Sequence record: LC739533.1
Reading direction: 5' to 3' (one strand)
Source: Escherichia phage phiWec179
Length of the DNA: 64,000 nucleotides
Shown: piece after piece, positions 1 through 64,000 of the stretch
Numbering within the stretch: the stretch's first letter is position 1
Layout: each line of letters opens with the position of its first letter
The notes under the pieces: generated by a model
What the model was told of the DNA's origin: nothing
Database searches by the model: none
The model's input: only the letters and a program-made list of their open reading frames with translations
Translations under genes and position numbers: made by a program

Positions 1-702
1 TGCGTTGGACATTTGTGAACGAGGTGTAACATAAACAGACCCATCTTGAATAGACACGTTATGATCAATACTCTTACAAATGTGTTCCAGGTAGTGTGAA
101 GTATTTCCACACATCGCTGTCGCAGAAGAAAGGGTCTGATCATTGTCGATATGAATGTTACCTTCTGTTGTCCCAAGATCCTTAACAAGATCTGCAACAA
201 CACGTCTTACTTTCGTCCCTTTAGGGTAGCTACGACTGGTACGGGCTTCAGAGATGTTGATACCTCCGTCCAGACAATGGAGAACAGTTTTACGATCGAC
301 ACTATCGAACGTATCACTTACCCACTGAATTGTACCCTTGAAAATCATAACCAATTCTTGCCCTTCGTATCCAACTGCTAAAGCTACTGCCAGGTTGTTA
401 CGAATGCCTCGGTTGATGTAGTTTACTGTGTCATCCGACAGGTTGTAAACAGTAATCTCCGCTTGGTTAGGATCTTTGTTATTATCTTTCTTGATATTGA
501 AAGTAATTTGATGATGTTCAAGTAGATACAAATTAGAAGAAGATTTTGTAGTGCTTCCCAATTTAGTATCCAAATCTACTGTTGATTTAAAGGATGAGTT
601 GCTTGTCCTTTTCTGCACGGTATTCGTTGCCGTACCAATCAACAGTTTATATGCCCTGTTCAGATTGGGAACAGGGGCTTTTGTATATTCTCTTTCTGCC
701 AT
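1..702 (-). CDS. Tail/baseplate-region structural protein, truncated at window edge
   Basis: Minus-strand frame open to window start; ATG at 700-702 preceded by GGGGAG RBS; co-oriented with tail gene block. Forward ORFs 151-381 and 594-782 are antisense to it. Confidence 0.45.
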   Translation of the reverse strand, partial: MAEREYTKAPVPNLNRAYKLLIGTATNTVQKRTSNSSFKSTVDLDTKLGSTTKSSSNLYLLEHHQITFNIKKDNNKDPNQAEITVYNLSDDTVNYINRGIRNNLAVALAVGYEGQELVMIFKGTIQWVSDTFDSVDRKTVLHCLDGGINISEARTSRSYPKGTKVRRVVADLVKDLGTTEGNIHIDNDQTLSSATAMCGNTSHYLEHICKSIDHNVSIQDGSVYVTPRSQMSNA

Positions 703-720
703 ACAATCTCCCCTTAACTA

Positions 721-1134
721 TTAAGCTTGGTTCGATAGATTATCTATGTAAACCAAAACAAAACGTTTTTCAATTCCTGTAGTTGTGTAACCAGGACGAC
801 CGTTAATCTTTACCGTATCGATCATGTAAAGCTGTCCATCGGGAACACCTTCGAGATACTTGTACGGCTTCAGCAGGTCAAGTCCGTTGGTTATCTTAAA
901 CGTTACGCTCGGTTCGTCTCCTGATAAACCTATAAGGCACTGCCAAGCTTCATCACGAGTGTTCCAACGTAAACGTATATCGTAATCTACACCATCCAAT
1001 GTTACAGTGTAGGTTTGGTCTGGATATTCTTCTGTCTTCAAATACCAGGCAAAGTAATCAGAACGGTCTTCCAAGAAGACAGCCTTATATCCAGAGTTTG
1101 TTGTGCTTCGTGTTGCTTTAGAATAAGTTGCCAC
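721..1134 (-). CDS. Hypothetical tail-associated protein
   Basis: 137 aa ORF tightly packed between minus-strand tail genes; no recognisable motif. Confidence 0.45.
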   Translation of the reverse strand: MATYSKATRSTTNSGYKAVFLEDRSDYFAWYLKTEEYPDQTYTVTLDGVDYDIRLRWNTRDEAWQCLIGLSGDEPSVTFKITNGLDLLKPYKYLEGVPDGQLYMIDTVKINGRPGYTTTGIEKRFVLVYIDNLSNQA

Positions 1135-1136
1135 GA

Positions 1137-1871
1137 TTACCCTCCGTTATTCGACGGTGTATTAGTATCTCTTGCAGCATTTTGGTTAATTGGGTTAGTG
1201 ACTTTAGCACCACCAGTTGGAGCCTTGCTCTTAACCTCGCCACCAGTAGATTTGTTCGGGGCAGTCTTCACAGCTATCGCGTTAGTTGTTGCAGTGCTGA
1301 CCAAACGAATCTGCTCCAATTCCAGGTTGAACTGCATAGCGAATTCTGAACGATATTCGTAAGTGTAACCTTTCAGGATCACGTTCTCGAAAGTACGGTG
1401 TTCTGTTAATAGAACTATCGGTTGACGAGCATCAAAAATCTGATCAAGGTACTCGATTGCTTGGGAAATACGTGTTCCATTAACCCCTGCACTGTAAAGC
1501 TGATCACGCATCAAACGTACAGGCGTTTCTGTAATAACACCTGTCAATTTAAAAGTGTTGTTGTTTATTTTGACGTTATCACTCACTGTACTGCCGGATT
1601 CAACAGGGAAGCTTGTGATATCTGCTGAACGAGTTACTCCAACTTCCGGTGCGGAGTCGAAAGTAATCGCCATAAAGTTTTGTATGTATTGATCACTTGA
1701 GCTATTGTAAACACTGGCTAAGATACAAAAACCGTTATCACCTTTCACCGTGGAGGCGGAGTTATTCGTATTTTGTGTTGAGTTCACCTCTTGCTCGGAT
1801 TTGTAGACGGCTCTTACCGACTGTTGTGGAGTCATTGCTGCCATGATAACCTCATAGTAATGGTAATGCAA
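1137..1871 (-). CDS. Hypothetical tail protein
   Basis: 244 aa ORF directly downstream (minus sense) of tape measure candidate; position-based call. Confidence 0.45.
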   Translation of the reverse strand: MHYHYYEVIMAAMTPQQSVRAVYKSEQEVNSTQNTNNSASTVKGDNGFCILASVYNSSSDQYIQNFMAITFDSAPEVGVTRSADITSFPVESGSTVSDNVKINNNTFKLTGVITETPVRLMRDQLYSAGVNGTRISQAIEYLDQIFDARQPIVLLTEHRTFENVILKGYTYEYRSEFAMQFNLELEQIRLVSTATTNAIAVKTAPNKSTGGEVKSKAPTGGAKVTNPINQNAARDTNTPSNNGG

Positions 1872-1947
1872 AGAGGAAGATGCAAGATCTTCCCATATTG
1901 ATTATGATACCACAAATGTCGTCGTTATGTCAATGTAAAAATAATTC

Positions 1948-3015
1948 TTGACTACCATGATCCGCCTTGCTACACTGTATTTATTAACTAAGGAGGAAAT
2001 TATGGGCGTGATTAAAGGTTGGGACATTCAGAAGAAAGAATGTGAAGAAGTGGCAAGACCAGGTATTACTGTTCTTGGATTTGTTGAACCGTGGAATGGT
2101 GCACATACCAAACTGATGCTGAAATGTGAGAAGCATGGGGAATGGAATACAACCTCCATCAACAACTTCAAAAAGAATGGTTCTGGTTGTAATGGTTGTA
2201 GAGCGGATATATGTGGTGCAAGAGCAGAAGGGAATAGCTTTGCAAGTAAAAATGCTATCTCAGATGAGCAACACATTAAGGATTTCTTGGCTACCGGATT
2301 GTTTGCAGAGGGGACAACCTTCGTCAATACAGGTGTGAAAACAAAAGGTAATCACAACTGCGTGTGGAAAGTAAGTTGCCCTGTTTGTGCTGTGGATGTA
2401 TATTCTCAAGCTGGTTTATGTGATGGTAGTTTTGAAGGTCTGACTACACACCTTAAGGCTGGAAAGGTTCCTTGTCGTTGCTCTCCACGTCATTGCTATT
2501 CTAAAGACCAATGGTTGTTTAGATTTCAGTTAATGTGTGAAGAAAAAGGTTATACTTTCATCAAGGCCATCTACGAAGGGGAAGCATACTCTCATGGAGA
2601 TGTTGAGTATGCTTGTCCAGAACACGGCTCACAACGCATGACTGTGAAGAACCTCATGTCAGGTAAAGGTTGTCCAGAGTGTGCCAATAAAACACAACAG
2701 TTCTGTTATATCAATGAAGTGTATGATGAAGATAATAATCTCTGCGCTCTTAAATTTGGAATTGCCAATGATGCTGAACGTAGGATCAAAGGTCAGAACT
2801 CGAAGAATGCTTTCACAATGCAACAGAAAGCTGTCTACTTCTTTGATGATATCAAGTCGTGTCGAGCAGCAGAAAGGAAGTGTTTGAAGATGTTGAAGTG
2901 CGGTGTTGTGAATAAATTTCAATTGCAGGATGGACACACAGAAACAACCCATCTGGACAATTACGAAATTATTGAGGCTATTTACGAAAGTTTTGGAGGG
3001 GTGTTACAGAAATGA
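1948..3015 (+). CDS. Cys-rich zinc-ribbon protein with C-terminal T5orf172/GIY-YIG-like domain
   Basis: Repeated C-x-x-C/C-P-E-H-G/C-P-E-C pairs; C-terminal LKFGIANDAERRIKG resembles the KIGxT..RL core of T5orf172 domain; opposite strand to surrounding tail genes. Confidence 0.45.
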   Translation: MTTMIRLATLYLLTKEEIMGVIKGWDIQKKECEEVARPGITVLGFVEPWNGAHTKLMLKCEKHGEWNTTSINNFKKNGSGCNGCRADICGARAEGNSFASKNAISDEQHIKDFLATGLFAEGTTFVNTGVKTKGNHNCVWKVSCPVCAVDVYSQAGLCDGSFEGLTTHLKAGKVPCRCSPRHCYSKDQWLFRFQLMCEEKGYTFIKAIYEGEAYSHGDVEYACPEHGSQRMTVKNLMSGKGCPECANKTQQFCYINEVYDEDNNLCALKFGIANDAERRIKGQNSKNAFTMQQKAVYFFDDIKSCRAAERKCLKMLKCGVVNKFQLQDGHTETTHLDNYEIIEAIYESFGGVLQK

Positions 3016-3040
3016 AAAAAGGGGCCGAAGCCCCTTTCTT
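3015..3040. terminator. Bidirectional rho-independent terminator between convergent genes
   Basis: A-run, GGGGC-CGAA-GCCCC hairpin, T-run; reads as terminator on both strands. Confidence 0.6.
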
Positions 3041-4994
3041 AGTTACCACCAGATTGTCCACTTAAAGTAGCTAAAGTTAAACGGTTGAAAACATTGTTAC
3101 CACTGTTCTGAATACGAGCATCCAACATATTACCAAACTCCGAAGACGGGTTGATTGTTACGTTGATCAGATCACTCGGAATAGCAATCGTGTTTTCTAC
3201 AATAGGTTGGTTACGAGCCAGATTAACGTTTGGCGTATAAGCTGTTTCACGCAAATTCTCTAAAGGATTCCCGAAACCGAAAGCATGTGTTCGAGTTTCT
3301 TCTCCTCGGAACATTCTTCCAACGTCTTGAGTATCAATTCCAGTCCACTTATAAAGGAAGTCGGCTACTGGGTTGGTATCTCCTGATTGTGTTGCGGCGT
3401 ACAATTTGTCCGGTATAGTTTTATTAGGATCAGAATCCGGTCCGAAGATAGATGGTAAGTTTGTCACTAACCATTTATTAATATCTTCCGTGATACCGAT
3501 AATCTCTGTACCAAACTTAGCAACATTCAGTGTGGCATTTGCAAACTCCACCCCAAGATTCTTGGCAAAATTGTCCAAAGATTTAACGTTATCTAACCAA
3601 GATTCGTCTTTAGGTATTGCACTCATAAATCCTTCCAGGAAATAGTTCTGCATCCCTTGACCAACCAAACCTATTGTTGCAGTTAAACGTGTGTACTGTT
3701 TAGAAGCTTCCATTTGCTCATTAGTCAATGCAGCACCAGTACGTTGAAGCATACGGAGGGTTTCTTGGAAGCCTTCTCCGTTCTTGCTAAACATACGTTG
3801 GTAATGCATGAGGTCATCTCCAAGGTTCTCAAGAAGACGACCAATCTGTGCCGAGTTCATGCCGCGACGCTCACCTTCATTCACAGTTGCCTGGATGAAA
3901 GCTAACGGATCGTTCTGCATGTGCTTAATTTGCGAAGGGTTCCAGCCGAACATGTTCATGATATCGTTGATACCGTTGTCCCCGCCACGCCATTTTCCTT
4001 TCTTCTCGTCCCATTCAGAAGCCATCATCGAGTTACCTAAACGTTCACGAACGTCTTTAAGGTTATCGATTGACTTGATAATGTTTGCCGAGTCAACACC
4101 GTTCTGTTCACCCCAAGCAGTCATTGTCATAATGGCGTTGGCGTTTGCCTGAACGTTCTCTGCACCACGACCTACAAACTTGATACGATCATTAGCATTT
4201 TGCAAAGTGTTCCCTACAACAGAGCCACCTGCAAATAACCCTGCACCGATCATAGAAGAAACCATCATACGAGGGTTAAGACCTAAAGCACCATCTCGCA
4301 TTTGGGAATACTTACGTTCCTTATCTCGACGTTGTTGTGCCAATTCTCGTTTATGGTTACGTTCAATATCGCGCAACTCTTTATCACGCATACGTTGACG
4401 TTGCTTGGCTTCTGCTTCCAGTTCTCGACGAATCCTACGGCGACCACGAACCTCATCCTCAATATCTTTCGTTTTTTCTCTGTGGGATTTACGAAGGTTA
4501 TCAAGCTGATGGGCCAGAGTTTGGTTCATACGTTGAAGAGTGATATCTCCACGTTTGTATGATTCTACAGAGGCATCCATGATTTGTTTTGCTTGGCGTT
4601 GTGCATCTATGGAAGCTTTGGTATATTGCATACCACGCTTCTCAAAATTCTCCATGCGGAGGTTGCCTAAATCGTTACGACGAGCTTGGAGTTCTGCTGC
4701 GCGTTCTTCTGGTGTTTTCTTACCTGGTTTCGTTGGACGACCAGGACCGGAGGTAGTTCCACCACCTTTTGGAGCAGAAGGGGGAGCAGGGCGAGCAGGG
4801 AAAGTCTGCGCTTTACGCATTTCTCTTTCGATCTCTTTCATCTGCTGCCTAAATTTACTCATGTTTAAGGTAGGTTGGATTTTTTCAGCGAACCTTTTAA
4901 TACTTTCGACAGAATCTTTGGCCTCTTTGAGACTGTTCTTGTCCACCTTAAATGTGACTACGTTACTGATTTTTGAGGCATTAATATCTAACAA
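3039..4994 (-). CDS. Tail tape measure protein (tentative)
   Basis: 651 aa, long charged coiled-coil region (REK-rich), Gly/Ala-rich segment; sits immediately downstream of frameshifted chaperone pair. Confidence 0.45.
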   Translation of the reverse strand: MLDINASKISNVVTFKVDKNSLKEAKDSVESIKRFAEKIQPTLNMSKFRQQMKEIEREMRKAQTFPARPAPPSAPKGGGTTSGPGRPTKPGKKTPEERAAELQARRNDLGNLRMENFEKRGMQYTKASIDAQRQAKQIMDASVESYKRGDITLQRMNQTLAHQLDNLRKSHREKTKDIEDEVRGRRRIRRELEAEAKQRQRMRDKELRDIERNHKRELAQQRRDKERKYSQMRDGALGLNPRMMVSSMIGAGLFAGGSVVGNTLQNANDRIKFVGRGAENVQANANAIMTMTAWGEQNGVDSANIIKSIDNLKDVRERLGNSMMASEWDEKKGKWRGGDNGINDIMNMFGWNPSQIKHMQNDPLAFIQATVNEGERRGMNSAQIGRLLENLGDDLMHYQRMFSKNGEGFQETLRMLQRTGAALTNEQMEASKQYTRLTATIGLVGQGMQNYFLEGFMSAIPKDESWLDNVKSLDNFAKNLGVEFANATLNVAKFGTEIIGITEDINKWLVTNLPSIFGPDSDPNKTIPDKLYAATQSGDTNPVADFLYKWTGIDTQDVGRMFRGEETRTHAFGFGNPLENLRETAYTPNVNLARNQPIVENTIAIPSDLINVTINPSSEFGNMLDARIQNSGNNVFNRLTLATLSGQSGGN

Positions 4995-5008
4995 AGTATT
5001 TCCTCCTG

Positions 5009-5257
5009 TTAGTGTATCATTTTCTTAAACATGTCTTGCATTTGAGAAGCGTTCTCTTGTTGCTTTCTCTTTATTGAAGTGTCTTTGCTGTACAGAGCTT
5101 CGATATAATCCTCATAGGTGAGGTACTCGTACATTCCTAACAGATAATCCACCCCGTATTGATCCAGGGTGGAGCGTGTTTCCGAGGTATTCTTCACAAC
5201 CTTGCAGAGAATGATCTCATACCACTTCAACGTAAGAGTCTTCTCTGCGGTTTCCAT
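5009..5257 (-). CDS. Tail assembly chaperone, frameshift extension (T part of G-T fusion)
   Basis: ORF in -1 frame relative to 5278-5760; its frame stays open upstream across the end of the preceding gene up to a slippery heptamer. Confidence 0.45.
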   Translation of the reverse strand: METAEKTLTLKWYEIILCKVVKNTSETRSTLDQYGVDYLLGMYEYLTYEDYIEALYSKDTSIKRKQQENASQMQDMFKKMIH

Positions 5258-5277
5258 CGCGTGACGAATGGCTGGAC

Positions 5278-5760
5278 TTAGTTCGTTGCCAGATCCTGAA
5301 CCGCTTGGAACTGGGTCAACAGTTTTCCGAAACCTCGTTTGAAAAAAGGGCCATAGTTCACCTCAAGAACTTTTGCTGTCAAGTCGAGGACAAGTTCTGG
5401 GTGAGCAAAGAAGAGTTCATCGAAGTTATCAGATACATTATGTCCTGCTTCGGTATATACTTCGTCTAAGATCTTACGGAGGAACACGGTAAGGTTCTTC
5501 TCTTCAAGACCAGAGAACAATTGAATAAGTGCCATTGCAATACGAGATTCCAGATCTTCATCAGCCGACATAAGGGCGGTATTGTACATGGTCATAGGTA
5601 CAGCTAAAACGCTACCGAGTTCTGGAATACGTTCGAAGACCTTTGAAGGACTCCACTTCAGAATACGGAAGGTTACGAAACGGGTTTCATCCAAGTAAAT
5701 TTTTACGATTTCTTCTGGACGTGCATATTGTTTGATAGTATCGTCTTGTTGTTCTGACAT
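5278..5760 (-). CDS. Tail assembly chaperone (G-like)
   Basis: 160 aa ORF between tube and tape measure candidates; contains in-frame slippery site near 3' end. Confidence 0.5.
   Translation of the reverse strand: MSEQQDDTIKQYARPEEIVKIYLDETRFVTFRILKWSPSKVFERIPELGSVLAVPMTMYNTALMSADEDLESRIAMALIQLFSGLEEKNLTVFLRKILDEVYTEAGHNVSDNFDELFFAHPELVLDLTAKVLEVNYGPFFKRGFGKLLTQFQAVQDLATN
5341..5347 (-). other. -1 programmed ribosomal frameshift slippery heptamer T_TTT_TTC
   Basis: Minus-strand sequence ggC_CCT_TTT_TTC_aaa in zero frame of chaperone gene; -1 frame then runs without stops into ORF 5009-5257. Confidence 0.5.
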
Positions 5761-5780
5761 AGTTTCCTCTCTTTTTAGTT

Positions 5781-5806
5781 AAATAAAAAGGGCATTTCTG
5801 CCCTTT
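5781..5806 (-). terminator. Rho-independent terminator after tail tube gene
   Basis: Hairpin GGGCA-GAAA-TGCCC followed by T-run on minus strand. Confidence 0.6.
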
Positions 5807-5811
5807 CGTTA

Positions 5812-6291
5812 TTATTGAATGGTCAGTGCAGAGATAGAGTTAAGAACACTCATACCTACACCAACTTCATTACGTAACAGGCTTGCATCTTTCAGACCGA
5901 TAACCCATTGGTTCTCTGTAATCATTTCGCCCATGGTGTCTTCAGGTTGAGACTGAATCCAACCAATGGTGCTAATGTAATAGCCACGAGGATCTTCCAG
6001 ATAAACGCTGAATGCTACTTGACGAGTAGAATACATTGTTTGAGCATAAGTTGCAAGAACTTCGTTCGCTGGAGATGTACGTTGCAGAGAAATAGTCATG
6101 GTGCCGAGACGGTTGCGGCTAAGAGCCAGAGAAACATCGCCATCAGTACCAGCATATGGGTTAATAATATCGTTGGCTTTTGCGATTACAATTTTAGTGT
6201 CGGTTGCAAAACCCCACGGCTCCCATCCACCCAGGGACAGAACGATTTGGGAAGGATCATAGGCCATTACGCCAGTAAGCATTTTATCCAA
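5812..6291 (-). CDS. Tail tube protein (tentative)
   Basis: 159 aa ORF downstream of sheath candidate, followed by strong terminator; size and position typical of contractile-tail tube. Confidence 0.5.
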   Translation of the reverse strand: MDKMLTGVMAYDPSQIVLSLGGWEPWGFATDTKIVIAKANDIINPYAGTDGDVSLALSRNRLGTMTISLQRTSPANEVLATYAQTMYSTRQVAFSVYLEDPRGYYISTIGWIQSQPEDTMGEMITENQWVIGLKDASLLRNEVGVGMSVLNSISALTIQ

Positions 6292-6337
6292 TTTGGATCT
6301 CCTTTAGGGATAAGGCGAGGTTGCCCCCGCCAAATTA

Positions 6338-7711
6338 TTAGTTTGCAGTACGGTTGGTCAGGACGTGAACCTGAACCTTAACGTAATGGAAGAATCCTGC
6401 GTAAACGTATTCAATCTTCATGCCGTCAACCAGACGCTGATTAATCTGCGAATCAGTCATGTCAGCACGAGAAGGAAGGTAAACGATAGGCTTCAGGTCA
6501 ACACGCAGTCCAGTTTCTTCTGAAACAACCACTTCGTTAGAAATAGAACCGTTCAGAATACCAACTTGGATCGGGTTAGCCAGAACCGCTTGTTTAATCA
6601 GAGCCAGACCATTGGAAGTAGCACGAACACCACCACCCAACATTGACTGCTGTTTGAACAGAGTGAACAGAGATTCTTCGGTACGAGCTTTGAACCACAG
6701 AGCGTGAACTACGTAGTCAGCAAAGAAACCGTTAACCATCAGACCATCGCGGTAGAACAGAGTTGCGTGTTCTTTACGGTAGATGTTACCATTCTGTTGA
6801 ACAATGTTATTTTCCGCAGTCTGACCAAGCTTCTCGATTTCAACTCCAACCAGAGTTTTACCGTGTAGAGTGGTAGTACCAGGCTGTGCAGAGCAGATAG
6901 AACCAACTACGGCAGCTTCTGGGAATACAGAGTCCGCGTCGCTCATCCACAAGGCGAAACAGGTGTTGACGTAACCGAGGTCATTCAAACGCTCAAGAAC
7001 GTTGTCTTCGGCTTTAGTAGTGATACCAACGTCTGAACTGGAGAAGAAGTATACTTTATCATTCTCTTCTACCCAAGCAGCTACATCAAGAATATCTTCA
7101 ACAGCGTGGGAGTCAGACAGAACCCAGAACCAGCTACTATCGATATCGTGCAGAGCGGCGATATCTTCGGTAATGCCGTTAGCGTAGACGGTTTCTTTAG
7201 CGAAGCCGTTTGCATCCAGAGAAGCGTATTTGCCTACAACTGGAGAAACAGTGATCACAGCACCATCGTTAGCAACGGTAAACAGACCACCATAAACTAC
7301 GTCTGCATTGATCATTTCTGTCAGACCAACAACGATTTCTTGTGCTGTTGCAGTGTCGTCAGCAATGAATTTGAAATCTTTCTTGTTCTTGCCTTCTTTG
7401 ATAGTGACAACATATGTTGCACTGTCTTCAACTGCTGGGGTCAGGGTAAAGTTTGTTACTTCACGCTTACCAACAATCACTTGACTTGGTGCGAATAATC
7501 CGTTAAACAGTTTAACTGCCATGATATAGGCTGGATCATTAACACCGTAACCCGCTTCCAGAAGTGCGTCAGAAGAGGTGTAATATTCAATCGCGTTACC
7601 AGTGACAGTCTGACCAGTAAGGATCAGGGGAATGTCAAACTGGGTTTCACGGATTGATGTAGCTCCGTACAGTAAAGTTACGGTTGCTACCTTTTCACGA
7701 AAAGTTGCCAT
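6338..7711 (-). CDS. Tail sheath protein (tentative)
   Basis: 457 aa ORF preceding tube gene; size and order as in P2/Mu-like sheath-tube-chaperone-TMP modules. Confidence 0.5.
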   Translation of the reverse strand: MATFREKVATVTLLYGATSIRETQFDIPLILTGQTVTGNAIEYYTSSDALLEAGYGVNDPAYIMAVKLFNGLFAPSQVIVGKREVTNFTLTPAVEDSATYVVTIKEGKNKKDFKFIADDTATAQEIVVGLTEMINADVVYGGLFTVANDGAVITVSPVVGKYASLDANGFAKETVYANGITEDIAALHDIDSSWFWVLSDSHAVEDILDVAAWVEENDKVYFFSSSDVGITTKAEDNVLERLNDLGYVNTCFALWMSDADSVFPEAAVVGSICSAQPGTTTLHGKTLVGVEIEKLGQTAENNIVQQNGNIYRKEHATLFYRDGLMVNGFFADYVVHALWFKARTEESLFTLFKQQSMLGGGVRATSNGLALIKQAVLANPIQVGILNGSISNEVVVSEETGLRVDLKPIVYLPSRADMTDSQINQRLVDGMKIEYVYAGFFHYVKVQVHVLTNRTAN

Positions 7712-7744
7712 TTATGCTCCTGTTAGAAACTTATTCCAATGAAT

Positions 7745-8443
7745 TTATTCGTTGGGGTTGTTAAATAATGATCCATCATCAGTTACTGGTGAGTATTCGC
7801 CATTAACCTCATGAACTACGTAAATTCTATCCAGAGTTAAATCCAGAGGTGTGGGATCATTGTAGCTATCTCTGAATGATCGAATATGCATGTTGACAGC
7901 CTCTATAGGGGTTGTCATAATATCCTCAATACTCATACGAGTGTTGAAGGTCATAATCATACGCGCTCTAACTTCAGTCTTATCTCCATCCAGAACTGTG
8001 TTTGCCTGTGTGATATTTGTTGCTGACAGGAAACCCATCCCTTTGGAATAGAGATGCTTGTATTTTAATTCCTCTGCACCACGTAGAGCAGCCAGAACAT
8101 AGCTCAACAGAGTAGTAGGTCTTCCACGGAAAGCCATGAGTTCAATCTCATAGGTATTGTCCATCTCGTAGGAAAACATGTCTTGCTCTATTTTGCCTCG
8201 GTAAGACCACCCACCAGAATCACTGGAGGTGATAATACGTAGTGCCAGGTATGGATTGGTAGGTTGGACGAACGGTTTGTCCATCACGTAAATTGGCAAT
8301 CCAGTTAATTCTTGAAGGAAACTACCTATATTAAGATAGATAGCGTTCTCATACGCTTCGATTTGTTCGTAGATATTAGCCAAAGTTTCCTCCCTCTTGA
8401 TCGTAATCCCATGTATTGTTTTGATCGTCCAATATGGCGACAC
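7745..8443 (-). CDS. Hypothetical virion (neck/tail) protein
   Basis: 232 aa ORF in late block; start overlaps upstream gene, true start may be internal. Confidence 0.4.
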   Translation of the reverse strand: MSPYWTIKTIHGITIKREETLANIYEQIEAYENAIYLNIGSFLQELTGLPIYVMDKPFVQPTNPYLALRIITSSDSGGWSYRGKIEQDMFSYEMDNTYEIELMAFRGRPTTLLSYVLAALRGAEELKYKHLYSKGMGFLSATNITQANTVLDGDKTEVRARMIMTFNTRMSIEDIMTTPIEAVNMHIRSFRDSYNDPTPLDLTLDRIYVVHEVNGEYSPVTDDGSLFNNPNE

Positions 8444-8825
8444 AATGATGATGGGTTAGGAAAGTAGTTCGAGTCCAATCTTTAAGGGAGTACACAGAAT
8501 ACCACTGACCATCAATCAAGATTTGGTCGGATAGTTGAGAGGTTCCTTGTTGGATGCCTCGCATTTCTGTTTTAGTCCAGAAACTATATTGCGCCTTTGA
8601 TCTGTACCCTTCAGGCAGTGCTTTTAGAGTTTTTCCAGAGATTGGTTGCAGACTTGCAGCCGCTATCTCAAACTCTTCATATTCTACGGTACTACCCATA
8701 TTGGCGATAACAGAACCTACAGCTTCTTTGTAGACACGTCTACGCCCTTGATATGAGGTAAGATCAAGGAGAGTGAATTGATCAAGTAACACCTGTATCT
8801 CCTTTTTAGTATACATCAAAAACAA
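8376..8825 (-). CDS. Hypothetical virion protein
   Basis: 149 aa ORF in late block. Confidence 0.4.
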   Translation of the reverse strand: MFLMYTKKEIQVLLDQFTLLDLTSYQGRRRVYKEAVGSVIANMGSTVEYEEFEIAAASLQPISGKTLKALPEGYRSKAQYSFWTKTEMRGIQQGTSQLSDQILIDGQWYSVYSLKDWTRTTFLTHHHCVAILDDQNNTWDYDQEGGNFG

Positions 8826-8837
8826 AATTTATGCAAG

Positions 8838-9326
8838 TTATTTTTTAGACTTGCCTTTTGTGATCTTCGAGTCTATCTCGTTAATCATGTGCCCTGTGTC
8901 AATCAACGTGTGTGTAGAATAATTCCCTCTATCACGACGAATCTTAATTGTCACCGGAGAAAGTGCTCTATATCGTTGGGAAGCTATTGCTCTTGCTATT
9001 CCTTCACGAGAAGCTTTCGCTATCGGCTCAAAAACTCCGAGTCCTTTATTTCGCATCAAGTATTGAACAAAAACATTCGGTAATAGCTTGGCTATCTCTT
9101 TACTGGAAATCACAGCACCGTCAGTCATAAACGGACGGGCTGGAATATTATTTGTTTCGTTACCATATTGCTGGATAGCAGCTATCGCCGGAATAGTGAG
9201 ATCTGATTCAGGGTGTCTCTTGTTTTCAAGGAAACCAGCTTCAATTTCCACATTCTCTAATACCATCATCTTTTTAATGATTGTATCCCAGTCTGTGTCT
9301 GTGCCTGGCAAGATCTCACTTTTCAT
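8838..9326 (-). CDS. Hypothetical head-tail joining protein
   Basis: 162 aa ORF, position between capsid and tail modules. Confidence 0.4.
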   Translation of the reverse strand: MKSEILPGTDTDWDTIIKKMMVLENVEIEAGFLENKRHPESDLTIPAIAAIQQYGNETNNIPARPFMTDGAVISSKEIAKLLPNVFVQYLMRNKGLGVFEPIAKASREGIARAIASQRYRALSPVTIKIRRDRGNYSTHTLIDTGHMINEIDSKITKGKSKK

Positions 9327-9874
9327 TATTTGTCCCTACGATAATATGATACAGGTCCGTAGTTTCGCAGATAGTTTACGTTACGTGTTTTACGATCTAC
9401 ACTGGCAACATTACCTAAACCATTCACAGAGTTAGGATCGCTGTTGACACGATCGATTTCACGAGCATCTACACCACCAATCAGAACACGACTTGTTGCA
9501 CCACGTCCAGCGGTACATCCTGGAATAACCATTAAGCCGTTCAGGTAGTTGTTGTAGATATCTTCCCAAGGAGATTTGTATTCTACTTGACCGTTACTAA
9601 ACTTAACTTCTACTTCCACTTCGCCCATCTTTTCACGGCGGGACATTGCACCACCACTTTGACTGTTGTTATTTAAAACATCAGTGTTCCACAGGTATTC
9701 AAGAACAGAAATTAAACTGTTCCACAGAACAGCACACTTATTAGAGTCGGCGTTACCAATAATATCGATCCACGTCTGGATAATCTGAATCAACACTGCG
9801 TCTGGCAAAGTTTCTTGAGACGGATTATAAACAAGGATTCGAACCATTGGTGCCAATTCAGTAGCAATCAGCAT
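9326..9874 (-). CDS. Hypothetical head-tail joining protein
   Basis: 182 aa ORF; 1-nt overlap with downstream gene. Confidence 0.4.
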   Translation of the reverse strand: MLIATELAPMVRILVYNPSQETLPDAVLIQIIQTWIDIIGNADSNKCAVLWNSLISVLEYLWNTDVLNNNSQSGGAMSRREKMGEVEVEVKFSNGQVEYKSPWEDIYNNYLNGLMVIPGCTAGRGATSRVLIGGVDAREIDRVNSDPNSVNGLGNVASVDRKTRNVNYLRNYGPVSYYRRDK

Positions 9875-9883
9875 AACTTCTCC

Positions 9884-10228
9884 TTACTTTTTACGGAGTG
9901 ATCGTTTCTTGGCTGGTGAATCTACTGCTTCAACTTTCAGAACTTCCTGCTCAACTTCAATCTCTTTGTAGTCTTCGAAGCTGACAAGGAAATACCCCAT
10001 ATGCTCTTCACTACTAAACGGATGAACCAACAGACCAGTTTCTTCACGCAGACGTTGTAAGAAATGAATAAAATTACCACCTAAAGCAACACGACCATCT
10101 TTCAGATAGAAAGACATTGGAGGTGCTTGGGTGAGAGTCTTCTCTGCATCCAGATTGCTCACGAGCTTAGAGAAGTCCTGAATCATTTCGTGGTAGCTGA
10201 AGTAACGTTTTAATTGTGGGTTTGACAT
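9884..10228 (-). CDS. Hypothetical head-tail connector protein
   Basis: 114 aa ORF immediately after terminator that follows capsid gene. Confidence 0.4.
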   Translation of the reverse strand: MSNPQLKRYFSYHEMIQDFSKLVSNLDAEKTLTQAPPMSFYLKDGRVALGGNFIHFLQRLREETGLLVHPFSSEEHMGYFLVSFEDYKEIEVEQEVLKVEAVDSPAKKRSLRKK

Positions 10229-10261
10229 AATAATCTCCTCGGTATATAGTGTTCATATAAC

Positions 10262-10296
10262 AAAAAAGGCTCGCCCATCACGGACGAGCCTCTTTT
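10262..10296 (-). terminator. Rho-independent terminator after major capsid gene
   Basis: GGCTCG...CGAGCC hairpin followed by TTTTTT on minus strand. Confidence 0.6.
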
Positions 10297-10310
10297 AGAA
10301 CAGAGTTCTA

Positions 10311-11309
10311 TTAAGCAGTGGTCAGACGAACGATCAGTTCTGGGCGAACGTTAACTGCCAGAAGAGAGAATTCAGACTGAAGACTTACAGTACGGTGCTC
10401 ACTGATCATGAACGTGTACAGTTCACGAGCAACAGTGTTAGCCAGTTCTGGAGTATCAGCAGGAGCGTAGTGCGCCTGGAACATATCCGCGATACCCATA
10501 GGCAGAACATATGCTTCACCAGCAGGGATGTTACCGTGAATATCTTCGATGTAGGTTACGCCGTTCCATTCGAACACCTGAACGTCCATGTTACCGTTCA
10601 AACGGTCACGCAGAAGGTTAGGAGTACCCTGGAAGTACTGGTAAGCCTGACGAACGAACGGAGAGTTAACCAGAGAAGCGAAGAACTCACGAGAGCACAG
10701 AGCAACGATACGAGTAGCGGTAGAACCGTCTTGTTTTTCGTCGATGATGTATGCACGAGCTTCTTGCTCAACGGTAGCCGCTGGAGAAACAGTGGTAGAA
10801 GCGAAATCTACAGGAACTGATTTCTGGGTAGCGCCCCACTCGGTGTACCAGTTGTACGCAGAGTTAGCAGCGCCGCCGCCAGTGTATGCACGACCCATTA
10901 CTGCTTCAGCAAAGATCTTCTCTTTGGTTTTTGCAGCATCACGCAGAATCTGCGTCATATAACGGTTAACTACTTCTGCTTCAGTACGCAGAGAGTCGTT
11001 GATACCAGCCATAGCGAAGCTACGGAAAGACTGGATATCTTGAGCTTTGATGTTCTTATCCAGTGGGAAGAATGGGATACGGAACACTTTGACTTCTGGA
11101 GTATCCATAGTCAGGAAGTTACGCTCACCACCACGTTCACGGGCAGGGATCAGACCATCTTGAGTTTTTTGTTTGCCGATTTCAACAACGGTAGTTGCAT
11201 GGTACTGTACATCAAACAGACCCAGGCTGGCAATCAGTGTATCAGGAGTATCCTGAAGTTCGATCATTGGGCTGAAATCAACAACCTGATCTAAAATTAC
11301 TGCTGGCAT
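10311..11309 (-). CDS. Major capsid protein (tentative)
   Basis: 332 aa ORF after scaffold-like gene, own strong terminator; position in portal-scaffold-capsid order. Confidence 0.5.
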   Translation of the reverse strand: MPAVILDQVVDFSPMIELQDTPDTLIASLGLFDVQYHATTVVEIGKQKTQDGLIPARERGGERNFLTMDTPEVKVFRIPFFPLDKNIKAQDIQSFRSFAMAGINDSLRTEAEVVNRYMTQILRDAAKTKEKIFAEAVMGRAYTGGGAANSAYNWYTEWGATQKSVPVDFASTTVSPAATVEQEARAYIIDEKQDGSTATRIVALCSREFFASLVNSPFVRQAYQYFQGTPNLLRDRLNGNMDVQVFEWNGVTYIEDIHGNIPAGEAYVLPMGIADMFQAHYAPADTPELANTVARELYTFMISEHRTVSLQSEFSLLAVNVRPELIVRLTTA

Positions 11310-11331
11310 TATATTAATCTCCTATCAAAAA

Positions 11332-11724
11332 TTAAGAAGTGAAAACGACTTTTTCAGTCAGTTTCAGATCACGAGTTTCCAGTGCTGCTACGCCAGCGTC
11401 GTCAATCAGATTACCGTTGCTATAGAATACAGCAAAACGGTTCAGAGTCAGGTCGCGTACACCAACAACGGCGGTGAAAGTGTCACCAACTGCAACATCA
11501 TCGATACCGAACAGAGCATCAGTCCACAGCAGAACTTTAGCAGCATCAGCGGCAGCGGCAGCTTCGGTGTTGTCAGCTTTCAGTACGGAACCAATTTTCA
11601 TGGTTGCGGTTTTAACCAGGTTTACTTCGCGTACACAGTGTCCGAGGTCAGAGCTAAAAACTCCACCCAGAACCAGGTGTCCGAATTCCTGGCGAGAGTT
11701 AGATAAAGTAATTCCTTTAGCCAT
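11332..11724 (-). CDS. Hypothetical head protein (decoration-like?)
   Basis: 130 aa ORF between scaffold and capsid candidates. Confidence 0.35.
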   Translation of the reverse strand: MAKGITLSNSRQEFGHLVLGGVFSSDLGHCVREVNLVKTATMKIGSVLKADNTEAAAAADAAKVLLWTDALFGIDDVAVGDTFTAVVGVRDLTLNRFAVFYSNGNLIDDAGVAALETRDLKLTEKVVFTS

Positions 11725-11743
11725 TTAATTTAATCTCCTAAGA

Positions 11744-12862
11744 TTATTGTTTCTGGGCTTTTTTGAGTTCGGCAGCTTTCTGACGAATCAGTTCAGATGC
11801 AGACTTGGCAACAACTTCAACATTGGCAACATCAGCGCCTTGTTCTTTACCAAACTCTTTCTTAACTGCTTCAACTTCTGCACGGGCTTTTTCGAATGCG
11901 TTAACAACAGTTTCAGCGATCTCTTTATTATCGATCAGGTATTTAACCAGAGCTTCAACTTTTTCTTCTTCTACGAAAGCGTAGGACTTAACAACAGTGG
12001 TGTACTCTTCTTCGATACGAGCCAGTTCAGCTTTACGAAGTTCTTCTGCTGCGAGTTCTGCTTTAGCGATCTTTTCCTGTGCTGCCAGTTCTGCTTGTTC
12101 ACGGGCTTCTGTCGCTGCTTTTTCTACAGCTTCAGCAATCTGTGCTTTCATCAGGTCTTGGAATTCGGCAGATTTCAGGAATTCTTCTTTGTTAATATTT
12201 TCCAAAGGTAATTCTCCTTTATTGATTCCAGTTGTGTTTGCAGATTTGTCACCTGCGGGGTTAGCCTCTGCATCCACAGAGTTCTTATTGGTTTGAGCAT
12301 TATGTGCTTTCACCAGATAATCTTTAACTTGATCGTGTTTCAGAGCACCTTTAATAAGATCGCCAAGAGCATCTTCGATCAGGTCTTCAAAGAAATCGAC
12401 GGAAACCATAACGTCACCATCAACAACTTGATAATCGGTAGTACGTACAACAGGTTTAGCAACTTCAGCCAGTTCAACAACTAATCCGTTCAAAGTGAAG
12501 TCCACAGCAAACATGCCGTGATCAGAACAGAAGATTGCAACGTTAGCATCAAAGTCTACATCTGCCAGCCAAACCCAGTCCCAACATGTGGAGAACTTTT
12601 CGTTTACAGCGTTGGCGATGCGGTCCATTACTTGCTGAATGTAACCTTTACGTAATTCAGTAACGTCTTCACCCATTTTAGCCAGAGCTTCGATTTTCTC
12701 GAAGGTCACTTCAGGAGAGCCGTCAGATTTAAAAAGCAGTGGGGTATTGTAACCAGACGCTGCACCACCTTGAAAATCGAAAGTGTATGCGATATGTGCG
12801 CCCAGAGTTTCTTCCGTAGCTTTACCCGAAAAGTCTACGTTAGTAAGATATGTATTTGCCAC
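11744..12862 (-). CDS. Head scaffolding protein (tentative)
   Basis: 372 aa; C-terminal half highly charged alpha-helical repeats (AEELRKAELARIEEE, KAELAAQEKIAKAEL). Confidence 0.45.
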   Translation of the reverse strand: MANTYLTNVDFSGKATEETLGAHIAYTFDFQGGAASGYNTPLLFKSDGSPEVTFEKIEALAKMGEDVTELRKGYIQQVMDRIANAVNEKFSTCWDWVWLADVDFDANVAIFCSDHGMFAVDFTLNGLVVELAEVAKPVVRTTDYQVVDGDVMVSVDFFEDLIEDALGDLIKGALKHDQVKDYLVKAHNAQTNKNSVDAEANPAGDKSANTTGINKGELPLENINKEEFLKSAEFQDLMKAQIAEAVEKAATEAREQAELAAQEKIAKAELAAEELRKAELARIEEEYTTVVKSYAFVEEEKVEALVKYLIDNKEIAETVVNAFEKARAEVEAVKKEFGKEQGADVANVEVVAKSASELIRQKAAELKKAQKQ

Positions 12863-12864
12863 AA

Positions 12865-13344
12865 TTAGTCCTTCTTGACTTTCACGCCCATCGCACCTAT
12901 ACTCAAACCTTTAAGAACACCGTCCTTACGAGCTTGATACAGTTCAGGGTCGTTGAATTGGATTTTAACGAGGGGAGTTCCTTCCACAACGAGTTCGTCA
13001 CCAATGTAACAATCAACTTCGTTCACCCAAGCTTTAACTGGAGCAAATTTGTCTGTGTTCTTCATGTGACCAAGATTACCACTTACGTTAGTAATATTCT
13101 CATTGAAGTTGTCTACCATCTTCCTGATTTCCATATCGGACATACGCTCACCGTGGAGGTCGTCTTTTTCAGGTGGACAATACAATACCTCAATAACCTG
13201 CATTTGCTCTTCGTCAAACTTATTATGTTTGATTACTGTTTGAGGTTGTTGAGGAGGTGTAGAATCTTGTTGGGATGGGGTTGATTCTTTCATACCGCTG
13301 AACGATTTGAAGAGTTCCCAGAGTGTATCTTTATTAAGTTCCAT
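12865..13344 (-). CDS. Hypothetical head assembly protein
   Basis: 159 aa ORF between portal and scaffold candidates. Confidence 0.35.
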   Translation of the reverse strand: MELNKDTLWELFKSFSGMKESTPSQQDSTPPQQPQTVIKHNKFDEEQMQVIEVLYCPPEKDDLHGERMSDMEIRKMVDNFNENITNVSGNLGHMKNTDKFAPVKAWVNEVDCYIGDELVVEGTPLVKIQFNDPELYQARKDGVLKGLSIGAMGVKVKKD

Positions 13345-13435
13345 ATGAACCTCTTAAAAACAAATATCCCATAAATCTTAGTCTACAGGATATTCGTCAT
13401 TTTGTCAATACCTAAAATCAAAAAAGTTTAATTTT

Positions 13436-15001
13436 TTAATTCGATAAGTTTGCTGCTGATGGATCAAGAGCCGAAACGCTGGTGGATGTACCTGTACCTG
13501 CGGTCGCCATACCGTCTCCAGAACGTGAAGTTTTATCTGGCATGAATGTCTCCATATATTCTACGAATTTATCCTTGTCAGAAACAATGTCGTCTGGTAT
13601 ACGATAATCAAAGCCTAACTTCTCTAAGAACTCGTTGATAATTTCCGCTGTAAGTGGAATAGCTCCTGCTGCAACAATCTGTTGGATCGCTTTAGCGTTT
13701 ACTTCAATATCAGGATCGCCCATTTCACCACTAACAAACTTCGGCATATCTTCATCGGAAAGGAAGATATTGTTTAAGCGAAGTGCTTGTGGGATCAATT
13801 GAGAGTTAATAGCTTCAACAACAATATCTACATCACGTTCAATGAAGTGTGAGAGCAGGGTCTGTTTATTATCGGACAATGCAAAGCTGCCAGCGTCCCC
13901 GTCACCCATTATCAATACACCCGCACCAAAACGGTTGTAAATATCCAGTTTACGTTGTTTGATCAGTTCTTGCGTATCAAACTGTTTACCAGCCCCTTCT
14001 ACACCTTGGAACACCAGGTCATACTGACGCATAACAGTGCCTTCATAAACGTCTGAAGGTAATACCATATATGCTTGCTCACCAGAGTGTAGGTTAGCAA
14101 TGTTTGCCTGGAGCACGCGTAAGGACTGTGCTTCATCTCCGGCAGGGTCAAGAGATGCGCGGTTAAGAATATCGCTCGGTACTTTCAGAACAGGCATACC
14201 GCCCAAATCTTTAGAAACACCGATAACTTCGAATTCTTGAATTAAAGATTTTTCACGCCAGCTACGATATACAGCCAACAGAGGTGACACACCCAGAGGA
14301 TTGTTTTCTGTGATATTGCTACCAACAAAAATAACCTTGTTCATGGGGATTTGACGTACACCCAGTTGTAGCTTACTATTACCTGGAGCCAACATAGTAT
14401 TGGTGATGTTCTGGTTTACCGAAATAACGGAGCGACCATCATCAGAATAGGTGAAAGGGTTTGACATATCCAAAGTATCTTGCGGTCGGAAAGCAAGCTT
14501 AGTGAGACGATAATAGCCATAGTATGGACTCTTCGGATCTTCGTCAAGTTCAAACACCTTTTCAGCAAATGCAAAACCGAACTGCTTATATGTAAGAAGA
14601 GATCTCACATACTGGCGTAATGGTGCTTGCATGTTGCGTAACATGTATTCAATAAACTTTGCAGCTTTTCTTGACTTGGCAGAGTTTACGTTGTATTTTA
14701 TTTTAAAGTCGAAAAATGCTCTGTCTACGAAAATGTATGTTGCATCAAGAGCGGTAGCAACATCTGGGTCTTCACCCATTTCCTTATAAGTACGGATGTT
14801 TTCAGGAAAGCGTGTTTCATACGGTTGCATGAAGTTAGTGAATGCTTTGATTGAGTTCAACCCAATCGTCCCGATTTCAGGAGAGAGAAGTAAACTCTTT
14901 TCTTTCTCTGCCTGTTTTGACGGAGAGAGAGCAGCTTTGTTCACTGCACTTTGTTTCCAGTAATCCGACTTCTTAGTGTACTGTCTTTTTTCTGTTGACA
15001 C
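13436..15001 (-). CDS. Portal protein (tentative)
   Basis: 521 aa ORF directly downstream of terminase large subunit; GTG start at 14999-15001 with GGAGGAAG RBS. Confidence 0.5.
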   Translation of the reverse strand: MSTEKRQYTKKSDYWKQSAVNKAALSPSKQAEKEKSLLLSPEIGTIGLNSIKAFTNFMQPYETRFPENIRTYKEMGEDPDVATALDATYIFVDRAFFDFKIKYNVNSAKSRKAAKFIEYMLRNMQAPLRQYVRSLLTYKQFGFAFAEKVFELDEDPKSPYYGYYRLTKLAFRPQDTLDMSNPFTYSDDGRSVISVNQNITNTMLAPGNSKLQLGVRQIPMNKVIFVGSNITENNPLGVSPLLAVYRSWREKSLIQEFEVIGVSKDLGGMPVLKVPSDILNRASLDPAGDEAQSLRVLQANIANLHSGEQAYMVLPSDVYEGTVMRQYDLVFQGVEGAGKQFDTQELIKQRKLDIYNRFGAGVLIMGDGDAGSFALSDNKQTLLSHFIERDVDIVVEAINSQLIPQALRLNNIFLSDEDMPKFVSGEMGDPDIEVNAKAIQQIVAAGAIPLTAEIINEFLEKLGFDYRIPDDIVSDKDKFVEYMETFMPDKTSRSGDGMATAGTGTSTSVSALDPSAANLSN

Positions 15002-15104
15002 TTTCTTCCTCCGGCACTGTGCTTAAAGATCAATAGGGCAAGGGTTAAATAAATTAACCCGCCCATAAAGTCATTGTACACTTTAAAGTAACTTTTGTCA
15101 ACAA

Positions 15105-17183
15105 TTATCTTCGACGAGGAGTACTTACAGTAGTGAAATGCCTGGAGTTCATGTTACTGTACCCAGTAGGTGCATTTGTTGTTGTAGGTATCGCTACAGC
15201 CTTGTGTGCCGTCTCTTTCGCCAGAGTGTTGAAGCAAGATGCTGCGGCATCTGGAAGGTCATCTTTAAGCATTGCTGTAGATCGTTCACCGTTAAAAGAT
15301 TCCAATTCTTTATAAAAGTGATTCAAAGTTTCAATGTTAGGAAATGAATCTTCTACGATATAAACAAAACCATTCTGACAGGCACTACTGAACGGCATGA
15401 AACGTTGAAGTTTCTTTTTGTTGCCTGGCATTGCGTCGGGTTTAACAACAAAACCTTCAACAATAAGTTTCTTAGCTGATTCCGTATATTCAATGAGTCC
15501 AGCACCAGACGGGTCTTTTGGAAGAACGATCTGAACATCTGGTCCATCAATCTTAGCCTGTTGGAGGATCAGGTTATCCCTGTCACCAGGTAAGCGTCGG
15601 AATCTTCCGAAAACTTTACTCTTCTCGTCTATAGCGTCGTAATCATAATCCCCGAAGATATAAATGTTCCCGTTTAGGTCTTTACCCATCTTAACCGATG
15701 CTGTATAGTCGGGATAACGATAACGTTCACTTGGAACGGATACAGCTTTATCCCATGCACGCATATACTTCATGTTGTTAGGAACATCTTTGTATTCTAT
15801 CTTGTGAAGCCATTCACGTTGGAAGAATGATTCCTCTTGAATACGGGCAAACCAACAACCATCCAGAAGCTGTGCTCGCTTGATCGCTGTCTGCGATTTA
15901 AGAGAAGCCAGGTATTTCGGGTTAAGGCGAATCAGTTCAGGGTTATCAAAGATCGTACCGCCGATAAACACAAACGTTTGAGGTTCGATCGTAACAATCT
16001 CACCAGTGTTTGGGTTCTCCATGAAACAGTTTTCAGGATACTTCTCTTTAAGTTCCTCTGCTGTGTCGGCAAATACAGGCTCATCATTTACAATAATGAA
16101 GTAGGTTTGTTTACCACACATATCTTCACGAGGATAACCGCCTTCGTCAAGATAAGGTAACACCCAGTTCAGTACCCAGCTATCCGCATCGGGGTTACAG
16201 GTACAGAGCATGAAAGATGTTTCTGACTCGGAACGCATACGACCGAGAAGATAAAGCATCTCGTACTGGGTGAAATGGGTGAGTTCGTCAAAACCAACCA
16301 TACTGTACTGTGTACCCTGATGGTTAGTCTCGGCTGTAACGTTATCGTTCTCCAGATGGTCAAACTTCAAAGTACCACCGTTAGTGGCCTCAAAGATAAT
16401 GTCCATCGTACTTTCTTTTACGTGTGGTTGTAAAGGAAGATACAAACGTTTAGCTTCTGTAAACAAACCCCCTGGCTTACGGTGTGCAGTAGTGTTCTTA
16501 CGGAATAAGATACCACCGAACAAAGGATCTTTATAGGCAAACTTAAGGGCTTTTAGCAGAAGCAGACGAGACTTGCCGCTATTGCCAGTAACGAAGCAGT
16601 GATTGCCCCGTCTAAGGACAATATAGCTACTTGGAGTTTCAAAGCAATATTTCTTATCATCAGATGTAATAACCTCGTGTATTTTTAAATAAGTGTTTTG
16701 TTTGCCTGGGATGTTAAATGGAACGCGCTTACCGAACGGATCTTCAATGTATCCTTTCAGTGGTGCTCCTGCTTGTTGCAGAGCAATAAGATCTCCCACA
16801 GCAATCTCAAAATGTTTTTTGGATTTCTTTTTCTTGTAAAAGACGAAACGATGCTCCATACTCAACTCTTGGAACACTCCTGCACCATTAGTGATTCGGT
16901 ACAGGTTGTCATCTTTCATATCGTATTCTACGAAGTAAGGTGTGACCAACTCTAAGCGTTTTCTCTTAGGATTATACTGGTAGATATCTTCTCCACTGTA
17001 CTGACTTATTTGTTTCCAACCATCACGGGTAAGATACTCTGTTTCAGCAGATACACAACCTGCGGCACCACCGTAAATCATAACTTCCGGCATTAGATCC
17101 ATTGCCAGCGTCTGTTTACCTGGTTGAGCCTTTACTTCGATATCAGCGCCAGCTAAACTGCCAGCCGCTTTTTTCTTAGCCAC
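15105..17183 (-). CDS. terL: Terminase large subunit, intein-containing precursor
   Basis: N-terminal YGGAAG ... SGKS split Walker A, Walker B-like VGFDELTHF, nuclease-type C-terminal region; GTG start with AAGGAGG RBS. Confidence 0.8.
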   Translation of the reverse strand: MAKKKAAGSLAGADIEVKAQPGKQTLAMDLMPEVMIYGGAAGCVSAETEYLTRDGWKQISQYSGEDIYQYNPKRKRLELVTPYFVEYDMKDDNLYRITNGAGVFQELSMEHRFVFYKKKKSKKHFEIAVGDLIALQQAGAPLKGYIEDPFGKRVPFNIPGKQNTYLKIHEVITSDDKKYCFETPSSYIVLRRGNHCFVTGNSGKSRLLLLKALKFAYKDPLFGGILFRKNTTAHRKPGGLFTEAKRLYLPLQPHVKESTMDIIFEATNGGTLKFDHLENDNVTAETNHQGTQYSMVGFDELTHFTQYEMLYLLGRMRSESETSFMLCTCNPDADSWVLNWVLPYLDEGGYPREDMCGKQTYFIIVNDEPVFADTAEELKEKYPENCFMENPNTGEIVTIEPQTFVFIGGTIFDNPELIRLNPKYLASLKSQTAIKRAQLLDGCWFARIQEESFFQREWLHKIEYKDVPNNMKYMRAWDKAVSVPSERYRYPDYTASVKMGKDLNGNIYIFGDYDYDAIDEKSKVFGRFRRLPGDRDNLILQQAKIDGPDVQIVLPKDPSGAGLIEYTESAKKLIVEGFVVKPDAMPGNKKKLQRFMPFSSACQNGFVYIVEDSFPNIETLNHFYKELESFNGERSTAMLKDDLPDAAASCFNTLAKETAHKAVAIPTTTNAPTGYSNMNSRHFTTVSTPRRR
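16581..17057 (-). mobile_element. Mini-intein inserted in terminase P-loop (159 aa)
   Basis: Insert begins with Cys (CVSAETEY...), ends ...CFVTGN followed by Ser; removing it restores YGGAAGSGKS. No homing endonuclease domain evident. Confidence 0.6.
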
Positions 17184-17192
17184 TTCTCCTCC

Positions 17193-17519
17193 TTACTTAC
17201 TGATAATCCCTTTCTCTTGCAGAGCCTTAATGTAGTTTTGCAGACCGATTACTTTATTACGATCTTGACTCCAGAGAACATTGTTTGTGGTTCCGTTGTC
17301 AACAACTTCTGAACGAGAAACACCTTTCGCCACTTGTTGATCCGTATACGGCACTGGCTCACTTACACCCTCCATAAGAGAGGATTCTGGAGCTTTGACT
17401 TCTTGTACCGCAACAGCTTTACATTCATCAATTAGAATCGGGGAGGCTTTTGTTGAGGATGCGCAACCCGTCATCATTAGGGCCGAAGCAAGACATAGAC
17501 CCAGTAGTAGTTTTTGCAT
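17193..17519 (-). CDS. Outer-membrane lipoprotein, o-spanin-like
   Basis: Signal peptide MQKLLLGLCLASALMMTG-C lipobox; start overlaps 3' end of i-spanin-like ORF in another frame. Confidence 0.45.
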   Translation of the reverse strand: MQKLLLGLCLASALMMTGCASSTKASPILIDECKAVAVQEVKAPESSLMEGVSEPVPYTDQQVAKGVSRSEVVDNGTTNNVLWSQDRNKVIGLQNYIKALQEKGIISK

Positions 17520-17835
17520 AGTTTGTTTTCTCCTCGTTTATCTTCTTTTCCTTGTTTGCTAAATCTTTTCTCAATTGAGCATTCTTGGCAGAGAGTGAAG
17601 CGATTTGGTTATTAAGAGCGAGACGTTCATCATCTGCTTTCTTTTGAAGAACATCAAAATCTTGTTTTGCTTTTGCTTGTTGTTGCTGATAGATAGTTAC
17701 TTGGTGCTGTTCTCCAGCAGTGTAACCATTATCATATAAAGCCTTTCCGCCGAAGTATAAACCAGCTAAAAGGGCTACTAACAGAAGAATAACGTAAAAC
17801 CATTTACTCTTCAGAATCATTGGTATCAGGTTCAT
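17428..17835 (-). CDS. i-spanin-like protein (N-terminal TM plus coiled coil)
   Basis: N-terminal hydrophobic helix then periplasmic coiled coil (QQQQAKAKQDFDVLQKKADDERLALNNQIASLSAKNAQLRKDL); overlapped by lipoprotein gene. Confidence 0.45.
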   Translation of the reverse strand: MNLIPMILKSKWFYVILLLVALLAGLYFGGKALYDNGYTAGEQHQVTIYQQQQAKAKQDFDVLQKKADDERLALNNQIASLSAKNAQLRKDLANKEKKINEEKTNYAKTTTGSMSCFGPNDDGLRILNKSLPDSN

Positions 17836-18100
17836 CTTTAAATCTCACTTTCGGTAAGGATGGAGAGTTATTCACTACCTTCTTCACTTCCATCGGTTGG
17901 GCTTCCGCAAGAATCTCTTCCCACGTCTTCTCGATCATCATCTAATTCGTCCTCAAGATCCCATTGACGGGAATAATCATTCTTTCTGTCGCGGTGGACA
18001 GAAGATTTGTTAAAATCATTCTTAACTACAAAGTTGCGCATATTTTATCCTCCTCAATATTGATCTTATCACAAAACATATACACAATGCAAGCCCTAAA

Positions 18101-18132
18101 AATAAAAAGCCCCTAACCTTTCGGAAAGGGGT
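18101..18132 (-). terminator. Rho-independent terminator
   Basis: GGGG/CCCC-closed hairpin followed by T-run on minus strand. Confidence 0.4.
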
Positions 18133-18181
18133 TGTTAAAATAACAAGGAGGAGAGGGCAAAGCGCCCCAAGAGAGGAGAGG

Positions 18182-18472
18182 TTAAATTACAATTTTCTTA
18201 GGCTGTTCTTCCACAACGGTAGGCGTTTCTTCCTCCATTGCTTCATAATGTTCTTCCAACCAGTCTTCGACTTGCTCTTTAATGGCTTTCGCTGCTTGGA
18301 ATCGGAGAGGTTTTGCTGCTTCGTTGTCATACACAAGTTCAACGATGTATTTCATGGCTGCGAGATAGTTCTCGGCAAACAATTCCTTCACTGTTGCTTG
18401 TGCTGCATCCATAGCGTAAATTTGTTGCATTTCTGCGGTAGGTCGTCCACGACCACGTTTAAGTTTAGGCAT
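18182..18472 (-). CDS. Small basic protein (possible DNA-binding / small terminase candidate)
   Basis: 96 aa; N-terminal KLKRGRGRPT basic motif; position upstream of terminase. Confidence 0.35.
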   Translation of the reverse strand: MPKLKRGRGRPTAEMQQIYAMDAAQATVKELFAENYLAAMKYIVELVYDNEAAKPLRFQAAKAIKEQVEDWLEEHYEAMEEETPTVVEEQPKKIVI

Positions 18473-18562
18473 GTGTATTCCTCCTACAATTTATCGTATC
18501 ATAAAAATATTCTTGTGTCAAGTTTTACTTTTACATGTACAACTGACATACCAATAACCCAG

Positions 18563-18590
18563 AAACAAAAAAGCCTCCACGAGGGAGGCT
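18563..18590 (-). terminator. Rho-independent terminator
   Basis: GCCTCC-ACGAG-GGAGGC hairpin followed by TTTTTTGTTTC on minus strand. Confidence 0.5.
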
Positions 18591-18672
18591 CTATGCGAGT
18601 TAGGGTTAACATGTGTCCCTAATATCATTTTAACATTTCAGTATAAAAATGTCTTTAGGATAATTCTTATAA

Positions 18673-18943
18673 TTAAGGTCTGTTGATTACCTTAACAGTT
18701 TGTCCTTTGTCGTTCATCAGATAGGCTGATTCAGTTTTGTGAACAAAGATAACACGTTCACCTGCGATAACAGAGGCTACCACGCCATCTGGTCGATCAT
18801 AACCTTCCCAATGATACTGAATAATTACGTCATCCTCTAAGCAGTAAAAGAATTCTTCTTCATTTACATTGAAAGGGACGGTATTGTAAATCTTTACTTC
18901 ATCTTCTTTAGAAAATTTACGGATTGTTTTTAACGTATACATG
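18673..18943 (-). CDS. Hypothetical protein
   Basis: About 90 aa from ATG at 18943; the longer listed ORF to 19170 runs through tRNA genes and is rejected. Confidence 0.4.
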
Positions 18944-19049
18944 ATGTGTCCTATTAAGTATTTAGTGTTTAGTGGGTTGTGCGTTTTAGGAGTCGCACCC
19001 CTCCCTCTTAGAAGGAACCAGGCAAGGTCTTCAAAGATACCGCTGGCGC

Positions 19050-19128
19050 GATATTTGGAGGCGGGAATCGGATTCGAACCGATGATCTCCAGCATATGAA
19101 ACTGGCGAGGACGACCAAACTCCTCTAT
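19050..19128 (-). tRNA. tRNA with anticodon CAU (Met or Ile2)
   Basis: Hand-folded: acceptor AGCGGGA/TCCCGCC (1:72 mismatch), anticodon stem CCAGT/GCTGG, loop TTCATAT, T-arm ATCGG-TTCGAAT-CCGAT, encoded CCA. Confidence 0.6.
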
Positions 19129-19134
19129 CCCGCT

Positions 19135-19205
19135 ATTAGGTGTCCCGTGCTGGATTCGAACCAGCATCACAATAAGTTGTGGATCTCTTATCCTGTAAGT
19201 CTAAC
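19135..19205 (-). tRNA. tRNA-like element, non-canonical (no standard anticodon arm found)
   Basis: Perfect T-arm GCTGG-TTCGAAT-CCAGC and near-complementary acceptor strands, but the middle forms a CACAA/TTGTG tetraloop hairpin instead; no encoded CCA. Confidence 0.3.
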
Positions 19206-19206
19206 G

Positions 19207-19280
19207 GGAAACTGGTTGTTTCGACAAGAATCGAACTTGTGTCTCACGATTATCAGTCGTGGGTTCTACCATTGAACTAC
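19207..19280 (-). tRNA. tRNA-Ile (GAU)
   Basis: Acceptor TGTTTCG/CGAAACA, D-arm GTTC-AATGGTA-GAAC, anticodon arm CACGA-CTGATAA-TCGTG, T-arm ACAAG-TTCGATT-CTTGT, encoded ACCA. Confidence 0.75.
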
Positions 19281-19286
19281 GAAACA

Positions 19287-27770: not shown

Positions 27771-27994
27771 TGGCAACAACATTCTATTTTGAAGGTAGTG
27801 AGAAAAAGACTTCCATTACCTTTCAAAGGGGTACACCAGCAGAAGATTTCTTATGGATGATAATCGATCATCTGAAAAGCGAAGGTATTCACCATATAGA
27901 CGAGTATTTCGCAGAGTCTACGGACTGGCAAAGCGTTGTTATGGAAGATGTTATTTTCGAACTACACCATATTATTAAGGAGGAGGGAATTTGA
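27770..27994 (+). CDS. Hypothetical protein
   Basis: Start at ATG 27770 overlapping upstream stop. Confidence 0.4.
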   Translation: MATTFYFEGSEKKTSITFQRGTPAEDFLWMIIDHLKSEGIHHIDEYFAESTDWQSVVMEDVIFELHHIIKEEGI

Positions 27995-29106
27995 AACAGA
28001 CTAATCAGACACTTTACGGTAAAGACTCAAATGGTAAACTGAAGCAATGGACTGTTTTCACAGACGGGGCAACAGTTACCGTAGCTCACGGTAAAGTTGG
28101 TGGGAAGATTACACAAAAATCATACGAGGCAGAAGCTAAAAACACTGGACGTGCAAATGCAACCACTCCAGAAGAACAAGCTGAAGCTGAAGCTTTTGCC
28201 AAATGGACTAAGCAACTGAAGAATGGTTATTATAAAACCACGGAAGAAGCAGAGAACCATGTTCCATCTACACCAATGAAATGCCAGGACTATAAAGATT
28301 TTGCGCATAAGGTGGTCTTCCCTGGGTATGCACAATACAAACTGAATGGCTTACGTTCAATGATCAACATGAAGGGCGAATGTTTGTCTAAAGCTGGAGA
28401 AGTTTACAAACTCCCTCCGCACTGGCAAGGTATTCCAAACTTCATCAGCGAAGTTGTTGGTCATCCTCTGGATGGGGAAGTGTTCGCTGGTCTTGGTGTT
28501 CTTAGTTTGCAACAGATCAACAGCGCATGGAAAAAGCACAATGAGAATACACCGCTCCTCAACTATTATGTTTACGATGTTCCTGTGGCAGATATGCCAT
28601 TTGAGAAGCGTGTTGAAGTATTAGCGGCTCTTAAAGCTGTAGCCGAAGATAACGGTTTGGACGAACTGATCTGTGTCGTACATACAGAGTATATTGAAAA
28701 TCAAGAACAGTTGGATGCATTTTATGCTAAAGCTTTACTTGAAAAAGCTGAAGGTATCGTGTATCGTAATGCTCATGGTGTCTATGAGTTTGATAAACGT
28801 TCCTATGACGTGATCAAACGAAAACCGCGCCAGACTTTGGAAGTTAAAGTTATTTCTATGCGTTCTGATAAAAATAACGATGGGGTGTTGACAGGTGAGA
28901 TGGAGAATGGTAAACTTGTTGAGTTCTTGATGCGAAAAGATGCTCACGAAACTATCAACTACCGTAAAGCAGAGAATGCCGAAACTTTGATTGGTCAGTT
29001 TGTTGAGATCGAGTATGAAGAATTTTCTGATGAAGGTATCCCAACTAAACCAGTCGGTGTACGTCTTCGTAAAATGATCCCAGGGACTTGGGAGCCAGCA
29101 GAGTAA
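27991..29106 (+). CDS. ATP-dependent DNA ligase-like nucleotidyltransferase
   Basis: Motif I-like KLNGLR, motif III-like LDGEVFA, motif IV EGIVYR, motif V VIKRK in correct order; apparent TTG start after AGGAGG RBS. Confidence 0.55.
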   Translation: MKQTNQTLYGKDSNGKLKQWTVFTDGATVTVAHGKVGGKITQKSYEAEAKNTGRANATTPEEQAEAEAFAKWTKQLKNGYYKTTEEAENHVPSTPMKCQDYKDFAHKVVFPGYAQYKLNGLRSMINMKGECLSKAGEVYKLPPHWQGIPNFISEVVGHPLDGEVFAGLGVLSLQQINSAWKKHNENTPLLNYYVYDVPVADMPFEKRVEVLAALKAVAEDNGLDELICVVHTEYIENQEQLDAFYAKALLEKAEGIVYRNAHGVYEFDKRSYDVIKRKPRQTLEVKVISMRSDKNNDGVLTGEMENGKLVEFLMRKDAHETINYRKAENAETLIGQFVEIEYEEFSDEGIPTKPVGVRLRKMIPGTWEPAE

Positions 29107-29116
29107 AGGAGGTTGT

Positions 29117-29305
29117 ATGTTGATTTTAACAGTGTATATCTTGTTGTCAGTATTGGCTGTATGCTGTATGTTCCTTAGCTGTTGCAAAGATAAGACACTT
29201 TTAGTCTCTGTAGCAAAAACTATAGATGCGATAATGGCGGGTATCGGGTACGCAGCAGTGATCTACATTTTCTGTTTTTACTTTGTGGCTGAATGGGTTA
29301 ATTAA
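29117..29305 (+). CDS. Small membrane protein
   Basis: 62 aa, almost entirely hydrophobic helices. Confidence 0.45.
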   Translation: MLILTVYILLSVLAVCCMFLSCCKDKTLLVSVAKTIDAIMAGIGYAAVIYIFCFYFVAEWVN

Positions 29306-29314
29306 GGGGGATTT

Positions 29315-29503
29315 ATGGGTGTTGAAGTTTTTCTGATTCTTTTGTTGCTTTCTATTGTGGCTTGTGGTATTATTATGGCTTCTACATTCCCATTAAACAC
29401 TTGGTGGCGAAAATTAAGTCTGATGCTTATATACTGTGCAGCAGGTGCACAAATGGGTTCGGTTGTTATCTACTTGACTGAACTCGCAAAAAATTATTTT
29501 TAA
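29315..29503 (+). CDS. Small membrane protein
   Basis: 62 aa, two predicted hydrophobic helices. Confidence 0.45.
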   Translation: MGVEVFLILLLLSIVACGIIMASTFPLNTWWRKLSLMLIYCAAGAQMGSVVIYLTELAKNYF

Positions 29504-29516
29504 TAAGGAGAACAAG

Positions 29517-30245
29517 ATGATCGAGAACTTTTTTAAAGAGATTAAGGTAGATGTGGACTTCTATAAGAAAGCAGCTAAACATGTAATTGATTGGAATGCA
29601 AAAGCGCGTGGCGGAGAACAGCCGGAATTTGACCAGGCGATGTTTGTTTCCCAGATCGGGTTTGTTCGTGAAGAACTGAAAGAGTATGAAGAAGCCGCTA
29701 AAACTAATGATCACGTTGAACTCTTGGATGCAGCCGCCGATGTATTCGTTGTTTCCAGTTACCTGGTGTACATGTTCTTTGGTGAAGAAGCCACTCTGAA
29801 GTTCCTTGAGAATCAGGTTGGTACTGTCTTCACAGAAACAATCTACACCGATTTCGACAATATGGAAGCTACCTTCACTGATCCTGTTCAGATGGCAGTA
29901 TTGAGTGCTGGTATTATGAACCTTGCGCGTGATACGCTGGTGCGTTCTGTTTATGCAGACAAAAAGATTATGAAAGAAGTTCTTGACAGTAATGATTCTA
30001 AGTACCCTACTAAGAAGCAACTGTTGGCTGTATGGAATACTTCCGATATTGATCTTGCAATTTCACAAGAATGCGCAGCGATTGAAGAGCGTAATGCCAA
30101 TCGTCCTGAAGGTGCTTACACTGGCGTACATGCTACGTACAATGAAAAACAGAAAGTTTATGTGTTCTTTGATGATAAAGGTAAGATCATGAAGCCTTCT
30201 ACCTTTGTTAAACCTGATATTGCAAAAATCATTGCTAAGAAATAA
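29517..30245 (+). CDS. MazG-like nucleotide pyrophosphohydrolase (tentative)
   Basis: REELKEYEEA ... LLDAAADVF acidic helix pair resembling the MazG EExxE...D motif. Confidence 0.4.
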   Translation: MIENFFKEIKVDVDFYKKAAKHVIDWNAKARGGEQPEFDQAMFVSQIGFVREELKEYEEAAKTNDHVELLDAAADVFVVSSYLVYMFFGEEATLKFLENQVGTVFTETIYTDFDNMEATFTDPVQMAVLSAGIMNLARDTLVRSVYADKKIMKEVLDSNDSKYPTKKQLLAVWNTSDIDLAISQECAAIEERNANRPEGAYTGVHATYNEKQKVYVFFDDKGKIMKPSTFVKPDIAKIIAKK

Positions 30246-30251
30246 TCTGTA

Positions 30252-30277
30252 AGCCGCCCTTCGGGGCGGTTATTGTG
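30252..30277 (+). terminator. Rho-independent terminator (weak T-run)
   Basis: CCGCCC-TTCG-GGGCGG hairpin followed by TTATTGT. Confidence 0.4.
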
Positions 30278-30302
30278 AGAGTTAAATAATAGGAGGAAAT
30301 AT

Positions 30303-31181
30303 ATGTTCGTTAAATCTTTTAAATCTGCACTTCCGATGGTTGCTGGTGATAATGCTTCTGTAGCGTCTCTGAACGAGTTCAACGAATTTCCGATTGACTT
30401 TGTACCTGCTGAAGGATCTCAAGCCCATACTATTGGTCTGGTTCGTTTTGAAGATGACGGGAAATACGTAAAAGAGTTCTCCGATCTGGAACTCCTTCAG
30501 GTTGGTCAATCTGTCAAGAAAGTTGACAAGAAGAAAGTTAAACGTCTTCTTAATGAACGCCTGGAAGAAATTCGAGTAGATATGGAAAGCCAGGGTCAAG
30601 AATTCTTTGTCGCTAAAGAAGACATGAAAGCCCTGAAAGCTGATATTGAATTTGGTCTGCTTCCAGAAACTGAACCAGAAGATTTCTTCAATTATGTAGT
30701 TCTGGATAAAACAACCAACCTGTTCTATGTGATCAACGGCAGTAAGAAAGTAGCGGAAGCTATTACTTCCTTCTTCCGTAATGTTTTAGGGACTTTCCCT
30801 TCTGTAGGCTTTAGTGTTCACGAAGAAGCGATTATCAAAGGTTTTGGTACATTGCTGAAAGAACACGAAGCTGATCGCCTTACTCTTGGCAACTATATTA
30901 AACTGGAAGATAGTGAAGGTGTTGTTGTCTGGACGAAAGAATCTCTTTACGATTCCAAAGCAATCGAACTTAAAGAAGACGGTAAAGATGTTGTCGCTAT
31001 TGGCTTGGAGTACGATGGTGTGCTGGAGTTTGTAGTAGATAAAGAGTTGAAGTTGAGTAAGCTTCGTTTCCCTAAATACTTCAACGATGACGAAGGTTCT
31101 ATTGAAGCATCTACTCTACTTTGCTTCAACGAGATTCGTGGTTTGATGGCAGATCTGACGAAAGCAACTATTCTTAAATAA
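30303..31181 (+). CDS. Hypothetical protein (RdgC-like size and pattern, tentative)
   Basis: 292 aa; weak resemblance to recombination-associated RdgC; not verified. Confidence 0.3.
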   Translation: MFVKSFKSALPMVAGDNASVASLNEFNEFPIDFVPAEGSQAHTIGLVRFEDDGKYVKEFSDLELLQVGQSVKKVDKKKVKRLLNERLEEIRVDMESQGQEFFVAKEDMKALKADIEFGLLPETEPEDFFNYVVLDKTTNLFYVINGSKKVAEAITSFFRNVLGTFPSVGFSVHEEAIIKGFGTLLKEHEADRLTLGNYIKLEDSEGVVVWTKESLYDSKAIELKEDGKDVVAIGLEYDGVLEFVVDKELKLSKLRFPKYFNDDEGSIEASTLLCFNEIRGLMADLTKATILK

Positions 31182-31185
31182 GTGC

Positions 31186-31214
31186 TTGACTTGCAGACTT
31201 CATTGTGATACTAT
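31186..31214 (+). promoter_or_regulatory. Sigma70-like promoter
   Basis: TTGACT -35, 17-nt spacer, TACTAT -10. Confidence 0.5.
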
Positions 31215-31243
31215 GCCTACCTACTCAACGAGGTAGGCTTTTA
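31215..31243 (+). terminator. Hairpin with T-run overlapping promoter-proximal leader
   Basis: GCCTACCT-ACTCAACG-AGGTAGGC then TTTT; may terminate upstream transcripts or structure the leader. Confidence 0.4.
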
Positions 31244-31252
31244 GGAGGTGTT

Positions 31253-31462
31253 ATGAAAAAGACAATTGCAGCGTTACTGTTGGCAACAAGTTTCTCGGCA
31301 GCGGCTGGACAAACTACTCTCATTCTTTCGGATGAGGAAGTTAGCGGAAATACTAAATATTGTTTCTATTCCAACTCCATCTACGACAAAGTTATCCAGA
31401 TCTCTGCGAGTCGGCAATGTCCTTACACAAAAACATTCAGTACGGATGATGACGATGAATAA
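31253..31462 (+). CDS. Small secreted protein with signal peptide
   Basis: MKKTIAALLLATSFSAAAG signal-peptide-like N-terminus, two Cys, acidic C-terminus DDDDE; RBS AGGAGG. Confidence 0.5.
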   Translation: MKKTIAALLLATSFSAAAGQTTLILSDEEVSGNTKYCFYSNSIYDKVIQISASRQCPYTKTFSTDDDDE

Positions 31463-31506
31463 TAGGGGGAATTATCAGCGGGTACATTTTAATAAAACCG
31501 GAAGAT

Positions 31507-32598
31507 TTGCACAAGTATGTTGACCTAAACACTGTTGTGGTTATTGACTACGATCAGGTTGCTTTCCAAGCGGCTTCTGCTGTAGAGAAGCGTCGTATCT
31601 TGGCTAAACATGCAGCCTCCGGTTCCGAAAAAGAATTTGACAATAAGACAGAGTTTTGGGGTAAGAGTAAGACTGAAATTGGTGGTTGGCTTGGAGCATT
31701 GAATGCTAAACGAGAAGAGCAGGGTAAACGTCCTTTCACCAAAGAAGAGTTTGAAATTATTGATGTGCAATACGTACCAGACACTTTGTCACATGCTTTT
31801 CAAGCAGCTAAAACAAAAGTTCAAGCGATCTTAAAGCATTTAAGTTTAGAAAAATATTGCGGAGTTATCGGTGTAGGGAAAACCTTCCGACATGATTTTA
31901 AGATGCCTACCGAATATAAATCTGAACGATCTGACATTAAGCCTTTACAACTATCCGATACCAAAGACTACTTGGTAGAGCAACACAATGGGGATGTTGT
32001 TACGGTTATCGAAGCCGATGATGAATTAGAGAAGTACGGTTTCCAAGGCTACAAAGATTACAAACGCACAGGCAAATTCTCTTACATCCTGGCGTCAATA
32101 GATAAAGACAGCCTATCCACTCCAAGCATCCTCTTTAACTTCTACAAAGAAGACGGTGTATTCAAGAATCCCGATATCATTCTGATAGACGAGTCCATTG
32201 GAGATTTGTGGATTGTTGAGAAGGGCAAGAAAAAAGAGGTTAAGGGTTGGGGATCTTTCTGGTTGGCCTATCAGATGCTGATGGGAGATAAAACGGATAG
32301 CATCCGTCCTTACCAGGATTTTGGTATTAAGTTTGGAGATGTTTCTTGTTTCAACTTGATATCTGAATGCAAGACCCAAGCTGAACTTTTCCAGAAAGTG
32401 AAAGATACATTTTATACCTGGTTCCCTGAAGGTGTTAAATTTACATCTTGGGATGGGGAAGCAGTAGAATTAACAACCGATCAATGGATCGAGACAATAT
32501 TCCAACTCGTTTACATGAAACGTTGGGATAACGATAACACAACTTTTGAGAGTATGCTTCAAGCGTACATTTCACAACAGGAGATAATTAATGAGTAA
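31507..32598 (+). CDS. 5'-3' exonuclease / flap endonuclease-like (tentative)
   Basis: N-terminal VVVIDYDQVAFQAA resembles FEN/PIN motif; LMGDKTDSIRPYQDFGIKFGDV resembles H3TH LxGDxxDNIPG..GIG; apparent TTG start. Confidence 0.45.
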   Translation: MHKYVDLNTVVVIDYDQVAFQAASAVEKRRILAKHAASGSEKEFDNKTEFWGKSKTEIGGWLGALNAKREEQGKRPFTKEEFEIIDVQYVPDTLSHAFQAAKTKVQAILKHLSLEKYCGVIGVGKTFRHDFKMPTEYKSERSDIKPLQLSDTKDYLVEQHNGDVVTVIEADDELEKYGFQGYKDYKRTGKFSYILASIDKDSLSTPSILFNFYKEDGVFKNPDIILIDESIGDLWIVEKGKKKEVKGWGSFWLAYQMLMGDKTDSIRPYQDFGIKFGDVSCFNLISECKTQAELFQKVKDTFYTWFPEGVKFTSWDGEAVELTTDQWIETIFQLVYMKRWDNDNTTFESMLQAYISQQEIINE

Positions 32599-33556
32599 AT
32601 TAACAACAGAGCAGAAAGTAGAAATCATTAGCCTTAAAACACAAGGTCTTTCTTCTCGCCAGATCGCTGCATTAGTTCTCGGTAGCGCGACAAAGAAAAG
32701 CACAGTGAACGATTTCTTGGTTCGTGAAAACTCTGCCAATGCTGGAACTCCTAAAGTTAAACCAGAAGGTCCAGTAGTTAAAATTATTGACGTTGAAACA
32801 GCACCAGAAATTGCGTATACTTTCCGTCGATTCAAAGCTTTTATCTCTCCTGATCAGGTGATTCGCCGTGGTTACTTGCTGTCCTACTCTTCCGCAGATC
32901 TGCGTACTGCTGAAGTTGAAGGTAAGAACTTGGCAAGCTACCCTCTGTTCGATATTGATCACACAGACGATTGGGAACTGTGTCAAGACATTTGGAAGCT
33001 TCTGGATGAAGCTGATATCGTTGTAGCTCACAACGGTGTTAAATTTGACCGTGCTTATATTAACCAGCGTTTCGCATACCACGGAATGGTTCCTCCGTCG
33101 AACTATGTTGTGGTCGATACTCTGAAAGCGGCTAAGAAACAATTCTTCTTACCGTCTAATTCTCTGAAAGAGATGGGTGCTTACTTCGAAACAGAGAGCG
33201 AAAAACTTGATAACGAAGGGTTCCCATTGTGGAAGGCTTGTTGTGAAGGTGATCGTGATGCGTTTGAACGTATGCAAACTTACAACGATGGTGATGTAGT
33301 TTCTCTGCGAGATCTGTACATTAAGATTCTGGCATGGATTCCGCAACATCCTAACGTATCTGCTTACTACGAAGATACCAAAGTTCGTTGCTCTCGTTGT
33401 GGCAGTGCACATGTGAATGTACTGGCAGATAAGAAGTACCACACAGCAGTAAGTTCTTTTGATATTATTCGTTGTGAAGATTGTGGTGGACTTTCTCGTG
33501 GACGTGTTAACAGCCGTTCCAAAGATAAGATGAAAAACACCATTGTAGGGATTTAA
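32591..33556 (+). CDS. DEDDh-type 3'-5' exonuclease with N-terminal HTH and C-terminal zinc ribbon
   Basis: IIDVETAPE (Exo I), VVAHNGVKFDRAYI (Exo II), YNDGDV (Exo III); C-terminal CSRCG ... CEDCGG. Confidence 0.55.
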   Translation: MSKLTTEQKVEIISLKTQGLSSRQIAALVLGSATKKSTVNDFLVRENSANAGTPKVKPEGPVVKIIDVETAPEIAYTFRRFKAFISPDQVIRRGYLLSYSSADLRTAEVEGKNLASYPLFDIDHTDDWELCQDIWKLLDEADIVVAHNGVKFDRAYINQRFAYHGMVPPSNYVVVDTLKAAKKQFFLPSNSLKEMGAYFETESEKLDNEGFPLWKACCEGDRDAFERMQTYNDGDVVSLRDLYIKILAWIPQHPNVSAYYEDTKVRCSRCGSAHVNVLADKKYHTAVSSFDIIRCEDCGGLSRGRVNSRSKDKMKNTIVGI

Positions 33557-33561
33557 TAAGA

Positions 33562-33590
33562 AAGGGGCTTCGGCCCCTTTTTTAATTTAA
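33562..33590 (+). terminator. Rho-independent terminator
   Basis: AGGGGC-TTCG-GCCCCT hairpin followed by TTTTTTAATTT. Confidence 0.7.
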
Positions 33591-33593
33591 GTG

Positions 33594-33622
33594 TTGACAT
33601 AGAGAACCAAGTGCGATACAAT
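33594..33622 (+). promoter_or_regulatory. Near-consensus sigma70 promoter
   Basis: TTGACA -35, 17-nt spacer, TACAAT -10. Confidence 0.6.
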
Positions 33623-33664
33623 CTTTATCAAGAAGGCATATCGCCTTAACAAGAGGAGACTATC

Positions 33665-34123
33665 ATGAGTAAGAATATTATTGTTTTTCGTAACGCTGCT
33701 GATTTCCGTAATTATGCCGCAGAATCTGGTCGTAACAATGCAGCCCGTGCTTTGTATCGTCAGTTCTTACGTTTAAATAATCTGGAGCGTAACGAGCTAA
33801 TCCAGGATTCCTCTGGTTTGACAGTAGGGAAAGATAACCGTCAACAAGTACTTATCGGAGGTTGCCTGTACGGTGTGTCTGTGAACGATAAAGGTGATTG
33901 TCGTCAGTACGACACTGACTATGTTGGTCTGATTAATATCTCCCCGACTACAGGCAGAGTTCTACTGGCATTCACTAACGATTTATCTTTACACAAGAAA
34001 CCAAACTTGATCCGCACAAAAGGAAACAATGCATCTTATAACGCTGCTCTTAGCAAAGATGCTTCTGTAGAGCTTGAAAACTTTAAAATCTGGGATAACA
34101 CCACTCCAGAACAAAATTACTAA
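33665..34123 (+). CDS. Hypothetical protein
   Basis: 152 aa; first gene after strong promoter; RBS GAGGAG. Confidence 0.45.
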   Translation: MSKNIIVFRNAADFRNYAAESGRNNAARALYRQFLRLNNLERNELIQDSSGLTVGKDNRQQVLIGGCLYGVSVNDKGDCRQYDTDYVGLINISPTTGRVLLAFTNDLSLHKKPNLIRTKGNNASYNAALSKDASVELENFKIWDNTTPEQNY

Positions 34124-34132
34124 GGAGGTTGA

Positions 34133-34360
34133 ATGAGCATTACATTAACAGGTAATGAAATTTTTGAATTATTTGAAATGTTGGGTATGAACTACTCAAT
34201 CGAAAAAGATCCAGAATTATTGGACGTTAGCATCACCGTCTTAGAAGACAAAGAACTTCTTGATGATAATGGTAACGTTATGTACAAAGGTCGTGTAGCT
34301 TTCTATACAGATTACCCTGAAGAGGGTGGAGTTGGAATCCAGGAGGAAAATTATGTCTAA
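34133..34360 (+). CDS. Hypothetical acidic protein
   Basis: 75 aa; RBS AAGGAGG. Confidence 0.45.
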   Translation: MSITLTGNEIFELFEMLGMNYSIEKDPELLDVSITVLEDKELLDDNGNVMYKGRVAFYTDYPEEGGVGIQEENYV

Positions 34361-34751
34361 TGCATTTAATGATCAAGTTGACGGACACCATTACACAGAT
34401 ATGGTAATGCAACCTATAGAGTTGGCTTATCTTGTAGGTGGCACACCTTGTTTCTGCAAGCTTGCTAAATACTCTACTCGTGTCAAGGGTGATCGCATGA
34501 TCAACTTGGACAAAGCTATTCATTGCATCGCGCTGGAAGCTACCATGATGGAAAACCATAGTTTCATGGTACAGGAAAACTACCCAGCAGCCACAAGTAA
34601 GGCCAAAACTGATCAAGCCATGTTACTGATTGACTTCTTCACAAAAGATCCGTTAATCCGCGAAGCTTTGAAGTGTATGTATTGTTCTTACTACCAAGAT
34701 GCAATGATGGCTATCCGAAAACTTAAGGAACAAATTAGTAATGGCGAATAA
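34353..34751 (+). CDS. Hypothetical protein
   Basis: Start at ATG 34353 after RBS AGGAGGA. Confidence 0.4.
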   Translation: MSNAFNDQVDGHHYTDMVMQPIELAYLVGGTPCFCKLAKYSTRVKGDRMINLDKAIHCIALEATMMENHSFMVQENYPAATSKAKTDQAMLLIDFFTKDPLIREALKCMYCSYYQDAMMAIRKLKEQISNGE

Positions 34752-34932
34752 CACAAAACAGTACGGAGAAGGTGAGGTTTATAAAATTTATAACCGTAAA
34801 GGGGATAAGCTTTTAGTAACTATCACCATCCCAGAAAATATGTGCAAGGCAGGTTTGGATCGCCTGTTGTTCTTTAAACACAATATTCCACCTGGTGAAT
34901 ACACAATCAAGAAGGTGCCAATTGTCAAGTAA
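34741..34932 (+). CDS. Hypothetical protein
   Basis: 63 aa; overlapping start. Confidence 0.4.
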   Translation: MANNTKQYGEGEVYKIYNRKGDKLLVTITIPENMCKAGLDRLLFFKHNIPPGEYTIKKVPIVK

Positions 34933-34945
34933 AGAACCAAAAATA

Positions 34946-35500
34946 ATGTGGGGCGAAGGAACGCCCTGGAAGTCACAAGCAGAGTTTTACACTTATCTTC
35001 GTGGCTGTCTTCGTCAGGCTTGGATGCGTCACCCTAACAAAATCAAACTCCTGAATGCAAAACGATACAAAGCGGATCGTCTTGACAAAGATGGTAAGGT
35101 GATGTTAGATAAGAAGACTGGCTTACCGAAACAGGTTTGGCATTGTTCTTGTGAAGTGTGCGGATACACTGGAGGTATGAAAGACTTCCAAGTGGATCAT
35201 ATCCATGCAGCAAAAAACTTGCAATGTTTTGATGACATTCCTATGTTCGTTCTACGTCTGATTTATGTCAATGTGGAAGACTTACGTATGGTTTGTAAAT
35301 CTTGTAACTCTATCTTAGCTTACGCTGACAAGCAGGGCATTTCTTTCGAACAAGCAAAAGTTGAGAAAGAAGCTATTGCGATCTGCAAAGATAAGCAAGA
35401 TAAGAAATGGTTAACGAAACGAGGTATCGAACCAGCAAGTACCGTAGCAAAACGAAGAGAACAAATAGTCAAAATCCTATTGCAGGAAATCGAAAGTTAG
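34946..35500 (+). CDS. HNH / endonuclease VII-like His-Me finger nuclease (tentative)
   Basis: WHCSCEVCG ... QVDHIHA ... VCKSCNS follows the CxxC-DH-CxxCN pattern of T4 endoVII/HNH nucleases. Confidence 0.4.
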   Translation: MWGEGTPWKSQAEFYTYLRGCLRQAWMRHPNKIKLLNAKRYKADRLDKDGKVMLDKKTGLPKQVWHCSCEVCGYTGGMKDFQVDHIHAAKNLQCFDDIPMFVLRLIYVNVEDLRMVCKSCNSILAYADKQGISFEQAKVEKEAIAICKDKQDKKWLTKRGIEPASTVAKRREQIVKILLQEIES

Positions 35501-35534
35501 GTTAATATAACAATACTGGAAGAGAGGAGGGATT

Positions 35535-36152
35535 ATGAAGATAGTTTGTGATTGGGATCTGGTGGTTGCTCCACTGGATGTTGCTTGGCTGGAATGGTTG
35601 GTTAAAGTTAGTGGAGATTGTGTAGGCTTCTCCGAAGCTGTCAAGAATGTTGACTACGATCTTACTAAATACTTCCCAGGTTTCCGTGAGAAGTTTAACA
35701 TCGATCCTTACGGCTTTCTGGATAATCCCCATCTCTATGACACGATGGGATGTATCAAACCTATGGCTGACTTCTTAGAAGGTATTGTGAAAGAGGGCGA
35801 TAATGCACTTATTGCAAGTGTGACTAAAGGTGGACACCTTAGCTCAAAACACAAACATGTTTTAAGAACTTTGCCAACCATTGATTTTGGTAAAGGTTCT
35901 GGTAACGGTTTCTTTGCCACAAAAGAAAAATACCTGTTGCCTTGTGATATTGCCATAGATGATAGGGCAGAAAACCTGTTGTATTTTCCAGATCATGTTG
36001 TTAAGATTTATTACAATACGATGTATAAAGATTTGTATTTGGAAGAATTAAAAAAGAAACCAAACGTAGTTGTCACGGGTTTGTACAATCAAGCAGAAAC
36101 CTGTTGGCAGGTTTATTCAATGTTAAAAGAACGAGGAGAAATTAATGTCTAA
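35535..36152 (+). CDS. HAD-superfamily hydrolase, possible 5'-deoxynucleotidase
   Basis: N-terminal CDWDLVV (DxDxV motif I-like) and downstream IDD motif; located just upstream of thyX. Confidence 0.35.
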   Translation: MKIVCDWDLVVAPLDVAWLEWLVKVSGDCVGFSEAVKNVDYDLTKYFPGFREKFNIDPYGFLDNPHLYDTMGCIKPMADFLEGIVKEGDNALIASVTKGGHLSSKHKHVLRTLPTIDFGKGSGNGFFATKEKYLLPCDIAIDDRAENLLYFPDHVVKIYYNTMYKDLYLEELKKKPNVVVTGLYNQAETCWQVYSMLKERGEINV

Positions 36153-37134
36153 TATCAGTGCACAAGTCATCGCCCAATCCATCAACGAAGAAGGACAGAT
36201 GATCACAACTTTCGAACTGGAATATCCACGCATCATCCATTCGGAACTGATGACACACCGCCTATTCTCCCGAAACGCTGCTTCAAGCCGCGCTATTCCC
36301 GTCAAGACTTTGATTGAGATGGTTCGCAACGAACCTGCGGCACCTGTTCGATTTGGTCAACACCAACCTGGGATGCAGGATCAAGGTGTAGAGTATGATG
36401 CTCTCATTGGGGTAGGTTATTCGAGTCGTGAGTGGTGGAATTTAGCTGCACTTAGTGCGGCAAACTTTGCAGAACAAATGGCGGAAGCTGGTTACGCGAA
36501 GCAGGTTTGTAATCGCCTTCTTGAACCATTCCAAAAAATGAAGACGGTTCTGACAGCAACCGAATATGAAAACTTCTGGTGGCTACGTGATGATGCTGAT
36601 GCTGATCCGACTATTGAAGCTTTAGCCAAAATTATGTTTGAAGCCTATGAAGCTTCTACTCCAGAACTACTGGCTCCAGGTCAATGGCATACGCCTTACG
36701 TAGATCATGTCTACGAGAACATTGGTTTGGAAGGTGATGATGTTTGGGTATTCAGTGGGTATAGCACTACAGATGAAAATGGCAATACTATCATGCTGTC
36801 GCTGGAAGAAGCACTTGCAATCTCTTCTTCTTGTTGCGCACAAGTGAGCTATCGTCGTCTGAATGCAACTAAAGATAAAGCTTTGGACATTTATGGACGT
36901 TTGCTTACCGGACGTAAAGTTCACGCTTCCCCTTTTGAACATCAGGCAACCCCAATGAAAAAAATGGATTTGTCAGGCTTAAAACGACAGGAGCATGGTG
37001 TTAATATTCCTCCGTTCCCGATTTCTTGGGAACCAGGCGTTACTCATGTAGATCGTAATGGTCAATTCTGGTCGGGGAATATGAAGGGTTGGGTACAACA
37101 TCGTCAACTTTTAGACAATCATACTAAATGGTGA
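36145..37134 (+). CDS. thyX: Flavin-dependent thymidylate synthase ThyX
   Basis: ThyX signature THRLFSRNAASSRAIP (RHR...SxR). Confidence 0.8.
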   Translation: MSNISAQVIAQSINEEGQMITTFELEYPRIIHSELMTHRLFSRNAASSRAIPVKTLIEMVRNEPAAPVRFGQHQPGMQDQGVEYDALIGVGYSSREWWNLAALSAANFAEQMAEAGYAKQVCNRLLEPFQKMKTVLTATEYENFWWLRDDADADPTIEALAKIMFEAYEASTPELLAPGQWHTPYVDHVYENIGLEGDDVWVFSGYSTTDENGNTIMLSLEEALAISSSCCAQVSYRRLNATKDKALDIYGRLLTGRKVHASPFEHQATPMKKMDLSGLKRQEHGVNIPPFPISWEPGVTHVDRNGQFWSGNMKGWVQHRQLLDNHTKW

Positions 37135-37150
37135 TTCGAGTAAATTCTTA

Positions 37151-37180
37151 TTGACTTTAGTGTTAGATTTAGTGTAGTAT
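37151..37180 (+). promoter_or_regulatory. Sigma70-like promoter
   Basis: TTGACT -35, 18-nt spacer, TAGTAT -10; followed by leader hairpin GGGGG...CCCCC. Confidence 0.4.
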
Positions 37181-37230
37181 AGCAAAACGTTGGGGGAGGT
37201 GAGATTCCCCCTTTATAAAAGGAGAAAATT

Positions 37231-37641
37231 ATGTCATTAGTAAACACTACCACTTGGGCTACCGTGAGCATGTCTACCGTTAAGTCTACCCCGATCTGGA
37301 AGCAAGAGTCAGAAAAATACCGTGGTCATATTCCTCACGATCGTCACGCAGATGTACTTCGTGCCGCTCTGGTGTTCCTTGGTATGAACGAAGATGGCAA
37401 CTTCTCTGTTGAACGTAATGTTAACATTCGTAGTAACAACGACAACAGTTTGGTTTATATCAACACAACTCTTTATACTTTTGCTGTTAAAGAAAGCTGT
37501 CCTTTCAAACATATCTACCAAAAGAATGATATTTTTCATTACGGAGATGAAGAGTTTGGCGGTTGGGGTGTGACCCACACAAAAATGGATGATTTCGGTA
37601 ATTCCTATGATCCTGCGAGAGCAGAAGATAATTCACTTTAA
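37231..37641 (+). CDS. Hypothetical protein
   Basis: 136 aa; RBS AAAAGGAG. Confidence 0.45.
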   Translation: MSLVNTTTWATVSMSTVKSTPIWKQESEKYRGHIPHDRHADVLRAALVFLGMNEDGNFSVERNVNIRSNNDNSLVYINTTLYTFAVKESCPFKHIYQKNDIFHYGDEEFGGWGVTHTKMDDFGNSYDPARAEDNSL

Positions 37642-37651
37642 GAGAGGGATA

Positions 37652-37897
37652 ATGACCGATAATAAATACGAAGGCTGTGAGATTGAAGTTTACTTTGATG
37701 AGACAGTAGGCTGTAATGTTACAGTTATTTTAGATACTTCCAAACGCTTATCACCAAAACGACAGGAAGCAGATCGCAAAGCTAAAGCGAAAGGTTTCCA
37801 TGATATAAATCATTTTGAAGGGTTCCTTTATGCGAACGGGCTGTTTAACGAAATGAAATTTGGATACGATGTAGACGTGCTTGGGATTCATAGTTAA
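37652..37897 (+). CDS. Hypothetical protein
   Basis: Start moved to ATG 37652 after RBS AGAGGGA. Confidence 0.4.
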   Translation: MTDNKYEGCEIEVYFDETVGCNVTVILDTSKRLSPKRQEADRKAKAKGFHDINHFEGFLYANGLFNEMKFGYDVDVLGIHS

Positions 37898-37911
37898 TAT
37901 AGGGAGGAGAA

Positions 37912-40152
37912 GTGATTCGATACGTTACTAAATCAAATGGTAAGACAGAAGAGTTCAATCCTGAAAAACTGCGTAAATGGTCTGAATTTGCAGCAGGGAA
38001 ACTGAACTGGTCGGAAATTGAATTAGAAGCTGTGAAACGTTGTTACGATGGTGTGTCTACTCGTGATTTACATAAAGCTATGATCGCTGCGTGTATTGAT
38101 AAGAAGACTCAAGCGTACAGTGATATGGCAGGTCGATTGCTTCTCGGTATGATTTACAAACAGGCTCACGGGGGATACCACAGTATCCCTTCCCTGTACA
38201 CTTTCTACCAAGATATGGTGAAGCGTGGACATTGGGCCAAGATGGACTATACCGAAGAAGAAATCAAAGAGATTGGTAAGATTGTCAAACATAACAAGAA
38301 TCTAACCTACGGTTATTCTGTTCTTCGTCAGATGGCGGATAAATACTTGGTTCGTGATGCTGTGAATGATGTTGTTCACGAGTCACCGCAATTCCTGTTT
38401 ATTGGTGTGGCAATGCGTGTTATGGAGATCCAGCCTAAAGATCGTCGTATCAACGATATCAAAAAGCTGTACACATACGTAAGTGATCTTCAGATTAACT
38501 TACCATCTCCTTATCTGACAACGTTACGTACTCCGATCAAAGGTAGCGCGTCTTGTTGTTTATTCCGTGCAGACGATACAGCAGAGTCTTTGGCTATTGC
38601 AAACTATCTGGCACACGAATATACGTTGAATAATGCAGGGATTGGTGTTAACCTCCAAACTCGTGCAACTGGACAGGGTGTTAAGAACAACCGTATCGTT
38701 CATGGTGGTCTTCTCCCTTACCTCAAGTGGATGGAAGATAGCGTAGGAGCTTCTAAACAAGCGAGTCGTGGAGGTAGTGCAACGGTTACGTTCACAATCT
38801 TGGAGCCAGATTTTGAAGATCTGATTCGACTGAAGAACCCAACCACTCCGATCGATAAGCGTGTTGATAAGCTGGATTACTCTGTTGTTGTAAACCGCTC
38901 CTTCCTTCGCCGTGCGGCTAAAGGTGAAGAGTGGATGCTTGTGAGCTGTGACGAAGCACCGGAACTTTACGAAGCATTGTACAAAAGTGAAGAAGAGTTC
39001 GATGCGGTCTACGATAAAGTTAGTCGCCGTCGCATCAAAAAGAAAATTGTTAAGGCTCGTGACCTGTTGACTGAAATCATTGTTCAACGTGCAGAAACTG
39101 GACGTATTTATATGTTCTTCGCTGACAACGTAAACAATCACAGTCCTTTCCTGGATACTGTGTATCAGTCAAACTTATGTCAGGAGATCTTTTTACCTAC
39201 TAAAGCGTTCCATAAAATGACGGATCTCTTTACTGGTGAAAACACAGAAGATCAAGAATTGGCTTTATGCTTCTTGTCCTCTATTGTTGCTGGGCGCGTT
39301 ACGCCGGAGCAATATGAAGATGTTGCGTATTATACTGTATTGACGATTGATAACGTTATTGAGACGATGGAATATCCGTTCAAACATAACGAGATCACAG
39401 CTAAGGCTCGCCGCTCTATCGGCGTAGGTATTACAAACCTTGCACATTACTTGGCAAGCAACTTTGTAACCTATTCTGATCCTTATGCGAAGAAGCTGAT
39501 GCATGAATTAGCAGAACGTCATTACTTCTGGTTGGCACAAGCCTCTCTGCGCTTGGCGAAAGAGAAAGGTAATGCCGAGTGGATGGATAAAACTAAGTGG
39601 CCTCAAGGTTGGCTCCCTATTGACACCTACGCTAAAGCAGTAGATACTATTGGGGACTTTGAACTGAAGCTGGATTGGGAAGGCTTACGTGCTGGTATCA
39701 TTGAACAAGGTGGTATCCGTAACAGTGTGCTTGCAGCAGTGGCCCCGAACGAATCAAGTAGCTTGGTGAGTAATACGACCAACTCACTCTACCCTGTACG
39801 TGACACGATCATGTACAAACAGAGTCAGAAAGGTAACGTACTGTTTATCGTACCAGATTACGAAAAACTGAAAATGTTCTATCAGTCGGCGTGGGATACC
39901 CCGTCTAAAGATATTGCCGAGATGTATGGACTCTTCACTAAGTTTACGGATCAGGGTATCTCCTGTGATGCTTGGTTAGATTATTCCAAAATGGAAGGTG
40001 GACGTTTATCAGTGAAAGCCGAGATGCAATTTATCTTAACATTTGCAAAGCTTGGTGGTAAATCTCTTTACTACCTGAACAGCCGAACCAAATCAGCGGA
40101 ATCTATGGCCCAAGAAGATTCTGATGGTGGTTGTGAAGCTTGTAAAATGTAG
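37912..40152 (+). CDS. nrdA: Ribonucleoside-diphosphate reductase alpha subunit (class I)
   Basis: 746 aa; N-terminal ATP-cone (IRYVTKSNGKTEEFNPEKL), paired with adjacent R2; GTG start after GGGAGGAG RBS. Confidence 0.85.
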   Translation: MIRYVTKSNGKTEEFNPEKLRKWSEFAAGKLNWSEIELEAVKRCYDGVSTRDLHKAMIAACIDKKTQAYSDMAGRLLLGMIYKQAHGGYHSIPSLYTFYQDMVKRGHWAKMDYTEEEIKEIGKIVKHNKNLTYGYSVLRQMADKYLVRDAVNDVVHESPQFLFIGVAMRVMEIQPKDRRINDIKKLYTYVSDLQINLPSPYLTTLRTPIKGSASCCLFRADDTAESLAIANYLAHEYTLNNAGIGVNLQTRATGQGVKNNRIVHGGLLPYLKWMEDSVGASKQASRGGSATVTFTILEPDFEDLIRLKNPTTPIDKRVDKLDYSVVVNRSFLRRAAKGEEWMLVSCDEAPELYEALYKSEEEFDAVYDKVSRRRIKKKIVKARDLLTEIIVQRAETGRIYMFFADNVNNHSPFLDTVYQSNLCQEIFLPTKAFHKMTDLFTGENTEDQELALCFLSSIVAGRVTPEQYEDVAYYTVLTIDNVIETMEYPFKHNEITAKARRSIGVGITNLAHYLASNFVTYSDPYAKKLMHELAERHYFWLAQASLRLAKEKGNAEWMDKTKWPQGWLPIDTYAKAVDTIGDFELKLDWEGLRAGIIEQGGIRNSVLAAVAPNESSSLVSNTTNSLYPVRDTIMYKQSQKGNVLFIVPDYEKLKMFYQSAWDTPSKDIAEMYGLFTKFTDQGISCDAWLDYSKMEGGRLSVKAEMQFILTFAKLGGKSLYYLNSRTKSAESMAQEDSDGGCEACKM

Positions 40153-40157
40153 CAATA

Positions 40158-40181
40158 CAGGGGCTTCGGCCCCTTTTTTAT
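40158..40181 (+). terminator. Rho-independent terminator after nrdA
   Basis: AGGGGC-TTCG-GCCCCT followed by TTTTTT. Confidence 0.65.
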
Positions 40182-40193
40182 TGAGGAGCGATT

Positions 40194-40532
40194 ATGAGCA
40201 CACTTATAGTTTTACCTGGAGTAACCCCAATCTACCGACCTGGGTTTAAGCCTCTGTTGCTTTGCCCTGAAGATTTCACCCCTACTTGGTGTCACCATTA
40301 TCTTGGTGGACGTGAAATAGCTAACATGCAGATTTGGGAATCTTTTTATCCAGAAGCCACGGCTTACGCAATAACAAGAGCAAGAAGTGAAGAAACAGTG
40401 ACTGTTATACTTGGTAGAAGCGTATGGGAAGCATTAGAAGGTTTCTACCGGAGTAATGGTTTTGAGGAACAAGATATTTTAAACTTAAAAGGTTTTTGTG
40501 AAATAGTGGAGGATTTAAATGGCAGCAATTAA
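40194..40532 (+). CDS. Hypothetical protein between nrdA and nrdB
   Basis: 112 aa; RBS GGAG. Confidence 0.45.
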   Translation: MSTLIVLPGVTPIYRPGFKPLLLCPEDFTPTWCHHYLGGREIANMQIWESFYPEATAYAITRARSEETVTVILGRSVWEALEGFYRSNGFEEQDILNLKGFCEIVEDLNGSN

Positions 40533-41604
40533 TTTACATAATGAGACTTACAAAACAGGTAAATATCCGGTATTCATGGGTGAGCAATTGGGGATCTTTG
40601 ACTCAATTAATGTGACGTATCCTGAAATGCACCGTCTGTATAAACTTCAGAAAGCCCAAGATTGGGATGAGAATGAAGTGGATCTTAGTCAGACCCGTAA
40701 AGACTTTGTAGCGTGTTCAAAAAACAACTACGATGTTATGATCAAGAACTTGTCGTTCCAGTGGGAGAATGATTCTCTGGCAAAATCCATCATCACTTTG
40801 TTCTCTCCGTTTTTGAGCAACAATGAAGCATGTGCTATGATGATGAAGCAGAGTGAGATGGAAGTGCTTCACGCTCTAACTTACTCGGAGATTGTTCGCC
40901 AGTGTACTCCAAACCCTGTAGAAGTTATTGATCAGATTATGGAGAACGACAAGATCTTCAACCGTATGGGTATCATTGCAGAGATCATGGGAGAGTTGGA
41001 AGAAGCAGGTCACAAATATGCACTTGGTCTGATTGAAGCTGATGATAAACTACGTTTGCTGGTCATGAAAGGTCTGGTAGCCCTGATTGGTCTGGAAGGT
41101 ATCCAGTTTATCTCTTCTTTCTCGGCAACGTTCGCCTTGGCAGAACAGCAACTGTTTGTAGGTGCTTGTAAGCTGATTCAGAAAATCATGTTGGATGAAA
41201 TCCTGCATGTTAAAATGGACTATGCTGTCATTGATGCTCTGATGCAAGATCCTGTGTGGAAGAAGATCTACGAAGATAACATCGAAGAACTTACAACTAT
41301 TCTGGATACAGTTATCGCTCAAGAAGAGCAGTGGTGTGATTATCTGTTTAGCGAAGGACGTTTTATCGTTGGGCTGAATGCTGAACTGTCCCGTCAATGG
41401 GTGTACTTCAATGCGGCTCCAATTTATCGTCGTTTGAAGATGAAGCACAGCTTTAAATCTCCTAAACAGAACCCACTACCTTGGATGGACATTTGGTTAA
41501 ACCCAGATCAGATTCAAGCAGCGGCGCAAGAGATCCAAGTTACAGCTTACAAACTGAACTCGGCTAACAAAGATGTTTCTGATGATATGGAGTTTGACTT
41601 CTAA
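40519..41604 (+). CDS. nrdB: Ribonucleoside-diphosphate reductase beta subunit
   Basis: 361 aa, helical di-iron R2-like (EVLHALTYSEI), paired with nrdA. Confidence 0.8.
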   Translation: MAAINLHNETYKTGKYPVFMGEQLGIFDSINVTYPEMHRLYKLQKAQDWDENEVDLSQTRKDFVACSKNNYDVMIKNLSFQWENDSLAKSIITLFSPFLSNNEACAMMMKQSEMEVLHALTYSEIVRQCTPNPVEVIDQIMENDKIFNRMGIIAEIMGELEEAGHKYALGLIEADDKLRLLVMKGLVALIGLEGIQFISSFSATFALAEQQLFVGACKLIQKIMLDEILHVKMDYAVIDALMQDPVWKKIYEDNIEELTTILDTVIAQEEQWCDYLFSEGRFIVGLNAELSRQWVYFNAAPIYRRLKMKHSFKSPKQNPLPWMDIWLNPDQIQAAAQEIQVTAYKLNSANKDVSDDMEFDF

Positions 41605-41822
41605 TGAAACTTAAATGTGTAGGATTGATCGACACATTCAAAGACGTATTTGACAAAGGGGCTTCCTATGAAGCCTCGGAGTTAAAGAACGGTTTTTGTG
41701 ATGTGCATGGTAAACGTCTTAAGAAAAACGGAGAACCTTGGCTTGGTGTTATGTCTTGTGGTCATATTGTGGTTAACGGTGTTGCAAAGTTTGAAATCGT
41801 AAAGGAGGAAGATAATGAGTGA
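41604..41822 (+). CDS. Hypothetical protein
   Basis: 72 aa; ATGA overlap with nrdB stop. Confidence 0.4.
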   Translation: MKLKCVGLIDTFKDVFDKGASYEASELKNGFCDVHGKRLKKNGEPWLGVMSCGHIVVNGVAKFEIVKEEDNE

Positions 41823-41958
41823 GTTTAGTTTTTGCCCTATTTGTGGTGGTACAGGTAATGCCTTAATTAGTGCGGAGCAGTACAGCCCGTGTTGGCATTG
41901 TTCTGGTAGTGGTTTGGTAGTTGAAGAAAACAAAGAGGAGGAAAAAGATGGGGATTGA
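41815..41958 (+). CDS. Zinc-ribbon small protein (47 aa)
   Basis: CPICGGTG ... CWHCSGSG (DnaJ-like CxxCxGxG pairs); RBS AAGGAGGA; below ORF-track cutoff. Confidence 0.4.
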   Translation: MSEFSFCPICGGTGNALISAEQYSPCWHCSGSGLVVEENKEEEKDGD

Positions 41959-42274
41959 TATCGAATGGAAGATGGTGCAAGGCGCACCATATAAGAAATG
42001 GGAAGAAGTGTTTAAAGGCGATCCGCAGATTGAGGATCAATTCGATGGGGATTTCAACTGGTTTCTTTACGAAGGTATTGGGTTAGTGAGTGTCTCCCCG
42101 TGGTTTGATGCAGATCCTGAAGATTGTGTCTTTGGTATTGAACTTGCGTCAGGATGCAGCGCACGGGCAATAGATCTCACAAGCTTGGATAAAAAAGCAA
42201 ACGAGATCTATTTTGAACTGCTTAATAAGTATAATATTGAGACTGAAACGTTAGTATCACAAAACGTTTGGTAA
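41948..42274 (+). CDS. Hypothetical protein
   Basis: Start at ATG 41948 after RBS AGGAGGA. Confidence 0.4.
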   Translation: MGIDIEWKMVQGAPYKKWEEVFKGDPQIEDQFDGDFNWFLYEGIGLVSVSPWFDADPEDCVFGIELASGCSARAIDLTSLDKKANEIYFELLNKYNIETETLVSQNVW

Positions 42275-42283
42275 GGAGAACTA

Positions 42284-43276
42284 ATGCGCTATCTGGTAAC
42301 AGGTGGTCTTGGTTTTATTGGGAGCGCCGTTGTGCGCTCTCTTTGTCAAGATCCTAATAACGAAGTTTTTGTCATTGATAAAATGGGCTACGCAGCCGAT
42401 ATTGAAAATGTAGGGGATATCACTCACGCCAAACTAAGCATGACGGATTTGGCAAACGAAGCACAGGTCAAAAGTTTGGTGGTAGAATGCAACCCTGATT
42501 TCATTATTCACTTAGCGGCAGAGAGTCATGTGGACAACTCTATCAAAAATCCACGAGCTTTCATCGACTCCAATATCATCGGTACATATAATTTACTGGA
42601 AGCTGCGAGACTACTCCCAAGGAATAAGCTGAAGATGTTTGTACACGTCTCCACAGACGAAGTGTACGGCGATATGGCAGACTCTGGCGCTCCCTTTACC
42701 GAAGAGACAGCATATACTCCTTCAAGCCCGTACAGCGCGTCCAAGGCGGCTTCTGATCATCTTGTGAAAGCTTGGCACCGTACTTATGACTTGCCTGTAG
42801 TGATAACTAATTGCTCCAATAATTTTGGACCTTACCAATACCCTGAAAAATTGATTCCAAAAGTAATCACAAGCATCTTGACGAACAAAGAAATCCCAGT
42901 GTATGGTAAAGGTGATCAGGTACGAGACTGGCTTTTTGTTGAGGACCATGCACGAGCTATTCTTCAGGTAGCTTCTGGCGGCGAACCTGGACAAACTTAC
43001 AACGTAGGTACACGTAATCCTAAAACCAATATGGAGATCATCTATATGATTTGTGATTACATGGATGCCGTACACCCGCAAAGTGGAACCTACCCCTCTT
43101 CAAGTTTAATAACTTTTGTTGAAGATCGTAAAGGACATGACTTGCATTATGAAATCAACCCTGCTAAGATTGAATCTGAACTGGGTTGGAGTGCAAACTC
43201 CACATTTGAACAAGACCTTTACTCTACGATAGAGTGGTATTTAAACAACCCTCAATGGTGGAGAGAAAAGATTTAA
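42284..43276 (+). CDS. rmlB: dTDP-glucose 4,6-dehydratase
   Basis: TGGLGFIGS Rossmann motif, [10 protein letters not shown] (YxxxK) catalytic motif. Confidence 0.85.
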
Positions 43277-43284
43277 GGAGGGTT

Positions 43285-44163
43285 ATGAAAGGTATTATTT
43301 TGGCTGGAGGAAGTGGAACCCGCCTACATCCAGTAACACGCAGTGTGAGCAAGCAATTGCTCCCTGTGTATGACAAACCTATGATTTATTATCCTTTATC
43401 AGTCTTGATGTTGGCAGATATTAAGGATATCTTAATCATCACAACCCCAGGCGATCAGGAAGATTTTGAGTATCTTCTTGGAGATGGATCTATGTTTGGG
43501 ATAAAGATCACTTACGCAATGCAGTCTGAACCACGAGGTCTTGCAGATGCTTTCATCATTGGTAAAGATTTCATTGGGGAAGATTCTGTTGCCCTTATTT
43601 TAGGGGATAACTTGTTCTTCGGACAAAGTTTCGGAAAACTTCTTATCCAAGCCAGCGAAATGGTGGATGTTTGGGGTGGAGCTTGTATCTTCGGGTATCT
43701 GGTGAAAGATCCTGAACGATTCGGTGTTGTTGAGTTTGGAAGTAATCGCCAAGCTATCTCTATTGAAGAGAAACCGGAACATCCTAAATCAGACTATGCT
43801 GTCACGGGTTTGTATTTCTATGACAACTCTGTTGTTCAACGTGCATTGGAAGTAACCCCTTCCGAGCGTGGAGAACTGGAGATCACAGATATCAATCGCA
43901 GCTACCTCGAAGACAGGAAGTTACAAGTTGAAGTTCTTGGAAGAGGATTCACTTGGTTGGATACAGGGACACACGCCAGTCTAATGGAAGCAGGTCAATT
44001 CGTGCAGACTATTGAGAACTGCCAAGGATTGAAGATTGCGTGCCTGGAAGAGATCGCTTTCAAAAAAGGGTGGATTTCTTTAGAGACTTTGGTGTATCAT
44101 GGCAACTCATTGAAGAAAACAGAGTACGGGCAATATTTGTTAAAATTAGCGGAGGGTAAATGA
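43285..44163 (+). CDS. rmlA: Glucose-1-phosphate thymidylyltransferase
   Basis: [17 protein letters not shown] signature; start set to ATG 43285 after RBS AAGGAGGG. Confidence 0.85.
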
Positions 44164-44720
44164 AAATAAAAGAATTAAGTATTCCTGGTCTGGTTGTCTT
44201 TAAACCTCAAGTTTACAAAGATGATCGTGGTTACTTCACGGAGACGTTTAACGAGAAGATTTACGAAGAGGTTATTGGCAAACAAACGTTTGTTCAGGAT
44301 AACCATTCATTCTCTACTTTAGGTGTTCTTCGCGGAATGCACTTTCAAGTAAACAATCCGCAAGGTAAGCTTGTACGTTGCACACGAGGTGAAGTTTTTG
44401 ACGTGGCTGTAGATCTTCGTGAAGGTAGTCCAACCTTCGGACAATGGGAAGGTGTGATTCTTAGTGGGCGTAACAATAAACAGTTTTGGATTCCACCTGG
44501 CTTTGCACATGGTTTTGTTGTAACCTCTTATGAAGCCAACTTTGAATACAAGTGCACCAACTACTACGATCCGGCATCTGAACGTAGTTTGTTGTGGAAC
44601 GATCCTACTGTGAATATTGATTGGGGTTTTGATATGATTTTCAATGATGAGAATTTTGTACCTATCATTTCGGAAAAGGATGCACAAGCTAAAACACTGA
44701 AGGAGCTTATGGAATCATGA
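44160..44720 (+). CDS. rmlC: dTDP-4-dehydrorhamnose 3,5-epimerase
   Basis: Cupin-type RmlC pattern ([11 protein letters not shown] ... GMHFQ ... [10 protein letters not shown]). Confidence 0.85.
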
Positions 44721-45559
44721 AAACATATTTAGTATTGGGTGGTAATGGTCAATTAGGTCAGGCACTGCGTAAAGTGGTGCCGGAGAATGTGACTTTGGTG
44801 TATCCAGAAAAGCGTGTAGATATCACCAGTTTCGAAGCTGTAAGAAAAGCGATCATGGACACCCCAAATATTAACGGTGTTATCAACTGTGCGGCATACA
44901 CTGCGGTGGACAAAGCAGAGACAGATGTTGATGCAGCTATGGCTGTAAATTTACACGGGGCAGCTAATATTGCTGCCTTCTGTAAGGCTTGGGATATTGA
45001 CATGGTGCATATTTCTACTGACTATGTGTTCAACAGCGATAAACCGTTGTTCCATCAGGATGAACCCAACCCTATCAATGTTTACGGGTTATCTAAAAGT
45101 TTGGGTGAAGCTGCTGTTCGTGGTATCTACCATAAAGCTTTTATTATCCGCACGGCTTCTGTGTATAGCGAGTTTGGTAACAACTTCCTGAAGACTATGG
45201 TGTCTCGTTACAACGATGGTCAAAGAGACTTCTCGGTAGTTGCAGATCAAACATCTCGACCAACTTATGCCCCAGATTTGGCTAAGATGATTTTCCAAGT
45301 GTTGGAAACAGGATATAACACCCGTACTTTGCATTACGCTGGGAACATCACTGTTTCGTGGCACCAGTTCGCAAAAATGATATTGACACGTATGCCTGAA
45401 TCTGTTATTATACACCCGACCTCTGCTGCAACCTATAATTCGGCAGCGATGCGACCAGCAAAGTCTATACTAATTACGTCTGGTTGGAACGAACCTTCAA
45501 GCGTCGGACAAGGTATTGAAGAATCTTTAGCAGTATTACTTAATAAGGAGAGAGCATGA
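44717..45559 (+). CDS. rmlD: dTDP-4-dehydrorhamnose reductase
   Basis: LVLGGNGQLG Rossmann motif; ATGA-coupled to rmlC. Confidence 0.8.
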   Translation: MKTYLVLGGNGQLGQALRKVVPENVTLVYPEKRVDITSFEAVRKAIMDTPNINGVINCAAYTAVDKAETDVDAAMAVNLHGAANIAAFCKAWDIDMVHISTDYVFNSDKPLFHQDEPNPINVYGLSKSLGEAAVRGIYHKAFIIRTASVYSEFGNNFLKTMVSRYNDGQRDFSVVADQTSRPTYAPDLAKMIFQVLETGYNTRTLHYAGNITVSWHQFAKMILTRMPESVIIHPTSAATYNSAAMRPAKSILITSGWNEPSSVGQGIEESLAVLLNKERA

Positions 45560-45816
45560 ATTTTGTAATTTACGGCAAACCAAATTGCCAGTTCTGTGAA
45601 ATGTCCAAACAACTCTTAACTATGCGTGAAAAAGAGTTTGAATATCTGACATTAGATCAGGACTATGATTTTGAAGTGATGACTCAAGCAGTGATCGCAG
45701 CAACAGGAATTGCACCTCGCACCTTCCCGCAGATTTTTGTGGAAGAGCTTGGAGCAGTAACCCACGTAGGCGGTTTTACCGAACTGCGTGATTTCATGGC
45801 TCAAATTGCGGAGTAA
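45556..45816 (+). CDS. Glutaredoxin / NrdH-like redoxin
   Basis: 86 aa with N-terminal C-Q-F-C active-site motif. Confidence 0.6.
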   Translation: MNFVIYGKPNCQFCEMSKQLLTMREKEFEYLTLDQDYDFEVMTQAVIAATGIAPRTFPQIFVEELGAVTHVGGFTELRDFMAQIAE

Positions 45817-45821
45817 TATAA

Positions 45822-45971
45822 ATGAAAAGTAAACAGAAACGTAAGATCTTTTCTCGTGCTTTAGCAAACGAGCTTAAGTCCAACACAAAGAAGACGAAAC
45901 CGAAACGTGAGACTTCTCCTGAACATTTACTGTTTGACGAACTGGATCACGGAGTAGAGGACGACGAATAA
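45822..45971 (+). CDS. Small basic protein (49 aa)
   Basis: Lys/Arg-rich ORF with plausible start; below ORF-track cutoff. Confidence 0.3.
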   Translation: MKSKQKRKIFSRALANELKSNTKKTKPKRETSPEHLLFDELDHGVEDDE

Positions 45972-45979
45972 AGGAAAAC

Positions 45980-46483
45980 ATGGCTAAAAAAGTAGTAGAT
46001 GAGTTTGACATGTTGGCTGTTGATGAAGGACTGAAGCTGACTGTTTACCCAGACACCTTGGGATATTGGACAGTCGGCATTGGACACCTCTTAACTAAAA
46101 AGAAAGATAAGGCGGAAGCTATTCGTATTCTGGATGCTCTTGTTGGTCGCAAGACTAACGGAGTTATCACAGAGAAAGAAGCCCGTGCTATCTTTGCTGA
46201 CGATGTTGAAAAGGCGAAAAAACAGATTAAAAACAGTTCCATTCTTGCCCCAATTTATGATAAGGTGAGTGAAACCCGTAAACTGGCAATCATCAATATG
46301 GTGTTCCAGTTGGGGTTAACAGGAACGGAAGGCTTTAAAAATAGCTTGACTTTAATCAGTAATTCGTACTATACTCAAGCTGGTAAAAACATGAGAGCCA
46401 GTAAATGGTACTCTCAAACGCCAAACCGTGCAGAACGAGTAATCAAGGTTCTAACATCTGGGACTCTTGATTCTTACAACTAA
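45980..46483 (+). CDS. Endolysin, T4 lysozyme-like (GH24)
   Basis: Collinear with T4 lysozyme: DEGLKLTVYPDTLGYWTVGIGHLLTK ... NMVFQLG ... WYSQTPNRAERV. Confidence 0.85.
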   Translation: MAKKVVDEFDMLAVDEGLKLTVYPDTLGYWTVGIGHLLTKKKDKAEAIRILDALVGRKTNGVITEKEARAIFADDVEKAKKQIKNSSILAPIYDKVSETRKLAIINMVFQLGLTGTEGFKNSLTLISNSYYTQAGKNMRASKWYSQTPNRAERVIKVLTSGTLDSYN

Positions 46484-46485
46484 CA

Positions 46486-46506
46486 AAGGGGCGCAAGCCC
46501 CTTCTA
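46486..46506 (+). terminator. Hairpin, weak terminator
   Basis: GGGGC-GCAA-GCCCC followed by TTCT. Confidence 0.35.
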
Positions 46507-46520
46507 TAAGGAGTGCTACT

Positions 46521-47276
46521 ATGGGAAAAACAGCTACCGCTAAATCACCGCGCCAGAAGTTAGCTTCTAATGCGAAAGTAGAAAGTCGTTATGCTGCAAA
46601 AGCAGTTGGAAATGATGACTATCGTTTAGATGGGTTTTCACCAGAAGGAGATCAGCAGCAAATCGTTCAAAGTATGATCTGGAATGATCTTACAGTCGTA
46701 AATGCTCCAGCAGGGACAGGCAAGACTTCCGTGACTTTATGGAAAGCTTTGCAGATGCTTCGAGCAGGAGATTTCCGTAAGCTTCTTTTTATTAAAAACC
46801 CGACTGAAGTTGGTGATGATCAGATTGGTTTCCTTTCAGGAGATAAAACTGATAAACTGGCGGCGCACTACGAATCAACCAAACGAATCTTCCAGCAGTT
46901 TATGACTGCAAACAAATTAGAGAATGATATTGGTTCCGGTAAGATTGAACTTAATATCCCGAACTACCTACTGGGTGCTACCCTGGACAACACTATTGTG
47001 ATCATTGATGAAGCACAGCTTATGTCTCCAGAAACATTAAAACTTCTGGTAGAGCGTGCAGGGATCAACACTCATGTTGTTGTTCTTGGAGATGTTCGTC
47101 AAACCTACGCTATCAAGAAGCGTGCAAACGGTTTGAAAGATCTTCTTGACAAAGTTGCCCCTGAAGGTGAAGATGGTGTTCGTGTCCCTCTGGTAGACTT
47201 TATCGGTTATGTGCAGTTAACCACAGATGACAACAAACGATCTCGTTTGTCTAAGTTCATCACGGAAATTTATTAA
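46521..47276 (+). CDS. phoH: PhoH-like ATPase
   Basis: Walker A GTGKT, Walker B VIIDEAQ; start moved to ATG 46521. Confidence 0.75.
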   Translation: MGKTATAKSPRQKLASNAKVESRYAAKAVGNDDYRLDGFSPEGDQQQIVQSMIWNDLTVVNAPAGTGKTSVTLWKALQMLRAGDFRKLLFIKNPTEVGDDQIGFLSGDKTDKLAAHYESTKRIFQQFMTANKLENDIGSGKIELNIPNYLLGATLDNTIVIIDEAQLMSPETLKLLVERAGINTHVVVLGDVRQTYAIKKRANGLKDLLDKVAPEGEDGVRVPLVDFIGYVQLTTDDNKRSRLSKFITEIY

Positions 47277-47315
47277 TAACAAAAAAGCAAGGATGCTTTA
47301 TTAAAGGGAGGGTCG

Positions 47316-47813
47316 ATGGTACAGACAATTATAGATCGGACTGGTATTGATGAATGTTACCAAACTGGGCTTGTGAAGCCTAACGAGTTCCGACAGATTT
47401 GCGTGAATCATATTGAGAAAGAAATTGCACTAACTTTGGAGAACCTTACTCTCCGAGACAAGCTGTCAATGTTTGTGGCTTGGTGTAAAGGTGAAGATTG
47501 GTTATTGGCCCATTTTCAAGAACTTTCTGATAGTCAAGAAGGCTTATATGAATGTATAATAGGAATAGCTGGCTCCAATCCTGAACTTCTCCATTTGGAA
47601 GAAGAAGAGGCGAAGTTATTGTTCTTAAGCAACATGTTCAATCGTAAAGCATTGCTTGTTCGTGAGTGTAGTGATCTTTTAAATCATCCACTGGCGATCA
47701 CAAACGAAATACTGGTTGACAAAGAGACATTACGTGCGATAGACTATCTGCGCAAGTATGTCAACGGCGGGAAAGCAGTTCTTAAAACATTAACAGAGGA
47801 GGAAGCAGAATGA
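47316..47813 (+). CDS. Hypothetical protein
   Basis: 165 aa; ATGA-coupled to HslV-like gene. Confidence 0.45.
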   Translation: MVQTIIDRTGIDECYQTGLVKPNEFRQICVNHIEKEIALTLENLTLRDKLSMFVAWCKGEDWLLAHFQELSDSQEGLYECIIGIAGSNPELLHLEEEEAKLLFLSNMFNRKALLVRECSDLLNHPLAITNEILVDKETLRAIDYLRKYVNGGKAVLKTLTEEEAE

Positions 47814-48499
47814 CTACAATTATCGCAACCAAAAACAAGATCCTTAGCGACGGTAAAGTAACTTTCGGTGGTCGTGTAGATTCAACCAATTTCAAGAAAG
47901 TACGTAAGATTGGGGATTATCTCGTAGGTGGCGCAGGGCGTTTGACTTCGGTATTAGCTTTCTTCCAGTGGTTCGAACAGAACCTGCAATGTGAAGCGGC
48001 GCGTGAGGCAGTGCCTGGGTTGATGATCAGTTCTAACCCTGATCGTGAAGATGAAGAGTTTATTGCTCTCGTTGTTCACCCAGACGGACGTATTTTCCTG
48101 CATGAAGGTAATGATCCTACTCGTGCATACCCAATCGACGAAGAATACTACGCAGTAGGTAGTGGTTCCGATTTCGCGCTCGCAGCACTGGACGGCGGTG
48201 CTTCTCCAGAAGCTGCTATGGAGGTTGCCAAGAAGCGTGACGCATACTCCGGTGGCGAAACCTTCGTTGAAGAATTAGATGAGATCATTGAACTGACTGA
48301 CGAAGATCTCGAAAACTTCACCAAACAAGAACTGATCAACCTGCTCAAGTTTGGTGATCCTTCTGGTGAAGAAACTCCTCGTGACGTGGCAGGTGACGAG
48401 ACGGTAGAAGAAGAGGTTGCTGTAGAAAAAGACTTGACTTCTAAACCGGAAAATATTAATCTCGTAAACGTAGCGGATTTCGACAATCCCGCTGCTTAA
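47810..48499 (+). CDS. HslV-like N-terminal-threonine peptidase with acidic C-terminal extension
   Basis: After Met: TTIIATKNK (Thr nucleophile position), KKVRKIGD, GGAGRLTS, AVGSGSDFALAAL, collinear with HslV; extra acidic tail. Confidence 0.55.
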   Translation: MTTIIATKNKILSDGKVTFGGRVDSTNFKKVRKIGDYLVGGAGRLTSVLAFFQWFEQNLQCEAAREAVPGLMISSNPDREDEEFIALVVHPDGRIFLHEGNDPTRAYPIDEEYYAVGSGSDFALAALDGGASPEAAMEVAKKRDAYSGGETFVEELDEIIELTDEDLENFTKQELINLLKFGDPSGEETPRDVAGDETVEEEVAVEKDLTSKPENINLVNVADFDNPAA

Positions 48500-48504
48500 T
48501 AAAA

Positions 48505-48527
48505 CTGCCCCTTCGGGGGCATTTCTT
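48505..48527 (+). terminator. Rho-independent terminator
   Basis: GCCCC-TTCG-GGGGC followed by ATTTCTT. Confidence 0.45.
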
Positions 48528-48544
48528 ACACAGAGGAGATTATT

Positions 48545-48982
48545 ATGTTGAACGTTCCTGTTAAATTCGTCGATAGCTGTGTTAATGCTTACCAACAAAC
48601 TTGTAAACGTGCCTCAAACTGTTTGCAGTCTTTGATTCAAACGCGGTACGTGATCCAAAAGAAAAGAAAGTGGTTTGGTAAGGATTCTTATAGTGTTAAT
48701 GCGTTTGGGGAGTATCAACTCCAATATGACGATAACATGCAGCACATCTTAGAGTTTTTACTGATAAAAGATAAAATCTCCCCTGCGGATTACCAGTTAC
48801 TTAAATTCTACGATCAGAGTTTGTCTATTGAGGAAGTTATTGAAGATATCCTTTCTCGTAAGACAGATAAGAACACTATTGGTATTACAAACTTAGAGAT
48901 GCAATTGCTTAATGAGATCTTTTTGTTTGTGGAAGATGAGTCTGTAACTAAGGAGGAGCTTTTAAATGGCTTTAAGCTATGA
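48545..48982 (+). CDS. Hypothetical protein
   Basis: 145 aa; RBS AGAGGAG. Confidence 0.45.
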   Translation: MLNVPVKFVDSCVNAYQQTCKRASNCLQSLIQTRYVIQKKRKWFGKDSYSVNAFGEYQLQYDDNMQHILEFLLIKDKISPADYQLLKFYDQSLSIEEVIEDILSRKTDKNTIGITNLEMQLLNEIFLFVEDESVTKEELLNGFKL

Positions 48983-49475
48983 TCGTCCAGAGTCCGATTA
49001 CTATCCGACTCCGCAAAAAGCGATTAACTCGTTATTTAGCATTATTGATTTTAAAAATTTGAAAGAGGAAGGATTTACATTTGCAGAACCGTGTAAAGGA
49101 CAAGCAGCGGCTATTTACCGTCACTTCCCTGAAGGTTCTCAGTATTGTGAGCTTGAAGAAGGTAAAGATTATTTTAGTCACGTATGGGAAAATCGTCCCG
49201 ACATTATAATCACTAACCCCCCGTTCAAGCTGGCATTAGAGTTCTTGGAAAAGAGCTTGAAAGAAGCAGACGTATCAGTCTACCTGCTTCGCTTGGGATT
49301 CCTTGAGTCAAAGAAACGTCGAGCGTTTCATCAAGAAAACCCACCTACGAATTTGATTGTACTCTCCGAACGTCCTTCGTTCGTAGCGGGTGGAACAGAT
49401 AAGACAGCGTATGCTTGGTACGTATACGATCCAAAACAAATTTTGGGTCTAACTCAACCATTTTATTTCGTTTAA
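48966..49475 (+). CDS. DNA N6-adenine methyltransferase, small phage Dam-like
   Basis: N-terminal DYYPTP and catalytic NPPF motif in 169 aa. Confidence 0.55.
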   Translation: MALSYDRPESDYYPTPQKAINSLFSIIDFKNLKEEGFTFAEPCKGQAAAIYRHFPEGSQYCELEEGKDYFSHVWENRPDIIITNPPFKLALEFLEKSLKEADVSVYLLRLGFLESKKRRAFHQENPPTNLIVLSERPSFVAGGTDKTAYAWYVYDPKQILGLTQPFYFV

Positions 49476-49485
49476 GGAGCACACT

Positions 49486-49722
49486 ATGGCTAAATTTATT
49501 ATGACCGTTTCTATTGATTTTGATGATGAGGACGGAGGCATTAACTTAGGTATTGCTCAGAACCTGGAAGGGGATTTGAACCCGACAGAAGCAGCTATGG
49601 CGGTATTCTTTAAAGATGCCATAACAGCCACAGCAACGCATTCTGCAAATCAAACTGTAGATTACGGTAGCATGGTTCAAGCCTTGGTTGATGCTCAAAA
49701 CGGTGAAGATTGGGATGATTAA
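49486..49722 (+). CDS. Hypothetical protein
   Basis: 78 aa acidic ORF. Confidence 0.4.
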   Translation: MAKFIMTVSIDFDDEDGGINLGIAQNLEGDLNPTEAAMAVFFKDAITATATHSANQTVDYGSMVQALVDAQNGEDWDD

Positions 49723-49925
49723 TGGCTTACAATTATTATTGCGTTTACGCAAATGAAGCAAAGAAAGGCGACACTGGCACTAATGTCTATGCAGAATCAG
49801 AAATACATGCAAAAGAAATTGGTGCGATCCTTCTGTCACGTTGGACAGGTGGTAACTATTCTGCTGCGGATTTGTTCGCAGAAATGGATGACACCATCCA
49901 AGAAGATACCATCACCACAACCTGA
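49722..49925 (+). CDS. Hypothetical protein
   Basis: 67 aa; overlapping start. Confidence 0.4.
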   Translation: MAYNYYCVYANEAKKGDTGTNVYAESEIHAKEIGAILLSRWTGGNYSAADLFAEMDDTIQEDTITTT

Positions 49926-49946
49926 TATTGCTTGAAGTAGTTGGTA

Positions 49947-49978
49947 CTCTCCTTGTTTCGGCAAGGAGGGTATTTTTA
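49947..49978 (+). terminator. Hairpin with T-run
   Basis: CTCCTTG-TTTCGG-CAAGGAG followed by TATTTTTA. Confidence 0.45.
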
Positions 49979-49989
49979 AGGAGGAAATT

Positions 49990-50181
49990 ATGCAGGAGAA
50001 TGAAGAGATAGTTGTTAAAAAGTTCCCGACACGTACACAGGCAGTCAACTTTGCCTCTGATTTGCTTTTGGATGTGGAAGGAGTTCTCATTAGACATGAA
50101 GGGGATTCCTGGAATGTCTCTTATAATGTAAACAGATCAATTATATATTTAGGAGAAGAGAACTTCTCTCGTATAGAGTGA
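49990..50181 (+). CDS. Hypothetical protein
   Basis: 63 aa; RBS AAGGAGG. Confidence 0.4.
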   Translation: MQENEEIVVKKFPTRTQAVNFASDLLLDVEGVLIRHEGDSWNVSYNVNRSIIYLGEENFSRIE

Positions 50182-50195
50182 TCGAAGGAGCAATT

Positions 50196-50768
50196 ATGCG
50201 TTCTACTTACACAGGTAAGATTAATTCTGGTATCATTTTAGCAGCAGCAGGAATCATCAGCAAAACTTTCAAAGTGGCAAACCTACCAGAGTGTGTAGAT
50301 TTTGACCACGTATTCAATCCATTAAATCCTTCTCGTTGTGTTGTTCGTAGCAACGTTGAGAATCCAAATGAGAACTTGTTTTATGTAACATCACCTTCAC
50401 AAAGTATTCTAAACCAAGTGGAGGCTAAAATTATTACCGAAGGTAGTTATTTCTCATTGCTACCTTGTAAATCGGTGGAGATTGAAGATAGTATCACCTT
50501 CGCAAATAACTTGGTCTTGACCATGTTCATGGTTTCTGATAAAGACTGTGGAGACGATATGGTTTTAGCTGTAAGGAATGTTTATGACACATTGGGTATT
50601 GCTTATAGCTGTAAGTTGTGCGATGATTATAAATCTTGTTCAGACTTTTACATAAATGGTGTTCGGGTATGCCGTGTTGAATCCTACTGGGTGCAAGACA
50701 CATACATAACAGTAGCGAACGTGATCAATGAACCTATGTTCAGCCACGCTTTAGCGTTAATCATTTGA
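50196..50768 (+). CDS. Hypothetical Cys-containing protein
   Basis: Start moved to ATG 50196 after RBS AAGGAG. Confidence 0.4.
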   Translation: MRSTYTGKINSGIILAAAGIISKTFKVANLPECVDFDHVFNPLNPSRCVVRSNVENPNENLFYVTSPSQSILNQVEAKIITEGSYFSLLPCKSVEIEDSITFANNLVLTMFMVSDKDCGDDMVLAVRNVYDTLGIAYSCKLCDDYKSCSDFYINGVRVCRVESYWVQDTYITVANVINEPMFSHALALII

Positions 50769-50778
50769 GGAGGAAGGA

Positions 50779-51108
50779 ATGGAAATTACTACAGAACAGG
50801 CTCTTATCGACGAAGGGCGTAAAATCTTAGAGAAGCATTTGGGAGATATACATCAAACCCCTGGCTACTTAGGGTGGCGCATGGTTGAAGCTGTAGATTT
50901 CCTTCCTCGTACAAAACAAGACGTTGAAATGCGTTCTCTGTTCTTGCTTGTCAAAGTAGACGGGGATACGCCTTTCAAACTCGCAGCTTCACACATTGAG
51001 AAGGTGGAGGAGAAAGCTTATTCAGAGTTTGCCGAACTCGTATTACAGGAGGATCTCGAAGGGAAGGTAAACATTTTTATTTTTCTGGATTTTGAGGAGG
51101 AGATATGA
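50779..51108 (+). CDS. Hypothetical protein
   Basis: 109 aa; RBS GAGGAGG. Confidence 0.45.
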   Translation: MEITTEQALIDEGRKILEKHLGDIHQTPGYLGWRMVEAVDFLPRTKQDVEMRSLFLLVKVDGDTPFKLAASHIEKVEEKAYSEFAELVLQEDLEGKVNIFIFLDFEEEI

Positions 51109-51842
51109 TTTTATATAAAGAGATTACCGTGGAGCAGGATCAAGACCTCTTCATCATCGGGGACTTACATGGTTGCTACGATCTTTACTTGAAAGGTAAG
51201 AATTATCTTGGTATCCGAGATACAGATGTGGTTGTGTCTCTCGGAGATTTGACAGATCGCGGTAAACAAAACTTCAAATGTGTTGTGGAATTTACACGCA
51301 AAGAGAATCGTTATGCGCTTTGTGGTAATCACGAAGATATGATGATTAAAGGCTTACTGGAAGGGGATCGTCGTTACTACGAATGTTGGTATCAGAACGG
51401 TGGTCATACAGTGTTGGCAGAATGTGATGAAGAAGGCTCTACATTACTTGCTACGATGGTCGAGGACAACCCTGTGGTTTTGGTTGTGAATTACCGAGGT
51501 ATGAAGTTAGGGTTTATTCATGGCGGATATCCTTCCTCTTTTGAATATATTCCGCTGACAGACATACCGCACCTACGTATGAACAAAGCAAGAGAGGCTA
51601 CTTTTGCTGAAGCTTTGATGTGGGATCGTGACATGGTGGAGTGTGCTAAAGAAGGTATGAAACTTCCGGTTGTTATGGGTGTTGATTATGTGTTTCACGG
51701 GCACTCTTATGTGAAAGAACCTTTGATCAATGCTAATCGTGTTTATATGGACACTGGGTCTGTTTTCAATAACAACTTAACGTTTGCCTATTTTGATGCA
51801 GACGGTGGACTTCAGTTTTATTCAACTTTACAGGAGGATTAA
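51105..51842 (+). CDS. PPP-family Ser/Thr protein phosphatase (lambda PPase-like)
   Basis: GDLHG, GDLTDRG, GNHE motifs in canonical order. Confidence 0.7.
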   Translation: MILYKEITVEQDQDLFIIGDLHGCYDLYLKGKNYLGIRDTDVVVSLGDLTDRGKQNFKCVVEFTRKENRYALCGNHEDMMIKGLLEGDRRYYECWYQNGGHTVLAECDEEGSTLLATMVEDNPVVLVVNYRGMKLGFIHGGYPSSFEYIPLTDIPHLRMNKAREATFAEALMWDRDMVECAKEGMKLPVVMGVDYVFHGHSYVKEPLINANRVYMDTGSVFNNNLTFAYFDADGGLQFYSTLQED

Positions 51843-52135
51843 TGTATAAAATTACAATCGTAGAATCTGTGGGTGAGATTCGTAAAGAAATTATTCTGGA
51901 GACGGAAGATCTGGAACTGGTACGTGAAATCATAATTGGTAAGAATGTAGACAAGGTGGAGTCGGACGCACCCAACCTGATGATCGATGACCAATATGCA
52001 GAATTTCGTCGTATTTTTGAGGAAGAAAGGAAGAAGTGGGGCAAAGAACCAAACGTTTTTCGTCCTTATAATCCGTATCCTTCTGGTGATCCGTGGATCA
52101 TGACTAACAGAAACCCGTTTGAAATAACCTGTTGA
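51842..52135 (+). CDS. Hypothetical protein
   Basis: 97 aa; ATG overlaps upstream stop. Confidence 0.4.
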   Translation: MYKITIVESVGEIRKEIILETEDLELVREIIIGKNVDKVESDAPNLMIDDQYAEFRRIFEEERKKWGKEPNVFRPYNPYPSGDPWIMTNRNPFEITC

Positions 52136-52143
52136 GGTGGCCT

Positions 52144-52722
52144 ATGAGCAACCTATTTTACACAGGCGTGGGAAGTCGAGAGATAACCCACGAAGAATGG
52201 GATTTAATGGTCGCTGTAGCAAAGTGGTTGGCTAACTGTGGTTTTACTTTACGTTCAGGTAATGCAAACGGTAGTGACTCTGCTTTCGAAACAGGTGTGG
52301 AAGAATCCAAAAACAAATCTCTCAAGGAGATTTATATCCCTTGGGAGAAGTTTGAAGGCAATGATATTCCAGGTGAGAAAATAGTTCTTGCTAAACCTGA
52401 CAGTATGAACTATGCTATCAGTCTCCAGTGGATAAAGGATATTCATCCGGCATTTGATAAATTGAAACAAGGTGCACGTAAATTGCATCAACGTAACGTT
52501 CATCAGGTGTTGGGACAAGATCTGGAGCATCCAATTCCTTCTTTGTTTTTACTGGCTTGTTCCAAAGAAGATAAGAAGGGAGACGTTATGGGTGGAACAC
52601 GGACGGCGTGGCTCATCGCTAAAGCTAATAACGTTCCATGTTTTAACTTACGTGGTAAAACAAAGGAAGAACTTTATGCTTTTCTTAAACCGTTGGTCAA
52701 GGGGGCAATCAGTGGCAATTAA
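52144..52722 (+). CDS. SLOG / DprA(Smf)-like Rossmann-fold protein
   Basis: GVGSR ... LRSGNANGSDSAFETG ... HQRN ... GGTRTAWLIAKANNVPCF matches DprA/SLOG pattern; start set to ATG 52144. Confidence 0.45.
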   Translation: MSNLFYTGVGSREITHEEWDLMVAVAKWLANCGFTLRSGNANGSDSAFETGVEESKNKSLKEIYIPWEKFEGNDIPGEKIVLAKPDSMNYAISLQWIKDIHPAFDKLKQGARKLHQRNVHQVLGQDLEHPIPSLFLLACSKEDKKGDVMGGTRTAWLIAKANNVPCFNLRGKTKEELYAFLKPLVKGAISGN

Positions 52723-53236
52723 GTTAAATCGTGCAAACGTAGGTAATCGTTTTAACCTTAGCCGTATAAACGAGGACGTAGATGTTACAGCAGATATTGA
52801 AAAAATCATGCAGGGTATTGTCCATCACGGTTTGCGTTTTGCCAGGGATTTGGTAATCTTCCGTTATGACGGAGAAGATGATCGTTCAAAGAATGATGGG
52901 ATTATCTTCGTAGATAAAGATTTAACCCAAGCAGATATTGAACAGATCAACCGTTATTTTATTGGTGTAGGGGATCTTCAAGACACGCAGCTTGCACGTA
53001 TGGCAGAAATTCTGGCGAATAAATTGTTGCAAGATATCGGAAAAGTTCTTGACAAAAATCCAAAACATGTTATAGTGACTATCCACAAAATGAGTTTTAT
53101 TAAGTATCTTAACAAACCTGGTAAACTGGGTTATGGATGGATACGCACAAGTGGACCACAAACCACTCTCGAAACCGAGATGTGCTATACAATTGAAGAA
53201 GTAAAACGTGAGGAGGAAGAGAATGGCGGAATTTAA
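52676..53236 (+). CDS. Hypothetical protein
   Basis: Long listed ORF trimmed to first start with RBS (ATG 52676; GTG 52712 alternative). Confidence 0.35.
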   Translation: MLFLNRWSRGQSVAIKLNRANVGNRFNLSRINEDVDVTADIEKIMQGIVHHGLRFARDLVIFRYDGEDDRSKNDGIIFVDKDLTQADIEQINRYFIGVGDLQDTQLARMAEILANKLLQDIGKVLDKNPKHVIVTIHKMSFIKYLNKPGKLGYGWIRTSGPQTTLETEMCYTIEEVKREEEENGGI

Positions 53237-53513
53237 TGAAGTGAAAAGTTACGAAAGCAATTTCGTAAGCAATTGGGAAGCATGGGATGAGATGGGTGTT
53301 GGTGAACTCTATTTCTACAATGTAACCCTTCGTCCAGAATATCAACATCTCATTCCAGAAGGCACTGTGCAGATCGGTATGTTCATGTCTTCTCAAGACG
53401 GTGTTGTGCAGTTTGAGTTTTACTCTGACACAGAACAGAACGAATTCACTTATCGTGCATTCAATATCGTATTAGCTTTAGGAGAGGAGAAATTTTATGA
53501 CGACGAAGTATAA
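53223..53513 (+). CDS. Hypothetical protein
   Basis: Start set to ATG 53223 after RBS GAGGAGGAAG. Confidence 0.4.
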   Translation: MAEFNEVKSYESNFVSNWEAWDEMGVGELYFYNVTLRPEYQHLIPEGTVQIGMFMSSQDGVVQFEFYSDTEQNEFTYRAFNIVLALGEEKFYDDEV

Positions 53514-53694
53514 AACAGTAGCAGAAGCACTGAAAGCAGCACACGAAGCCATTGCAGAAGCTGAACAATTGGCTGATGAAACTGGCACAAGTTTTCACTT
53601 CTCTGTTGAATATGGGATGGGTGGTACTTATGACCCAGAAGATGAGAACGAATACACTGGGACCAACTGGCACCCATCTTCCCTCGGTTGTTAA
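53497..53694 (+). CDS. Small Cys-terminated protein, paralogue 1
   Basis: N-terminal alanine-rich helix, Gly/Tyr/acidic core, C-terminal W-x-P-SS-x-x-C. Confidence 0.45.
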   Translation: MTTKYKTVAEALKAAHEAIAEAEQLADETGTSFHFSVEYGMGGTYDPEDENEYTGTNWHPSSLGC

Positions 53695-53708
53695 TAAGGA
53701 GAAATAAA

Positions 53709-53927
53709 ATGAGTGATCGTAATGCACAAGCATTAGCAGACAAAGCAAAAGAAATCATGAAGCTTGTGGATGCACTGGCAGCAGAAGCAGAAAAGGAAGG
53801 TTTCGGTCTTAGCTTAGAAAACAATACAATCTGTTTTGAAGATTGGCAGTCTTCTGCTTGCTATGGCGAAGCTGATGATGGTTTCACCGTTGACTCTGAC
53901 GGTGTTTGGTATAGCAGTAATTGTTAA
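53709..53927 (+). CDS. Small Cys-terminated protein, paralogue 2
   Basis: Same architecture as 53497-53694; ends ...VWYSSNC. Confidence 0.45.
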   Translation: MSDRNAQALADKAKEIMKLVDALAAEAEKEGFGLSLENNTICFEDWQSSACYGEADDGFTVDSDGVWYSSNC

Positions 53928-53936
53928 GGAGGGATC

Positions 53937-54206
53937 ATGTCAGAAGGTAGTGCCTTAATCAAGGCAAAAGTTAAAGAGATGGAAGAATCACAACAGAAGT
54001 TCCGCAACGAGATTGAAGAGCTTTGTGAGCAGTTCCAAGAACAAGCGTGGATCGGTGATTACGGGAATGGGGAAACTTACTACCCAACAGGAACAAACGC
54101 AGAAGAACATTATCTCACCTATATCTGCGGAGACTATGATATTGAGATTGACGAAAACGGTCTGATGACCGAAGGTCTTTGGGTGTCTTCCTCGGAAATG
54201 TGCTAA
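53937..54206 (+). CDS. Small Cys-terminated protein, paralogue 3
   Basis: Same architecture; ends ...LWVSSSEMC; followed by strong terminator. Confidence 0.45.
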   Translation: MSEGSALIKAKVKEMEESQQKFRNEIEELCEQFQEQAWIGDYGNGETYYPTGTNAEEHYLTYICGDYDIEIDENGLMTEGLWVSSSEMC

Positions 54207-54214
54207 TAAATAAT

Positions 54215-54238
54215 AACCCGCTTCGGCGGGTTTTTTAT
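54215..54238 (+). terminator. Rho-independent terminator
   Basis: CCCGC-TTCG-GCGGG followed by TTTTTTATT. Confidence 0.7.
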
Positions 54239-54247
54239 TGTGTGAGT

Positions 54248-54276
54248 GTTGACAAGACACGAAGAACCTGGTAGAC
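54248..54276 (+). promoter_or_regulatory. Sigma70-like promoter
   Basis: TTGACA -35, 17-nt spacer, TAGACT -10. Confidence 0.5.
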
Positions 54277-54305
54277 TTGTCTCATCAACTAAGAGAGGAG
54301 GATAT

Positions 54306-55244
54306 ATGAAAGTATTAATCGGTAGTCGTGCGTTGGAAATGATTTGTCGTTCTCGTGGTGTAGAACTGTATCGTGCTTGCGTAGATCTGGATTACCTCTG
54401 CACTGAAGAAGAGTGGCAAGCAGAAGCCCAGAAATTCTCGAAAGATCGTTTCGTAGAAATTGTTGAACGTAAAGGTAACAAAGGGCATATCAAAATGATC
54501 GCGGGCGCTCATCTGGAATATGATATTGCACAACCAGGCGACTCTACAGATGCTTTGATTCAATACATCAAAGAGAATGCAGATCATCTGCCGCGTATTG
54601 GTTATGATGTGGTCGCGCCTTTGGATGTTTTATACCTTCTGAAGATGAGTCACCGTTTTAAGAAGGACAGTCCTCACTTCCTGAAAACAATGAAGGATAT
54701 CCACTTCATGCGTAACCTTGGAGCGAAGATCCCTGAAGAGTTGGAAGATACATACAAACTGCGTCAGAAGGAGTCCTATAATTACGGGCACCCTAATCTG
54801 AACGTGAAAAGTAAAGATTTCTTCAAGGGTGATGAAGTGCCTTATGTGTATGATCACGATAGCCTGCACAGAGTTTTAGCTGTAATGGAGGAACCAGCTT
54901 ACACGAACTACCTAAAGGATGGTAACGAGGTAATGACAAGTAAAGATAAGTTCTATGCTGTTGACGAAACTACCAGATTGCTTGGGGTGTTAGAGGAGAG
55001 TTTGGTTCTGGCTTCGGAAAGGTGTCTAATACCTTTCAACTACAGTGTTACAGGGAAGAAGGCATTTCTTATGGCTTTGACTAAAGTTTGCACTTCTATC
55101 ACATCGGGCTACTTTCGAGAATATGCTTATGAAAAGTTCTTCCTTGTGTGTAAGGTATACGATAATATGTATCCTAACGACGAGTGGGTGGATACGTTAA
55201 GACAAGCCATAGATAAGGGGGCTGTTGATGTATATAAAGCATAA
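54306..55244 (+). CDS. Hypothetical protein, possible nucleotidyltransferase fold
   Basis: N-terminal LIGSRALEM ... CVDLDYL loosely resembles the GS...DxD signature of Pol-beta-type nucleotidyltransferases; weak. Confidence 0.3.
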   Translation: MKVLIGSRALEMICRSRGVELYRACVDLDYLCTEEEWQAEAQKFSKDRFVEIVERKGNKGHIKMIAGAHLEYDIAQPGDSTDALIQYIKENADHLPRIGYDVVAPLDVLYLLKMSHRFKKDSPHFLKTMKDIHFMRNLGAKIPEELEDTYKLRQKESYNYGHPNLNVKSKDFFKGDEVPYVYDHDSLHRVLAVMEEPAYTNYLKDGNEVMTSKDKFYAVDETTRLLGVLEESLVLASERCLIPFNYSVTGKKAFLMALTKVCTSITSGYFREYAYEKFFLVCKVYDNMYPNDEWVDTLRQAIDKGAVDVYKA

Positions 55245-55839
55245 ATATTTAGGAATCACAGACGAAGACTCCAAAGATGGAGAATTCGTCTACACGATCA
55301 CAGCAGCGAATGGATACTACCAGACCCGTATAGGGGGTTTATGGAGAGCTTTAAATGCGCGGGTAGGTAAGGGATCATACACAAACGTATGTGTAGATTT
55401 TAAAGATTTCAAAGAGTTTGCCGAGAGTGTAACAATATTAGCCAATTATAAAACATTAGATAGTTATGGGAACCACTATCACTTAGATAAAGACTTAAAA
55501 TGTTACAAGAAGGATAAATCTTACAACAAAGATTCAGTGCTGTTTATCCCTGGGCACTTAAATACCGCCTTGAAAGGTGTGATCCCTTACTTGGAGTGTG
55601 GGGCTACTTGTGGAGTCAGTTTTAGTAAGATTCGGAATAAGTTTCGAGCCTACTGTAATGATGGCGGTAGTAGACAGATACATTTAGGGTACTTCGAAAG
55701 TAAAGAAGCTGCTCAAAAAGCTTGGGTATTGGAGAAGATAAATCAAATAAAACGTTCCTTAATCAAAGAGAACATCTCGGACGAAGATATTTTGTATTTT
55801 ACGGGTGTTTTGATAAGCGATTTAGAAGGAGGTTATTGA
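55228..55839 (+). CDS. HNH homing endonuclease-like protein with AP2-like domain
   Basis: GNHYHLDKD ... N ... PGHLN HNH-like core plus FRAYCNDGGSRQIHLGYFESKEAAQKAW AP2-type element. Confidence 0.45.
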   Translation: MYIKHKYLGITDEDSKDGEFVYTITAANGYYQTRIGGLWRALNARVGKGSYTNVCVDFKDFKEFAESVTILANYKTLDSYGNHYHLDKDLKCYKKDKSYNKDSVLFIPGHLNTALKGVIPYLECGATCGVSFSKIRNKFRAYCNDGGSRQIHLGYFESKEAAQKAWVLEKINQIKRSLIKENISDEDILYFTGVLISDLEGGY

Positions 55840-55840
55840 T

Positions 55841-56239
55841 ATGGGTTGGTGTGATCAGTCACAAAGTTACTTCAAAGTGACACATGTGGATCTCAACAAG
55901 GCAAGAGTGAAGCTGTTGAGTATTGAAAAAGAAACAGCAGCTATTGACAAACGCCTCCGAGAGAGTAAAGTGGTAATCACTTCTTGGTTCGGACTGAAAC
56001 GTAAAGTCCTCACGCAGCGAGAGCATGTAATTAAAAATATGCATGGTTGGGCTTGGTTCCACGACATGGCAAAACACCTGGGGTACATTTCTACTGAAGA
56101 ACACGACCTCTTGGAGCTACGTTATCGCCTTCCAGATGTAGAAGATTTAGATTTGTGGATCAGTTCCGAACAAATCTTCTTAACCGAGAGCGATTGGAAG
56201 AAAGTCAATATTTGTCTTAAATGGAGGGAGAATGAGTAA
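55841..56239 (+). CDS. Hypothetical protein
   Basis: 132 aa; coupled start. Confidence 0.45.
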   Translation: MGWCDQSQSYFKVTHVDLNKARVKLLSIEKETAAIDKRLRESKVVITSWFGLKRKVLTQREHVIKNMHGWAWFHDMAKHLGYISTEEHDLLELRYRLPDVEDLDLWISSEQIFLTESDWKKVNICLKWRENE

Positions 56240-56915
56240 AGTAGTTTTATCAACATTTGATGGATCTGGGATCATGGTACTTCGTTACGCAGAAGCGGGA
56301 CATAAATGCTATTGTGTAAATGCTGACGAAGGTGATCACGGGGCTTATGAAGTTCGCATGGAACATCCTAACATCACTTACGTGAACGCATGGATTGATT
56401 CCAACTTCAACCCTGAAGATTACGGTATTCCTAAGCCAGATATTATCTTTGGCTTCCCTCCATGTACCATGCTTGCTGGTTGCGGTAGTAAGCACGAACG
56501 TAGCGCAGAAGAGTTGGAAGAAGCTTTGGCTAACATTCGTATCGTGGAAGCTTTAGGAAATAAATACAACGTTCCGTGGATGATTGAGAATCCGGTGGGT
56601 AAACTGTCAACATTGTGGCGTAAACCGGATTTCTATTTCGATCCTTACGAATATGGCGGATATCTGTTTGATGAAGAAGGCAGCTTCCACCCTAAAATGC
56701 CTACCCGTGACGGTTACACAAAGAAAACCTGTATTTGGCATGGCAATGGTTTTGTTAAGCCTGTGAAGAAGCCTGTGGAACATATTGGTTGCTTCTGGGG
56801 CTGGAAAAGTTTAGGCGGAGCAAGTGCGAAAACAAAGCAACTCCGATCGTTAACTGCTCGCGGTTTTGCTCGTGCTGTGTTTTTATCTAACAACCTTTTA
56901 GATAAGGAGGAATGA
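56232..56915 (+). CDS. DNA cytosine-5 methyltransferase-like protein (compact)
   Basis: Motif I-like FDGSG, motif IV GFPPCT (Pro-Cys), motif VI ENPVG, in canonical order. Confidence 0.5.
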   Translation: MSKVVLSTFDGSGIMVLRYAEAGHKCYCVNADEGDHGAYEVRMEHPNITYVNAWIDSNFNPEDYGIPKPDIIFGFPPCTMLAGCGSKHERSAEELEEALANIRIVEALGNKYNVPWMIENPVGKLSTLWRKPDFYFDPYEYGGYLFDEEGSFHPKMPTRDGYTKKTCIWHGNGFVKPVKKPVEHIGCFWGWKSLGGASAKTKQLRSLTARGFARAVFLSNNLLDKEE

Positions 56916-57580
56916 TGACCCATTTAAAACCTTTTGGTGGAAAACCTATTGTGGCGTATCAAGTAGATCGTGATGATTGGGAAGGCAGTGTAGTTGTCTT
57001 TGGTAATCATTTCTTTGCTGTGCGTCGTAAAGGCGCAAGCATGTTAGATTGTGAGGAGGAGTATTGTCATGTCTCCCGTGCCAAAGAATTCGACCAGTAT
57101 GTAGAAAAAGGTTTTGTGCCTGTCAAAGCTTTACTGGAGGCAGGATGGTGGATACACTCTGCTCATGATGGTGTTAGACTTGACGAGTCTGTAGATAGTC
57201 TTGAGGCAGATTTTGACGAATGTGAAGATGGCATGTATATTGAGGGGGATCTTGTATTTTCCCTTGACGAGAAAAGTGTGTGGAAGAACTGGGAAGAAAT
57301 GGAACGTCACGCGCATTTTATCAATGATGCTTTGATTCGTAAAGCTTGGTTCACGGAGGCGGTGAAGGTAGCGTATCCGCAATTCACCTTTACAGAGGTT
57401 TGGGGCGGTCCACACCACATCACCCATACAGCATTTTTCGACTTCCCTGGTTCACGTTACAAAGGTAATGTAATGTGGGACTGGGATGAGAATGAAGTAC
57501 CATCTGTTCAAGACTTTCGTTGTTATGTTTGCCAAGGCGATCAAGAAGCCCTTGACAAATACCTGCAAAGTCTGGTATAG
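56912..57580 (+). CDS. Hypothetical protein
   Basis: 222 aa; ATGA-coupled. Confidence 0.45.
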   Translation: MMTHLKPFGGKPIVAYQVDRDDWEGSVVVFGNHFFAVRRKGASMLDCEEEYCHVSRAKEFDQYVEKGFVPVKALLEAGWWIHSAHDGVRLDESVDSLEADFDECEDGMYIEGDLVFSLDEKSVWKNWEEMERHAHFINDALIRKAWFTEAVKVAYPQFTFTEVWGGPHHITHTAFFDFPGSRYKGNVMWDWDENEVPSVQDFRCYVCQGDQEALDKYLQSLV

Positions 57581-57597
57581 TGCCAGCATCTGAACAA

Positions 57598-57625
57598 AGC
57601 CTCCTGCTTCAGGGGGCTTTTCTTT
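57598..57625 (+). terminator. Rho-independent terminator
   Basis: AGCCTCC-TGCTTCA-GGGGGCT followed by TTTCTTTT. Confidence 0.55.
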
Positions 57626-57638
57626 TATGGGAGGAAAT

Positions 57639-58133
57639 ATGTTTCAAGTAGAAATTCATGTGCACAACAGTTGTTCAAATTGCGAAACTTGTGGTTACAA
57701 TAGTTCAACCATGATCACTGTTAGCGGAGACTTAGGACATGCCAAGTTTGGCGAAGTCGCAAGCTGCTTCAGCGGAGAGGATGCAGATTGGCATGATATT
57801 GCTTTGTGGCTATGCGGAAGACTGAATGTAAATTGTAAAGACTTCCCTGAACTGTTGAGCCGAAATCTTATTGATAGTCGGGAACAAGCCTACAATATTT
57901 ATGCCGCTTCTGTTTATGTTGATCATAAATGGGTAGAAGATGAAGAAGCTGAACGTTTGCTGCGCCTCTACTACGAAGCAGAGGAAGCTTATGATAACTA
58001 TTATAGCATGTCCAACATTCTACGCTTGTTTGCAGAGTTTGATATTTACTTTGAAGTGAGTTATTCTGAAGAGGAAGTGTATGATTTTGATGACGATGAT
58101 TACGAGGAGGATGAAGAATGCCAAGACGATTAA
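57639..58133 (+). CDS. Hypothetical Cys-containing acidic protein
   Basis: Start set to ATG 57639 after RBS GGGAGGAAA; C-terminal poly-acidic tail. Confidence 0.4.
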   Translation: MFQVEIHVHNSCSNCETCGYNSSTMITVSGDLGHAKFGEVASCFSGEDADWHDIALWLCGRLNVNCKDFPELLSRNLIDSREQAYNIYAASVYVDHKWVEDEEAERLLRLYYEAEEAYDNYYSMSNILRLFAEFDIYFEVSYSEEEVYDFDDDDYEEDEECQDD

Positions 58134-58918
58134 TAGTGATCAGCGGTGCTGGTCTAAGCGCCGATAGCGGTGTACGTACTTTCCGCACTGATACAGATAG
58201 CGGGAAAGCTTTGTGGGATGAATACGACCTTTCTGAAGTGTGCGATATTTTCAATTTCCGTGCTGGCTACCAGCAAGAACAATGTGTTCCTGGCGCTGCT
58301 GGTGGATTAGATGCAGAGGGATACAACCTCTACCGTAAAACTCACGACTTCTACAATAAACGTCGCGTAGAGATGGATAGTGTGTCTCCTAACGCTGCGC
58401 ATTACCAGATCGCAGAGTGGTTCCAAGAGTACGGCTGCGATCGTGTTATCAACATCACAACAAACGTAGATGATCTTCTGGAACAAGCAGGGGTTGTTCA
58501 TGAAGATGTTCTGCATGTTCACGGCTTCCTGCCTGAAGTGATTGTAGACAATAGAATCATCAAGGATGTTGGTTATGCTGCTATTGATGTAGATGATTAC
58601 AAGTATGTGAAGCCCAATGTAGTGTTCTTTGGGGAGACTGCCCCACTGTATAACGATATGTACCACATCTTAGACGGCTTGACGGCTCAAGATATGGTGG
58701 TTGTAGTGGGCTGCTCTAATCAAGTGATCAACTTCAACTGGGATTTGTTCCCAGCCCTCAACATAGGAACAAAGATGGTCGTAGTTAATCCTGGGGTTAA
58801 TTACGAAGAAACACTTCTCTATGAAGATCGTGGAGTTTTTGTTTACCGAGAAAAAGCTGCAACAGCCTTCAGTAATGAAGGTTTCATTAAAATGATCGAA
58901 GACCACTTAAACAAATAA
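58118..58918 (+). CDS. Sir2-family (sirtuin-like) NAD-dependent protein
   Basis: ISGAGLSADSGVRTFR, VLHVHG, VVFFGE; no obvious Zn-binding Cys tetrad. Confidence 0.6.
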   Translation: MPRRLIVISGAGLSADSGVRTFRTDTDSGKALWDEYDLSEVCDIFNFRAGYQQEQCVPGAAGGLDAEGYNLYRKTHDFYNKRRVEMDSVSPNAAHYQIAEWFQEYGCDRVINITTNVDDLLEQAGVVHEDVLHVHGFLPEVIVDNRIIKDVGYAAIDVDDYKYVKPNVVFFGETAPLYNDMYHILDGLTAQDMVVVVGCSNQVINFNWDLFPALNIGTKMVVVNPGVNYEETLLYEDRGVFVYREKAATAFSNEGFIKMIEDHLNK

Positions 58919-58923
58919 ACCAA

Positions 58924-58948
58924 CCAAGGGGCTACGGCCCCTTTCTTA
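58924..58948 (+). terminator. Rho-independent terminator
   Basis: AGGGGC-TACG-GCCCCT followed by TTCTTATT. Confidence 0.55.
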
Positions 58949-58961
58949 TTAGGAGATTACT

Positions 58962-59234
58962 ATGCAACAAGAAACTTTCGATTTTTATCTCGCCAATTAC
59001 GTCTACTACTTCTCTAATGGTACACAGAAAGGGGAAGGCAACCTTTACCTGGCTACCAACACTGGAGCAGGTGTTCGTAAAGCCAATATTGATTTAGCAA
59101 GAGAAACAGTTCGCTCTGGACTGGAAGAGACGCTTGAAACTCCCGTTGTTGTGGTTATACAAACTATCAGTTACCTTGCAACTTGTACTAAAGAAGATTT
59201 TGAGGCTCCTCAAACGCAATCTAACGAAGCATAA
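58962..59234 (+). CDS. Hypothetical protein
   Basis: 90 aa; last plus-strand gene before convergent terminator. Confidence 0.45.
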   Translation: MQQETFDFYLANYVYYFSNGTQKGEGNLYLATNTGAGVRKANIDLARETVRSGLEETLETPVVVVIQTISYLATCTKEDFEAPQTQSNEA

Positions 59235-59268
59235 AAGAAAGGCACCCAAGTGGGTGCCTTTTCTATTT
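59234..59268. terminator. Bidirectional terminator between convergent gene blocks
   Basis: A-run, AGGCACCC-AAG-TGGGTGCCT hairpin, T-run. Confidence 0.6.
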
Positions 59269-59303
59269 GAGAGCGTCTCTGTGCGATTTAAGGGGGTTCT
59301 CGG

Positions 59304-59534
59304 CTATTTGTGAAGTGCTCTCTCGTACAACTCGATAATCAACTCGTCTTCGGCAGTAATACGGGCCATTTGATCTGTCTTCAGGATTGCTGGTTGGTAA
59401 TGATGCATTTCACTGCTCAAGATACACTCCCACTCATCTTCCCCTACTCTCTCACCTACGTGAATCTTCACAGGATACCAGAAAGGATTGTCCACCAGGA
59501 ATGCCATACAACCTTCTTCGATTTTGCTCAACAT
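59304..59534 (-). CDS. Hypothetical protein
   Basis: 76 aa; RBS AAGGAG. Confidence 0.45.
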   Translation of the reverse strand: MLSKIEEGCMAFLVDNPFWYPVKIHVGERVGEDEWECILSSEMHHYQPAILKTDQMARITAEDELIIELYERALHK

Positions 59535-59555
59535 AGTAATCTCCTTTGTTCAGAT

Positions 59556-59580
59556 ATGAAAAAACCCGCCGAAGCGGGTT
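59556..59580 (-). terminator. Rho-independent terminator
   Basis: ACCCGC-TTCG-GCGGGT followed by TTTTTTCAT on minus strand. Confidence 0.6.
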
Positions 59581-59624
59581 CATGTGCTGCGGTAGGATCA
59601 GTATCCTACAGCACGAATTGTTTG

Positions 59625-59909
59625 TCAACGTTTGGAGTAGAAAAACTCCTCATATTCTGATCGTGTGACTATTGCTGGGCGACCTTTAGTGCCGAAGAAG
59701 TTTGCGCTTGGGCCTTGTGCCATACCTTTATTGAACAAGCAGTAATCCCCACGCATATAAATCCCAGAGAATGTTTCAACAACATCGTATTTGCCAACGC
59801 TGGAGAACTTAATTTCTCCATCTGCATCTCGAACTGCGATCACAGCTTGTTCAGGCCATTCTTCGTTGAGAGCTTTAAGACCGTTGTAAACTTCTTGTAC
59901 GAGTTCCAT
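59625..59909 (-). CDS. Hypothetical protein
   Basis: 94 aa. Confidence 0.45.
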   Translation of the reverse strand: MELVQEVYNGLKALNEEWPEQAVIAVRDADGEIKFSSVGKYDVVETFSGIYMRGDYCLFNKGMAQGPSANFFGTKGRPAIVTRSEYEEFFYSKR

Positions 59910-59918
59910 ATTACCTCC

Positions 59919-60092
59919 TTAAAGTACGATTTTTTCTTCGTCTGGTTTGTCATAATTTGGAGAGTAGACATGTGAAGGGTTGAAACCCTTGAAGCTACCA
60001 CGTCCTTTACGAGGACAGTTGAAAGTACGAGCCTGATGATCACCGAAAGACTTACCACAATGCACACATTTGAAGTTGGTAACTTTATTCAT
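59919..60092 (-). CDS. Zinc-finger small protein
   Basis: CVHCG ... CPRKG Cys pairs; start set to ATG 60092 after RBS AAAGGAGAAG. Confidence 0.45.
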   Translation of the reverse strand: MNKVTNFKCVHCGKSFGDHQARTFNCPRKGRGSFKGFNPSHVYSPNYDKPDEEKIVL

Positions 60093-60248
60093 GTTCTTCT
60101 CCTTTAGGTTAATAGGCTGCACCTATTAAGATGCAGCTTTTGATAGATTACTTAGATGAGTCCAGAATATCTTTTACTTTGGCGATGATAACATCTTGAT
60201 ACTTATGGATGTGATATCCTACTACTAAACCTACGATAAATGCAATCA

Positions 60249-60848
60249 TTATTTTCTCCTATTTTGCTCGAATGTAGCTTGTGTCGGTATGTCAAACCAG
60301 TGGAAGTAACCTTTTTGTTGGGGTGCGATGCTGGTGCCAGTTGCCACAGCCAACACATCCACACTGATACCTATCTGATCATCTTCTACCGTATAATCCG
60401 AGGACCATAATTTAACAGTCAACGGTGTCTTTCCGACGAGGAAGTGAAGTCCTGCGTTTCCCCAGAGATTCACTTCAATCGCCTCGTCTTGAGATACATC
60501 TTGCTCTACTTCCTGTAGTTTGTCAAACACTTTCTGCACATCTTTTGGGTTAAGACGGATACTGTGCAGATAGTCAAACATGTTCACAAAATCTTGTGCT
60601 CGTTTTGTGTTTTTGGATACAGGATGAAGACAGTGTGGCACTAACGGCGACACACGAATATACCCTCCATCATCGTACCAACGCACAATAAACACGTCTC
60701 GACTTGGCTGACGATCTTTTGCTAAGATCGTAACTTCTTGACCCTCTTCAATAGATGGGTAGTCTGGATCATACGCTGATGCACCATAGACCAAAGCTAC
60801 GTGTCCAACATCCAAAGGTGTTTTTCCGTCCCAATAATTTGTTTCCAT
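60249..60848 (-). CDS. Hypothetical protein
   Basis: 199 aa; RBS AGGAGGGGAAA. Confidence 0.45.
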   Translation of the reverse strand: METNYWDGKTPLDVGHVALVYGASAYDPDYPSIEEGQEVTILAKDRQPSRDVFIVRWYDDGGYIRVSPLVPHCLHPVSKNTKRAQDFVNMFDYLHSIRLNPKDVQKVFDKLQEVEQDVSQDEAIEVNLWGNAGLHFLVGKTPLTVKLWSSDYTVEDDQIGISVDVLAVATGTSIAPQQKGYFHWFDIPTQATFEQNRRK

Positions 60849-60857
60849 TTTCCCCTC

Positions 60858-61121
60858 CTAAATAAGATCTGTGAAGTAGTGAATAACTTCAATATTATGG
60901 AAAAGCGTTTTACGCTCTTTTGTGTATTCTGTTGTCGTGACAGTTACCTTCGCCACCCCAAAATCTTTCATAGGGAACGTGGGTGCCTCTTTCAGGATAT
61001 TATGTACTGTTTGGATGGCTTCAAATTCTGTCTCCCAGTAACTGAAGTAACCTTCGTCATCCGTGACGAGATTCTTGCCTTCCAAGTTCACGAAACAATA
61101 AAACTCTCGCGGTGTTGTCAT
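60858..61121 (-). CDS. Hypothetical protein
   Basis: 87 aa. Confidence 0.4.
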   Translation of the reverse strand: MTTPREFYCFVNLEGKNLVTDDEGYFSYWETEFEAIQTVHNILKEAPTFPMKDFGVAKVTVTTTEYTKERKTLFHNIEVIHYFTDLI

Positions 61122-61272
61122 TCCACCTTCTCCAAAGCTTTCTTGAAGAATGTAGCATGTAACAGATGGCCCTCTGTATCAAACCATGTCACTTTACAGG
61201 AGTCCCCGTAGTCCTCTGTGACGGTCATGATAACAGCTTCCCCACGTAAGGTTACAACATCGCCTACTGTAA

Positions 61273-61719
61273 TCATAAATCCTCCGGTGTACCAGCACGT
61301 AAAGCAGCTAAAGGTTCGGCTACAGCTTCCAGGGCGGCTTCAATTTGATCTTCAATCACATCACGAACCATTGCAATACGCTCATCAATATGCACAACGA
61401 AAGCATCGCTATAAGCACCAACTAACGTATTGTAAAATGTTTCTTGTGCGCTTAACGCGCCGCTAAGAATGAAATTACGTTGATCTTCAGGTAGTTGTTG
61501 GTGCTCTTCATATTTGGCAAACGTTTCACGGTTGATTTCCAACAGAGTCCCCATCATAAGGTCAAACTGCAAATCTTTGTCCGAGGGATTTCCCATTACA
61601 ATGGTATTGTAAATGTTCAGCAAGCTGGTGCTAACACGAGCATTGTTTTCTACACCTTCCATCTGACGGAAAATAGTTAACACATCAATAGTTTCTTCAA
61701 TCTTTTCGTTTTGGTTCAT
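61273..61719 (-). CDS. Hypothetical protein
   Basis: 148 aa; RBS AGAGGAGAACG. Confidence 0.45.
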   Translation of the reverse strand: MNQNEKIEETIDVLTIFRQMEGVENNARVSTSLLNIYNTIVMGNPSDKDLQFDLMMGTLLEINRETFAKYEEHQQLPEDQRNFILSGALSAQETFYNTLVGAYSDAFVVHIDERIAMVRDVIEDQIEAALEAVAEPLAALRAGTPEDL

Positions 61720-61897
61720 ATACGTTCTCCTCTATTATTGGAAGATATCCTGTAGTTTTACAGGGATTGCACTCATAAAGCTGGCCTACATCAACCATAA
61801 CGTAGCCTAAACCTCCACAATATGGACACTCCATAGGGGTACAAGGTACAGGTGTTGTTACGGTTACATCCACAACACGGGCAATTCTCATTCCCAT
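61697..61897 (-). CDS. Zinc-ribbon small protein
   Basis: CPYCGGLGY ... CNPCKTTGY (CxxCxGxG pairs). Confidence 0.45.
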   Translation of the reverse strand: MGMRIARVVDVTVTTPVPCTPMECPYCGGLGYVMVDVGQLYECNPCKTTGYLPIIEENVYEPKRKD

Positions 61898-62139
61898 TCT
61901 CCTATAAGCTGGGGATTCAAGGCGAATTGTGACATACGTTCAGTGGGAGAGTATAAGTACGGAGGTGTAATTTGCTCCAGCACCTTAGCTGCACGTACTT
62001 CATCTTCCACATCAATATGGAAACCACGTTCCATAGTTAATACGCCATGATCATTAAGAAGGAATAGAGATTCTACTCCATCTACCTTATCAATTGCAAC
62101 ATAAAGTTTAGTCATATTATCTCCATTACCATTCGGCAA
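61888..62139 (-). CDS. Hypothetical protein
   Basis: 83 aa; overlapping coupled start. Confidence 0.4.
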   Translation of the reverse strand: MPNGNGDNMTKLYVAIDKVDGVESLFLLNDHGVLTMERGFHIDVEDEVRAAKVLEQITPPYLYSPTERMSQFALNPQLIGEWE

Positions 62140-62431
62140 TCAGTTGAGGTTTGACAGCAAAAGCTTGAAAGGTTGTAATATCATAAAGAAAGACATTAGT
62201 CGCCTCTTTCAGCTTAGTTGTCATGCCAGCCTTAGTTTCTCCGTTCCACGGGAAGATAGCAACACCTTGCTCTCCAACTAACCACCAGTGGTAATTGCCG
62301 TCACGAAGATCTTTTGCTTTATAAAGATAATTAGTAATCATTGCCACGTTTCTCCCATCTTTGCATCGCCTGTAACCAGCCCTCGGCTCTTTCCCTGGTT
62401 TCGAAGTAGACAGGAATACCCGTCCCTGCAA
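62126..62431 (-). CDS. Hypothetical protein
   Basis: 101 aa. Confidence 0.4.
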   Translation of the reverse strand: MQGRVFLSTSKPGKEPRAGYRRCKDGRNVAMITNYLYKAKDLRDGNYHWWLVGEQGVAIFPWNGETKAGMTTKLKEATNVFLYDITTFQAFAVKPQLIAEW

Positions 62432-62694
62432 ATGTGACCCACCAAGTGAAGATCCACCAACCTGTTTTTATGCGATATCCTGTTTCATATTCGACCACTT
62501 TCATGAGTCACCTTTAAAATCGTCTCACTATATCATTTACTATGTGTGTCTGTCAAGTTTTTCTTAGGGAAGAAGAGATCACAATAATGAATGTAGAAAA
62601 GTTCCACCAAAACCTCATCCTTGTACGACAAACACTGCTCATCCTATTATTTTACATTAAAGCTTGGATAACAACCATCAGACAAATCTTAGTA

Positions 62695-62859
62695 TCATCT
62701 TATGGCTACAAGATAGAAACATAGAACACATCCAACCACACTTACTAAGAAACTGACATAAACAACAAACCTGTTATCGTCCACAATAGCCACAGCTAAT
62801 GCGGCAGATGTTATCAGGAAAAGAACCATCAACAGAATATCCCTGTTTACTGCATCCAT
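62695..62859 (-). CDS. Small membrane protein (54 aa)
   Basis: AGGAGGTG RBS before ATG 62859; mostly hydrophobic; below ORF-track cutoff. Confidence 0.4.
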   Translation of the reverse strand: MDAVNRDILLMVLFLITSAALAVAIVDDNRFVVYVSFLVSVVGCVLCFYLVAIR

Positions 62860-63146
62860 AGACACCTCCTCTTGTTAGTTACAGAGAGTATAATACCGGA
62901 ACGTTACGATTACAACTACGAAGAACGGGTGATTTTTGATTGATAGGTAGGACTTATCTGAAAGGAATAATTGATAGGGAACGCTGTATTGACTTTTGCG
63001 AAAAAACATGCTACCCTAAACATATGTTTACGAGCGATAGCGAGTAGTGATTTCTATAGTATTATTGCATGTTACTCACGATAGGGAGTAAGCAATGTTA
63101 GTGAGGTAGACAGACTATGATCAACCATCTACCTACTAACTATCTA

Positions 63147-63347
63147 TTACTCAGAGAAGGTACATTCGAGTACAGTCCAGACTAATATTACAGTCCAAGA
63201 TGCTAACAGTATCCTGAAGATAGTCCACCAACTAAACACATCTACCGTAATCCAGTGTCCAGCTACCAGTGATCCTGCTAACCAACCTCCTACAACAGTG
63301 ATAACCCAAAGAATAAAACCTATCAAAGAAAACGTAGCAAGTTTCAT
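63147..63347 (-). CDS. Small membrane protein
   Basis: 66 aa, two hydrophobic helices, Trp-rich. Confidence 0.45.
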   Translation of the reverse strand: MKLATFSLIGFILWVITVVGGWLAGSLVAGHWITVDVFSWWTIFRILLASWTVILVWTVLECTFSE

Positions 63348-63628
63348 TAGACTTCTCCTCTATAAAGTTTATCTTCTCTTCTAACTTCAATCTTACACTC
63401 TTTGTCTACCACAATCAAGACTGAACATGAGTAATATCCTTCTGCAACAGTCTCGATCTGTTCTTCCAGATCCTTCGTCAATTCCTCTCCCATGAGATAG
63501 AAGGCAAACTTCGTGCAATGTAATAACTCTTCCTTGAAGTTAACCATCTTGTAGATGTTCATCCCAGTCTTATGTTCATCTACTGTCCAACCACTTGATC
63601 GAAGTCTGACTGCTGCGTTATGTCTCAT
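63347..63628 (-). CDS. Hypothetical protein
   Basis: 93 aa; coupled overlaps on both sides. Confidence 0.4.
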   Translation of the reverse strand: MRHNAAVRLRSSGWTVDEHKTGMNIYKMVNFKEELLHCTKFAFYLMGEELTKDLEEQIETVAEGYYSCSVLIVVDKECKIEVRREDKLYRGEV

Positions 63629-63768
63629 CGTCCGTTACCATTCAATTGATCACGTAGCTTTTCTGCATCTCGTTTCTGTGGGAACGTGGCAACAGAGACA
63701 TTGAATTCATTAACAACAGAAAAGGACTTGTCCAGGTTTTCACGGATAGTAAAAGGTTTCTTGCTCAT
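63625..63768 (-). CDS. Small hypothetical protein (47 aa)
   Basis: ATG 63768 with ATGA overlaps at both ends; below ORF-track cutoff. Confidence 0.3.
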   Translation of the reverse strand: MSKKPFTIRENLDKSFSVVNEFNVSVATFPQKRDAEKLRDQLNGNGR

Positions 63769-63977
63769 AATCTCCCTCCATCTTTAAGACGATTTTTAAC
63801 CCAGCGTAGACGATCTGGATCTGTGTGTTGTGAAGCGTTTTCCGAATCCAGTAAATAAGCCTTTCTTCCGAACGGATAGGTTTCACATAACCCTGCTTCA
63901 ATAAACTGATTATACATCTCTTTCATAGTGTTTTCGATTAAATACCAGTTACCTTCTGGAAGGTCTAAATCATACAA
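63765..63977 (-). CDS. Hypothetical protein (start may lie beyond window)
   Basis: 70 aa ORF near window edge. Confidence 0.35.
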   Translation of the reverse strand: MYDLDLPEGNWYLIENTMKEMYNQFIEAGLCETYPFGRKAYLLDSENASQHTDPDRLRWVKNRLKDGGRL

Positions 63978-64000
63978 CCAATACTCAAGATTACCACACA

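What the first reader, a model, noticed from the sequence alone, without database searches (positions are those of the whole stretch)
1948..3015. Cys-rich T5orf172-domain gene inserted antisense in the tail module
This is the only plus-strand gene inside 18 kb of minus-strand structural genes, and it ends at a bidirectional terminator, so it looks like an independently transcribed insertion. The protein combines multiple zinc-ribbon-like CxxC pairs with a C-terminal T5orf172 (GIY-YIG-related) region, consistent with a DNA-binding or nuclease function such as a homing-type element.
Basis: partly seen in the sequence, partly recalled or inferred. Interest (0 to 1): 0.45.

Follow-up and report, generated by a model that had tools for sequence, protein, structure and literature searches.

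The report
Freestanding homing endonuclease gene cassette
A selfish "homing endonuclease" gene, with its own promoter and terminator, sits between two tail genes of an E. coli phage; it is a well-supported but ordinary member of a gene family already described in phages.

Summary
The window is Escherichia phage phiWec181/186. Its only plus-strand gene in a ~38-kb minus-strand structural block is a 337-aa protein; the true start is ATG 2002, not TTG 1948. The protein has three Cys/His zinc modules, the middle one a strong CapR-homology domain, followed by a C-terminal T5orf172/GIY-YIG nuclease domain. The Pfam T5orf172 score is just below cut-off, but the predicted fold and invariant Tyr/Arg/Glu residues support it.

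The gene is part of a ~1.1-kb cassette (about 1934-3038) with its own sigma-70-type promoter, ribosome-binding site and hairpin terminator. This cassette replaced the 32-bp spacer and terminator found in "naive" relatives such as phAPEC8.

The locus occurs in three states:
- naive, in about 127 cultured relatives;
- occupied, in this phage and seven metagenomic contigs, with alleles 46-87% identical at identical junctions;
- remnant, in PsgM04F, phiWec188/190 and one IMG/VR contig, which keep the cassette ends but lack the gene body.

The gene is under purifying selection (dN/dS 0.07-0.19), and its history is decoupled from its flanks. This fits a freestanding homing endonuclease of the family described by Barth, Dunham and Seed (2023). 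It is a new member of a known kind. Cleavage and homing remain untested.

The parts
1904..1933 (-). Resident sigma-70-type promoter of the Dit-like tail gene (TTGACA-18-TATCAT, TG-extended). Its -35 box (plus-strand TGTCAA, 1928-1933) is the last base shared with naive relatives, so it marks the left border of the insertion.
   Evidence: 11 of 12 match. The hexamers are conserved while the spacer varies in phAPEC8, anhysbys, L003, L004 and L006.
1934..3038 (+). The inserted cassette, the presumed mobile unit: left end TGTAAAAATAAT, promoter, 5'UTR, HEG ORF and hairpin terminator. It replaces the 32-bp GGGAAACGAAAAAACCCCGCCGAAGCGAGGTA spacer and terminator of naive phages. The right border is uncertain by about 4 nt.
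   Evidence: Comparison of naive (L008, L009), occupied (window, L003, L004, L006, L007, L036, L037) and remnant (L001, L002, L015) sites.
1948..1976 (+). The HEG's own sigma-70-type promoter: TTGACT (1948-1953), 17-nt spacer, TG-extended TACACT (1971-1976).
   Evidence: In orthologs the hexamers (TTGACA/T and TACACT) and the 17-nt spacer length are kept while the spacer sequence differs.
1990..1996 (+). Ribosome-binding site AAGGAGG, 5 nt upstream of the start codon.
   Evidence: conserved in orthologous cassettes.
2002..3015 (+). HEG coding sequence, 337 aa plus stop (BDU12664.1 in phiWec186).
   Evidence: dN/dS is 0.07-0.19 against five orthologs. AlphaFold2 mean pLDDT is 87.6.
2059..2211 (+). 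Zinc module 1 (aa ~20-70): C42-x2-H45 ... C63-x2-C66.
   Evidence: C42, C63 and C66 are invariant in 37 sequences. It is one of three stretches matching the CapR HMM.
2281..2484 (+). Zinc module 2, the CapR homology domain (aa 94-161): C126-x2-C129 ... C158-x-C160.
   Evidence: This is the best stretch of the PF21817 match (whole-protein score 94.8 bits against a cut-off of 24.2). C126 and C160 are invariant, C129 and C158 at least 90% conserved. The motif matches the published CapR CxxC...CxC zinc finger (PMC8096241).
2587..2691 (+). Zinc module 3, DUF723/DUF4379-like treble-clef type (aa 196-230): C205-x2-H208 ... C224-x2-C227.
   Evidence: PF14311 at 22.1 bits and PF05265 at 20.1 bits, both just below cut-off. 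C205, H208, C224 and C227 are invariant.
2704..2982 (+). T5orf172 / GIY-YIG-superfamily nuclease domain (aa 235-327). Y236 lies in 'CYINEV', K251/G253 in 'LKFGIA', and R261, E291 and E314 ('DGHTETT') follow.
3015..3040 (.). Hairpin AAAAAAGGGGC-CGAA-GCCCCTTTCTT. It terminates the tape-measure gene on the minus strand (T6 tail) and probably the HEG on the plus strand (weaker TTTCTT tail). It travels with the cassette and is retained in the deletion remnants.
   Evidence: It is 100% identical over 23 bp in cassettes on backbones only 76-80% identical, whereas naive phages carry a different hairpin, CCCCGCCGAAGCGAGG.
3039..4994 (-). Tape-measure protein gene, the right-hand neighbour. Its 3' 560 nt, adjacent to the cassette, is a hypervariable block.
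1137..1844 (-). Dit-like tail gene, the left-hand neighbour (PF21821; mis-named 'tail fiber protein' in some records).

Best explanation
This is a freestanding homing endonuclease gene (HEG) of the T5orf172 branch of the GIY-YIG superfamily. It is carried on a self-contained ~1.1-kb cassette lodged between the terminator of the tape-measure gene and the promoter of the Dit-like tail gene.

Proposed mechanism:
1. The gene is transcribed by host RNA polymerase from its own sigma-70-type promoter, antisense to the tail genes.
2. The protein reads a long asymmetric DNA site with three tandem zinc modules (CxxH..CxxC, CapR-type CxxC..CxC, CxxH..CxxC).
3. Its C-terminal nuclease domain cuts the HEG-less allele of a co-infecting related phage.
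4. Recombinational repair from the HEG-carrying genome copies the cassette and adjacent markers, notably the tape-measure 3' end, into the cut genome.

The cassette brings a replacement terminator for the tape-measure gene, so insertion costs the phage little.

Shown here: the domain architecture; the cassette boundaries; the presence, absence and remnant states of the locus; purifying selection; and decoupling of the gene's history from its flanks.

Inferred, not shown: DNA binding, cleavage, the target site, timing of expression, and current mobility.
For: Architecture:
- CapR PF21817 scores 94.8 bits in three stretches, with sub-threshold DUF723, DUF4379 and T5orf172 matches.
- PHROG 681 'endonuclease' matches at E 4e-56.
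- All 37 family members hit CapR and 12 hit T5orf172.
- Zinc ligands and G253, R261 and E314 are invariant.
- BFVD hits are CapR-homology, GIY-YIG, T5orf172 and 'homing endonuclease' phage proteins.
- This N-terminal zinc-finger repeats plus C-terminal T5orf172 layout is the one described for phage HEGs in PMC10448857.

Mobility signature:
- The gene is absent from 130 of 132 related phage records.
- The cassette junctions are identical in eight occupied sites on backbones 76-98% identical.
- Cassette-end remnants survive in PsgM04F, phiWec188/190 and L015.
- L004 and L007 have backbones 96.5-99.6% identical, but their HEGs are only 76% identical.
- Between the window and L003, dS rises from 0.07-0.24 in tail genes to 0.88 in the tape-measure C-terminus and 0.99 in the HEG.
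- The L036 allele is mosaic: its ends are 90-96% identical to the window and its interior about 50%.

Function is maintained: dN/dS is 0.07-0.19.

Expression signals: the promoter hexamers and 17-nt spacing are conserved across a divergent spacer.
Against: - No cleavage site or target can be identified in silico. The three unalignable tape-measure C-terminal types all occur with the HEG, so the target is not obviously in that block.
- The T5orf172 HMM score of this protein is below Pfam's cut-off.
- No match was found to solved structures by sequence.
- The deep divergence of alleles at one site (down to 46% aa identity) could also reflect ancient residence with repeated loss rather than ongoing homing.
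- Strong purifying selection is equally expected of a gene co-opted for a phage-beneficial role.
Confidence: 0.8

Rival explanations
1. A domesticated HEG derivative retained for a phage-beneficial job. One candidate is a site-specific nuclease used against competing phages or satellites, like ICP1 Odn. Another is a DNA-binding regulator, like PLE CapR or I-TevI autorepression, acting on the back-to-back promoters at 1904-1976. In this reading the gene no longer homes.
For: - Purifying selection is strong: dN/dS 0.07-0.19 with saturated dS.
- The clade is anciently associated with a single locus (alleles down to 46% aa identity).
- The cassette places its promoter 14 bp from the -35 box of the Dit-like gene promoter.
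- CapR itself represses by binding a -35 region (PMC8096241).
- T5orf172 proteins in related coliphages (Inny, Muut, Mt1B1_P17) have been proposed as anti-satellite nucleases (PMC10448857).
Against: - The gene is dispensable. It is missing from 130 of 132 cultured relatives and was cleanly deleted in at least two lineages.
- The nuclease residues are invariant, so it is not a pure repressor like CapR, which lacks the nuclease domain.
- The DNA-binding modules are the ordinary HEG zinc fingers, not a captured RepA_N domain as in Odn.
- It matches no PADLOC defence model.
- Allele exchange independent of the flanks is the signature of a mobile element.
Confidence: 0.13
2. An inactive relic: a formerly mobile HEG that has lost nuclease activity and is drifting towards loss. 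Its presence would be historical accident.
For: - Deletion remnants in sister phages show the locus does decay.
- The T5orf172 HMM score is below cut-off.
Against: - The ORF is intact in all eight occupied sites, with dN/dS far below 1 in every domain, including 0.05 in the nuclease domain against L003.
- The catalytic-type residues and all zinc ligands are invariant.
- The promoter and ribosome-binding site are conserved.
Confidence: 0.04
3. A structural or assembly component of the tail module that happens to be encoded on the opposite strand.
For: Only its location between Dit-like and tape-measure genes.
Against: - It is absent from nearly all relatives that build the same tail.
- It has a nuclease plus zinc-finger architecture.
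- It has its own sigma-70-type promoter.
- Paralogs lie in non-structural regions.
Confidence: 0.01

Closest known systems
ICP1 and ICP1-like vibriophage T5orf172 homing endonucleases with CapR-homology zinc-finger domains (e.g. ICP1 gp174, gp165, gp121, gp53, gp130; Netter et al. 2021, PMC8096241; Barth, Dunham and Seed 2023, PMC10448857)
   Same: - Same layout: repeated N-terminal CapR/DUF723/DUF4379-type zinc modules and a C-terminal T5orf172 nuclease domain.
- Freestanding gene, located next to an essential structural gene; the tape-measure gene is one of the hot spots named in that paper.
- Repetitive, shuffled DNA-binding region.
- Sits at a boundary of genetic exchange.
- 173 Vibrio phage records match the protein by tblastn.
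   Different: - Different host and phage lineage: E. coli Stephanstirmvirinae, proposed genus 'Wecvirus'.
- Sequence identity to anything outside its own locus-specific clade is at most 47%.
- This particular insertion site, and its cassette with a substitute terminator, have not been described in the papers searched.
phAPEC8 gp013-type 'endonuclease' next to the ATPase gene, conserved across Phapecoctavirus and Justusliebigvirus
   Same: It is the closest cultured-phage homolog family, at 42-46% aa identity over the full length. It has the same domains and a similar C-terminus (GGILQE against GGVLQK). The window's own genome carries one copy at 33% identity.
   Different: That paralog is co-oriented with its neighbours, sits in a non-structural region and is present in nearly all relatives (206 records with at least 80% coverage). 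It therefore looks fixed. The gene studied here is antisense, sporadic and locus-polymorphic.
T4 Seg proteins (freestanding GIY-YIG HEGs, e.g. SegG) and I-TevI
   Same: - GIY-YIG-superfamily nuclease joined to separate DNA-binding modules ('beads on a string').
- Intergenic, with its own expression signals.
- Expected to spread by double-strand-break repair with co-conversion of flanking markers.
- I-TevI also contains a zinc finger.
   Different: - Domain order is reversed: the nuclease is C-terminal here and N-terminal in I-TevI and Seg.
- The nuclease is of the T5orf172 subtype (K-x-G in place of the second Tyr motif).
- DNA binding is by three zinc modules rather than helix-turn-helix or minor-groove elements.
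PLE CapR (Vibrio cholerae satellite repressor of the ICP1 capsid operon)
   Same: It shares the CapR zinc-finger domain with the CxxC...CxC motif.
   Different: CapR has no nuclease domain and is a domesticated repressor. Here the nuclease domain is present, with conserved catalytic-type residues.

Membership tests
T5orf172 / GIY-YIG superfamily nuclease | Match to Pfam PF10544 (T5orf172) at or above the gathering score | tested here: inconclusive
   18.2 bits against a cut-off of 20, E 0.0037, aa 235-327 covering profile positions 3-97 of 101. 12 of 37 homologs match at E <= 0.01 (best 6.3e-5), and 4 match the related MUG113.
T5orf172 / GIY-YIG superfamily nuclease | GIY-YIG alpha/beta fold of the nuclease domain | tested here: met
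T5orf172 / GIY-YIG superfamily nuclease | Conserved motif residues: Tyr in the first strand, K/Y-x-G second motif, Arg, and the catalytic Glu | tested here: met
   Y236 (at least 90% conserved), K251 (at least 90%), G253, R261 and E314 (all invariant) in the 37-sequence alignment at 23% mean column identity. Equivalence to I-TevI Y6/R27/E75 is inferred from motif order, not from a residue-level superposition.
T5orf172 / GIY-YIG superfamily nuclease | Metal-dependent DNA cleavage activity | not testable with these tools
   Needs purified protein and substrate.
CapR-homology zinc-finger DNA-binding domain (PF21817) | HMM match above the gathering score | tested here: met
   94.8 bits against a cut-off of 24.2, E 3.6e-27, three stretches, the best at aa 94-161 covering profile positions 3-67 of 67.
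CapR-homology zinc-finger DNA-binding domain (PF21817) | CxxC ... CxC cysteine set, shown to be essential for CapR DNA binding | tested here: met
   C126-P-V-C129 ... C158-R-C160, conserved in the family. The gap between the pairs is 28 residues here against 24-26 in the published alignment (PMC8096241).
CapR-homology zinc-finger DNA-binding domain (PF21817) | Zinc coordination and sequence-specific DNA binding | not testable with these tools
   Inferred from homology only.
Freestanding homing endonuclease gene (functional class) | Presence/absence polymorphism at one precise site among closely related genomes | tested here: met
   Occupied in phiWec181/186 and seven metagenomic contigs. Absent or remnant in PsgM04F, phiWec188/190, L015 and about 127 phAPEC8-like phages, at identical junctions.
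Freestanding homing endonuclease gene (functional class) | Self-contained intergenic gene with its own expression signals that does not disrupt its neighbours | tested here: met
   Promoter 1948-1976, ribosome-binding site 1990-1996, and hairpin 3015-3040 that also replaces the displaced tape-measure terminator.
Freestanding homing endonuclease gene (functional class) | Evolutionary history independent of the flanking genes (horizontal spread) | tested here: met
   L004 against L007: flanks 96.5-99.6% identical, HEG 76%. Window against L003: dS 0.07-0.24 in tail genes against 0.99 in the HEG. Mosaic L036 allele.
Freestanding homing endonuclease gene (functional class) | Site-specific cleavage of the HEG-less allele and super-Mendelian inheritance in mixed infection | not testable with these tools

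The most novel reading that the evidence does not exclude
The cassette may be the driver of a small 'HEG island' in which the endonuclease and the neighbouring tape-measure gene segment spread together. The evidence is of two kinds:
- The tape-measure C-terminal ~190 aa exists in at least three unalignable cassette types that all abut the HEG.
- In one HEG-carrying lineage (L005/L006) the tape-measure gene, ~850 nt from the HEG, is split by an ORF-less group I intron at its most conserved segment.

If the HEG cuts at or near that intron insertion site, the arrangement would be 'collaborative homing' of a freestanding T5orf172 HEG and an intron in a tail gene. The HEG would then be actively reshuffling a tail-length and tail-assembly determinant among coliphages.
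Probability: 0.15. Interest if true: 0.5.

Novelty: new member of a known kind. Interest (0 to 1): 0.3.

Why it matters
The result turns an unannotated 'hypothetical protein' in a proposed new phage genus into a specific, testable call: a T5orf172 homing endonuclease cassette.

It also gives an unusually complete natural series for one HEG site:
- naive sites;
- eight occupied sites carrying alleles 46-87% identical;
- deletion remnants that keep the cassette's terminator.

This is convenient material for studying the HEG invasion, decay and loss cycle, and how HEGs mark recombination boundaries next to tape-measure genes. For phage engineering or therapy with these coliphages, the gene could bias marker inheritance in mixed infections. 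The site also tolerates a 1.1-kb insert.

It does not change current understanding, because the family, its architecture and its liking for tape-measure neighbourhoods are already published.

Tried and rejected
Searches that returned nothing:
- NCBIfam: no match.
- PADLOC defence models: no match.
- PDB by sequence, with the single protein and with the family profile: nothing meaningful.
- IMG/VR peptide-pattern scan for relatives: none.
- JGI metagenome scan with the conserved 5'UTR 23-mer: none.

Searches with limited yield:
- The IMG/VR scan with the left-junction 17-mer gave 23 hits. Only one (L015) was a relative, and it is a remnant site.
- A second IMG/VR scan, with the right-junction and terminator pattern (AGAAATGAAAAARGGGCCGAAGCCCCTTTCTT), again hit only L015; as written, that pattern matches only the A5 variant of the junction.
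- A BLAST search with the remnant site mostly picked up the unrelated T4 regA terminator, which shares the hairpin.

Ideas considered and rejected:
- That the HEG-less sites of PsgM04F and phiWec188 are the virgin target. They carry the cassette's left end, the decayed last codons of the ORF (GGVL-stop, or frameshifted) and the cassette-type hairpin. Truly naive phAPEC8-type sites have a different spacer and hairpin.
- That homologs at ~75 kb in nepoznato, alia and similar phages occupy the tail locus. They are the ATPase-adjacent paralog.

Attempts that were not informative:
- I tried to infer the cleavage target from nucleotide differences at the tape-measure intron insertion site between HEG-carrying, remnant and naive genomes. 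The differences are synonymous and not diagnostic.
- The tape-measure group I intron was searched for in cultured phages. Only generic intron-core matches in unrelated phages were found.
Full report
**What the window is.** The first 8 kb is 100% identical to Escherichia phage phiWec181 and phiWec186. These are Stephanstirmvirinae, of the proposed genus 'Wecvirus' (PMC12695924). That paper does not mention the gene. Window position 1 corresponds to base 53451 of the phiWec186 record.

**The observation.**
- A plus-strand ORF runs 1948-3015. The record annotates it as CDS 2002..3015, 'hypothetical protein' BDU12664.1.
- The start at 1948 is an artefact of taking the first in-frame TTG. That TTG belongs to the -35 hexamer of a sigma-70-type promoter: TTGACT 1948-1953, 17 nt, TG-extended TACACT 1971-1976.
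- The real start is ATG 2002, 5 nt after AAGGAGG.
- It is the only plus-strand CDS in a minus-strand block running from record base 36247 to beyond 74000, about 38 kb.
- The protein has 21 Cys in 337 aa: CxxC at 63, 126 and 224, CxxH at 42 and 205, and CxC at 158.

**What the protein is.**
- Pfam gives a strong CapR-homology match: PF21817, 94.8 bits against a cut-off of 24.2, in three stretches.
- Three further matches are just below cut-off: DUF4379 (22.1 bits), DUF723 (20.1 bits) and T5orf172 (18.2 against 20, aa 235-327).
- PHROG 681 'endonuclease' matches at E 4e-56.
- In a 37-sequence family alignment with 23% mean column identity, the invariant columns are the zinc ligands (C42, C63, C66, C126, C160, C205, H208, C224, C227) plus G253, R261 and E314. 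Y236, K251, E291, D310, G311 and T313 are at least 90% conserved.
- This defines three four-ligand zinc modules: CxxH..CxxC, CapR-type CxxC..CxC, and CxxH..CxxC. They are followed by a nuclease domain with the GIY-YIG-type Tyr, Arg and Glu.
- All 37 family members hit CapR and 12 hit T5orf172.
- An AlphaFold2 model built on that alignment has mean pLDDT 87.6, and above 90 over the C-terminal domain.
- Against predicted viral structures, the hits are CapR-homology, GIY-YIG, T5orf172 and 'homing endonuclease' phage proteins.
- The CxxC...CxC cysteines are the ones shown to be required for DNA binding by CapR (PMC8096241).
- N-terminal repeats of CapR/DUF723/DUF4379 zinc fingers with a C-terminal T5orf172 domain is the architecture reported for phage HEGs. 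That report also notes that such HEGs cluster next to tape-measure, terminase and capsid genes (PMC10448857).

**The locus has three states.** Of 132 related phage records, only phiWec181 and phiWec186 carry the gene. The others align in two pieces spanning about 1.04 kb less.

| State | Where seen | Sequence between the Dit-like gene's -35 box and the tape-measure stop codon |
|---|---|---|
| Naive | phAPEC8 and anhysbys (sequence read); the other ~78%-identical records lack the gene but their site was not read | TGTCAA, then 32 nt GGGAAACGAAAAAACCCCGCCGAAGCGAGGTA, which is the tape-measure terminator |
| Occupied | window, L003, L004, L006, L007, L036 (both junctions); L037 (right junction only; the contig starts inside the promoter) | TGTCAA, then TGTAAAAATAAT, TTGAC(T/A), 17 nt, TACACT, GTATTTATTAACTAAGGAGG, ORF ending ...CAGAAATGA, then AAAAA(A)GGGGCCGAAGCCCCTTTC |
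| Remnant | PsgM04F, phiWec188/190, IMG/VR contig L015 | TGTAAAAATA, about 30 nt, then the cassette-type hairpin |

These comparisons come, with the remnant sites also.

- The inserted unit is therefore about 1934-3038. It brings its own hairpin, which replaced the native terminator and now also serves the tape-measure gene.
- That hairpin is 100% identical across cassettes whose backbones are only 76-80% identical.
- The ~30 nt in the remnants are recognisably the decayed end of the ORF. phiWec188 has GGAGTATTATAGAAATGA against GGAGTATTACAGAAATGA in L003. PsgM04F has GGAGGGGATTATAGAAATGA against GGAGGGGTGTTACAGAAATGA in the window.
- The C-terminal GG(V/I)LQ(K/E) motif is intrinsic to the family. 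It also ends the paralog at a different locus, phAPEC8 gp013 (...YGGILQEETC).
- So the closest 'empty' relatives are deletion derivatives, not virgin sites.

**Distribution and history of the gene.**
- A search of the large protein collection found orthologs at 87, 80, 72, 64, 64, 53 and 46% aa identity.
- Every one whose contig could be read lies at this position, between the Dit-like gene and the tape-measure gene on the opposite strand. Where a contig is too short to show a neighbour, the cassette ends or the tape-measure 3' end still match.
- All homologs in cultured phages are at most 46% identical and belong to a different, nearly universal paralog next to an ATPase gene. The window's own genome has one copy at 33% identity.
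- Orthologs are under purifying selection: dN/dS 0.07-0.19, and 0.05 for the nuclease domain against L003.
- The gene's history is decoupled from its flanks:
  - L004 and L007 are 96.5-99.6% identical in tape-measure, chaperone, tube and sheath genes, but only 76% in the HEG. The window's allele is closer to L004's (79% aa) than L007's is (74%).
  - Between the window and L003, dS is 0.07 (tube-like), 0.09, 0.19 and 0.24 (Dit-like). It then rises to 0.61 and 0.88 in the tape-measure N- and C-terminal parts, and to 0.99 in the HEG.
  - The L036 allele is mosaic. Its promoter, 5'UTR and last ~150 nt are 80-96% identical to the window, and its interior about 50%.
- The tape-measure 3' 560 nt next to the cassette exists in at least three unalignable types, and all of them occur with the HEG.
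- This matches the published pattern that nuclease genes sit at boundaries of genetic exchange.

**Mechanism.**
- The best-supported reading is a freestanding homing endonuclease.
- Expression would be from its own host-type promoter. This is inferred from the hexamers and spacing being conserved over a divergent spacer.
- A long site would be recognised by the three zinc modules, and the HEG-less allele cut by the GIY-YIG-type domain. Repair from the HEG-carrying genome would then copy the cassette and adjacent markers.
- The architecture, boundaries, polymorphism, selection and incongruence are shown. Binding, cleavage, the target and present-day mobility are inferred. I put this reading at about 0.8.

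**Rivals.**
- A domesticated nuclease or regulator (about 0.13). This cannot be excluded, because selection is strong and the cassette's promoter lies 14 bp from the neighbouring tail promoter's -35 box. However, the gene is dispensable in nearly all relatives. It keeps nuclease residues that CapR lacks, uses ordinary HEG zinc fingers rather than a captured RepA_N domain, and matches no defence model.
- A decaying relic (about 0.04). This is contradicted by dN/dS and by intact active-site and zinc residues.
- A structural role (about 0.01). This is contradicted by the distribution and the architecture.

**Comparison with what is known.** The gene works like, and by the tested criteria belongs to, the T5orf172 HEGs with CapR-type zinc fingers described in ICP1-like and other phages. 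One criterion is only borderline: the T5orf172 HMM score of this single protein. Biochemical criteria could not be tested. The gene differs from T4 Seg and I-TevI in domain order and in its DNA-binding modules. It differs from CapR in retaining the nuclease.

**What led nowhere.** NCBIfam, PADLOC, PDB sequence searches, the IMG/VR peptide scan and a JGI pattern scan gave nothing. The target site could not be deduced.

**Verdict.** It is a new member of a known kind. The well-resolved naive, occupied and remnant series is useful but not surprising. Interest is 0.3.

Noticed in passing
L006 7889-8195 (minus strand); L005 2610-2790 (cut at contig end): In two metagenomic relatives that carry the 64%-identical HEG ortholog, the adjacent tape-measure gene is split by an ORF-less group I intron (Rfam RF00028; 91.3 and 53.7 bits). 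The intron follows ...GMNSAQIGRL, the most conserved tape-measure segment, about 850 nt from the HEG. The window's tape-measure gene is uninterrupted at the equivalent place, which starts near 3854 on the minus strand. This may be a collaborative-homing arrangement.
   Followed up: partly
window 3039-3600 (tape-measure 3' end) and equivalents in L001-L009: The last ~190 aa of the tape-measure protein occur in at least three mutually unalignable types. Type A is in the window, PsgM04F, L003 and phAPEC8; type B in phiWec188 and L006; type C in L004 and L007. One boundary is at the HEG/terminator and the other near window 3600. Only the final ~12 aa (SLTLxTLSGQS) are shared.
   Followed up: partly
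L036 886-2050 (metagenomic contig ERZ928790): This HEG allele is mosaic. Its promoter, 5'UTR and last ~150 nt are 80-96% identical to the window's cassette, but its interior is about 50% identical (53% aa overall). This suggests allele replacement or domain shuffling between conserved cassette ends.
   Followed up: partly
L012 32116-33111 (phiWec186 record 149566-150561, outside the window): The same genome has a second CapR/T5orf172 protein (338 aa, 33% identity). It is co-oriented with and adjacent to an ATPase gene. This paralog (phAPEC8 gp013 type) is present in nearly all Phapecoctavirus and Justusliebigvirus genomes and looks fixed rather than sporadic.
   Followed up: partly
window 1904-1933 (minus strand) and equivalents in relatives: A near-consensus sigma-70 promoter (TTGACA-18-TATCAT, with TG) lies directly upstream of the Dit-like tail gene and immediately after the tape-measure terminator. 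Its hexamers are conserved while the spacer varies among relatives. This suggests host-RNA-polymerase promoters inside a 'late' structural block.
   Followed up: no
phage database records OR584014.1, MG065650.1, OP562383.1: 'Pseudomonas phage PsgM04F' is 97% identical to these E. coli phages. 'Campylobacter phage B15' and 'Acinetobacter phage vB_AbaM_ABPW7' are ordinary phAPEC8-like genomes. The host labels look doubtful or reflect polyvalence claims.
   Followed up: no
window 3015-3048: The cassette hairpin and its flanks match the T4-like phage regA terminator region (34 nt, 91%) in about 200 Tequatrovirus records. This is probably convergence on a C(UUCG)G-type stable hairpin rather than homology.
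   Followed up: no
window 19056-20550 and beyond: A minus-strand tRNA gene cluster (Met, Ile, Pro, Gln, Gly, Thr, Tyr, Ser...) follows the structural block, as annotated in the phiWec186 record.
   Followed up: no

What the first reader, a model, noticed from the sequence alone, without database searches (positions are those of the whole stretch)
5009..5760. Programmed -1 frameshift joining the two tail chaperone ORFs
The chaperone gene contains the slippery heptamer T_TTT_TTC (minus strand, 5341-5347) in its zero frame. The -1 frame from that point is open for about 110 codons and runs straight into the next ORF (5009-5257). This is the conserved G/GT arrangement upstream of tape measure genes and supports the tail-module assignments made by position.
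Basis: seen in the sequence. Interest (0 to 1): 0.45.

Follow-up and report, generated by a model that had tools for sequence, protein, structure and literature searches.

The report
Tail chaperone G/GT programmed −1 frameshift
This E. coli phage almost certainly makes a second, longer tail-assembly chaperone by letting a few ribosomes slip back one base on TTTTTTC; this is a well-known phage trick, but it is unannotated in the records examined for this phage group.

Summary
The window is Escherichia phage phiWec181/186 (Phapecoctavirus).

On the minus strand the gene order is sheath, tube, chaperone G (5278-5760), small ORF T (5009-5257), tape measure. T_TTT_TTC (5347-5341) sits in the X_XXY_YYZ register at G codons 138-140. 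From base 5341 the −1 frame runs 110 codons to the T stop, predicting a 250-aa GT fusion.

In 65 of 66 related loci (52 distinct G sequences, G down to ~25% identity):
- The identical heptamer is in register.
- The preceding codon always ends in T, although it encodes Pro, Cys or Ser.
- The −1 frame is always open.

Synonymous variation collapses exactly at the site. T's ATG has no Shine-Dalgarno and is not conserved, and 6 of 13 isolates have no start codon ahead of the conserved T domain.

No downstream stimulatory RNA structure exists. An upstream SD-like GAGGTG is a possible stimulator.

No examined record or database protein carries the fusion. A homologous frameshift was proposed in 2025 for sister families. 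This is a new member of a known kind. It is useful for annotation but not surprising, and it has not been shown experimentally.

The parts
5278..5760 (-). Gene G (TAC-N): tail assembly chaperone, 160 aa, the product of standard zero-frame decoding
5341..5347 (-). Slippery heptamer T_TTT_TTC: P-site TTT (Phe139), A-site TTC (Phe140)
   Evidence: Register verified. Identical and in register in 65 of 66 related loci, 52 distinct G sequences. Synonymous difference is 0.00 at both Phe codons. U_UU.C is the second-best A-site slip tetramer in E. coli (PMC4066793).
5341..5350 (-). Extended slippery 10-mer C_CCT_TTT_TTC: two overlapping in-register heptamers that give the same product
   Evidence: The 10-mer is present in Stephanstirmvirinae. 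Vequintavirinae have only T_TTT_TTC (TGT/TCT/AGT TTT TTC). Pseudaeromonas phage KLEP7 has only C_CCT_TTT.
5009..5341 (-). −1 frame segment translated after the shift (T part of GT, 110 codons plus stop): RFR motif, Gly/Ser-rich linker, helical T domain
   Evidence: translation. (alignment of T parts from 15 genomes, conserved ...RFR......SLxW[YF]...). PHROG 16039 E 3.7e-36. AF2 gives a low-confidence linker at 141-162 and a helical domain at 163-249 with pLDDT 84-91.
5009..5257 (-). ORF 'T' as called by gene finders (82 aa, BDU12521.1). Best read as the 3' part of GT rather than a free-standing gene.
   Evidence: Annotated as a separate hypothetical protein. Its ATG has no SD: −0.1 kcal/mol against −6.6 to −10.3 for the four neighbouring genes. 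The ATG aligns with I/S/L/T in relatives. 6 of 13 isolates have no ATG/GTG/TTG before the conserved T motif.
5278..5340 (-). Dual-coding overlap: the C-terminal 20 codons of G in frame 0, and the start of the T part in frame −1
   Evidence: Stop-free in the −1 frame in all 52 distinct sequences, although the expectation from the G protein sequence alone is a median 0.14 per sequence. Both frames are conserved at the protein level.
5359..5364 (-). SD-like GAGGTG, 11 nt upstream of the heptamer: candidate 5' stimulator (dnaX-like). Inferred only.
   Evidence: Anti-SD duplex −6.9 kcal/mol in the window. At or below −6 kcal/mol in 73% of 52 sequences against 7% of other stretches of the same genes. 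It is absent in CR9, KNP2 and ChuuTotoro, and it is confounded by conserved Leu-Glu-Val codons.
5328..5334 (-). Conserved GGTTTCG, 6 nt after the heptamer (Gly-Phe in frame 0, Arg-Phe-Arg in frame −1). Role unresolved.
   Evidence: Synonymous difference is 0.04 and 0.01 at codons 143-144. It is conserved even in Pseudomonas phage KPP10. No base-paired structure is predicted.
3039..4994 (-). Tape measure protein gene (651 aa, TTG start with AGGAGG SD), immediately downstream of T
   Evidence: PHROG 16051 E 1e-296. SD −10.3 kcal/mol.
5812..6291 (-). Tail tube-like structural protein gene, immediately upstream of G
   Evidence: PHROG 280 E 7.6e-35; Pfam KPP10_Orf10.
6338..7711 (-). Tail sheath gene
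   Evidence: PHROG 205 'tail sheath' E 7.4e-92.

Best explanation
Most ribosomes translating gene G terminate at TAA 5280-5278 and make the 160-aa chaperone G.

A minority slip back one base when tRNA-Phe occupies both the P site (UUU, 5346-5344) and the A site (UUC, 5343-5341). The tRNAs re-pair on U_UU and U_UU. The equivalent slip one codon earlier on C_CCU_UUU gives the same product. Decoding resumes at CAA (5341-5339) in the −1 frame and continues to TAA 5011-5009. The result is a 250-aa GT protein with three parts: the G domain (residues 1-140), an RFR motif with a Gly/Ser linker (141-162), and a helical T domain (163-249).

By analogy with lambda gpG/gpGT, many copies of G and a few of GT would coat the tape measure protein, and the T domain would recruit tube subunits. 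The fixed slip frequency would set the G:GT ratio.

Shown here: the sequence geometry, its conservation, the selection on the nucleotides of the heptamer, the dual coding, and the lack of a conserved independent start for T.

Inferred: that the shift is ribosomal, its efficiency, the stimulator (possibly the upstream SD-like GAGGTG), and the assembly role.
For: - Geometry was verified.
- G is a Pfam Phage_TAC_15 member sitting between the tube and tape measure genes.
- T_TTT_TTC is in register at the homologous ...NYG(P/C/S)FF... position in 65 of 66 loci. These span Stephanstirmvirinae, Vequintavirinae and IMG/VR contigs. The 66th locus has C_CCT_TTT in register.
- The codon before Phe-Phe is CCT, TGT, TCT or AGT. 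That is three amino acids, always ending in T, which is what P-site re-pairing requires. Neighbouring Gly, Tyr and Val codons vary freely.
- The synonymous-difference fraction falls from ~0.55 to 0.14-0.21 over G codons 133-147, centred on the heptamer.
- The −1 frame is open for 83-149 codons in every locus. The expectation from the G protein sequence alone is a median 0.14 per sequence for the overlap. The +1 frame is closed.
- The T domain is conserved, with PHROG 16039 and the LxW[YF] motif. However, T's ATG lacks an SD, is not conserved, and 6 of 13 isolates have no start codon upstream of the conserved motif.
- The AF2 model places the slip site at the end of the last G helix, followed by a disordered linker and a separate T domain.
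- The homologous junction in KPP10 belongs to a family for which a conserved −1 PRF was argued independently (PMC12846349).
- U_UU.C and all-pyrimidine heptamers are shift-prone in E. coli (PMC4066793).
Against: - There is no experimental evidence: no peptide, reporter or ribosome-profiling data.
- No downstream stimulatory structure exists. Folding z-scores are ~0 for 60-100 nt and RNAalifold predicts 0 pairs.
- In E. coli reporters, heptamers without stimulators gave only 2-10 times a ~0.05% background (PMC4066793). Efficiency may therefore be low unless something stimulates the shift.
- The upstream SD-like element is not universal.
- In this particular phage T has an in-frame ATG 20 nt after the G stop. 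Some independent or re-initiated T synthesis cannot be excluded here.
- The comparative sample is partly ascertained through a peptide pattern that contains FF.
- The related sequences are not phylogenetically independent.
Confidence: 0.85

Rival explanations
1. Transcriptional slippage. RNA polymerase stutters on the T6 run and adds one extra U to a fraction of mRNAs. Standard translation of those mRNAs then yields the same GT fusion.
For: The site is a homopolymer run. From my own knowledge of its title, a paper I could not access (Vladimirov et al. [quoted passage not shown] The protein product would be identical, so none of the comparative data on the open frame or the T domain discriminate between the two mechanisms.
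Against: - The run is only T6 in all 65 loci, T5 in KLEP7 and T5 in KPP10. From my own knowledge, productive slippage by E. coli RNA polymerase typically needs about 8-9 identical bases or an adjacent nascent-RNA hairpin.
- No hairpin lies upstream of the run (z 0.02).
- Selection keeps the A-site codon as TTC in 52 of 52 sequences rather than lengthening the run to T7.
- In KLEP7 the slippery motif has moved by one codon but keeps the X_XXY_YYZ register. That matters for ribosomes but not for polymerase.
Confidence: 0.07
2. T is an independent gene. It is translated only from its own ATG at 5257, perhaps by termination-reinitiation after the G stop 20 nt upstream. On this view the heptamer is incidental.
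For: Every examined GenBank/RefSeq record that annotates T lists it as a separate CDS. The window does have an in-frame ATG close to the G stop.
Against: - The ATG has no SD: −0.1 kcal/mol, and 65% of random positions are as strong or stronger.
- It aligns with non-Met residues in relatives.
- In phAPEC8, PD06, KNP2, pEa55, CR9 and ChuuTotoro there is no ATG/GTG/TTG between the slip site and the conserved T motif.
- The conserved T sequence starts upstream of the ATG.
- This model does not explain the always-open −1 frame across the overlap, the invariant heptamer codon choice or the synonymous-site trough.
Confidence: 0.05
3. Artefact. G and T are one ordinary gene, and a homopolymer sequencing error in the T run splits it. 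Alternatively, the arrangement is a chance coincidence.
For: Homopolymer runs are error-prone on some sequencing platforms.
Against: - Exactly T6 is found in 65 loci from many laboratories, platforms and metagenomes.
- The zero-frame tail of G after the site is itself conserved as protein and ends at a conserved stop.
- The chance expectation is low.
Confidence: 0.01

Closest known systems
Phage lambda gpG/gpGT −1 programmed frameshift, and the conserved G/GT arrangement of long-tailed phages (Levin et al. 1993; Xu, Hendrix & Duda 2004, 2013, 2014; as summarised in PMC5009743)
   Same: Two overlapping ORFs lie between the major tail/tube gene and the tape measure gene. The downstream ORF is in the −1 frame and has no reliable start of its own. 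An X_XXY_YYZ heptamer sits near the 3' end of G. No downstream stimulatory structure is required. The predicted products are a short abundant G and a rare long GT.
   Different: - The heptamer is T_TTT_TTC (tRNA-Phe/tRNA-Phe) rather than G_GGA_AAG (tRNA-Gly/tRNA-Lys).
- The host phage is a ~154 kb lytic myovirus with a contractile tail.
- G belongs to a different sequence family (Phage_TAC_15).
- Frameshifting and function are experimentally shown for lambda but not here.
TAC-N/TAC-NC −1 PRF with a 'GTTTTT' motif proposed for Vandenendeviridae (Pakpunavirus and relatives) and Andersonviridae (PMC12846349, Dec 2025)
   Same: The junction is homologous. KPP10 gp013/ORF14 aligns as ...LNFGSVF|SSTRFRR... 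against ...VNYGPFF|QTRFRK..., with the same downstream GGTTTCG and a Gly/Ser linker. The layout is also the same, with a small 'hypothetical protein' ORF routinely mis-annotated between TAC and tape measure. That paper names Vequintavirinae and Stephanstirmvirinae as related clades.
   Different: - In the passages I read, that paper reports the frameshift test only for Vandenendeviridae and Andersonviridae, not for Stephanstirmvirinae or Vequintavirinae.
- The KPP10 site is G_GTT_TTT, which allows only A-site re-pairing.
- The window's clade has a perfect tandem-slippage heptamer, and a double one in Stephanstirmvirinae.
Myovirus G/GT equivalents, P2 gpE/gpE+E' (own knowledge; the higher efficiency in P2-like phages is noted in PMC5009743)
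   Same: A contractile-tail phage with a sheath, tube, chaperone, frameshift-extension, tape measure gene order, and a T-rich slippery run.
   Different: There is no detectable sequence relationship. P2 frameshifting has been measured; this one has not.
E. coli dnaX −1 frameshift (A_AAA_AAG with a 5' SD-like element and a 3' stem-loop)
   Same: There is a possible SD-like stimulator, GAGGTG, 11 nt upstream of the heptamer. From my own knowledge this spacing is similar to dnaX.
   Different: There is no 3' stem-loop. The SD-like element is not conserved in all relatives. The outcome also differs: here the shift gives a C-terminal extension, whereas in dnaX it gives early termination.

Membership tests
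G/GT-type tail assembly chaperone −1 PRF (lambda paradigm) | The gene pair lies between the tail tube (major tail) gene and the tape measure gene | tested here: met
   Order on the minus strand is sheath 6338-7711, tube 5812-6291, G 5278-5760, T 5009-5257, TMP 3039-4994.
G/GT-type tail assembly chaperone −1 PRF (lambda paradigm) | The downstream ORF overlaps the 3' end of G in the −1 frame, and that frame is open from the shift site to the end of T | tested here: met
   The −1 frame is open for 117 codons from G codon 133 to TAA 5011-5009. It is open in all 66 related loci.
G/GT-type tail assembly chaperone −1 PRF (lambda paradigm) | A slippery X_XXY_YYZ heptamer in the zero frame within the overlap window | tested here: met
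   T_TTT_TTC at 5347-5341, plus the overlapping C_CCT_TTT.
G/GT-type tail assembly chaperone −1 PRF (lambda paradigm) | The frameshift architecture is conserved in diverged relatives despite low protein identity | tested here: met
   65 of 66 loci have the identical heptamer in register, with G identity down to ~25%. There is a synonymous-site trough at the site.
G/GT-type tail assembly chaperone −1 PRF (lambda paradigm) | The T segment has no dependable independent translation start | tested here: met
   There is no SD at ATG 5257. The ATG is not conserved. 6 of 13 isolates have no start codon before the conserved T motif.
G/GT-type tail assembly chaperone −1 PRF (lambda paradigm) | G is a tail assembly chaperone by sequence family | tested here: met
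   Pfam PF21822 Phage_TAC_15, 81.6 bits against a cut-off of 22. PHROG 3840, 1613, 1688 and 11820 are all 'tail assembly chaperone'.
G/GT-type tail assembly chaperone −1 PRF (lambda paradigm) | G has the fold of solved tail assembly chaperones | tested here: inconclusive
G/GT-type tail assembly chaperone −1 PRF (lambda paradigm) | A GT fusion protein is actually produced at a low, fixed ratio to G and is needed for tail assembly | not testable with these tools
   This needs mass spectrometry, reporters or genetics. No fused protein of about 250 aa appears among the 44 database homologues, which are all ~160 aa.
Vandenendeviridae/Andersonviridae TAC-N/TAC-NC −1 PRF (PMC12846349) | A homologous TAC junction with −1 continuation into the 'hypothetical protein' ORF | tested here: met
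   The KPP10 gp013/ORF14 junction aligns with the window's, including RFR and GGTTTCG. The tube protein hits the KPP10_Orf10 family.
Vandenendeviridae/Andersonviridae TAC-N/TAC-NC −1 PRF (PMC12846349) | An invariant GTTTTT motif at the shift site | tested here: not met
   The window has CCCTTTTTTC, with no G before the T run. Vequintavirinae relatives do have TGTTTTTTC. The motif here is a canonical heptamer instead.
dnaX-type stimulated −1 PRF | A 3' stem-loop or pseudoknot 5-9 nt after the heptamer | tested here: not met
   Fold z-scores are +0.13 and −0.21 for 60 and 100 nt. RNAalifold predicts 0 pairs across 13 relatives. There is no Rfam match.
dnaX-type stimulated −1 PRF | A 5' SD-like element about 10 nt upstream | tested here: inconclusive
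   GAGGTG lies 11 nt upstream at −6.9 kcal/mol. The element is enriched (73% against 7%), but it is absent in some lineages and is confounded by conserved codons.
Programmed transcriptional slippage site | A long homopolymer (about 8-9 or more), or a shorter run preceded by a nascent-RNA hairpin | tested here: not met
   The run is T6 in 65 loci and T5 in KLEP7 and KPP10. There is no upstream hairpin. The length criterion is from my own knowledge.

The most novel reading that the evidence does not exclude
The synonymous-site trough extends past the heptamer to an almost invariant GGUUUCG, 6-9 nt downstream. This element is retained even in the distantly related Pseudomonas phage KPP10. Together with the enriched upstream SD-like element, it could be a previously undescribed, structure-free frameshift stimulator. 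It might act by pairing with rRNA, or through the nascent or incoming Arg-Phe-Arg / Gly-Phe sequence. That would set the G:GT ratio across several families of large myoviruses. The alternative is that the conservation is simply a by-product of dual coding.
Probability: 0.12. Interest if true: 0.5.

Novelty: new member of a known kind. Interest (0 to 1): 0.25.

Why it matters
The biology is textbook. G/GT frameshifting is one of the most widespread recoding events in tailed phages.

The practical value is in annotation:
- At least 359 deposited phage genomes carry this TAC family, including the rV5-, phi92-, phAPEC8- and PVP-SE1-like groups, many of them phage-therapy candidates.
- None of the 18 records examined, which include RefSeq entries, annotates the fusion.
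- Several records call T a free-standing 'hypothetical protein' with arbitrary starts, or omit it entirely.

The finding also confirms the positional assignment of the tail module. It extends the recently proposed TAC frameshift of Vandenendeviridae and Andersonviridae to two further subfamilies, and shows these carry a canonical heptamer where KPP10 has a degenerate one.

Tried and rejected
- Downstream stimulatory stem-loop or pseudoknot. Single-sequence folds of 37-100 nt are indistinguishable from shuffles. The 140-nt fold has z −2.1, but that comes from a helix beginning about 90 nt downstream. RNAalifold on 13 relatives predicts no pairs. Rejected.
- Rfam scan of 4900-5900. The only hit is a sub-threshold snoRNA match, which is chance.
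- Hairpin-assisted transcriptional slippage. There is no hairpin upstream of the T run.
- A second frameshift candidate, T_TTA_AAC at ~43.24 kb with a 305-codon −1 extension. It is an ordinary overlap between an RmlB-like dehydratase gene and an RmlA-like nucleotidyltransferase gene. The latter has its own AAGGAGG RBS and ATG at 43285. Rejected.
- Sequence search of the GT fusion against PDB found nothing. Foldseek against PDB found nothing significant.
- Prior reports of the frameshift in this clade. The rV5 genome/proteome paper does not mention 'frameshift', 'chaperone' or 'tape measure'. Searches on phAPEC8/frameshift and Stephanstirmvirinae/Vequintavirinae/frameshift found only the 2025 Adele paper, which treats sister families.
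- The Vladimirov et al. 2022 paper on T4-like TACs could not be read.
- A first attempt to find motif-specific values for U_UUU_UUC in Sharma et al. by text search failed. The relevant general rules were read from the Results sections instead.
Full report
**Identity of the window.** Bases 3000-7800 are 100% identical to Escherichia phage phiWec181 and phiWec186 (LC739534/5). These are 154.5-kb members of Stephanstirmvirinae, genus Phapecoctavirus. The region is ~80% identical to phAPEC8 over the sheath-to-chaperone portion.

**Tail module on the minus strand.**
- Tail sheath: 6338-7711 (PHROG 205).
- Tube-like structural protein: 5812-6291 (PHROG 280; Pfam KPP10_Orf10).
- G: 5278-5760 (Pfam Phage_TAC_15, E 9e-23, 81.6 bits against a cut-off of 22; PHROG 3840 'tail assembly chaperone').
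- ORF T: 5009-5257 (PHROG 16039, unknown function).
- Tape measure: 3039-4994 (PHROG 16051, E 1e-296).

**Checking the observation.** G starts at ATG 5760, so the codons at the site are CCT(5349-5347) TTT(5346-5344) TTC(5343-5341). T_TTT_TTC at 5347-5341 is therefore exactly in the X_XXY_YYZ register.
- Re-reading C5341 gives CAA ACG AGG TTT CGG ..., which stays open for 110 codons to TAA 5011-5009.
- That frame contains the ATG of the T ORF (5341-5257 = 84 nt).
- The −1 frame is open only from G codon 133, and G stops after codon 160. Any shift must therefore fall in a 28-codon window.
- The only in-register heptamers in that window are T_TTT_TTC and the overlapping C_CCT_TTT. Both yield the same 250-aa product...EVNYGPFF|QTRFRKTVDPVPSGSGSGNELSPAIRHAMETAEK....
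- The +1 frame closes after 32 codons.

**Is it more than chance?** In a crude set of 91 genes from the window there are 39 in-register XXXYYYZ heptamers. Only 0.6% of in-gene positions have a −1 frame open for 110 or more codons. The only other heptamer with a long −1 extension lies at ~43.24 kb. It is an ordinary overlap of an RmlB-like gene and an RmlA-like gene, and the second has its own AAGGAGG RBS and ATG.

**Comparative evidence: the sample.** A tblastn search with the predicted fusion found 359 phage records. In 256 of them the match covers at least 80% of the query, as two pieces in different frames. I examined 66 loci in total:
- 17 isolate loci spanning Phapecoctavirus, Justusliebigvirus, an unclassified Stephanstirmvirinae member, Vequintavirus, Avunavirus, Seunavirus, Mydovirus, Henunavirus, Certrevirus and unclassified phages;
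- 49 IMG/VR loci.

**Comparative evidence: the results.**
- In 65 of the 66 loci (52 distinct G nucleotide sequences) the identical T_TTT_TTC sits in register at the homologous ...NYG(P/C/S)FF... position. The exception, Pseudaeromonas phage KLEP7, has C_CCT_TTT in register one codon upstream.
- The residue preceding Phe-Phe varies between Pro, Cys and Ser. Its codon is always CCT, TGT, TCT or AGT, so it always ends in T. That is what re-pairing of the P-site tRNA-Phe on UUU requires. Adjacent Gly (GGC/GGA/GGT/GGG), Tyr (TAC/TAT) and Val/Ile codons vary freely.
- A codon-aware scan shows the fraction of synonymous differences falling from ~0.55 over most of G to 0.14-0.21 over codons 133-147. 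It is 0.00-0.01 at codons 138-140, and it returns to ~0.5 afterwards.
- The −1 frame is open for 83-149 codons in every locus. Synonymous resampling of the G tail gives a median probability of only 0.14 per sequence that the overlap would be stop-free by accident.

One of the two peptide patterns used to collect IMG/VR loci contains FF. This biases the sample toward Phe-Phe, but not toward a particular codon choice, register or open frame. The sequences are also related by descent, so these counts are not independent trials.

**T is not a conserved free-standing gene.**
- The −1-frame translations align along their whole length: an RFR motif right after the site, a Gly/Ser-rich linker, then a conserved domain (...A..A.K..SLxW[YF]...).
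- The window's ATG 5257 aligns with Ile, Ser, Leu or Thr elsewhere.
- Its upstream region pairs with the anti-SD at only −0.1 kcal/mol, against −6.6 to −10.3 for the sheath, tube, G and tape measure starts.
- In phAPEC8, PD06, KNP2, pEa55, CR9 and ChuuTotoro no ATG, GTG or TTG exists in that frame between the slip site and the conserved motif.
- Deposited records reflect this. T is called with inconsistent starts, or not at all (ESCO5, nepoznato, KNP2). None of the 18 records inspected carries a joined CDS.
- All 44 database homologues of the fusion are ~160-aa G-only proteins.

**Structure.** An AlphaFold2 model of GT built from 26 predicted fusions has mean pLDDT 80 and pTM 0.68.
- The G domain's last helix (122-140) ends exactly at Phe140.
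- A low-confidence linker follows (141-162).
- A separate helical T domain spans 163-249, with pLDDT 84-91.
- Foldseek against PDB found nothing significant.

Fold-level membership is therefore suggestive but not conclusive. Sequence-family membership (Pfam) is clear.

**Stimulators.**
- The 60 and 100 nt downstream of the heptamer fold no better than shuffles (z +0.13 and −0.21).
- RNAalifold predicts no conserved pair across 13 relatives, and Rfam has no match. From my own knowledge, this is also true of lambda G/GT.
- Upstream, GAGGTG (5364-5359) lies 11 nt from the heptamer and pairs with the anti-SD at −6.9 kcal/mol. Such an element at or below −6 kcal/mol is present in 73% of the 52 sequences, against 7% of other stretches of the same genes. 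It overlaps conserved Leu-Glu-Val codons and is missing in CR9, KNP2 and ChuuTotoro, so it is only a candidate.
- Downstream, GGTTTCG (5334-5328) is nearly invariant. It is retained in Pseudomonas phage KPP10. It encodes Gly-Phe in frame 0 and Arg-Phe-Arg in frame −1, so dual coding is the simplest explanation. A direct role is not excluded.

**Mechanism and rivals.** Sharma et al. (PMC4066793) report several relevant rules for E. coli. U_UU.C is the second most shift-prone A-site tetramer. UUN and AAN codons and all-pyrimidine X/Z heptamers are the more shift-prone motifs. The best motifs allow cognate A-site re-pairing. T_TTT_TTC fits all three. They also show that motifs without stimulators reach only 2-10 times a ~0.05% background, so efficiency here is uncertain.

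- Transcriptional slippage would give the same protein. It is disfavoured because the run is only T6 (T5 in KLEP7 and KPP10). The A-site codon is kept as TTC in 52 of 52 sequences rather than extending the run. No hairpin precedes the run. KLEP7 also preserves the ribosomal register after moving the motif by a codon.
- Independent translation of T is disfavoured by the start-codon and SD evidence above.
- A sequencing artefact is excluded by 65 concordant loci and a conserved zero-frame G tail.

**Comparison with what is known.** This is the G/GT arrangement of Levin et al. 1993 and Xu et al. 2004 (as summarised in PMC5009743), found here in a large lytic myovirus. The nearest specific precedent is a December 2025 paper (PMC12846349). 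It argues, also purely bioinformatically, for a conserved −1 PRF with an invariant GTTTTT motif in the TAC genes of Vandenendeviridae and Andersonviridae. It names Vequintavirinae and Stephanstirmvirinae as related clades but, in the passages I read, does not report the frameshift test for them.

I confirmed the homology directly. KPP10 gp013/ORF14 has ...LNFGSVF|SSTRFRR... with the same GGTTTCG. Its site is G_GTT_TTT, which supports only A-site re-pairing. The window's clade has a perfect heptamer, and Stephanstirmvirinae have a double one. The rV5 genome/proteome paper does not mention a frameshift.

**Verdict.** It is a new, unannotated member of a very well-known kind. It is of modest interest, mainly for correcting annotation across several hundred phage genomes, and it still awaits direct protein-level proof.

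Noticed in passing
window 5780-5807 (minus strand), between the tube stop (5812-5814) and the G start (5760): A strong hairpin, GAAAGGGCA-GAAA-UGCCCUUUU, followed by UAUUUA. It folds at −13 kcal/mol with z −4.6 and looks like an intrinsic terminator. The phAPEC8 record annotates an ARNold terminator at the same place. It may attenuate transcription so that G/GT and tape measure are made at lower levels than sheath and tube.
   Followed up: partly
window 42284-44163 (+ strand): The phage encodes an RmlB-like sugar-nucleotide 4,6-dehydratase (Pfam GDP_Man_Dehyd/Epimerase) and an RmlA-like nucleotidyltransferase (NTP_transferase). They overlap in the −1 frame. An in-register T_TTA_AAC near the end of the first gene is coincidental, because the second gene has its own AAGGAGG RBS and an ATG at 43285.
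   Followed up: yes
window 5328-5334 (minus strand); L067 (KPP10) about 8026-8032: GGTTTCG lies 6-9 nt downstream of the slip site and is almost invariant from E. coli phages to Pseudomonas phage KPP10. It encodes Gly-Phe in frame 0 and Arg-Phe-Arg in frame −1. Whether this is a dual-coding constraint or a cis-acting element is unresolved.
   Followed up: partly
window 5359-5364 (minus strand): An SD-like GAGGTG lies 11 nt upstream of the heptamer. It is enriched in relatives (73% against 7% background) but is not universal. It is a possible dnaX-like 5' stimulator.
   Followed up: partly
L002 (OR584014.1, 'Pseudomonas phage PsgM04F'); MG0656xx 'Campylobacter phage' records: A phage labelled as infecting Pseudomonas coronafaciens is 96.8% identical to this E. 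coli Phapecoctavirus over 4.8 kb. Several records labelled Campylobacter phage carry Phapecoctavirus- or Vequintavirus-type tail modules. The host labels look doubtful.
   Followed up: no
L005 (NC_052658.1, phage nepoznato) 1402-1940: Where relatives start their tape measure gene, this record annotates a 1317-nt 'endonuclease' CDS. It could be a mis-annotation, or an endonuclease inserted at or in the tape measure gene.
   Followed up: no
window 4994 (TMP start); L002 4440: The tape measure ORF starts at TTG 4994, with the strongest SD in the module (AGGAGG, −10.3 kcal/mol). The PsgM04F record annotates a start 133 nt further downstream, probably truncating the protein.
   Followed up: no
window 3015-3040 and 5148-5173 (minus strand): A strong terminator-like hairpin, AAGAAAGGGGCTTCGGCCCCTTTTTT, lies right after the tape measure gene. 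A 9-bp GC-rich hairpin inside the T coding region was also flagged by the terminator scan. It is ~170 nt from the slip site, too far to act as a frameshift stimulator.
   Followed up: no
L065 (IMGVR_UViG_3300046535_001080): This is a GC-rich distant relative. It keeps T_TTT_TTC in register but has a much shorter −1 extension (69 codons after the site) and a longer, Ser/Ala-rich zero-frame G tail. It looks like a divergent GT variant.
   Followed up: partly

What the first reader, a model, noticed from the sequence alone, without database searches (positions are those of the whole stretch)
16581..17057. Mini-intein splitting the Walker A P-loop of the large terminase
The terminase reads ...MIYGGAAG | CVSAETEY...CFVTGN | SGKSRLLL.... 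The 159-aa insert starts with Cys and ends with Asn followed by Ser, the residues needed for splicing. Removing it recreates the canonical terminase P-loop YGGAAGSGKS. The insert is too small to hold a homing endonuclease domain, so it would be a mini-intein. Packaging would depend on splicing.
Basis: partly seen in the sequence, partly recalled or inferred. Interest (0 to 1): 0.65.

Follow-up and report, generated by a model that had tools for sequence, protein, structure and literature searches.

The report
Mini-intein splitting a phage terminase P-loop
The DNA-packaging motor gene of this E. coli phage is interrupted, in the middle of its ATP-binding loop, by a small self-splicing protein element (a mini-intein) that all its close relatives share; the type is well known in phages, but this one has gone unannotated and has an unusual set of catalytic residues.

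Summary
On the minus strand, window 15105-17183 encodes a 692-aa large terminase. Codons 43-201 (16581-17057) form a 159-aa in-frame insert, CVSAETEY...CFVTGN, between MIYGGAAG and SGKSRLLL.

The interpretation as a mini-intein is supported by five results.
- Sixty-one terminase homologues lack the insert and read YGGAAGSGKSRLLL without interruption.
- Relatives of the insert sit in unrelated proteins, in 111 of 159 cases at the same G|xGK[S/T] point of a P-loop. They start with Cys and end in [T/S]GN followed by S/C/T.
- A profile of the family hits solved inteins; the best is 6zgq at E 8e-10.
- An AlphaFold model (pLDDT 96) matches only HINT folds in the PDB.
- Larger relatives at the same terminase site carry a LAGLIDADG-like endonuclease that is missing here.

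The intein is present in every close relative examined (phAPEC8- and phi92-like phages) and is under purifying selection (omega about 0.06). It is missing from GenBank annotation and from Pfam and NCBIfam hits.

Its closest characterised relative is the AceL NrdHF class 3 intein. Both have Cys at block F:4, Thr-Gly-Asn at the C-terminus and no penultimate His, but this intein keeps Cys1. Which cysteine makes the first attack is therefore unresolved.

Splicing itself was not shown. It is a new member of a known kind, of moderate interest.

The parts
15105..17183 (-). Large terminase (TerL) precursor gene: 692 aa, 78.8 kDa, GTG start, stop codon included
   Evidence: ORF. Pfam Terminase_6N E 3.9e-17; PHROG 979 terminase large subunit E 1e-213. 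100% identical to Escherichia phages phiWec181 and phiWec186. Mass.
17058..17183 (-). N-extein, 42 aa, ending ...MIYGGAAG (first half of the Walker A P-loop)
   Evidence: Translation. Gly at -1 is invariant in 17 clade representatives and present in 130 of 159 family inteins.
16581..17057 (-). Mini-intein, 159 aa, 18.6 kDa, HINT fold, no homing endonuclease
   Evidence: Translation. 649 relatives at E<=1e-3. Junction analysis. Profile against the PDB: 6zgq E 8e-10. AlphaFold pLDDT 96.3, pTM 0.88. Foldseek: the 50 PDB matches listed are all HINT domains.
17019..17057 (-). Block A (N1): CVSAETEYLTRDG, with Cys1
   Evidence: Cys1 is present in 157 of 159 family inteins and 17 of 17 clade members. 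T6 and W14 are invariant in alignment A1.
16839..16880 (-). Block B (N3): GVFQELSMEHRFVF, with Ser66 (B:7), His69 (B:10), Arg70 (B:11) and Phe71 (B:12)
   Evidence: His69 is present in 157 of 157 and Ser/Thr66 in 150 of 157 family sequences. The corresponding residues S65, H68, R69 and M70 were characterised in AceL NrdHF. Coordinates.
16686..16835 (-). Central 50-aa lysine-rich subdomain (KKKKSKKHFEIAVGDL...NTYL) at the position where larger relatives carry the endonuclease
   Evidence: Alignment with 323-328-aa relatives. The model places a helix and strands here at pLDDT 95-97. It is the best-conserved part of the intein within the clade, with mean identity 0.80.
16608..16655 (-). Block F (C2): KKYCFETPSSYIVLRR, with Cys138 at F:4 and Pro142
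   Evidence: Cys138 is invariant in A1. It is present in 160 of 161 aligned sequences; by eye the one exception looks shifted by one residue, which I did not realign. It is present in 17 of 17 clade members. It corresponds to the essential C124 and to P128 of AceL NrdHF.
16578..16601 (-). Block G (C1) plus the +1 residue: HCFVTGN|S, with Thr157 (G:5), Gly158 (G:6), Asn159 (G:7) and Ser+1
   Evidence: G158 and N159 are invariant in 161 family sequences. All 159 family inteins end in TGN or SGN, and the +1 residue is S 73, C 49, T 37. AceL NrdHF ends T144-G145-N146|S.
15105..16580 (-). C-extein, 491 aa, starting SGKSRLLLLK (second half of the P-loop), then the rest of the ATPase and the nuclease domain
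   Evidence: Terminase_6N covers residues 202-460. TIGR01630 gives a weak hit on residues 572-654. Coordinates.

Best explanation
The 159-aa insert is a functional mini-intein in the large terminase of a phAPEC8/phi92-like coliphage (subfamily Stephanstirmvirinae). It sits inside the Walker A P-loop, between Gly42 and the Ser that becomes residue 43 of the mature protein (GGAAG|SGKS). The gene is translated as a 78.8-kDa precursor whose ATP-binding loop is interrupted. The HINT domain then removes itself as an 18.6-kDa product. It first converts the Gly(-1)-Cys1 peptide bond into a thioester and passes the N-extein to Ser+1. Asn159 then cyclises to cut the C-terminal junction, and an O-to-N shift leaves a normal peptide bond. 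The result is a 60.3-kDa terminase with an intact YGGAAGSGKS loop. The intein descends from a mobile family that carries LAGLIDADG-like endonucleases and targets the same point of P-loops in many NTPases. It has lost its endonuclease, is present in every close relative examined here, and is inherited vertically. Selection keeps it splicing-competent because imprecise loss would destroy an essential gene. Shown here: the anatomy, the homology, the fold, the empty-site homologues and the purifying selection. Inferred: that splicing occurs, that packaging depends on it, and the order of the chemical steps. Two cysteines, Cys1 and the class-3-type Cys138 at F:4, are both conserved, so which one makes the first attack is open.
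For: The insert and its flanks read as described.

Empty-site and occupied-site homologues. Of the 119 best terminase homologues examined, 61 read YGGAAGSGKSRLLL without interruption. Another 32 carry an insert matching the C...[S/T]GN|S pattern; most sit at G|SGKS, and three pattern matches (P0232, P0266, P0271) have unreliable boundaries. The well-defined inserts measure about 146, 158-159, 246 and 323-328 aa. A named example is Aeromonas phage 2L372D.

Relatives of the insert. There are 649 at E<=1e-3. Among the best 150 proteins, 159 inteins were found: 157 start with Cys, all end in TGN or SGN, and all are followed by S, C or T. Of these, 111 sit at G|xGK[S/T] of helicases, DnaX, PhoH, RecD-like proteins and terminases.

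Conserved residues. C1, T6, W14, H69, C138, G158 and N159 are invariant.

Homology and fold. The family profile hits solved inteins: 6zgq at E 8e-10, then the TFIIB, DnaX and PolII inteins. The AlphaFold model has pLDDT 96.3, and the 50 PDB matches listed by Foldseek are all HINT domains; the best is 6zgq with TM 0.73-0.75.

Endonuclease. Full-size relatives at the same site have LAGLIDADG-like motifs, with Pfam LAGLIDADG_3 at E about 0.01.

Selection. Intein omega is 0.05-0.07 against 0.04-0.15 for the extein, and intein identity tracks extein identity. All key residues are kept in 17 clade representatives, with only Ser/Thr swaps at positions 66 and 157 and one Pro142-to-Glu change.

Solved relative. 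AceL NrdHF has the same SxxHR / C-x3-P / TGN|S pattern and splices with a half-time of about 4 min.
Against: There is no direct evidence of splicing: no protein data, and terminase is not a virion component. No Pfam or NCBIfam intein model matches the insert, and a single-sequence search against the PDB found nothing. The penultimate His and the block F His used by most inteins for Asn cyclisation are absent. All close relatives carry the insert, so on clade data alone it could be read as a fixed domain. dS is near saturation in most comparisons, so omega is approximate.
Confidence: 0.9

Rival explanations
1. It is an intein that splices by the class 3 route or by a hybrid relay. This is a variant of the main explanation, not a denial of it.
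For: Cys138 is invariant across the family. Class 1 inteins usually have Asp at F:4, whereas class 3 inteins have Cys (Tori 2010). Thr157 occupies G:5, as in the class 3 WCT triplet. The closest relative by both sequence and structure is AceL NrdHF, a proven class 3 intein with the same SxxHR, C-x3-P and TGN|S pattern, in which C124A and C124S abolish all activity. Three WCT inteins with Ser1 or Cys1 were already noted.
Against: Cys1 is kept in 157 of 159 family inteins. That is not expected if Cys1 is dispensable; position 1 of class 3 inteins is a non-nucleophile. B:12 is Phe, not Trp. Cys+1 occurs in 49 of 159 family members, which is very rare in class 3. By the working definition of Hoffmann 2020 (no Cys at position 1), it is not class 3.
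Confidence: 0.35
2. It is a degenerate, non-splicing HINT domain that stays permanently in the mature terminase as an insertion domain.
For: It is present in every close relative found and has no endonuclease. It is under purifying selection along its whole length, and the non-catalytic central subdomain is the best-conserved part. The penultimate His is missing.
Against: Every residue needed for splicing is invariant or conservatively replaced, in the clade and across hundreds of relatives in unrelated proteins. An 18.6-kDa domain between the fourth and fifth residues of GxxxxGK[S/T] should prevent phosphate binding; Kelley 2016 argue the same for mycobacteriophage terminases, whose inteins did splice. 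The His-less relative AceL NrdHF splices efficiently.
Confidence: 0.04
3. The intein has been retained as a conditional switch. For example, a Cys1-Cys138 disulfide or another environmental cue could delay splicing, and hence packaging, until conditions are right.
For: The intein has been retained over a long period without an endonuclease, at a conservation level equal to the host protein. In the AceL NrdHF crystal structure the F:4 thiol lies about 3 A from the N-scissile carbonyl, so by homology Cys138 should lie close to Cys1. Regulatory roles have been proposed for P-loop inteins.
Against: No evidence here bears on regulation. Persistence is explained more simply: only a precise deletion is viable, and no intein-free allele was seen among close relatives to recombine with.
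Confidence: 0.1
4. It is not a protein element at all: a group I intron, an assembly artefact or a chance ORF fusion.
For: Introns and free-standing endonuclease genes do interrupt related terminase genes. Vibrio phage 1.063.O has a NUMOD4 gene just upstream of a terminase ORF that begins MGSGKS. The Aeromonas phage 2L372D terminase is split into two CDSs.
Against: The insert is in frame and free of stop codons in about 130 independent phage genomes. It evolves under protein-level purifying selection and is predicted to fold as a HINT domain with very high confidence.
Confidence: 0.01

Closest known systems
AceL NrdHF intein (PDB 6zgq; Hoffmann et al. 2020, PMC7891396)
   Same: It is the best hit both by sequence profile (E 8e-10) and by structure (TM 0.73-0.75). 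It shares an unusual residue pattern: Ser at B:7, His at B:10, Arg at B:11, a non-Trp hydrophobic residue at B:12, Cys at F:4 followed by Pro four residues later, Thr-Gly-Asn at the C-terminus, Ser+1, and no His at G:6 or F:13. It is of probable phage origin.
   Different: AceL NrdHF starts with Ala, is naturally split with a GIY-YIG gene between the halves, sits in a ribonucleotide reductase subunit, and is experimentally class 3. The window intein starts with Cys, is contiguous, sits in a terminase P-loop, and is untested.
Mycobacteriophage terminase inteins TerL1-a and TerL1-b (Kelley et al. 2016, PMC5050341)
   Same: These are inteins in the Walker A P-loop of a phage large terminase. Five representative terminase and terminase-like inteins, including the P-loop TerL1-b, spliced in a reporter. 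Splicing is argued to be necessary for the active site and for pentamer assembly.
   Different: The terminase family differs (Terminase_1 there; the Terminase_6 intein in that study is in the C-motif). The insertion point differs (GK|T and one residue away, against G|SGKS here). Several have active endonucleases. They come from actinobacteriophages. No close sequence relationship was seen here.
Canonical class 3 (WCT) inteins, e.g. MP-Be DnaB, Msm DnaBi1, Mch DnaB1
   Same: They have Cys at F:4, Thr at G:5 and Ser or Thr at +1. They show a preference for P-loops of helicases and terminases and have a proposed phage origin.
   Different: They lack an N-terminal nucleophile, have Trp at B:12 and keep the penultimate His. 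Structurally they are only distant matches (TM about 0.5, ranks 17-28) and were not hit by the family profile.
Standard class 1 mini-inteins, e.g. Spl DnaX, TFIIB, Npu DnaB, gp41-1
   Same: They share Cys1, the [T/S]xxH block B, the terminal Asn, a +1 nucleophile, the HINT fold and the lack of an endonuclease. They appear as weaker profile and fold hits.
   Different: They have Asp (or another non-Cys residue) at F:4 and usually His-Asn at the C-terminus.

Membership tests
Intein (HINT-domain protein-splicing element) | HINT (hedgehog/intein) fold | tested here: met
   AlphaFold with a 64-sequence alignment gave pLDDT 96.3 and pTM 0.88. The 50 PDB matches listed by Foldseek are all inteins, BIL domains or hedgehog domains; the best has E 8e-7 and TM 0.73-0.75.
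Intein (HINT-domain protein-splicing element) | In-frame insertion in a conserved host protein whose homologues lack it and are contiguous across the site | tested here: met
   61 terminase homologues read YGGAAGSGKSRLLL without interruption. 32 carry inserts matching the same pattern, most at exactly the same point.
Intein (HINT-domain protein-splicing element) | Sequence homology to known inteins | tested here: met
   The family profile hits 6zgq at E 8e-10, followed by the TFIIB, DnaX and PolII inteins. The curated Pfam and NCBIfam intein models do not hit, and neither does a single-sequence search.
Intein (HINT-domain protein-splicing element) | N-terminal nucleophile (Cys, Ser or Thr at position 1) and block B [T/S]xxH | tested here: met
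   Cys1, and Ser66-x-x-His69. Cys1 is present in 157 of 159 family inteins and His69 in 157 of 157.
Intein (HINT-domain protein-splicing element) | C-terminal Asn and a +1 Ser, Thr or Cys | tested here: met
   Asn159 followed by Ser. Asn is invariant, and the +1 residue is S, C or T in all 159 family inteins.
Intein (HINT-domain protein-splicing element) | Penultimate His (G:6), which assists Asn cyclisation (common, not universal) | tested here: not met
   Gly158 is invariant in the family. AceL NrdHF shares this and still splices. There the G145H mutant is inactive and Arg69 (B:11) partly compensates. Arg70 is present here.
Intein (HINT-domain protein-splicing element) | Actual excision with ligation of the exteins | not testable with these tools
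   It needs protein expression or proteomics. The expected masses are 78.8 kDa going to 60.3 + 18.6 kDa.
Mini-intein (no homing endonuclease) | Splicing domain only; no endonuclease domain between blocks B and F | tested here: met
   The insert is 159 aa and has no LAGLIDADG motif. Relatives at the same site are 323-328 aa with LAGLIDADG-like motifs, and one 246-aa form looks intermediate. The antisense 85-aa ORF inside the insert has no Pfam hit.
Class 3 inteins | No Cys, Ser or Thr at position 1 | tested here: not met
   Cys1 is conserved in 157 of 159 family inteins. This is the working definition used.
Class 3 inteins | Cys at block F:4 | tested here: met
   Cys138 is invariant.
Class 3 inteins | Thr at block G:5 | tested here: met
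   Thr157. The family has T in 132 and S in 29 sequences.
Class 3 inteins | Trp at block B:12 | tested here: not met
   Phe71 here, and V, F or M in the family. AceL NrdHF has Met at this position and is nevertheless class 3.
Class 3 inteins | Block F branched thioester intermediate; Cys F:4 essential and residue 1 dispensable | not testable with these tools
   It needs C1A, C138A and C138S mutants and trapping of the intermediate.
Bacterial intein-like (BIL) domains | No +1 nucleophile; mainly cleavage rather than splicing; not inserted in conserved sites of essential proteins | tested here: not met
   Ser+1 is present, and the insertion is in a conserved P-loop. BIL structures are only secondary fold matches.

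The most novel reading that the evidence does not exclude
The terminase intein, and the large family it belongs to, may be a natural bridge between class 1 and class 3 splicing. It keeps the class 1 nucleophile Cys1, yet it has the invariant block F:4 Cys, the G:5 Thr and the His-less TGN terminus of its proven class 3 relative AceL NrdHF. Both thiols would then be used, either as a thioester relay (Cys1 to Cys138 to Ser+1) or as a redox-sensitive Cys1-Cys138 pair that gates maturation of the terminase. Beyer et al. 2020 argued that class 3 could hardly arise from class 1 by stepwise mutation. A lineage with both nucleophiles would supply the missing intermediate.
Probability: 0.3. Interest if true: 0.6.

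Novelty: new member of a known kind. Interest (0 to 1): 0.42.

Why it matters
Inteins in the ATPase P-loop of phage terminases are a known and common kind, so the finding does not change the picture of what inteins do. It matters in three smaller ways.

1. It adds a feature to a much-used group of coliphages (phAPEC8, phi92, ESCO5, and the BASEL phages Bas61 and Bas62, many proposed for therapy). None of the five GenBank records inspected marks an intein. The BASEL table lists 0 inteins for Bas61, which carries it. A 2024 paper states that no inteins are reported in coliphages while describing a phage that has this one. Terminase trees and size comparisons for these phages silently include 159 foreign residues.

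2. The family is large: 649 cluster representatives, mostly at the same point of P-loops in unrelated NTPases. Neither the window insert nor ten family-bearing proteins matched a Pfam intein model, and the NCBIfam scan of the insert also found nothing, so such inteins are probably under-counted.

3. Its residue pattern (Cys1 together with Cys at F:4, and TGN) ties an isolated, experimentally proven class 3 intein to a Cys1-bearing family. This gives a compact, E. coli-native 159-aa test case for how class 1 and class 3 chemistry relate, and possibly a new fast His-less splicing scaffold.

Tried and rejected
- Pfam and NCBIfam scans of the insert gave no family, even at E up to 10. This reflects the models, not the insert.
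- A single-sequence search against the PDB gave only chance hits at E>0.5.
- The word-index homologue search with the 159-aa insert found only 5 close hits. The exhaustive search was needed.
- Single-sequence AlphaFold gave pLDDT 37 and was unusable. It was superseded by the run with an alignment.
- tblastn of the spliced N-terminal region against phage genomes could not show the junction, because alignments started after the P-loop, probably through low-complexity masking. The protein-level analysis was used instead.
- Tori & Perler 2011 (class 3 inteins with Ser1 or Cys1) could not be read. My recollection is that such inteins splice without residue 1. That is from memory, is marked as such, and is not used as evidence.
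- Model coordinates are not exposed, so the Cys1-Cys138 distance could not be measured.
- A group I intron or an artefact was considered and rejected.
- The antisense 85-aa ORF 16698-16955 (+) was considered as a hidden endonuclease and rejected, because it has no Pfam hit and the region encodes well-folded HINT strands.
- A scan of the window with the family profile found no second copy.
Full report
OBSERVATION. The coordinates are right, but the feature is on the minus strand. Window 15105..17183 (-) is a 692-aa ORF with a GTG start. Bases 16581-17057 (-) translate to the 159-aa sequence CVSAETEYLTRDGW...KKYCFETPSSYIVLRRGNHCFVTGN. The flanks are ...MPEVMIYGGAAG and SGKSRLLLLK... Removing the insert gives a 533-aa protein with the Walker A sequence YGGAAGSGKS.

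The ORF is a large terminase. Pfam Terminase_6N scores E 3.9e-17 on residues 202-460, that is, only downstream of the insert. PHROG 979 'terminase large subunit' scores E 1e-213. The window is 100% identical over this gene to Escherichia phages phiWec181 and phiWec186 and about 81% identical to phAPEC8-like phages. The neighbouring genes match the annotated order in relatives: spanins upstream and portal downstream.

IS IT AN INTEIN? Five independent lines say yes.

(1) Empty sites. A search with the spliced 533-aa sequence found 1986 homologues. I examined the 119 best. All 15 full-length proteins with 69% identity or more carry a 158-159-aa insert at this point. Sixty-one more distant proteins (46-63% identity, about 500-530 aa) read YGGAAGSGKSRLLL, or a near-identical string, without interruption. 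In all, 32 carry an insert matching the C...[S/T]GN|S pattern. Most sit exactly at G|SGKS, but three pattern matches (P0232, P0266, P0271) have unreliable boundaries. The well-defined inserts measure about 146, 158-159, 246 and 323-328 aa. A named example with an intact loop is Aeromonas phage 2L372D.

(2) The insert has relatives in unrelated proteins. An exhaustive HMMER search gave 649 cluster representatives at E<=1e-3. Most match in two stretches, the N-terminal ~80 and the C-terminal ~35 residues, separated by about 180 residues. That is the layout of an intein with an endonuclease in the middle. In the best 150 proteins I located 159 such elements.
- 157 start with Cys, and all end in TGN or SGN.
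- The next residue is always S (73), C (49) or T (37).
- The preceding residue is Gly in 130.
- 111 lie at G|xGK[S/T] of a P-loop.
- The hosts sampled include ResIII/DEAD helicases, RecD-like helicases, DnaX-like clamp-loader ATPases, PhoH and terminases. By junction motif and phage annotation they also include RtcB ligases and MetK-like proteins.

(3) Conserved blocks. The family alignment has invariant C1, T6, W14, H69, C138, G158 and N159. The block B-like motif is LS.EH, the block F-like motif is KYCF.VPS, and the block G-like motif is F[I/V]TGN.

(4) Profile homology to solved inteins. A profile of 64 family members hits PDB 6zgq (AceL NrdHF intein) at E 8e-10. The next hits are the TFIIB, Spl DnaX and PolII inteins.

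(5) Fold. With the family alignment, AlphaFold gives pLDDT 96.3 and pTM 0.88. Foldseek against the PDB lists 50 matches, and all are HINT domains. 6zgq is first (E 8e-7, TM 0.73-0.75), followed by Prp8 inteins, BIL domains and hedgehog.

The curated Pfam and NCBIfam intein models miss this family. That probably explains why none of the GenBank records inspected marks it.

WHY 'MINI'. Terminase homologues with 323-328-aa inserts at the same site align with the window intein at both ends. Between the ends they carry about 170-180 extra residues with two LAGLIDADG-like motifs (LRLQVAVMADG and I.DEV.HWDGS), giving a weak Pfam LAGLIDADG_3 hit at E about 0.01. One 246-aa form looks like a decaying endonuclease. 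Vibrio-phage relatives have 146-aa minis. Full-size, decaying, mini and empty alleles at one site are the expected stages of the intein homing cycle.

The window intein keeps only a 50-residue lysine-rich subdomain at that position. The model folds it confidently. It is the best-conserved part of the intein within the clade, with mean identity 0.80. Its role is unknown.

HISTORY IN THIS PHAGE GROUP. tblastn finds the insert in 153 phage records. About 130 are phAPEC8-, phi92- or Klebsiella-phage-like Stephanstirmvirinae at 74-100% identity. Across five genomes, intein identity tracks extein identity (0.72-0.88 against 0.67-0.91). Where dS can be estimated, intein omega is 0.05-0.07 and extein omega is 0.04-0.15; dS is close to saturation, so these values are rough. 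In 17 clade representatives the key positions C1, H69, R70, F71, C138, G158, N159, G-1 and S+1 are invariant. S66 and T157 show only Ser/Thr swaps, and P142 is replaced by Glu in one sequence. GC content is only slightly lower than in the flanks. This fits one old invasion, loss of the endonuclease, and vertical inheritance under selection for precise excision. The family profile finds no second copy in the window.

MECHANISM. Established intein chemistry predicts the following steps.
- Activation of the Gly(-1)-Cys1 bond by Ser66 and His69.
- Formation of a thioester.
- Transfer of the N-extein to Ser+1.
- Cyclisation of Asn159.
- An O-to-N acyl shift that leaves a normal peptide bond.

The unspliced 78.8-kDa precursor has an 18.6-kDa domain between the fourth and fifth residues of GxxxxGK[S/T], so it should not bind ATP. 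The 60.3-kDa product has a normal loop (masses). Kelley et al. 2016 make the same argument for mycobacteriophage terminases. They showed that five representative terminase and terminase-like inteins splice, including one of the two P-loop insertion types. Because these are viable lytic phages with a single terminase gene, splicing is strongly implied. It was not observed here.

AN UNUSUAL ACTIVE SITE. The penultimate residue is Gly, not His. Block F:4 is an invariant Cys, whereas class 1 inteins usually have Asp (Tori 2010). G:5 is Thr. These are hallmarks of class 3 inteins, which use the F:4 Cys as the first nucleophile.

The closest relative by sequence and by structure, AceL NrdHF, is a proven class 3 intein with a very similar pattern. 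It has S65, H68, R69, M70, C124 (essential), P128, T144-G145-N146 and Ser+1, and it has no His at G:6 or F:13. The window intein has S66, H69, R70, F71, C138, P142, T157-G158-N159 and Ser+1. The one major difference is residue 1: Ala in AceL NrdHF and Cys here.

Cys1 is kept in 157 of 159 family members, which argues that it is needed. Cys+1 is also common in the family (49 of 159) but very rare in class 3 inteins. The first nucleophile therefore cannot be settled from sequence. I rate class-1-type initiation by Cys1, with Cys138 in an essential supporting or relay role, as somewhat more likely than pure class 3. By the working definition of class 3 (no Cys at position 1), this intein is not a member.

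WHAT IS KNOWN. Terminase is the most common host of phage inteins, and P-loop insertions are classic. The kind is therefore known. This particular intein appears to be unreported.
- None of the five GenBank records inspected marks it. A few product names hint at 'endonuclease'.
- The BASEL table lists 0 inteins for Bas61 EmilieFrey, which carries it.
- Full-text searches pairing 'intein' with phAPEC8, Phapecoctavirus, phi92 or Stephanstirmvirinae found no mention of it.

The literature library covers open-access papers only, so an earlier mention elsewhere cannot be excluded.

VERDICT. The feature is a real HINT-fold mini-intein, very probably active, inside the terminase Walker A loop. It is a new member of a known kind, with moderate interest. 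The interest comes mainly from the overlooked family and from its mixed class 1 / class 3 residue pattern.

Noticed in passing
window 19056-21113 (-): An array of 10 tRNA genes (Met, Ile, Pro, Gln, Gly, Thr, Tyr, Ser, Arg, Met) lies upstream of the lysis and terminase genes. The ORFs listed at 18673-19170 and 19179-19427 overlap the first tRNA genes of the array, so they are probably not real genes.
   Followed up: partly
window 17193-17519 (-) and 17428-17835 (-): Two overlapping small ORFs lie just upstream of the terminase. One has a lipoprotein signal (…LMMTGC). They correspond in position to the o-spanin and i-spanin genes annotated in ESCO5 and JohannJBalmer.
   Followed up: partly
L007 1-2357 (Vibrio phage 1.063.O, MG592441.1): A terminase homologue is called from 'MGSGKSRLLL', that is, from exactly the intein insertion point. 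It lies directly downstream of a NUMOD4 (homing-endonuclease-type) gene at the start of the record. Several other homologues also begin at the P-loop (P0195, P0200, P0209, P0267, P0175). These may be fractured genes or introns at the same hot spot.
   Followed up: partly
L006 1462-3303 (Aeromonas phage 2L372D): The terminase has an intact P-loop, but it is annotated as two CDSs separated by about 380 bp after '...ANHQG'. This suggests an intron or another insertion at a different site.
   Followed up: no
phage records (H119-H124): The same intein family is found in RtcB-type RNA ligases of Corynebacterium phage Lederberg, Bacillus phages BCP8-2 and JBP901 and Pseudomonas phage PS119XW. It is also in the terminases of Escherichia phages Av-05 and 24-2-1. 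Junction motifs VDIG|CGM and GGGAF|SGKD recur in metagenomic proteins.
   Followed up: partly
records: Genomes labelled Pseudomonas phage PsgM04F (97.6% identical over this gene), Campylobacter phages B15, A150 and C3, and Acinetobacter phage ABPW7 are near-identical to E. coli Phapecoctavirus genomes. The host labels look doubtful.
   Followed up: no
window 16686-16835 (-): The 50-residue lysine-rich central subdomain of the intein (KKKKSKKHFEIAVGDL...) is more conserved within the clade than the splicing blocks around it (0.80 against 0.72 mean identity). This is unexpected for a simple linker.
   Followed up: partly
window 37912-41604 (+), 27991-29106 (+), 13436-15001 (-), 6338-7711 (-): Other large genes in the window are the ribonucleotide reductase large and small subunits (both uninterrupted), an ATP-dependent DNA ligase, a Mu-type portal and a DUF3383 protein. 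Papers report a DNA polymerase intein in a related Justusliebigvirus and 1-2 inteins in BASEL phages Bas60 and Bas62. Nothing comparable was seen among the ORFs scanned in this window.
   Followed up: partly

What the first reader, a model, noticed from the sequence alone, without database searches (positions are those of the whole stretch)
17193..17835. Overlapping spanin-like gene pair just upstream of the terminase, 28 kb from the endolysin
A TM plus coiled-coil protein (i-spanin-like) overlaps in another frame with a lipobox-bearing lipoprotein (o-spanin-like), as in the lambda Rz/Rz1 arrangement. Their placement next to packaging genes rather than the lysozyme implies the lysis functions are dispersed. 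The two small membrane proteins at 29117-29503 are holin candidates.
Basis: partly seen in the sequence, partly recalled or inferred. Interest (0 to 1): 0.35.

Follow-up and report, generated by a model that had tools for sequence, protein, structure and literature searches.

The report
Overlapped phage spanin gene pair
These two overlapping genes are an ordinary, already catalogued phage "spanin" pair (an inner-membrane protein plus an outer-membrane lipoprotein that break the host's outer membrane at lysis), in the position typical of this phage group.

Summary
On the minus strand, a 135-aa protein (17428-17835) has an N-terminal transmembrane helix and a long heptad-patterned helix. It overlaps by 92 nt, in the +1 frame, a 108-aa protein (17193-17519) with a lipoprotein signal (lipobox MTGC, Cys19, Ala at +2). 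Both match PHROG families annotated "Rz-like spanin" (E 1e-24 and 4e-16). Both are conserved in about 135 related phage genomes, and the overlap shows dual-frame purifying selection.

The window is a Phapecoctavirus-like E. coli myophage, 100% identical to phiWec181 over the stretch compared. The phi92/phAPEC8 spanins are already listed as an "overlapped" two-component family by Kongari et al. 2018. They are annotated i-/o-spanin in EmilieFrey, ESCO5 and BME3.

The position directly upstream of terL is conserved across Stephanstirmvirinae and also occurs in Cronobacter phage GAP31 (Vequintavirinae). The GH24 endolysin is at 45980-46483 on the opposite strand, 28.1 kb away, so the lysis genes are dispersed. 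T4-like phages are already described this way.

Two corrections. The architecture is overlapped, as catalogued for P2, not embedded as in lambda. The two "holin candidates" have no supporting evidence.

Verdict: already known, low interest. Aside: terL carries an intein-like 159-aa insertion inside its Walker A motif.

The parts
17428..17835 (-). i-spanin gene (135 aa): N-terminal membrane anchor, long periplasmic helix, and a conserved non-helical C-terminal tail with a single Cys116
   Evidence: ORF. PHROG 4297 'Rz-like spanin', E 1.1e-24, plus eight further PHROG families annotated Rz-like spanin. AlphaFold2 helix over residues 11-109. Heptad pattern. Cys116 is invariant in 13 homologues.
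17746..17802 (-). Region encoding the i-spanin transmembrane segment (about aa 12-30, WFYVILLLVALLAGLYFGG)
   Evidence: Kyte-Doolittle 19-residue mean up to 2.17. A hydrophobic segment is present at the same place in all homologues.
17193..17519 (-). o-spanin gene (108 aa precursor, about 90 aa mature): outer-membrane lipoprotein with a second conserved Cys33 and a C-terminal helix
   Evidence: ORF. PHROG 1267 'Rz-like spanin', E 4.4e-16. tblastn finds it full-length in 136 phage records. G18, C19 and C33 are invariant. AlphaFold2 helix over residues 73-102 with pLDDT of about 90.
17463..17519 (-). Region encoding the lipoprotein signal peptide and lipobox (MQKLLLGLCLASALMMTGC)
   Evidence: The ATG and the lipobox are conserved in ten loci. 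Gene callers often start this gene at Met15 or Met16, which removes the signal: clusters of 93-95 aa.
17428..17519 (-). 92-nt dual-coding overlap: the i-spanin C-terminal tail in one frame and the o-spanin signal peptide in the +1 frame
   Evidence: The overlap is 80-95 nt in all ten loci. Mean pairwise diversity is 0.23 here against 0.47 and 0.40 in the single-coding parts. i-frame third-position diversity is 0.21 against 0.61.
17530..17535 (-). Shine-Dalgarno-like GAGGAG, 10 nt upstream of the o-spanin ATG and inside the i-spanin gene
   Evidence: Read from the sequence. It is weaker in relatives (GAGGA, AGAGAG).
15105..17183 (-). Context: terminase large subunit gene, starting 9 nt after the o-spanin stop (TAAGGAGGAGAAGTG); the portal, head and tail genes follow
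   Evidence: PHROG 979, E 1e-213, and Pfam Terminase_6N. Junction sequence. Downstream genes are named in the PsgM04F annotation.
18493..18521 (-). Context: sigma-70-like consensus match (TTGACA-17-TACGAT), preceded by a terminator-like hairpin at 18570-18592; a possible start of the transcription unit that includes the spanins
   Evidence: This is a consensus match only, and the number of such matches in the region is not above the shuffle expectation.
45980..46483 (+). Endolysin (GH24 T4-type lysozyme, 167 aa), the functional partner of the spanins; 28.1 kb away on the opposite strand
   Evidence: Pfam PF00959, E 2.1e-11, above the curated cutoff. PHROG 7 endolysin, E 2e-21. The syntenic gene in EmilieFrey is annotated endolysin.

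Best explanation
The two genes encode a two-component spanin of the 'overlapped' architecture. It belongs to the phi92/phAPEC8 spanin family of Stephanstirmvirinae myophages.

Inferred mechanism, by analogy with lambda Rz/Rz1. The 135-aa i-spanin inserts into the inner membrane through its N-terminal helix and projects a roughly 80-residue coiled-coil-type helix into the periplasm. The 108-aa o-spanin is exported, lipid-modified at Cys19, cleaved by signal peptidase II, and sorted by Lol to the inner leaflet of the outer membrane because it lacks Asp at +2. The two proteins bind through their C-terminal parts, probably as disulfide-linked homodimers using the single conserved periplasmic cysteines (i-spanin C116, o-spanin C33). 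The complex spans the periplasm through the peptidoglycan mesh. Once the holin-released GH24 endolysin (45980-46483) destroys the peptidoglycan, the complexes are free to move and collapse, and they fuse the inner and outer membranes. This removes the last barrier to virion release.

The pair appears to be expressed with the late packaging and morphogenesis genes, since it sits directly 5' of terL.

Shown here: the ORFs, the membrane and lipoprotein signals, the helical heptad pattern, family membership, conservation and dual-frame constraint, synteny, and the distance to the endolysin. Inferred only: lipoprotein processing, complex formation, disulfide linkage, membrane fusion and late expression.
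For: - Family matches: PHROG 4297 (E 1.1e-24) and PHROG 1267 (E 4.4e-16), both annotated Rz-like spanin.
- Signals: a transmembrane segment at about residues 12-30 and lipobox MTGC/Cys19 with Ala at +2. The lipoprotein signal is nearly unique in the window, 2 of 1531 candidate starts.
- Structure: i-spanin helix over residues 11-109 with a heptad a/d pattern. The o-spanin has a confident C-terminal helix and weak fold matches to other annotated o-spanins, such as Erwinia phage pEp_SNUABM_01 (probability 0.99, E 0.08).
- Conservation: the pair is found in 136 and 133 phage records. The start codon, lipobox, Cys33 and Cys116 are invariant.
- Dual coding: both frames are under constraint in the overlap.
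- Existing annotation: i-spanin/o-spanin in EmilieFrey, Rz-like spanin/o-spanin in ESCO5, o-spanin | i-spanin in BME3.
- Literature: Kongari et al. 2018 list (phi92, phAPEC8) under 'Overlapped' in both the i-spanin and the o-spanin family tables (PMC6139136).
- Older synteny: a distantly homologous pair (E 4e-8 and 2e-7) sits directly upstream of terL in Cronobacter phage GAP31, Vequintavirinae.
- No other candidate: nothing spanin-like flanks the endolysin.
Against: - The literature searches run here turned up no experimental test of any member of this family; the assignment rests on signals and homology to other predicted spanins.
- There is no match to the Pfam Rz or Rz1 families.
- Matches to the P2 LysB/LysC NCBIfam models are far below threshold: 17.9 against 92.75 bits and 14 against 27 bits.
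- The mature o-spanin is long (about 90 aa), has only 4% proline and is partly folded. From my own knowledge, the short mature lambda Rz1 is proline-rich.
- The i-spanin model shows one uninterrupted helix. From my own knowledge, lambda Rz has two helical domains with a hinge.
- The distant GAP31 homologues lack the periplasmic cysteines, so the disulfide step cannot be general.
Confidence: 0.92

Rival explanations
1. The lipoprotein is a superinfection-exclusion or receptor-masking lipoprotein, in the manner of T5 Llp or the Cor proteins. The transmembrane protein is then an unrelated membrane protein, and the true outer-membrane disruptor lies elsewhere in the roughly 90 kb of genome outside the window.
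For: Small phage lipoproteins can have this role (established knowledge of T5 Llp). The o-spanin is longer and more structured than lambda Rz1. No experiment on this family turned up in the literature searches.
Against: - Both proteins hit PHROG families annotated as spanins.
- The lipoprotein is always paired, in an overlapping or abutting arrangement, with a transmembrane plus coiled-coil partner, across two phage subfamilies.
- From established knowledge, T5 llp lies next to the receptor-binding protein gene; this gene is not next to tail-fibre genes and heads the late packaging cluster.
- Spanin curators list the family.
Confidence: 0.04
2. The 108-aa reading frame is not a gene. It is a chance open frame overlapping and following the i-spanin gene, and the phage uses only the transmembrane protein or something else entirely.
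For: Many GenBank records of this group do not annotate it, truncate it, or call it hypothetical. Metagenomic gene callers start it at Met15/16, which removes the signal peptide.
Against: - It is conserved full-length at 31-95% identity in 136 records.
- In the non-overlapping part, third-position diversity (0.58) exceeds first- and second-position diversity (0.36, 0.27), as expected for a coding frame.
- The ATG, lipobox and Cys33 are invariant.
- Missing or mis-started o-spanin genes are a documented annotation artefact: 196 missing and 64 with a wrong start among 528 systems (PMC6139136).
Confidence: 0.01
3. The pair has a packaging- or morphogenesis-linked membrane role, for example anchoring assembly to the membrane, rather than lysis. 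The basis is its position between a small gene once annotated as terS and terL.
For: It lies immediately upstream of terL, with the terL ribosome-binding site abutting the o-spanin stop. The 96-aa gene at 18182-18472 is annotated 'terminase, small subunit' in phAPEC8_ev052. The spanin-terL synteny also holds in GAP31.
Against: No family or fold evidence links either protein to packaging. An outer-membrane lipoprotein cannot contact cytoplasmic packaging machinery. In KP13-16 the homologous pair is not followed by terL. Spanins in lambda are also late-operon genes (established knowledge), so linkage to late genes is expected.
Confidence: 0.03

Closest known systems
phi92 / phAPEC8 two-component spanin family (Kongari et al. 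2018, BMC Bioinformatics 19:326, Tables 3 and 4, 'Overlapped' class)
   Same: The genes are homologous. The i-spanin is 62% identical to phAPEC8 and 53% to phi92 over residues 33-134. The o-spanin is 71% and 67% identical. The overlap is 92-95 nt in all, and the position directly upstream of terL is the same.
   Different: Nothing of substance. This phage (phiWec181-type) is a divergent lineage within the group, and its own GenBank record calls both genes 'hypothetical protein'.
Phage P2 LysB / LysC (listed under 'Overlapped' in Kongari et al. 2018)
   Same: The gene architecture is the same: the o-spanin gene starts inside the 3' end of the i-spanin gene in another frame and extends beyond it. 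The protein topologies are the same. There are faint sub-threshold profile matches to TIGR03495 LysB and NF038368 LysC.
   Different: This pair is not a member of those families: 17.9 against 92.75 bits and 14 against 27 bits. From my own knowledge, the P2 genes lie in a lysis cassette with the holin and endolysin; here the pair is 28 kb from the endolysin.
Lambda Rz / Rz1
   Same: The predicted function and topology are the same: a type II inner-membrane protein with a helical periplasmic domain plus an outer-membrane lipoprotein. The second gene is in the +1 frame, and periplasmic cysteines are available for intermolecular disulfides.
   Different: Lambda Rz1 is fully embedded in Rz; here the genes only overlap by 92 nt. 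There is no Pfam Rz/Rz1 match. The mature o-spanin here is about 90 aa with 4% proline and a 30-residue helix; from my own knowledge, mature lambda Rz1 is short and proline-rich. The i-spanin here models as one continuous helix.
Seunavirus (PVP-SE1 / GAP31) spanins, 'Separated' class, and the T4 spanin genes
   Same: The GAP31 pair is distantly homologous (E 4e-8 and 2e-7) and also lies directly upstream of terL. T4-like genomes are noted for unclustered lysis genes (PMC6139136).
   Different: The GAP31 genes overlap by only 4 nt and lack the periplasmic cysteines. No comparison with the T4 spanin proteins was made here.

Membership tests
Two-component spanin (functional class, criteria of Kongari et al. 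2018) | i-spanin: a small protein with a single N-terminal transmembrane domain and a periplasmic C-terminal domain | tested here: met
   One hydrophobic segment at about residues 12-30, Kyte-Doolittle mean 2.17. The rest is hydrophilic and helical.
Two-component spanin (functional class, criteria of Kongari et al. 2018) | o-spanin: an outer-membrane lipoprotein signal, meaning a signal peptide and a lipobox ending in Cys | tested here: met
   MQKLLLGLCLASALMMTGC|AS. The lipobox MTGC fits the relaxed pattern [ILMFTVA][^REKD][GAS]C that I wrote for the scan, and +2 is Ala; from established knowledge Asp at +2 causes inner-membrane retention. Conserved in all homologues.
Two-component spanin (functional class, criteria of Kongari et al. 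2018) | The two genes are adjacent, overlapping or nested on the same strand | tested here: met
   92-nt overlap in the +1 frame; 80-95 nt in ten loci.
Two-component spanin (functional class, criteria of Kongari et al. 2018) | Periplasmic alpha-helical or coiled-coil domain in the i-spanin | tested here: met
   AlphaFold2 helix over 11-109, pLDDT 84-95 for 31-100. Heptad a/d occupancy reached by 62 of 5000 shuffles.
Two-component spanin (functional class, criteria of Kongari et al. 2018) | Lipid modification and signal peptidase II processing of the o-spanin | not testable with these tools
   Needs globomycin sensitivity, palmitate labelling, or a C19S mutant.
Two-component spanin (functional class, criteria of Kongari et al. 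2018) | Needed for outer-membrane disruption; complements a lambda Rz/Rz1 defect | not testable with these tools
   Needs genetic tests. The literature searches run here found no experimental test of this family.
phi92/phAPEC8 spanin family (Kongari 2018: at least 40% identity over at least 40% of the periplasmic domain) | Sequence identity threshold to family members, for both components | tested here: met
   i-spanin 61.8% to phAPEC8 and 52.9% to phi92 over residues 33-134. o-spanin 71.3% and 66.7% over the full length.
'Overlapped' architecture class | The o-spanin gene starts within the i-spanin gene and ends beyond it | tested here: met
   The o-spanin start at 17519 lies inside the i-spanin gene (17428-17835). 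The o-spanin stop at 17193 lies 235 nt beyond the i-spanin stop.
Lambda Rz / Rz1 (Pfam families; 'embedded' architecture) | Match to the Pfam Rz and Rz1 models | tested here: not met
   No Pfam hit at E <= 0.01 apart from a sub-threshold DUF3450 match.
Lambda Rz / Rz1 (Pfam families; 'embedded' architecture) | The o-spanin gene lies wholly within the i-spanin gene | tested here: not met
   Only 92 of the 327 nt lie within the i-spanin gene.
P2 LysB / LysC (NCBIfam TIGR03495 / NF038368) | Score above the curated cutoff | tested here: not met
   17.9 bits against a cutoff of 92.75, and 14.0 bits against 27.
   Only PHROGs of unknown function and no Pfam hit. The genes are 16 kb from the endolysin and 11 kb from the spanins. 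The first is limited to five near-identical genomes. The syntenic EmilieFrey gene is annotated hypothetical.
   Read by eye, each 62-aa translation has two hydrophobic stretches; no hydropathy calculation was run on them. From my own knowledge holins usually end in a charged tail; these end in ...VAEWVN and ...ELAKNYF. Small membrane proteins are common in phage early regions.

The most novel reading that the evidence does not exclude
The Stephanstirmvirinae and Seunavirus spanins could form a mechanistically distinct subtype. The i-spanin would be a single uninterrupted helix ending in a conserved non-helical Cys-bearing tail. That tail would dock onto a folded o-spanin with a helical C-terminus, rather than onto a proline-rich unstructured Rz1-type peptide. 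The pair's ancient, fixed position at the head of the packaging operon would reflect co-regulation of outer-membrane disruption with DNA packaging. The holin for this subfamily also remains unidentified.
Probability: 0.12. Interest if true: 0.3.

Novelty: already known. Interest (0 to 1): 0.08.

Why it matters
It matters little beyond annotation. The record that matches the window exactly (phiWec181) and many relatives label both genes 'hypothetical', and gene callers often truncate the o-spanin so that its lipoprotein signal is lost. Correct calling therefore improves lysis-gene annotation of a phage group that is often isolated for therapy and biocontrol. The case is also a clean worked example of dual-frame purifying selection in a short gene overlap. 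It shows that the spanin-terL linkage predates the split between Stephanstirmvirinae and Vequintavirinae, with overlapped and separated versions among homologues. It opens no new question about lysis, because dispersed lysis genes are already described for T4-like phages. The unidentified holin of this subfamily is the only real gap.

Tried and rejected
- Pfam scan of both proteins found no Rz/Rz1 family hit.
- NCBIfam gave only sub-threshold LysB/LysC matches, so I rejected membership of the P2 and lambda sequence families.
- The large protein-cluster search added only a few close relatives, mostly with truncated o-spanin starts, and no wider family.
- Foldseek of the o-spanin model against viral structures found close relatives plus only weak matches (E at or above 0.08) to other o-spanins. 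I treat this as supportive but not decisive.
- The heptad test on the o-spanin C-terminal helix was not significant: 1792 of 5000 shuffles did as well.
- The promoter and terminator scan gave consensus matches no more numerous than in shuffles, so the transcription-unit proposal stays an inference.
- For the holin candidates, the PHROG, Pfam and tblastn searches gave no holin evidence.
- I considered the 45-aa ORF at 17804-17941, which overlaps the i-spanin start. It has no family match. Comparable small ORFs are annotated in some relatives, in phi92 with 'Weak Prodigal statistics'. I left it unassigned.
- For the intein-like insertion in terL, the Pfam, NCBIfam and PDB sequence searches all came back empty. 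Only the boundary residues and the insertion-free homologues support the idea.
- My first lipobox scan used too strict a hydrophobicity threshold and missed even the o-spanin. I repeated it with a looser threshold.
Full report
**What is at the coordinates.** Two ORFs lie on the minus strand: 17428-17835 (135 aa) and 17193-17519 (108 aa). They share 92 nt, and the downstream ORF is in the +1 frame relative to the upstream one.

The 135-aa protein has one strongly hydrophobic segment, WFYVILLLVALLAGLYFGG at about residues 12-30 (Kyte-Doolittle 19-residue mean up to 2.17), and a single cysteine, C116.

The 108-aa protein begins MQKLLLGLCLASALMMTGC|ASS. That is a basic N-terminus, a hydrophobic core, the lipobox MTGC and Cys19. 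Position +2 is Ala, so an Asp inner-membrane retention signal is absent. A GAGGAG Shine-Dalgarno-like motif lies 10 nt upstream of its ATG. Its TAA stop runs straight into the ribosome-binding site and GTG start of the next gene (TAAGGAGGAGAAGTG).

That next gene, 15105-17183, is the terminase large subunit: PHROG 979 at E 1e-213, and Pfam Terminase_6N.

**Is it more than chance?** Four lines of evidence say yes.
- I scanned 1531 candidate starts with ORFs of at least 45 aa in all six frames of the window using a simple lipoprotein-signal filter. Only this ORF and one antisense ORF inside terL pass (a first attempt with too strict a threshold, missed both).
- tblastn finds the o-spanin full-length in 136 phage records and the i-spanin in 133.
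- In ten loci spanning 31-95% protein identity, several features are conserved. These are the o-spanin ATG, signal peptide, lipobox and second cysteine (C33), and the i-spanin membrane segment, its cysteine (C116) and its tail motif YAKTxxGSMSCFxPNDDGLxIINKSFP.
- In a nucleotide alignment of seven non-redundant loci, the single-coding parts show the usual excess of third-position change. For codon positions 1/2/3, the i-only part gives 0.46/0.35/0.61 and the o-only part 0.36/0.27/0.58. In the overlap, overall diversity halves to 0.23. The i-frame third position drops to 0.21, and the most variable position (0.30) is the third position of the o-frame. Both frames are therefore under purifying selection.

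**What the proteins are.** The 135-aa protein matches PHROG 4297 'Rz-like spanin' (E 1.1e-24) and eight further PHROG families with the same annotation. The 108-aa protein matches PHROG 1267 'Rz-like spanin' (E 4.4e-16).

Pfam has no Rz or Rz1 match. The NCBIfam models for P2 LysB and LysC are touched only far below threshold, at 17.9 against 92.75 bits and 14 against 27 bits.

AlphaFold2 on a 13-sequence alignment models the i-spanin as one helix from residue 11 to 109, with pLDDT 84-95 for 31-100, followed by a low-confidence tail. Seven of the ten LIVMF residues in 56-105 fall on the a/d positions of one heptad register (F60, L74, I78, L81, L88, L92, I99); 62 of 5000 shuffles do as well.

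The o-spanin model has a disordered N-terminal part and a confident C-terminal helix over residues 73-102. The mature protein is about 90 aa with 4% proline. From my own knowledge this is unlike the short, proline-rich mature lambda Rz1. Foldseek against viral models returns close relatives and only weak matches to other annotated o-spanins.

**Where the window comes from, and what is already known.** The region is 100% identical to Escherichia phages phiWec181 and phiWec186 and about 78% identical to phAPEC8-type phages (Stephanstirmvirinae, Phapecoctavirus).

In relatives the upstream gene is annotated 'Rz-like spanin' or 'Rz spanin'. The pair is annotated i-spanin/o-spanin in EmilieFrey from the BASEL collection, Rz-like spanin/o-spanin in ESCO5, and o-spanin | i-spanin in BME3. 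The BME3 paper describes the pair in its text (PMC12210895). The BASEL authors state that they annotated spanins with the SpaninDataBase tool (PMC8594841).

That database's paper is Kongari et al. 2018. It lists (phi92, phAPEC8) as a two-member family under 'Overlapped' in both the i-spanin and the o-spanin tables (PMC6139136). The same paper documents that o-spanin genes are often missing (196 of 528) or mis-started (64 of 528) in annotations. I see the same problem here. Protein clusters in the large database are 93-95 aa because they start at Met15/16 and lose the signal peptide, and several GenBank records truncate or omit the gene.

**Genome context.** The order on the minus strand is as follows:
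- a tRNA cluster of ten tRNAs at 19056-21113;
- a terminator-like hairpin and a sigma-70-like consensus match at 18493-18592 (consensus matches only);
- a 96-aa gene, a 57-aa DUF7230-like gene, the i-spanin, the o-spanin, then terL;
- portal, head and tail genes, as named in the PsgM04F annotation.

So the pair heads the late packaging and morphogenesis cluster.

The only lysozyme in the window is a 167-aa GH24 enzyme at 45980-46483 on the plus strand: Pfam PF00959 at E 2e-11, above cutoff, and PHROG 7 endolysin. It lies between a glutaredoxin-like gene and a PhoH-like gene, 28,145 nt from the pair. Its EmilieFrey counterpart is annotated endolysin in the same syntenic position.

The layout is a conserved feature of the subfamily. 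It also extends further. In Cronobacter phage GAP31 (Vequintavirinae, Seunavirus), two 'Rz-like spanin' genes sit directly upstream of terL. They are distant homologues of the pair here (BLASTP E 4e-8 and 2e-7). They overlap by only 4 nt and lack the periplasmic cysteines. Kongari et al. place GAP31 and PVP-SE1 in the 'Separated' class and note that lysis genes of T4-like phages are not clustered. Dispersal is therefore not new.

**Mechanism.** The following is inferred from established knowledge of lambda Rz/Rz1. The i-spanin is anchored in the inner membrane. The o-spanin is lipidated at Cys19 and sorted to the outer membrane. The two bind through their C-terminal regions to span the periplasm, probably as disulfide-linked homodimers through C116 and C33. 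When the endolysin removes the peptidoglycan, they fuse the two membranes. None of these steps can be tested with sequence tools. The literature searches I ran turned up no experimental test of this family.

- The architecture is 'overlapped', the class under which Kongari et al. also list P2. It is not the lambda arrangement, in which Rz1 is embedded within Rz.
- The 'holin candidates' at 29117-29305 and 29315-29503 are 62-aa proteins, each with two hydrophobic stretches by eye. They hit only PHROGs of unknown function and no Pfam family. They lie between a DNA ligase gene and the next gene of the DNA-metabolism cluster (PsgM04F names that region's genes). The first is confined to five near-identical genomes. 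The second is more widespread, but at about 30% identity, and it is never annotated as a holin. The BASEL record leaves that position 'hypothetical'. The BME3 paper mentions two small class II-like candidates 'located further away' from the endolysins, without evidence. Holin status cannot be decided here.

**Rivals.**
- A chance ORF is excluded.
- A superinfection-exclusion lipoprotein is unlikely. The lipoprotein is always paired with a transmembrane plus coiled-coil partner across two subfamilies, and both proteins match spanin families.
- A packaging-linked role has no support beyond position. In KP13-16 the homologous pair is not followed by terL.

**Noticed in passing.** TerL carries a 159-aa insertion (aa 43-201, window 16581-17057) exactly inside its Walker A motif: MIYGGAAG|C...TGN|SGKSRLLL. 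Insertion-free homologues read MIYGGAAGSGKSRLLL (Aeromonas phage vB_AdhM_DL) and LIIGGAAGSGKSYLL (GAP31). Distant TerL homologues align only from about residue 202 onward.

The first residue is Cys, the last is Asn, the next is Ser, and there is an SMEH motif resembling intein block B. These are the boundary features of an intein. However, no Pfam, NCBIfam or PDB sequence match supports this, so it remains a lead.

**Verdict.** The feature is an already catalogued spanin family in its usual place, and interest is low.

Noticed in passing
window 16581-17057 (-), inside terL (15105-17183): A 159-aa insertion (TerL aa 43-201) sits exactly inside the Walker A motif: GGAAG|C...TGN|SGKS. Insertion-free homologues read MIYGGAAGSGKSRLLL (Aeromonas phage vB_AdhM_DL) and LIIGGAAGSGKSYLL (GAP31). 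Cys first, Asn last, Ser at +1 and an SMEH block-B-like motif suggest a mini-intein. It is present in about 138 Stephanstirmvirinae records. No Pfam, NCBIfam or PDB sequence hit supports it.
   Followed up: partly
L014 (Cronobacter phage GAP31, NC_019400.1) 87-778, compared with window 17193-17835: A distantly homologous spanin pair (E 4e-8 and 2e-7) lies directly upstream of terL in a Vequintavirinae phage. Its genes overlap by only 4 nt and lack periplasmic cysteines. Overlapped and separated architectures therefore occur among homologues, and the spanin-terL synteny is shared with a second subfamily.
   Followed up: partly
window 18182-18472 (-): A 96-aa gene two genes upstream of the i-spanin is annotated 'terminase, small subunit' in phAPEC8_ev052 but hypothetical elsewhere. 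It matches PHROG 3330 (unknown function) and no Pfam or NCBIfam family. If it is terS, the spanins lie between terS and terL.
   Followed up: partly
window 17193-17519 (-) and protein clusters P0001-P0005: Automatic gene callers start the o-spanin at Met15/16, giving 93-95 aa and removing the signal peptide. Several GenBank records omit the gene or call it hypothetical. This is the annotation artefact described by Kongari et al..
   Followed up: yes
window 19056-21113 (-): A cluster of ten tRNA genes (Met, Ile, Pro, Gln, Gly, Thr, Tyr, Ser, Arg, Met) lies just upstream of the spanin/terL cluster on the same strand. The 165-aa 'ORF' at 18673-19170 overlaps tRNA-Met (19056-19134) and looks spurious.
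   Followed up: no
window 43234-45559 (+): Three genes lie just upstream of the glutaredoxin and endolysin genes. By comparison with the EmilieFrey annotation they are a glucose-1-phosphate thymidylyltransferase, a dTDP-4-dehydrorhamnose 3,5-epimerase and a dTDP-4-dehydrorhamnose reductase; EmilieFrey also has the 4,6-dehydratase next to them. A dTDP-rhamnose pathway is an unusual cargo for a phage.
   Followed up: no
window 29117-29305 and 29315-29503 (+): Two adjacent 62-aa proteins, each with two hydrophobic stretches, follow the DNA ligase gene. The first is restricted to five near-identical genomes. The second is found in 91 records at about 30% identity. Their function is unknown and there is no holin evidence.
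   Followed up: partly
window 17804-17941 (-): A 45-aa ORF overlaps both the DUF7230-like gene and the start of the i-spanin gene. It has no family match. Comparable small ORFs are annotated in phi92 (gp117, 'Weak Prodigal statistics'), KP13-26 and ESCO5. It is probably not a gene.
   Followed up: no
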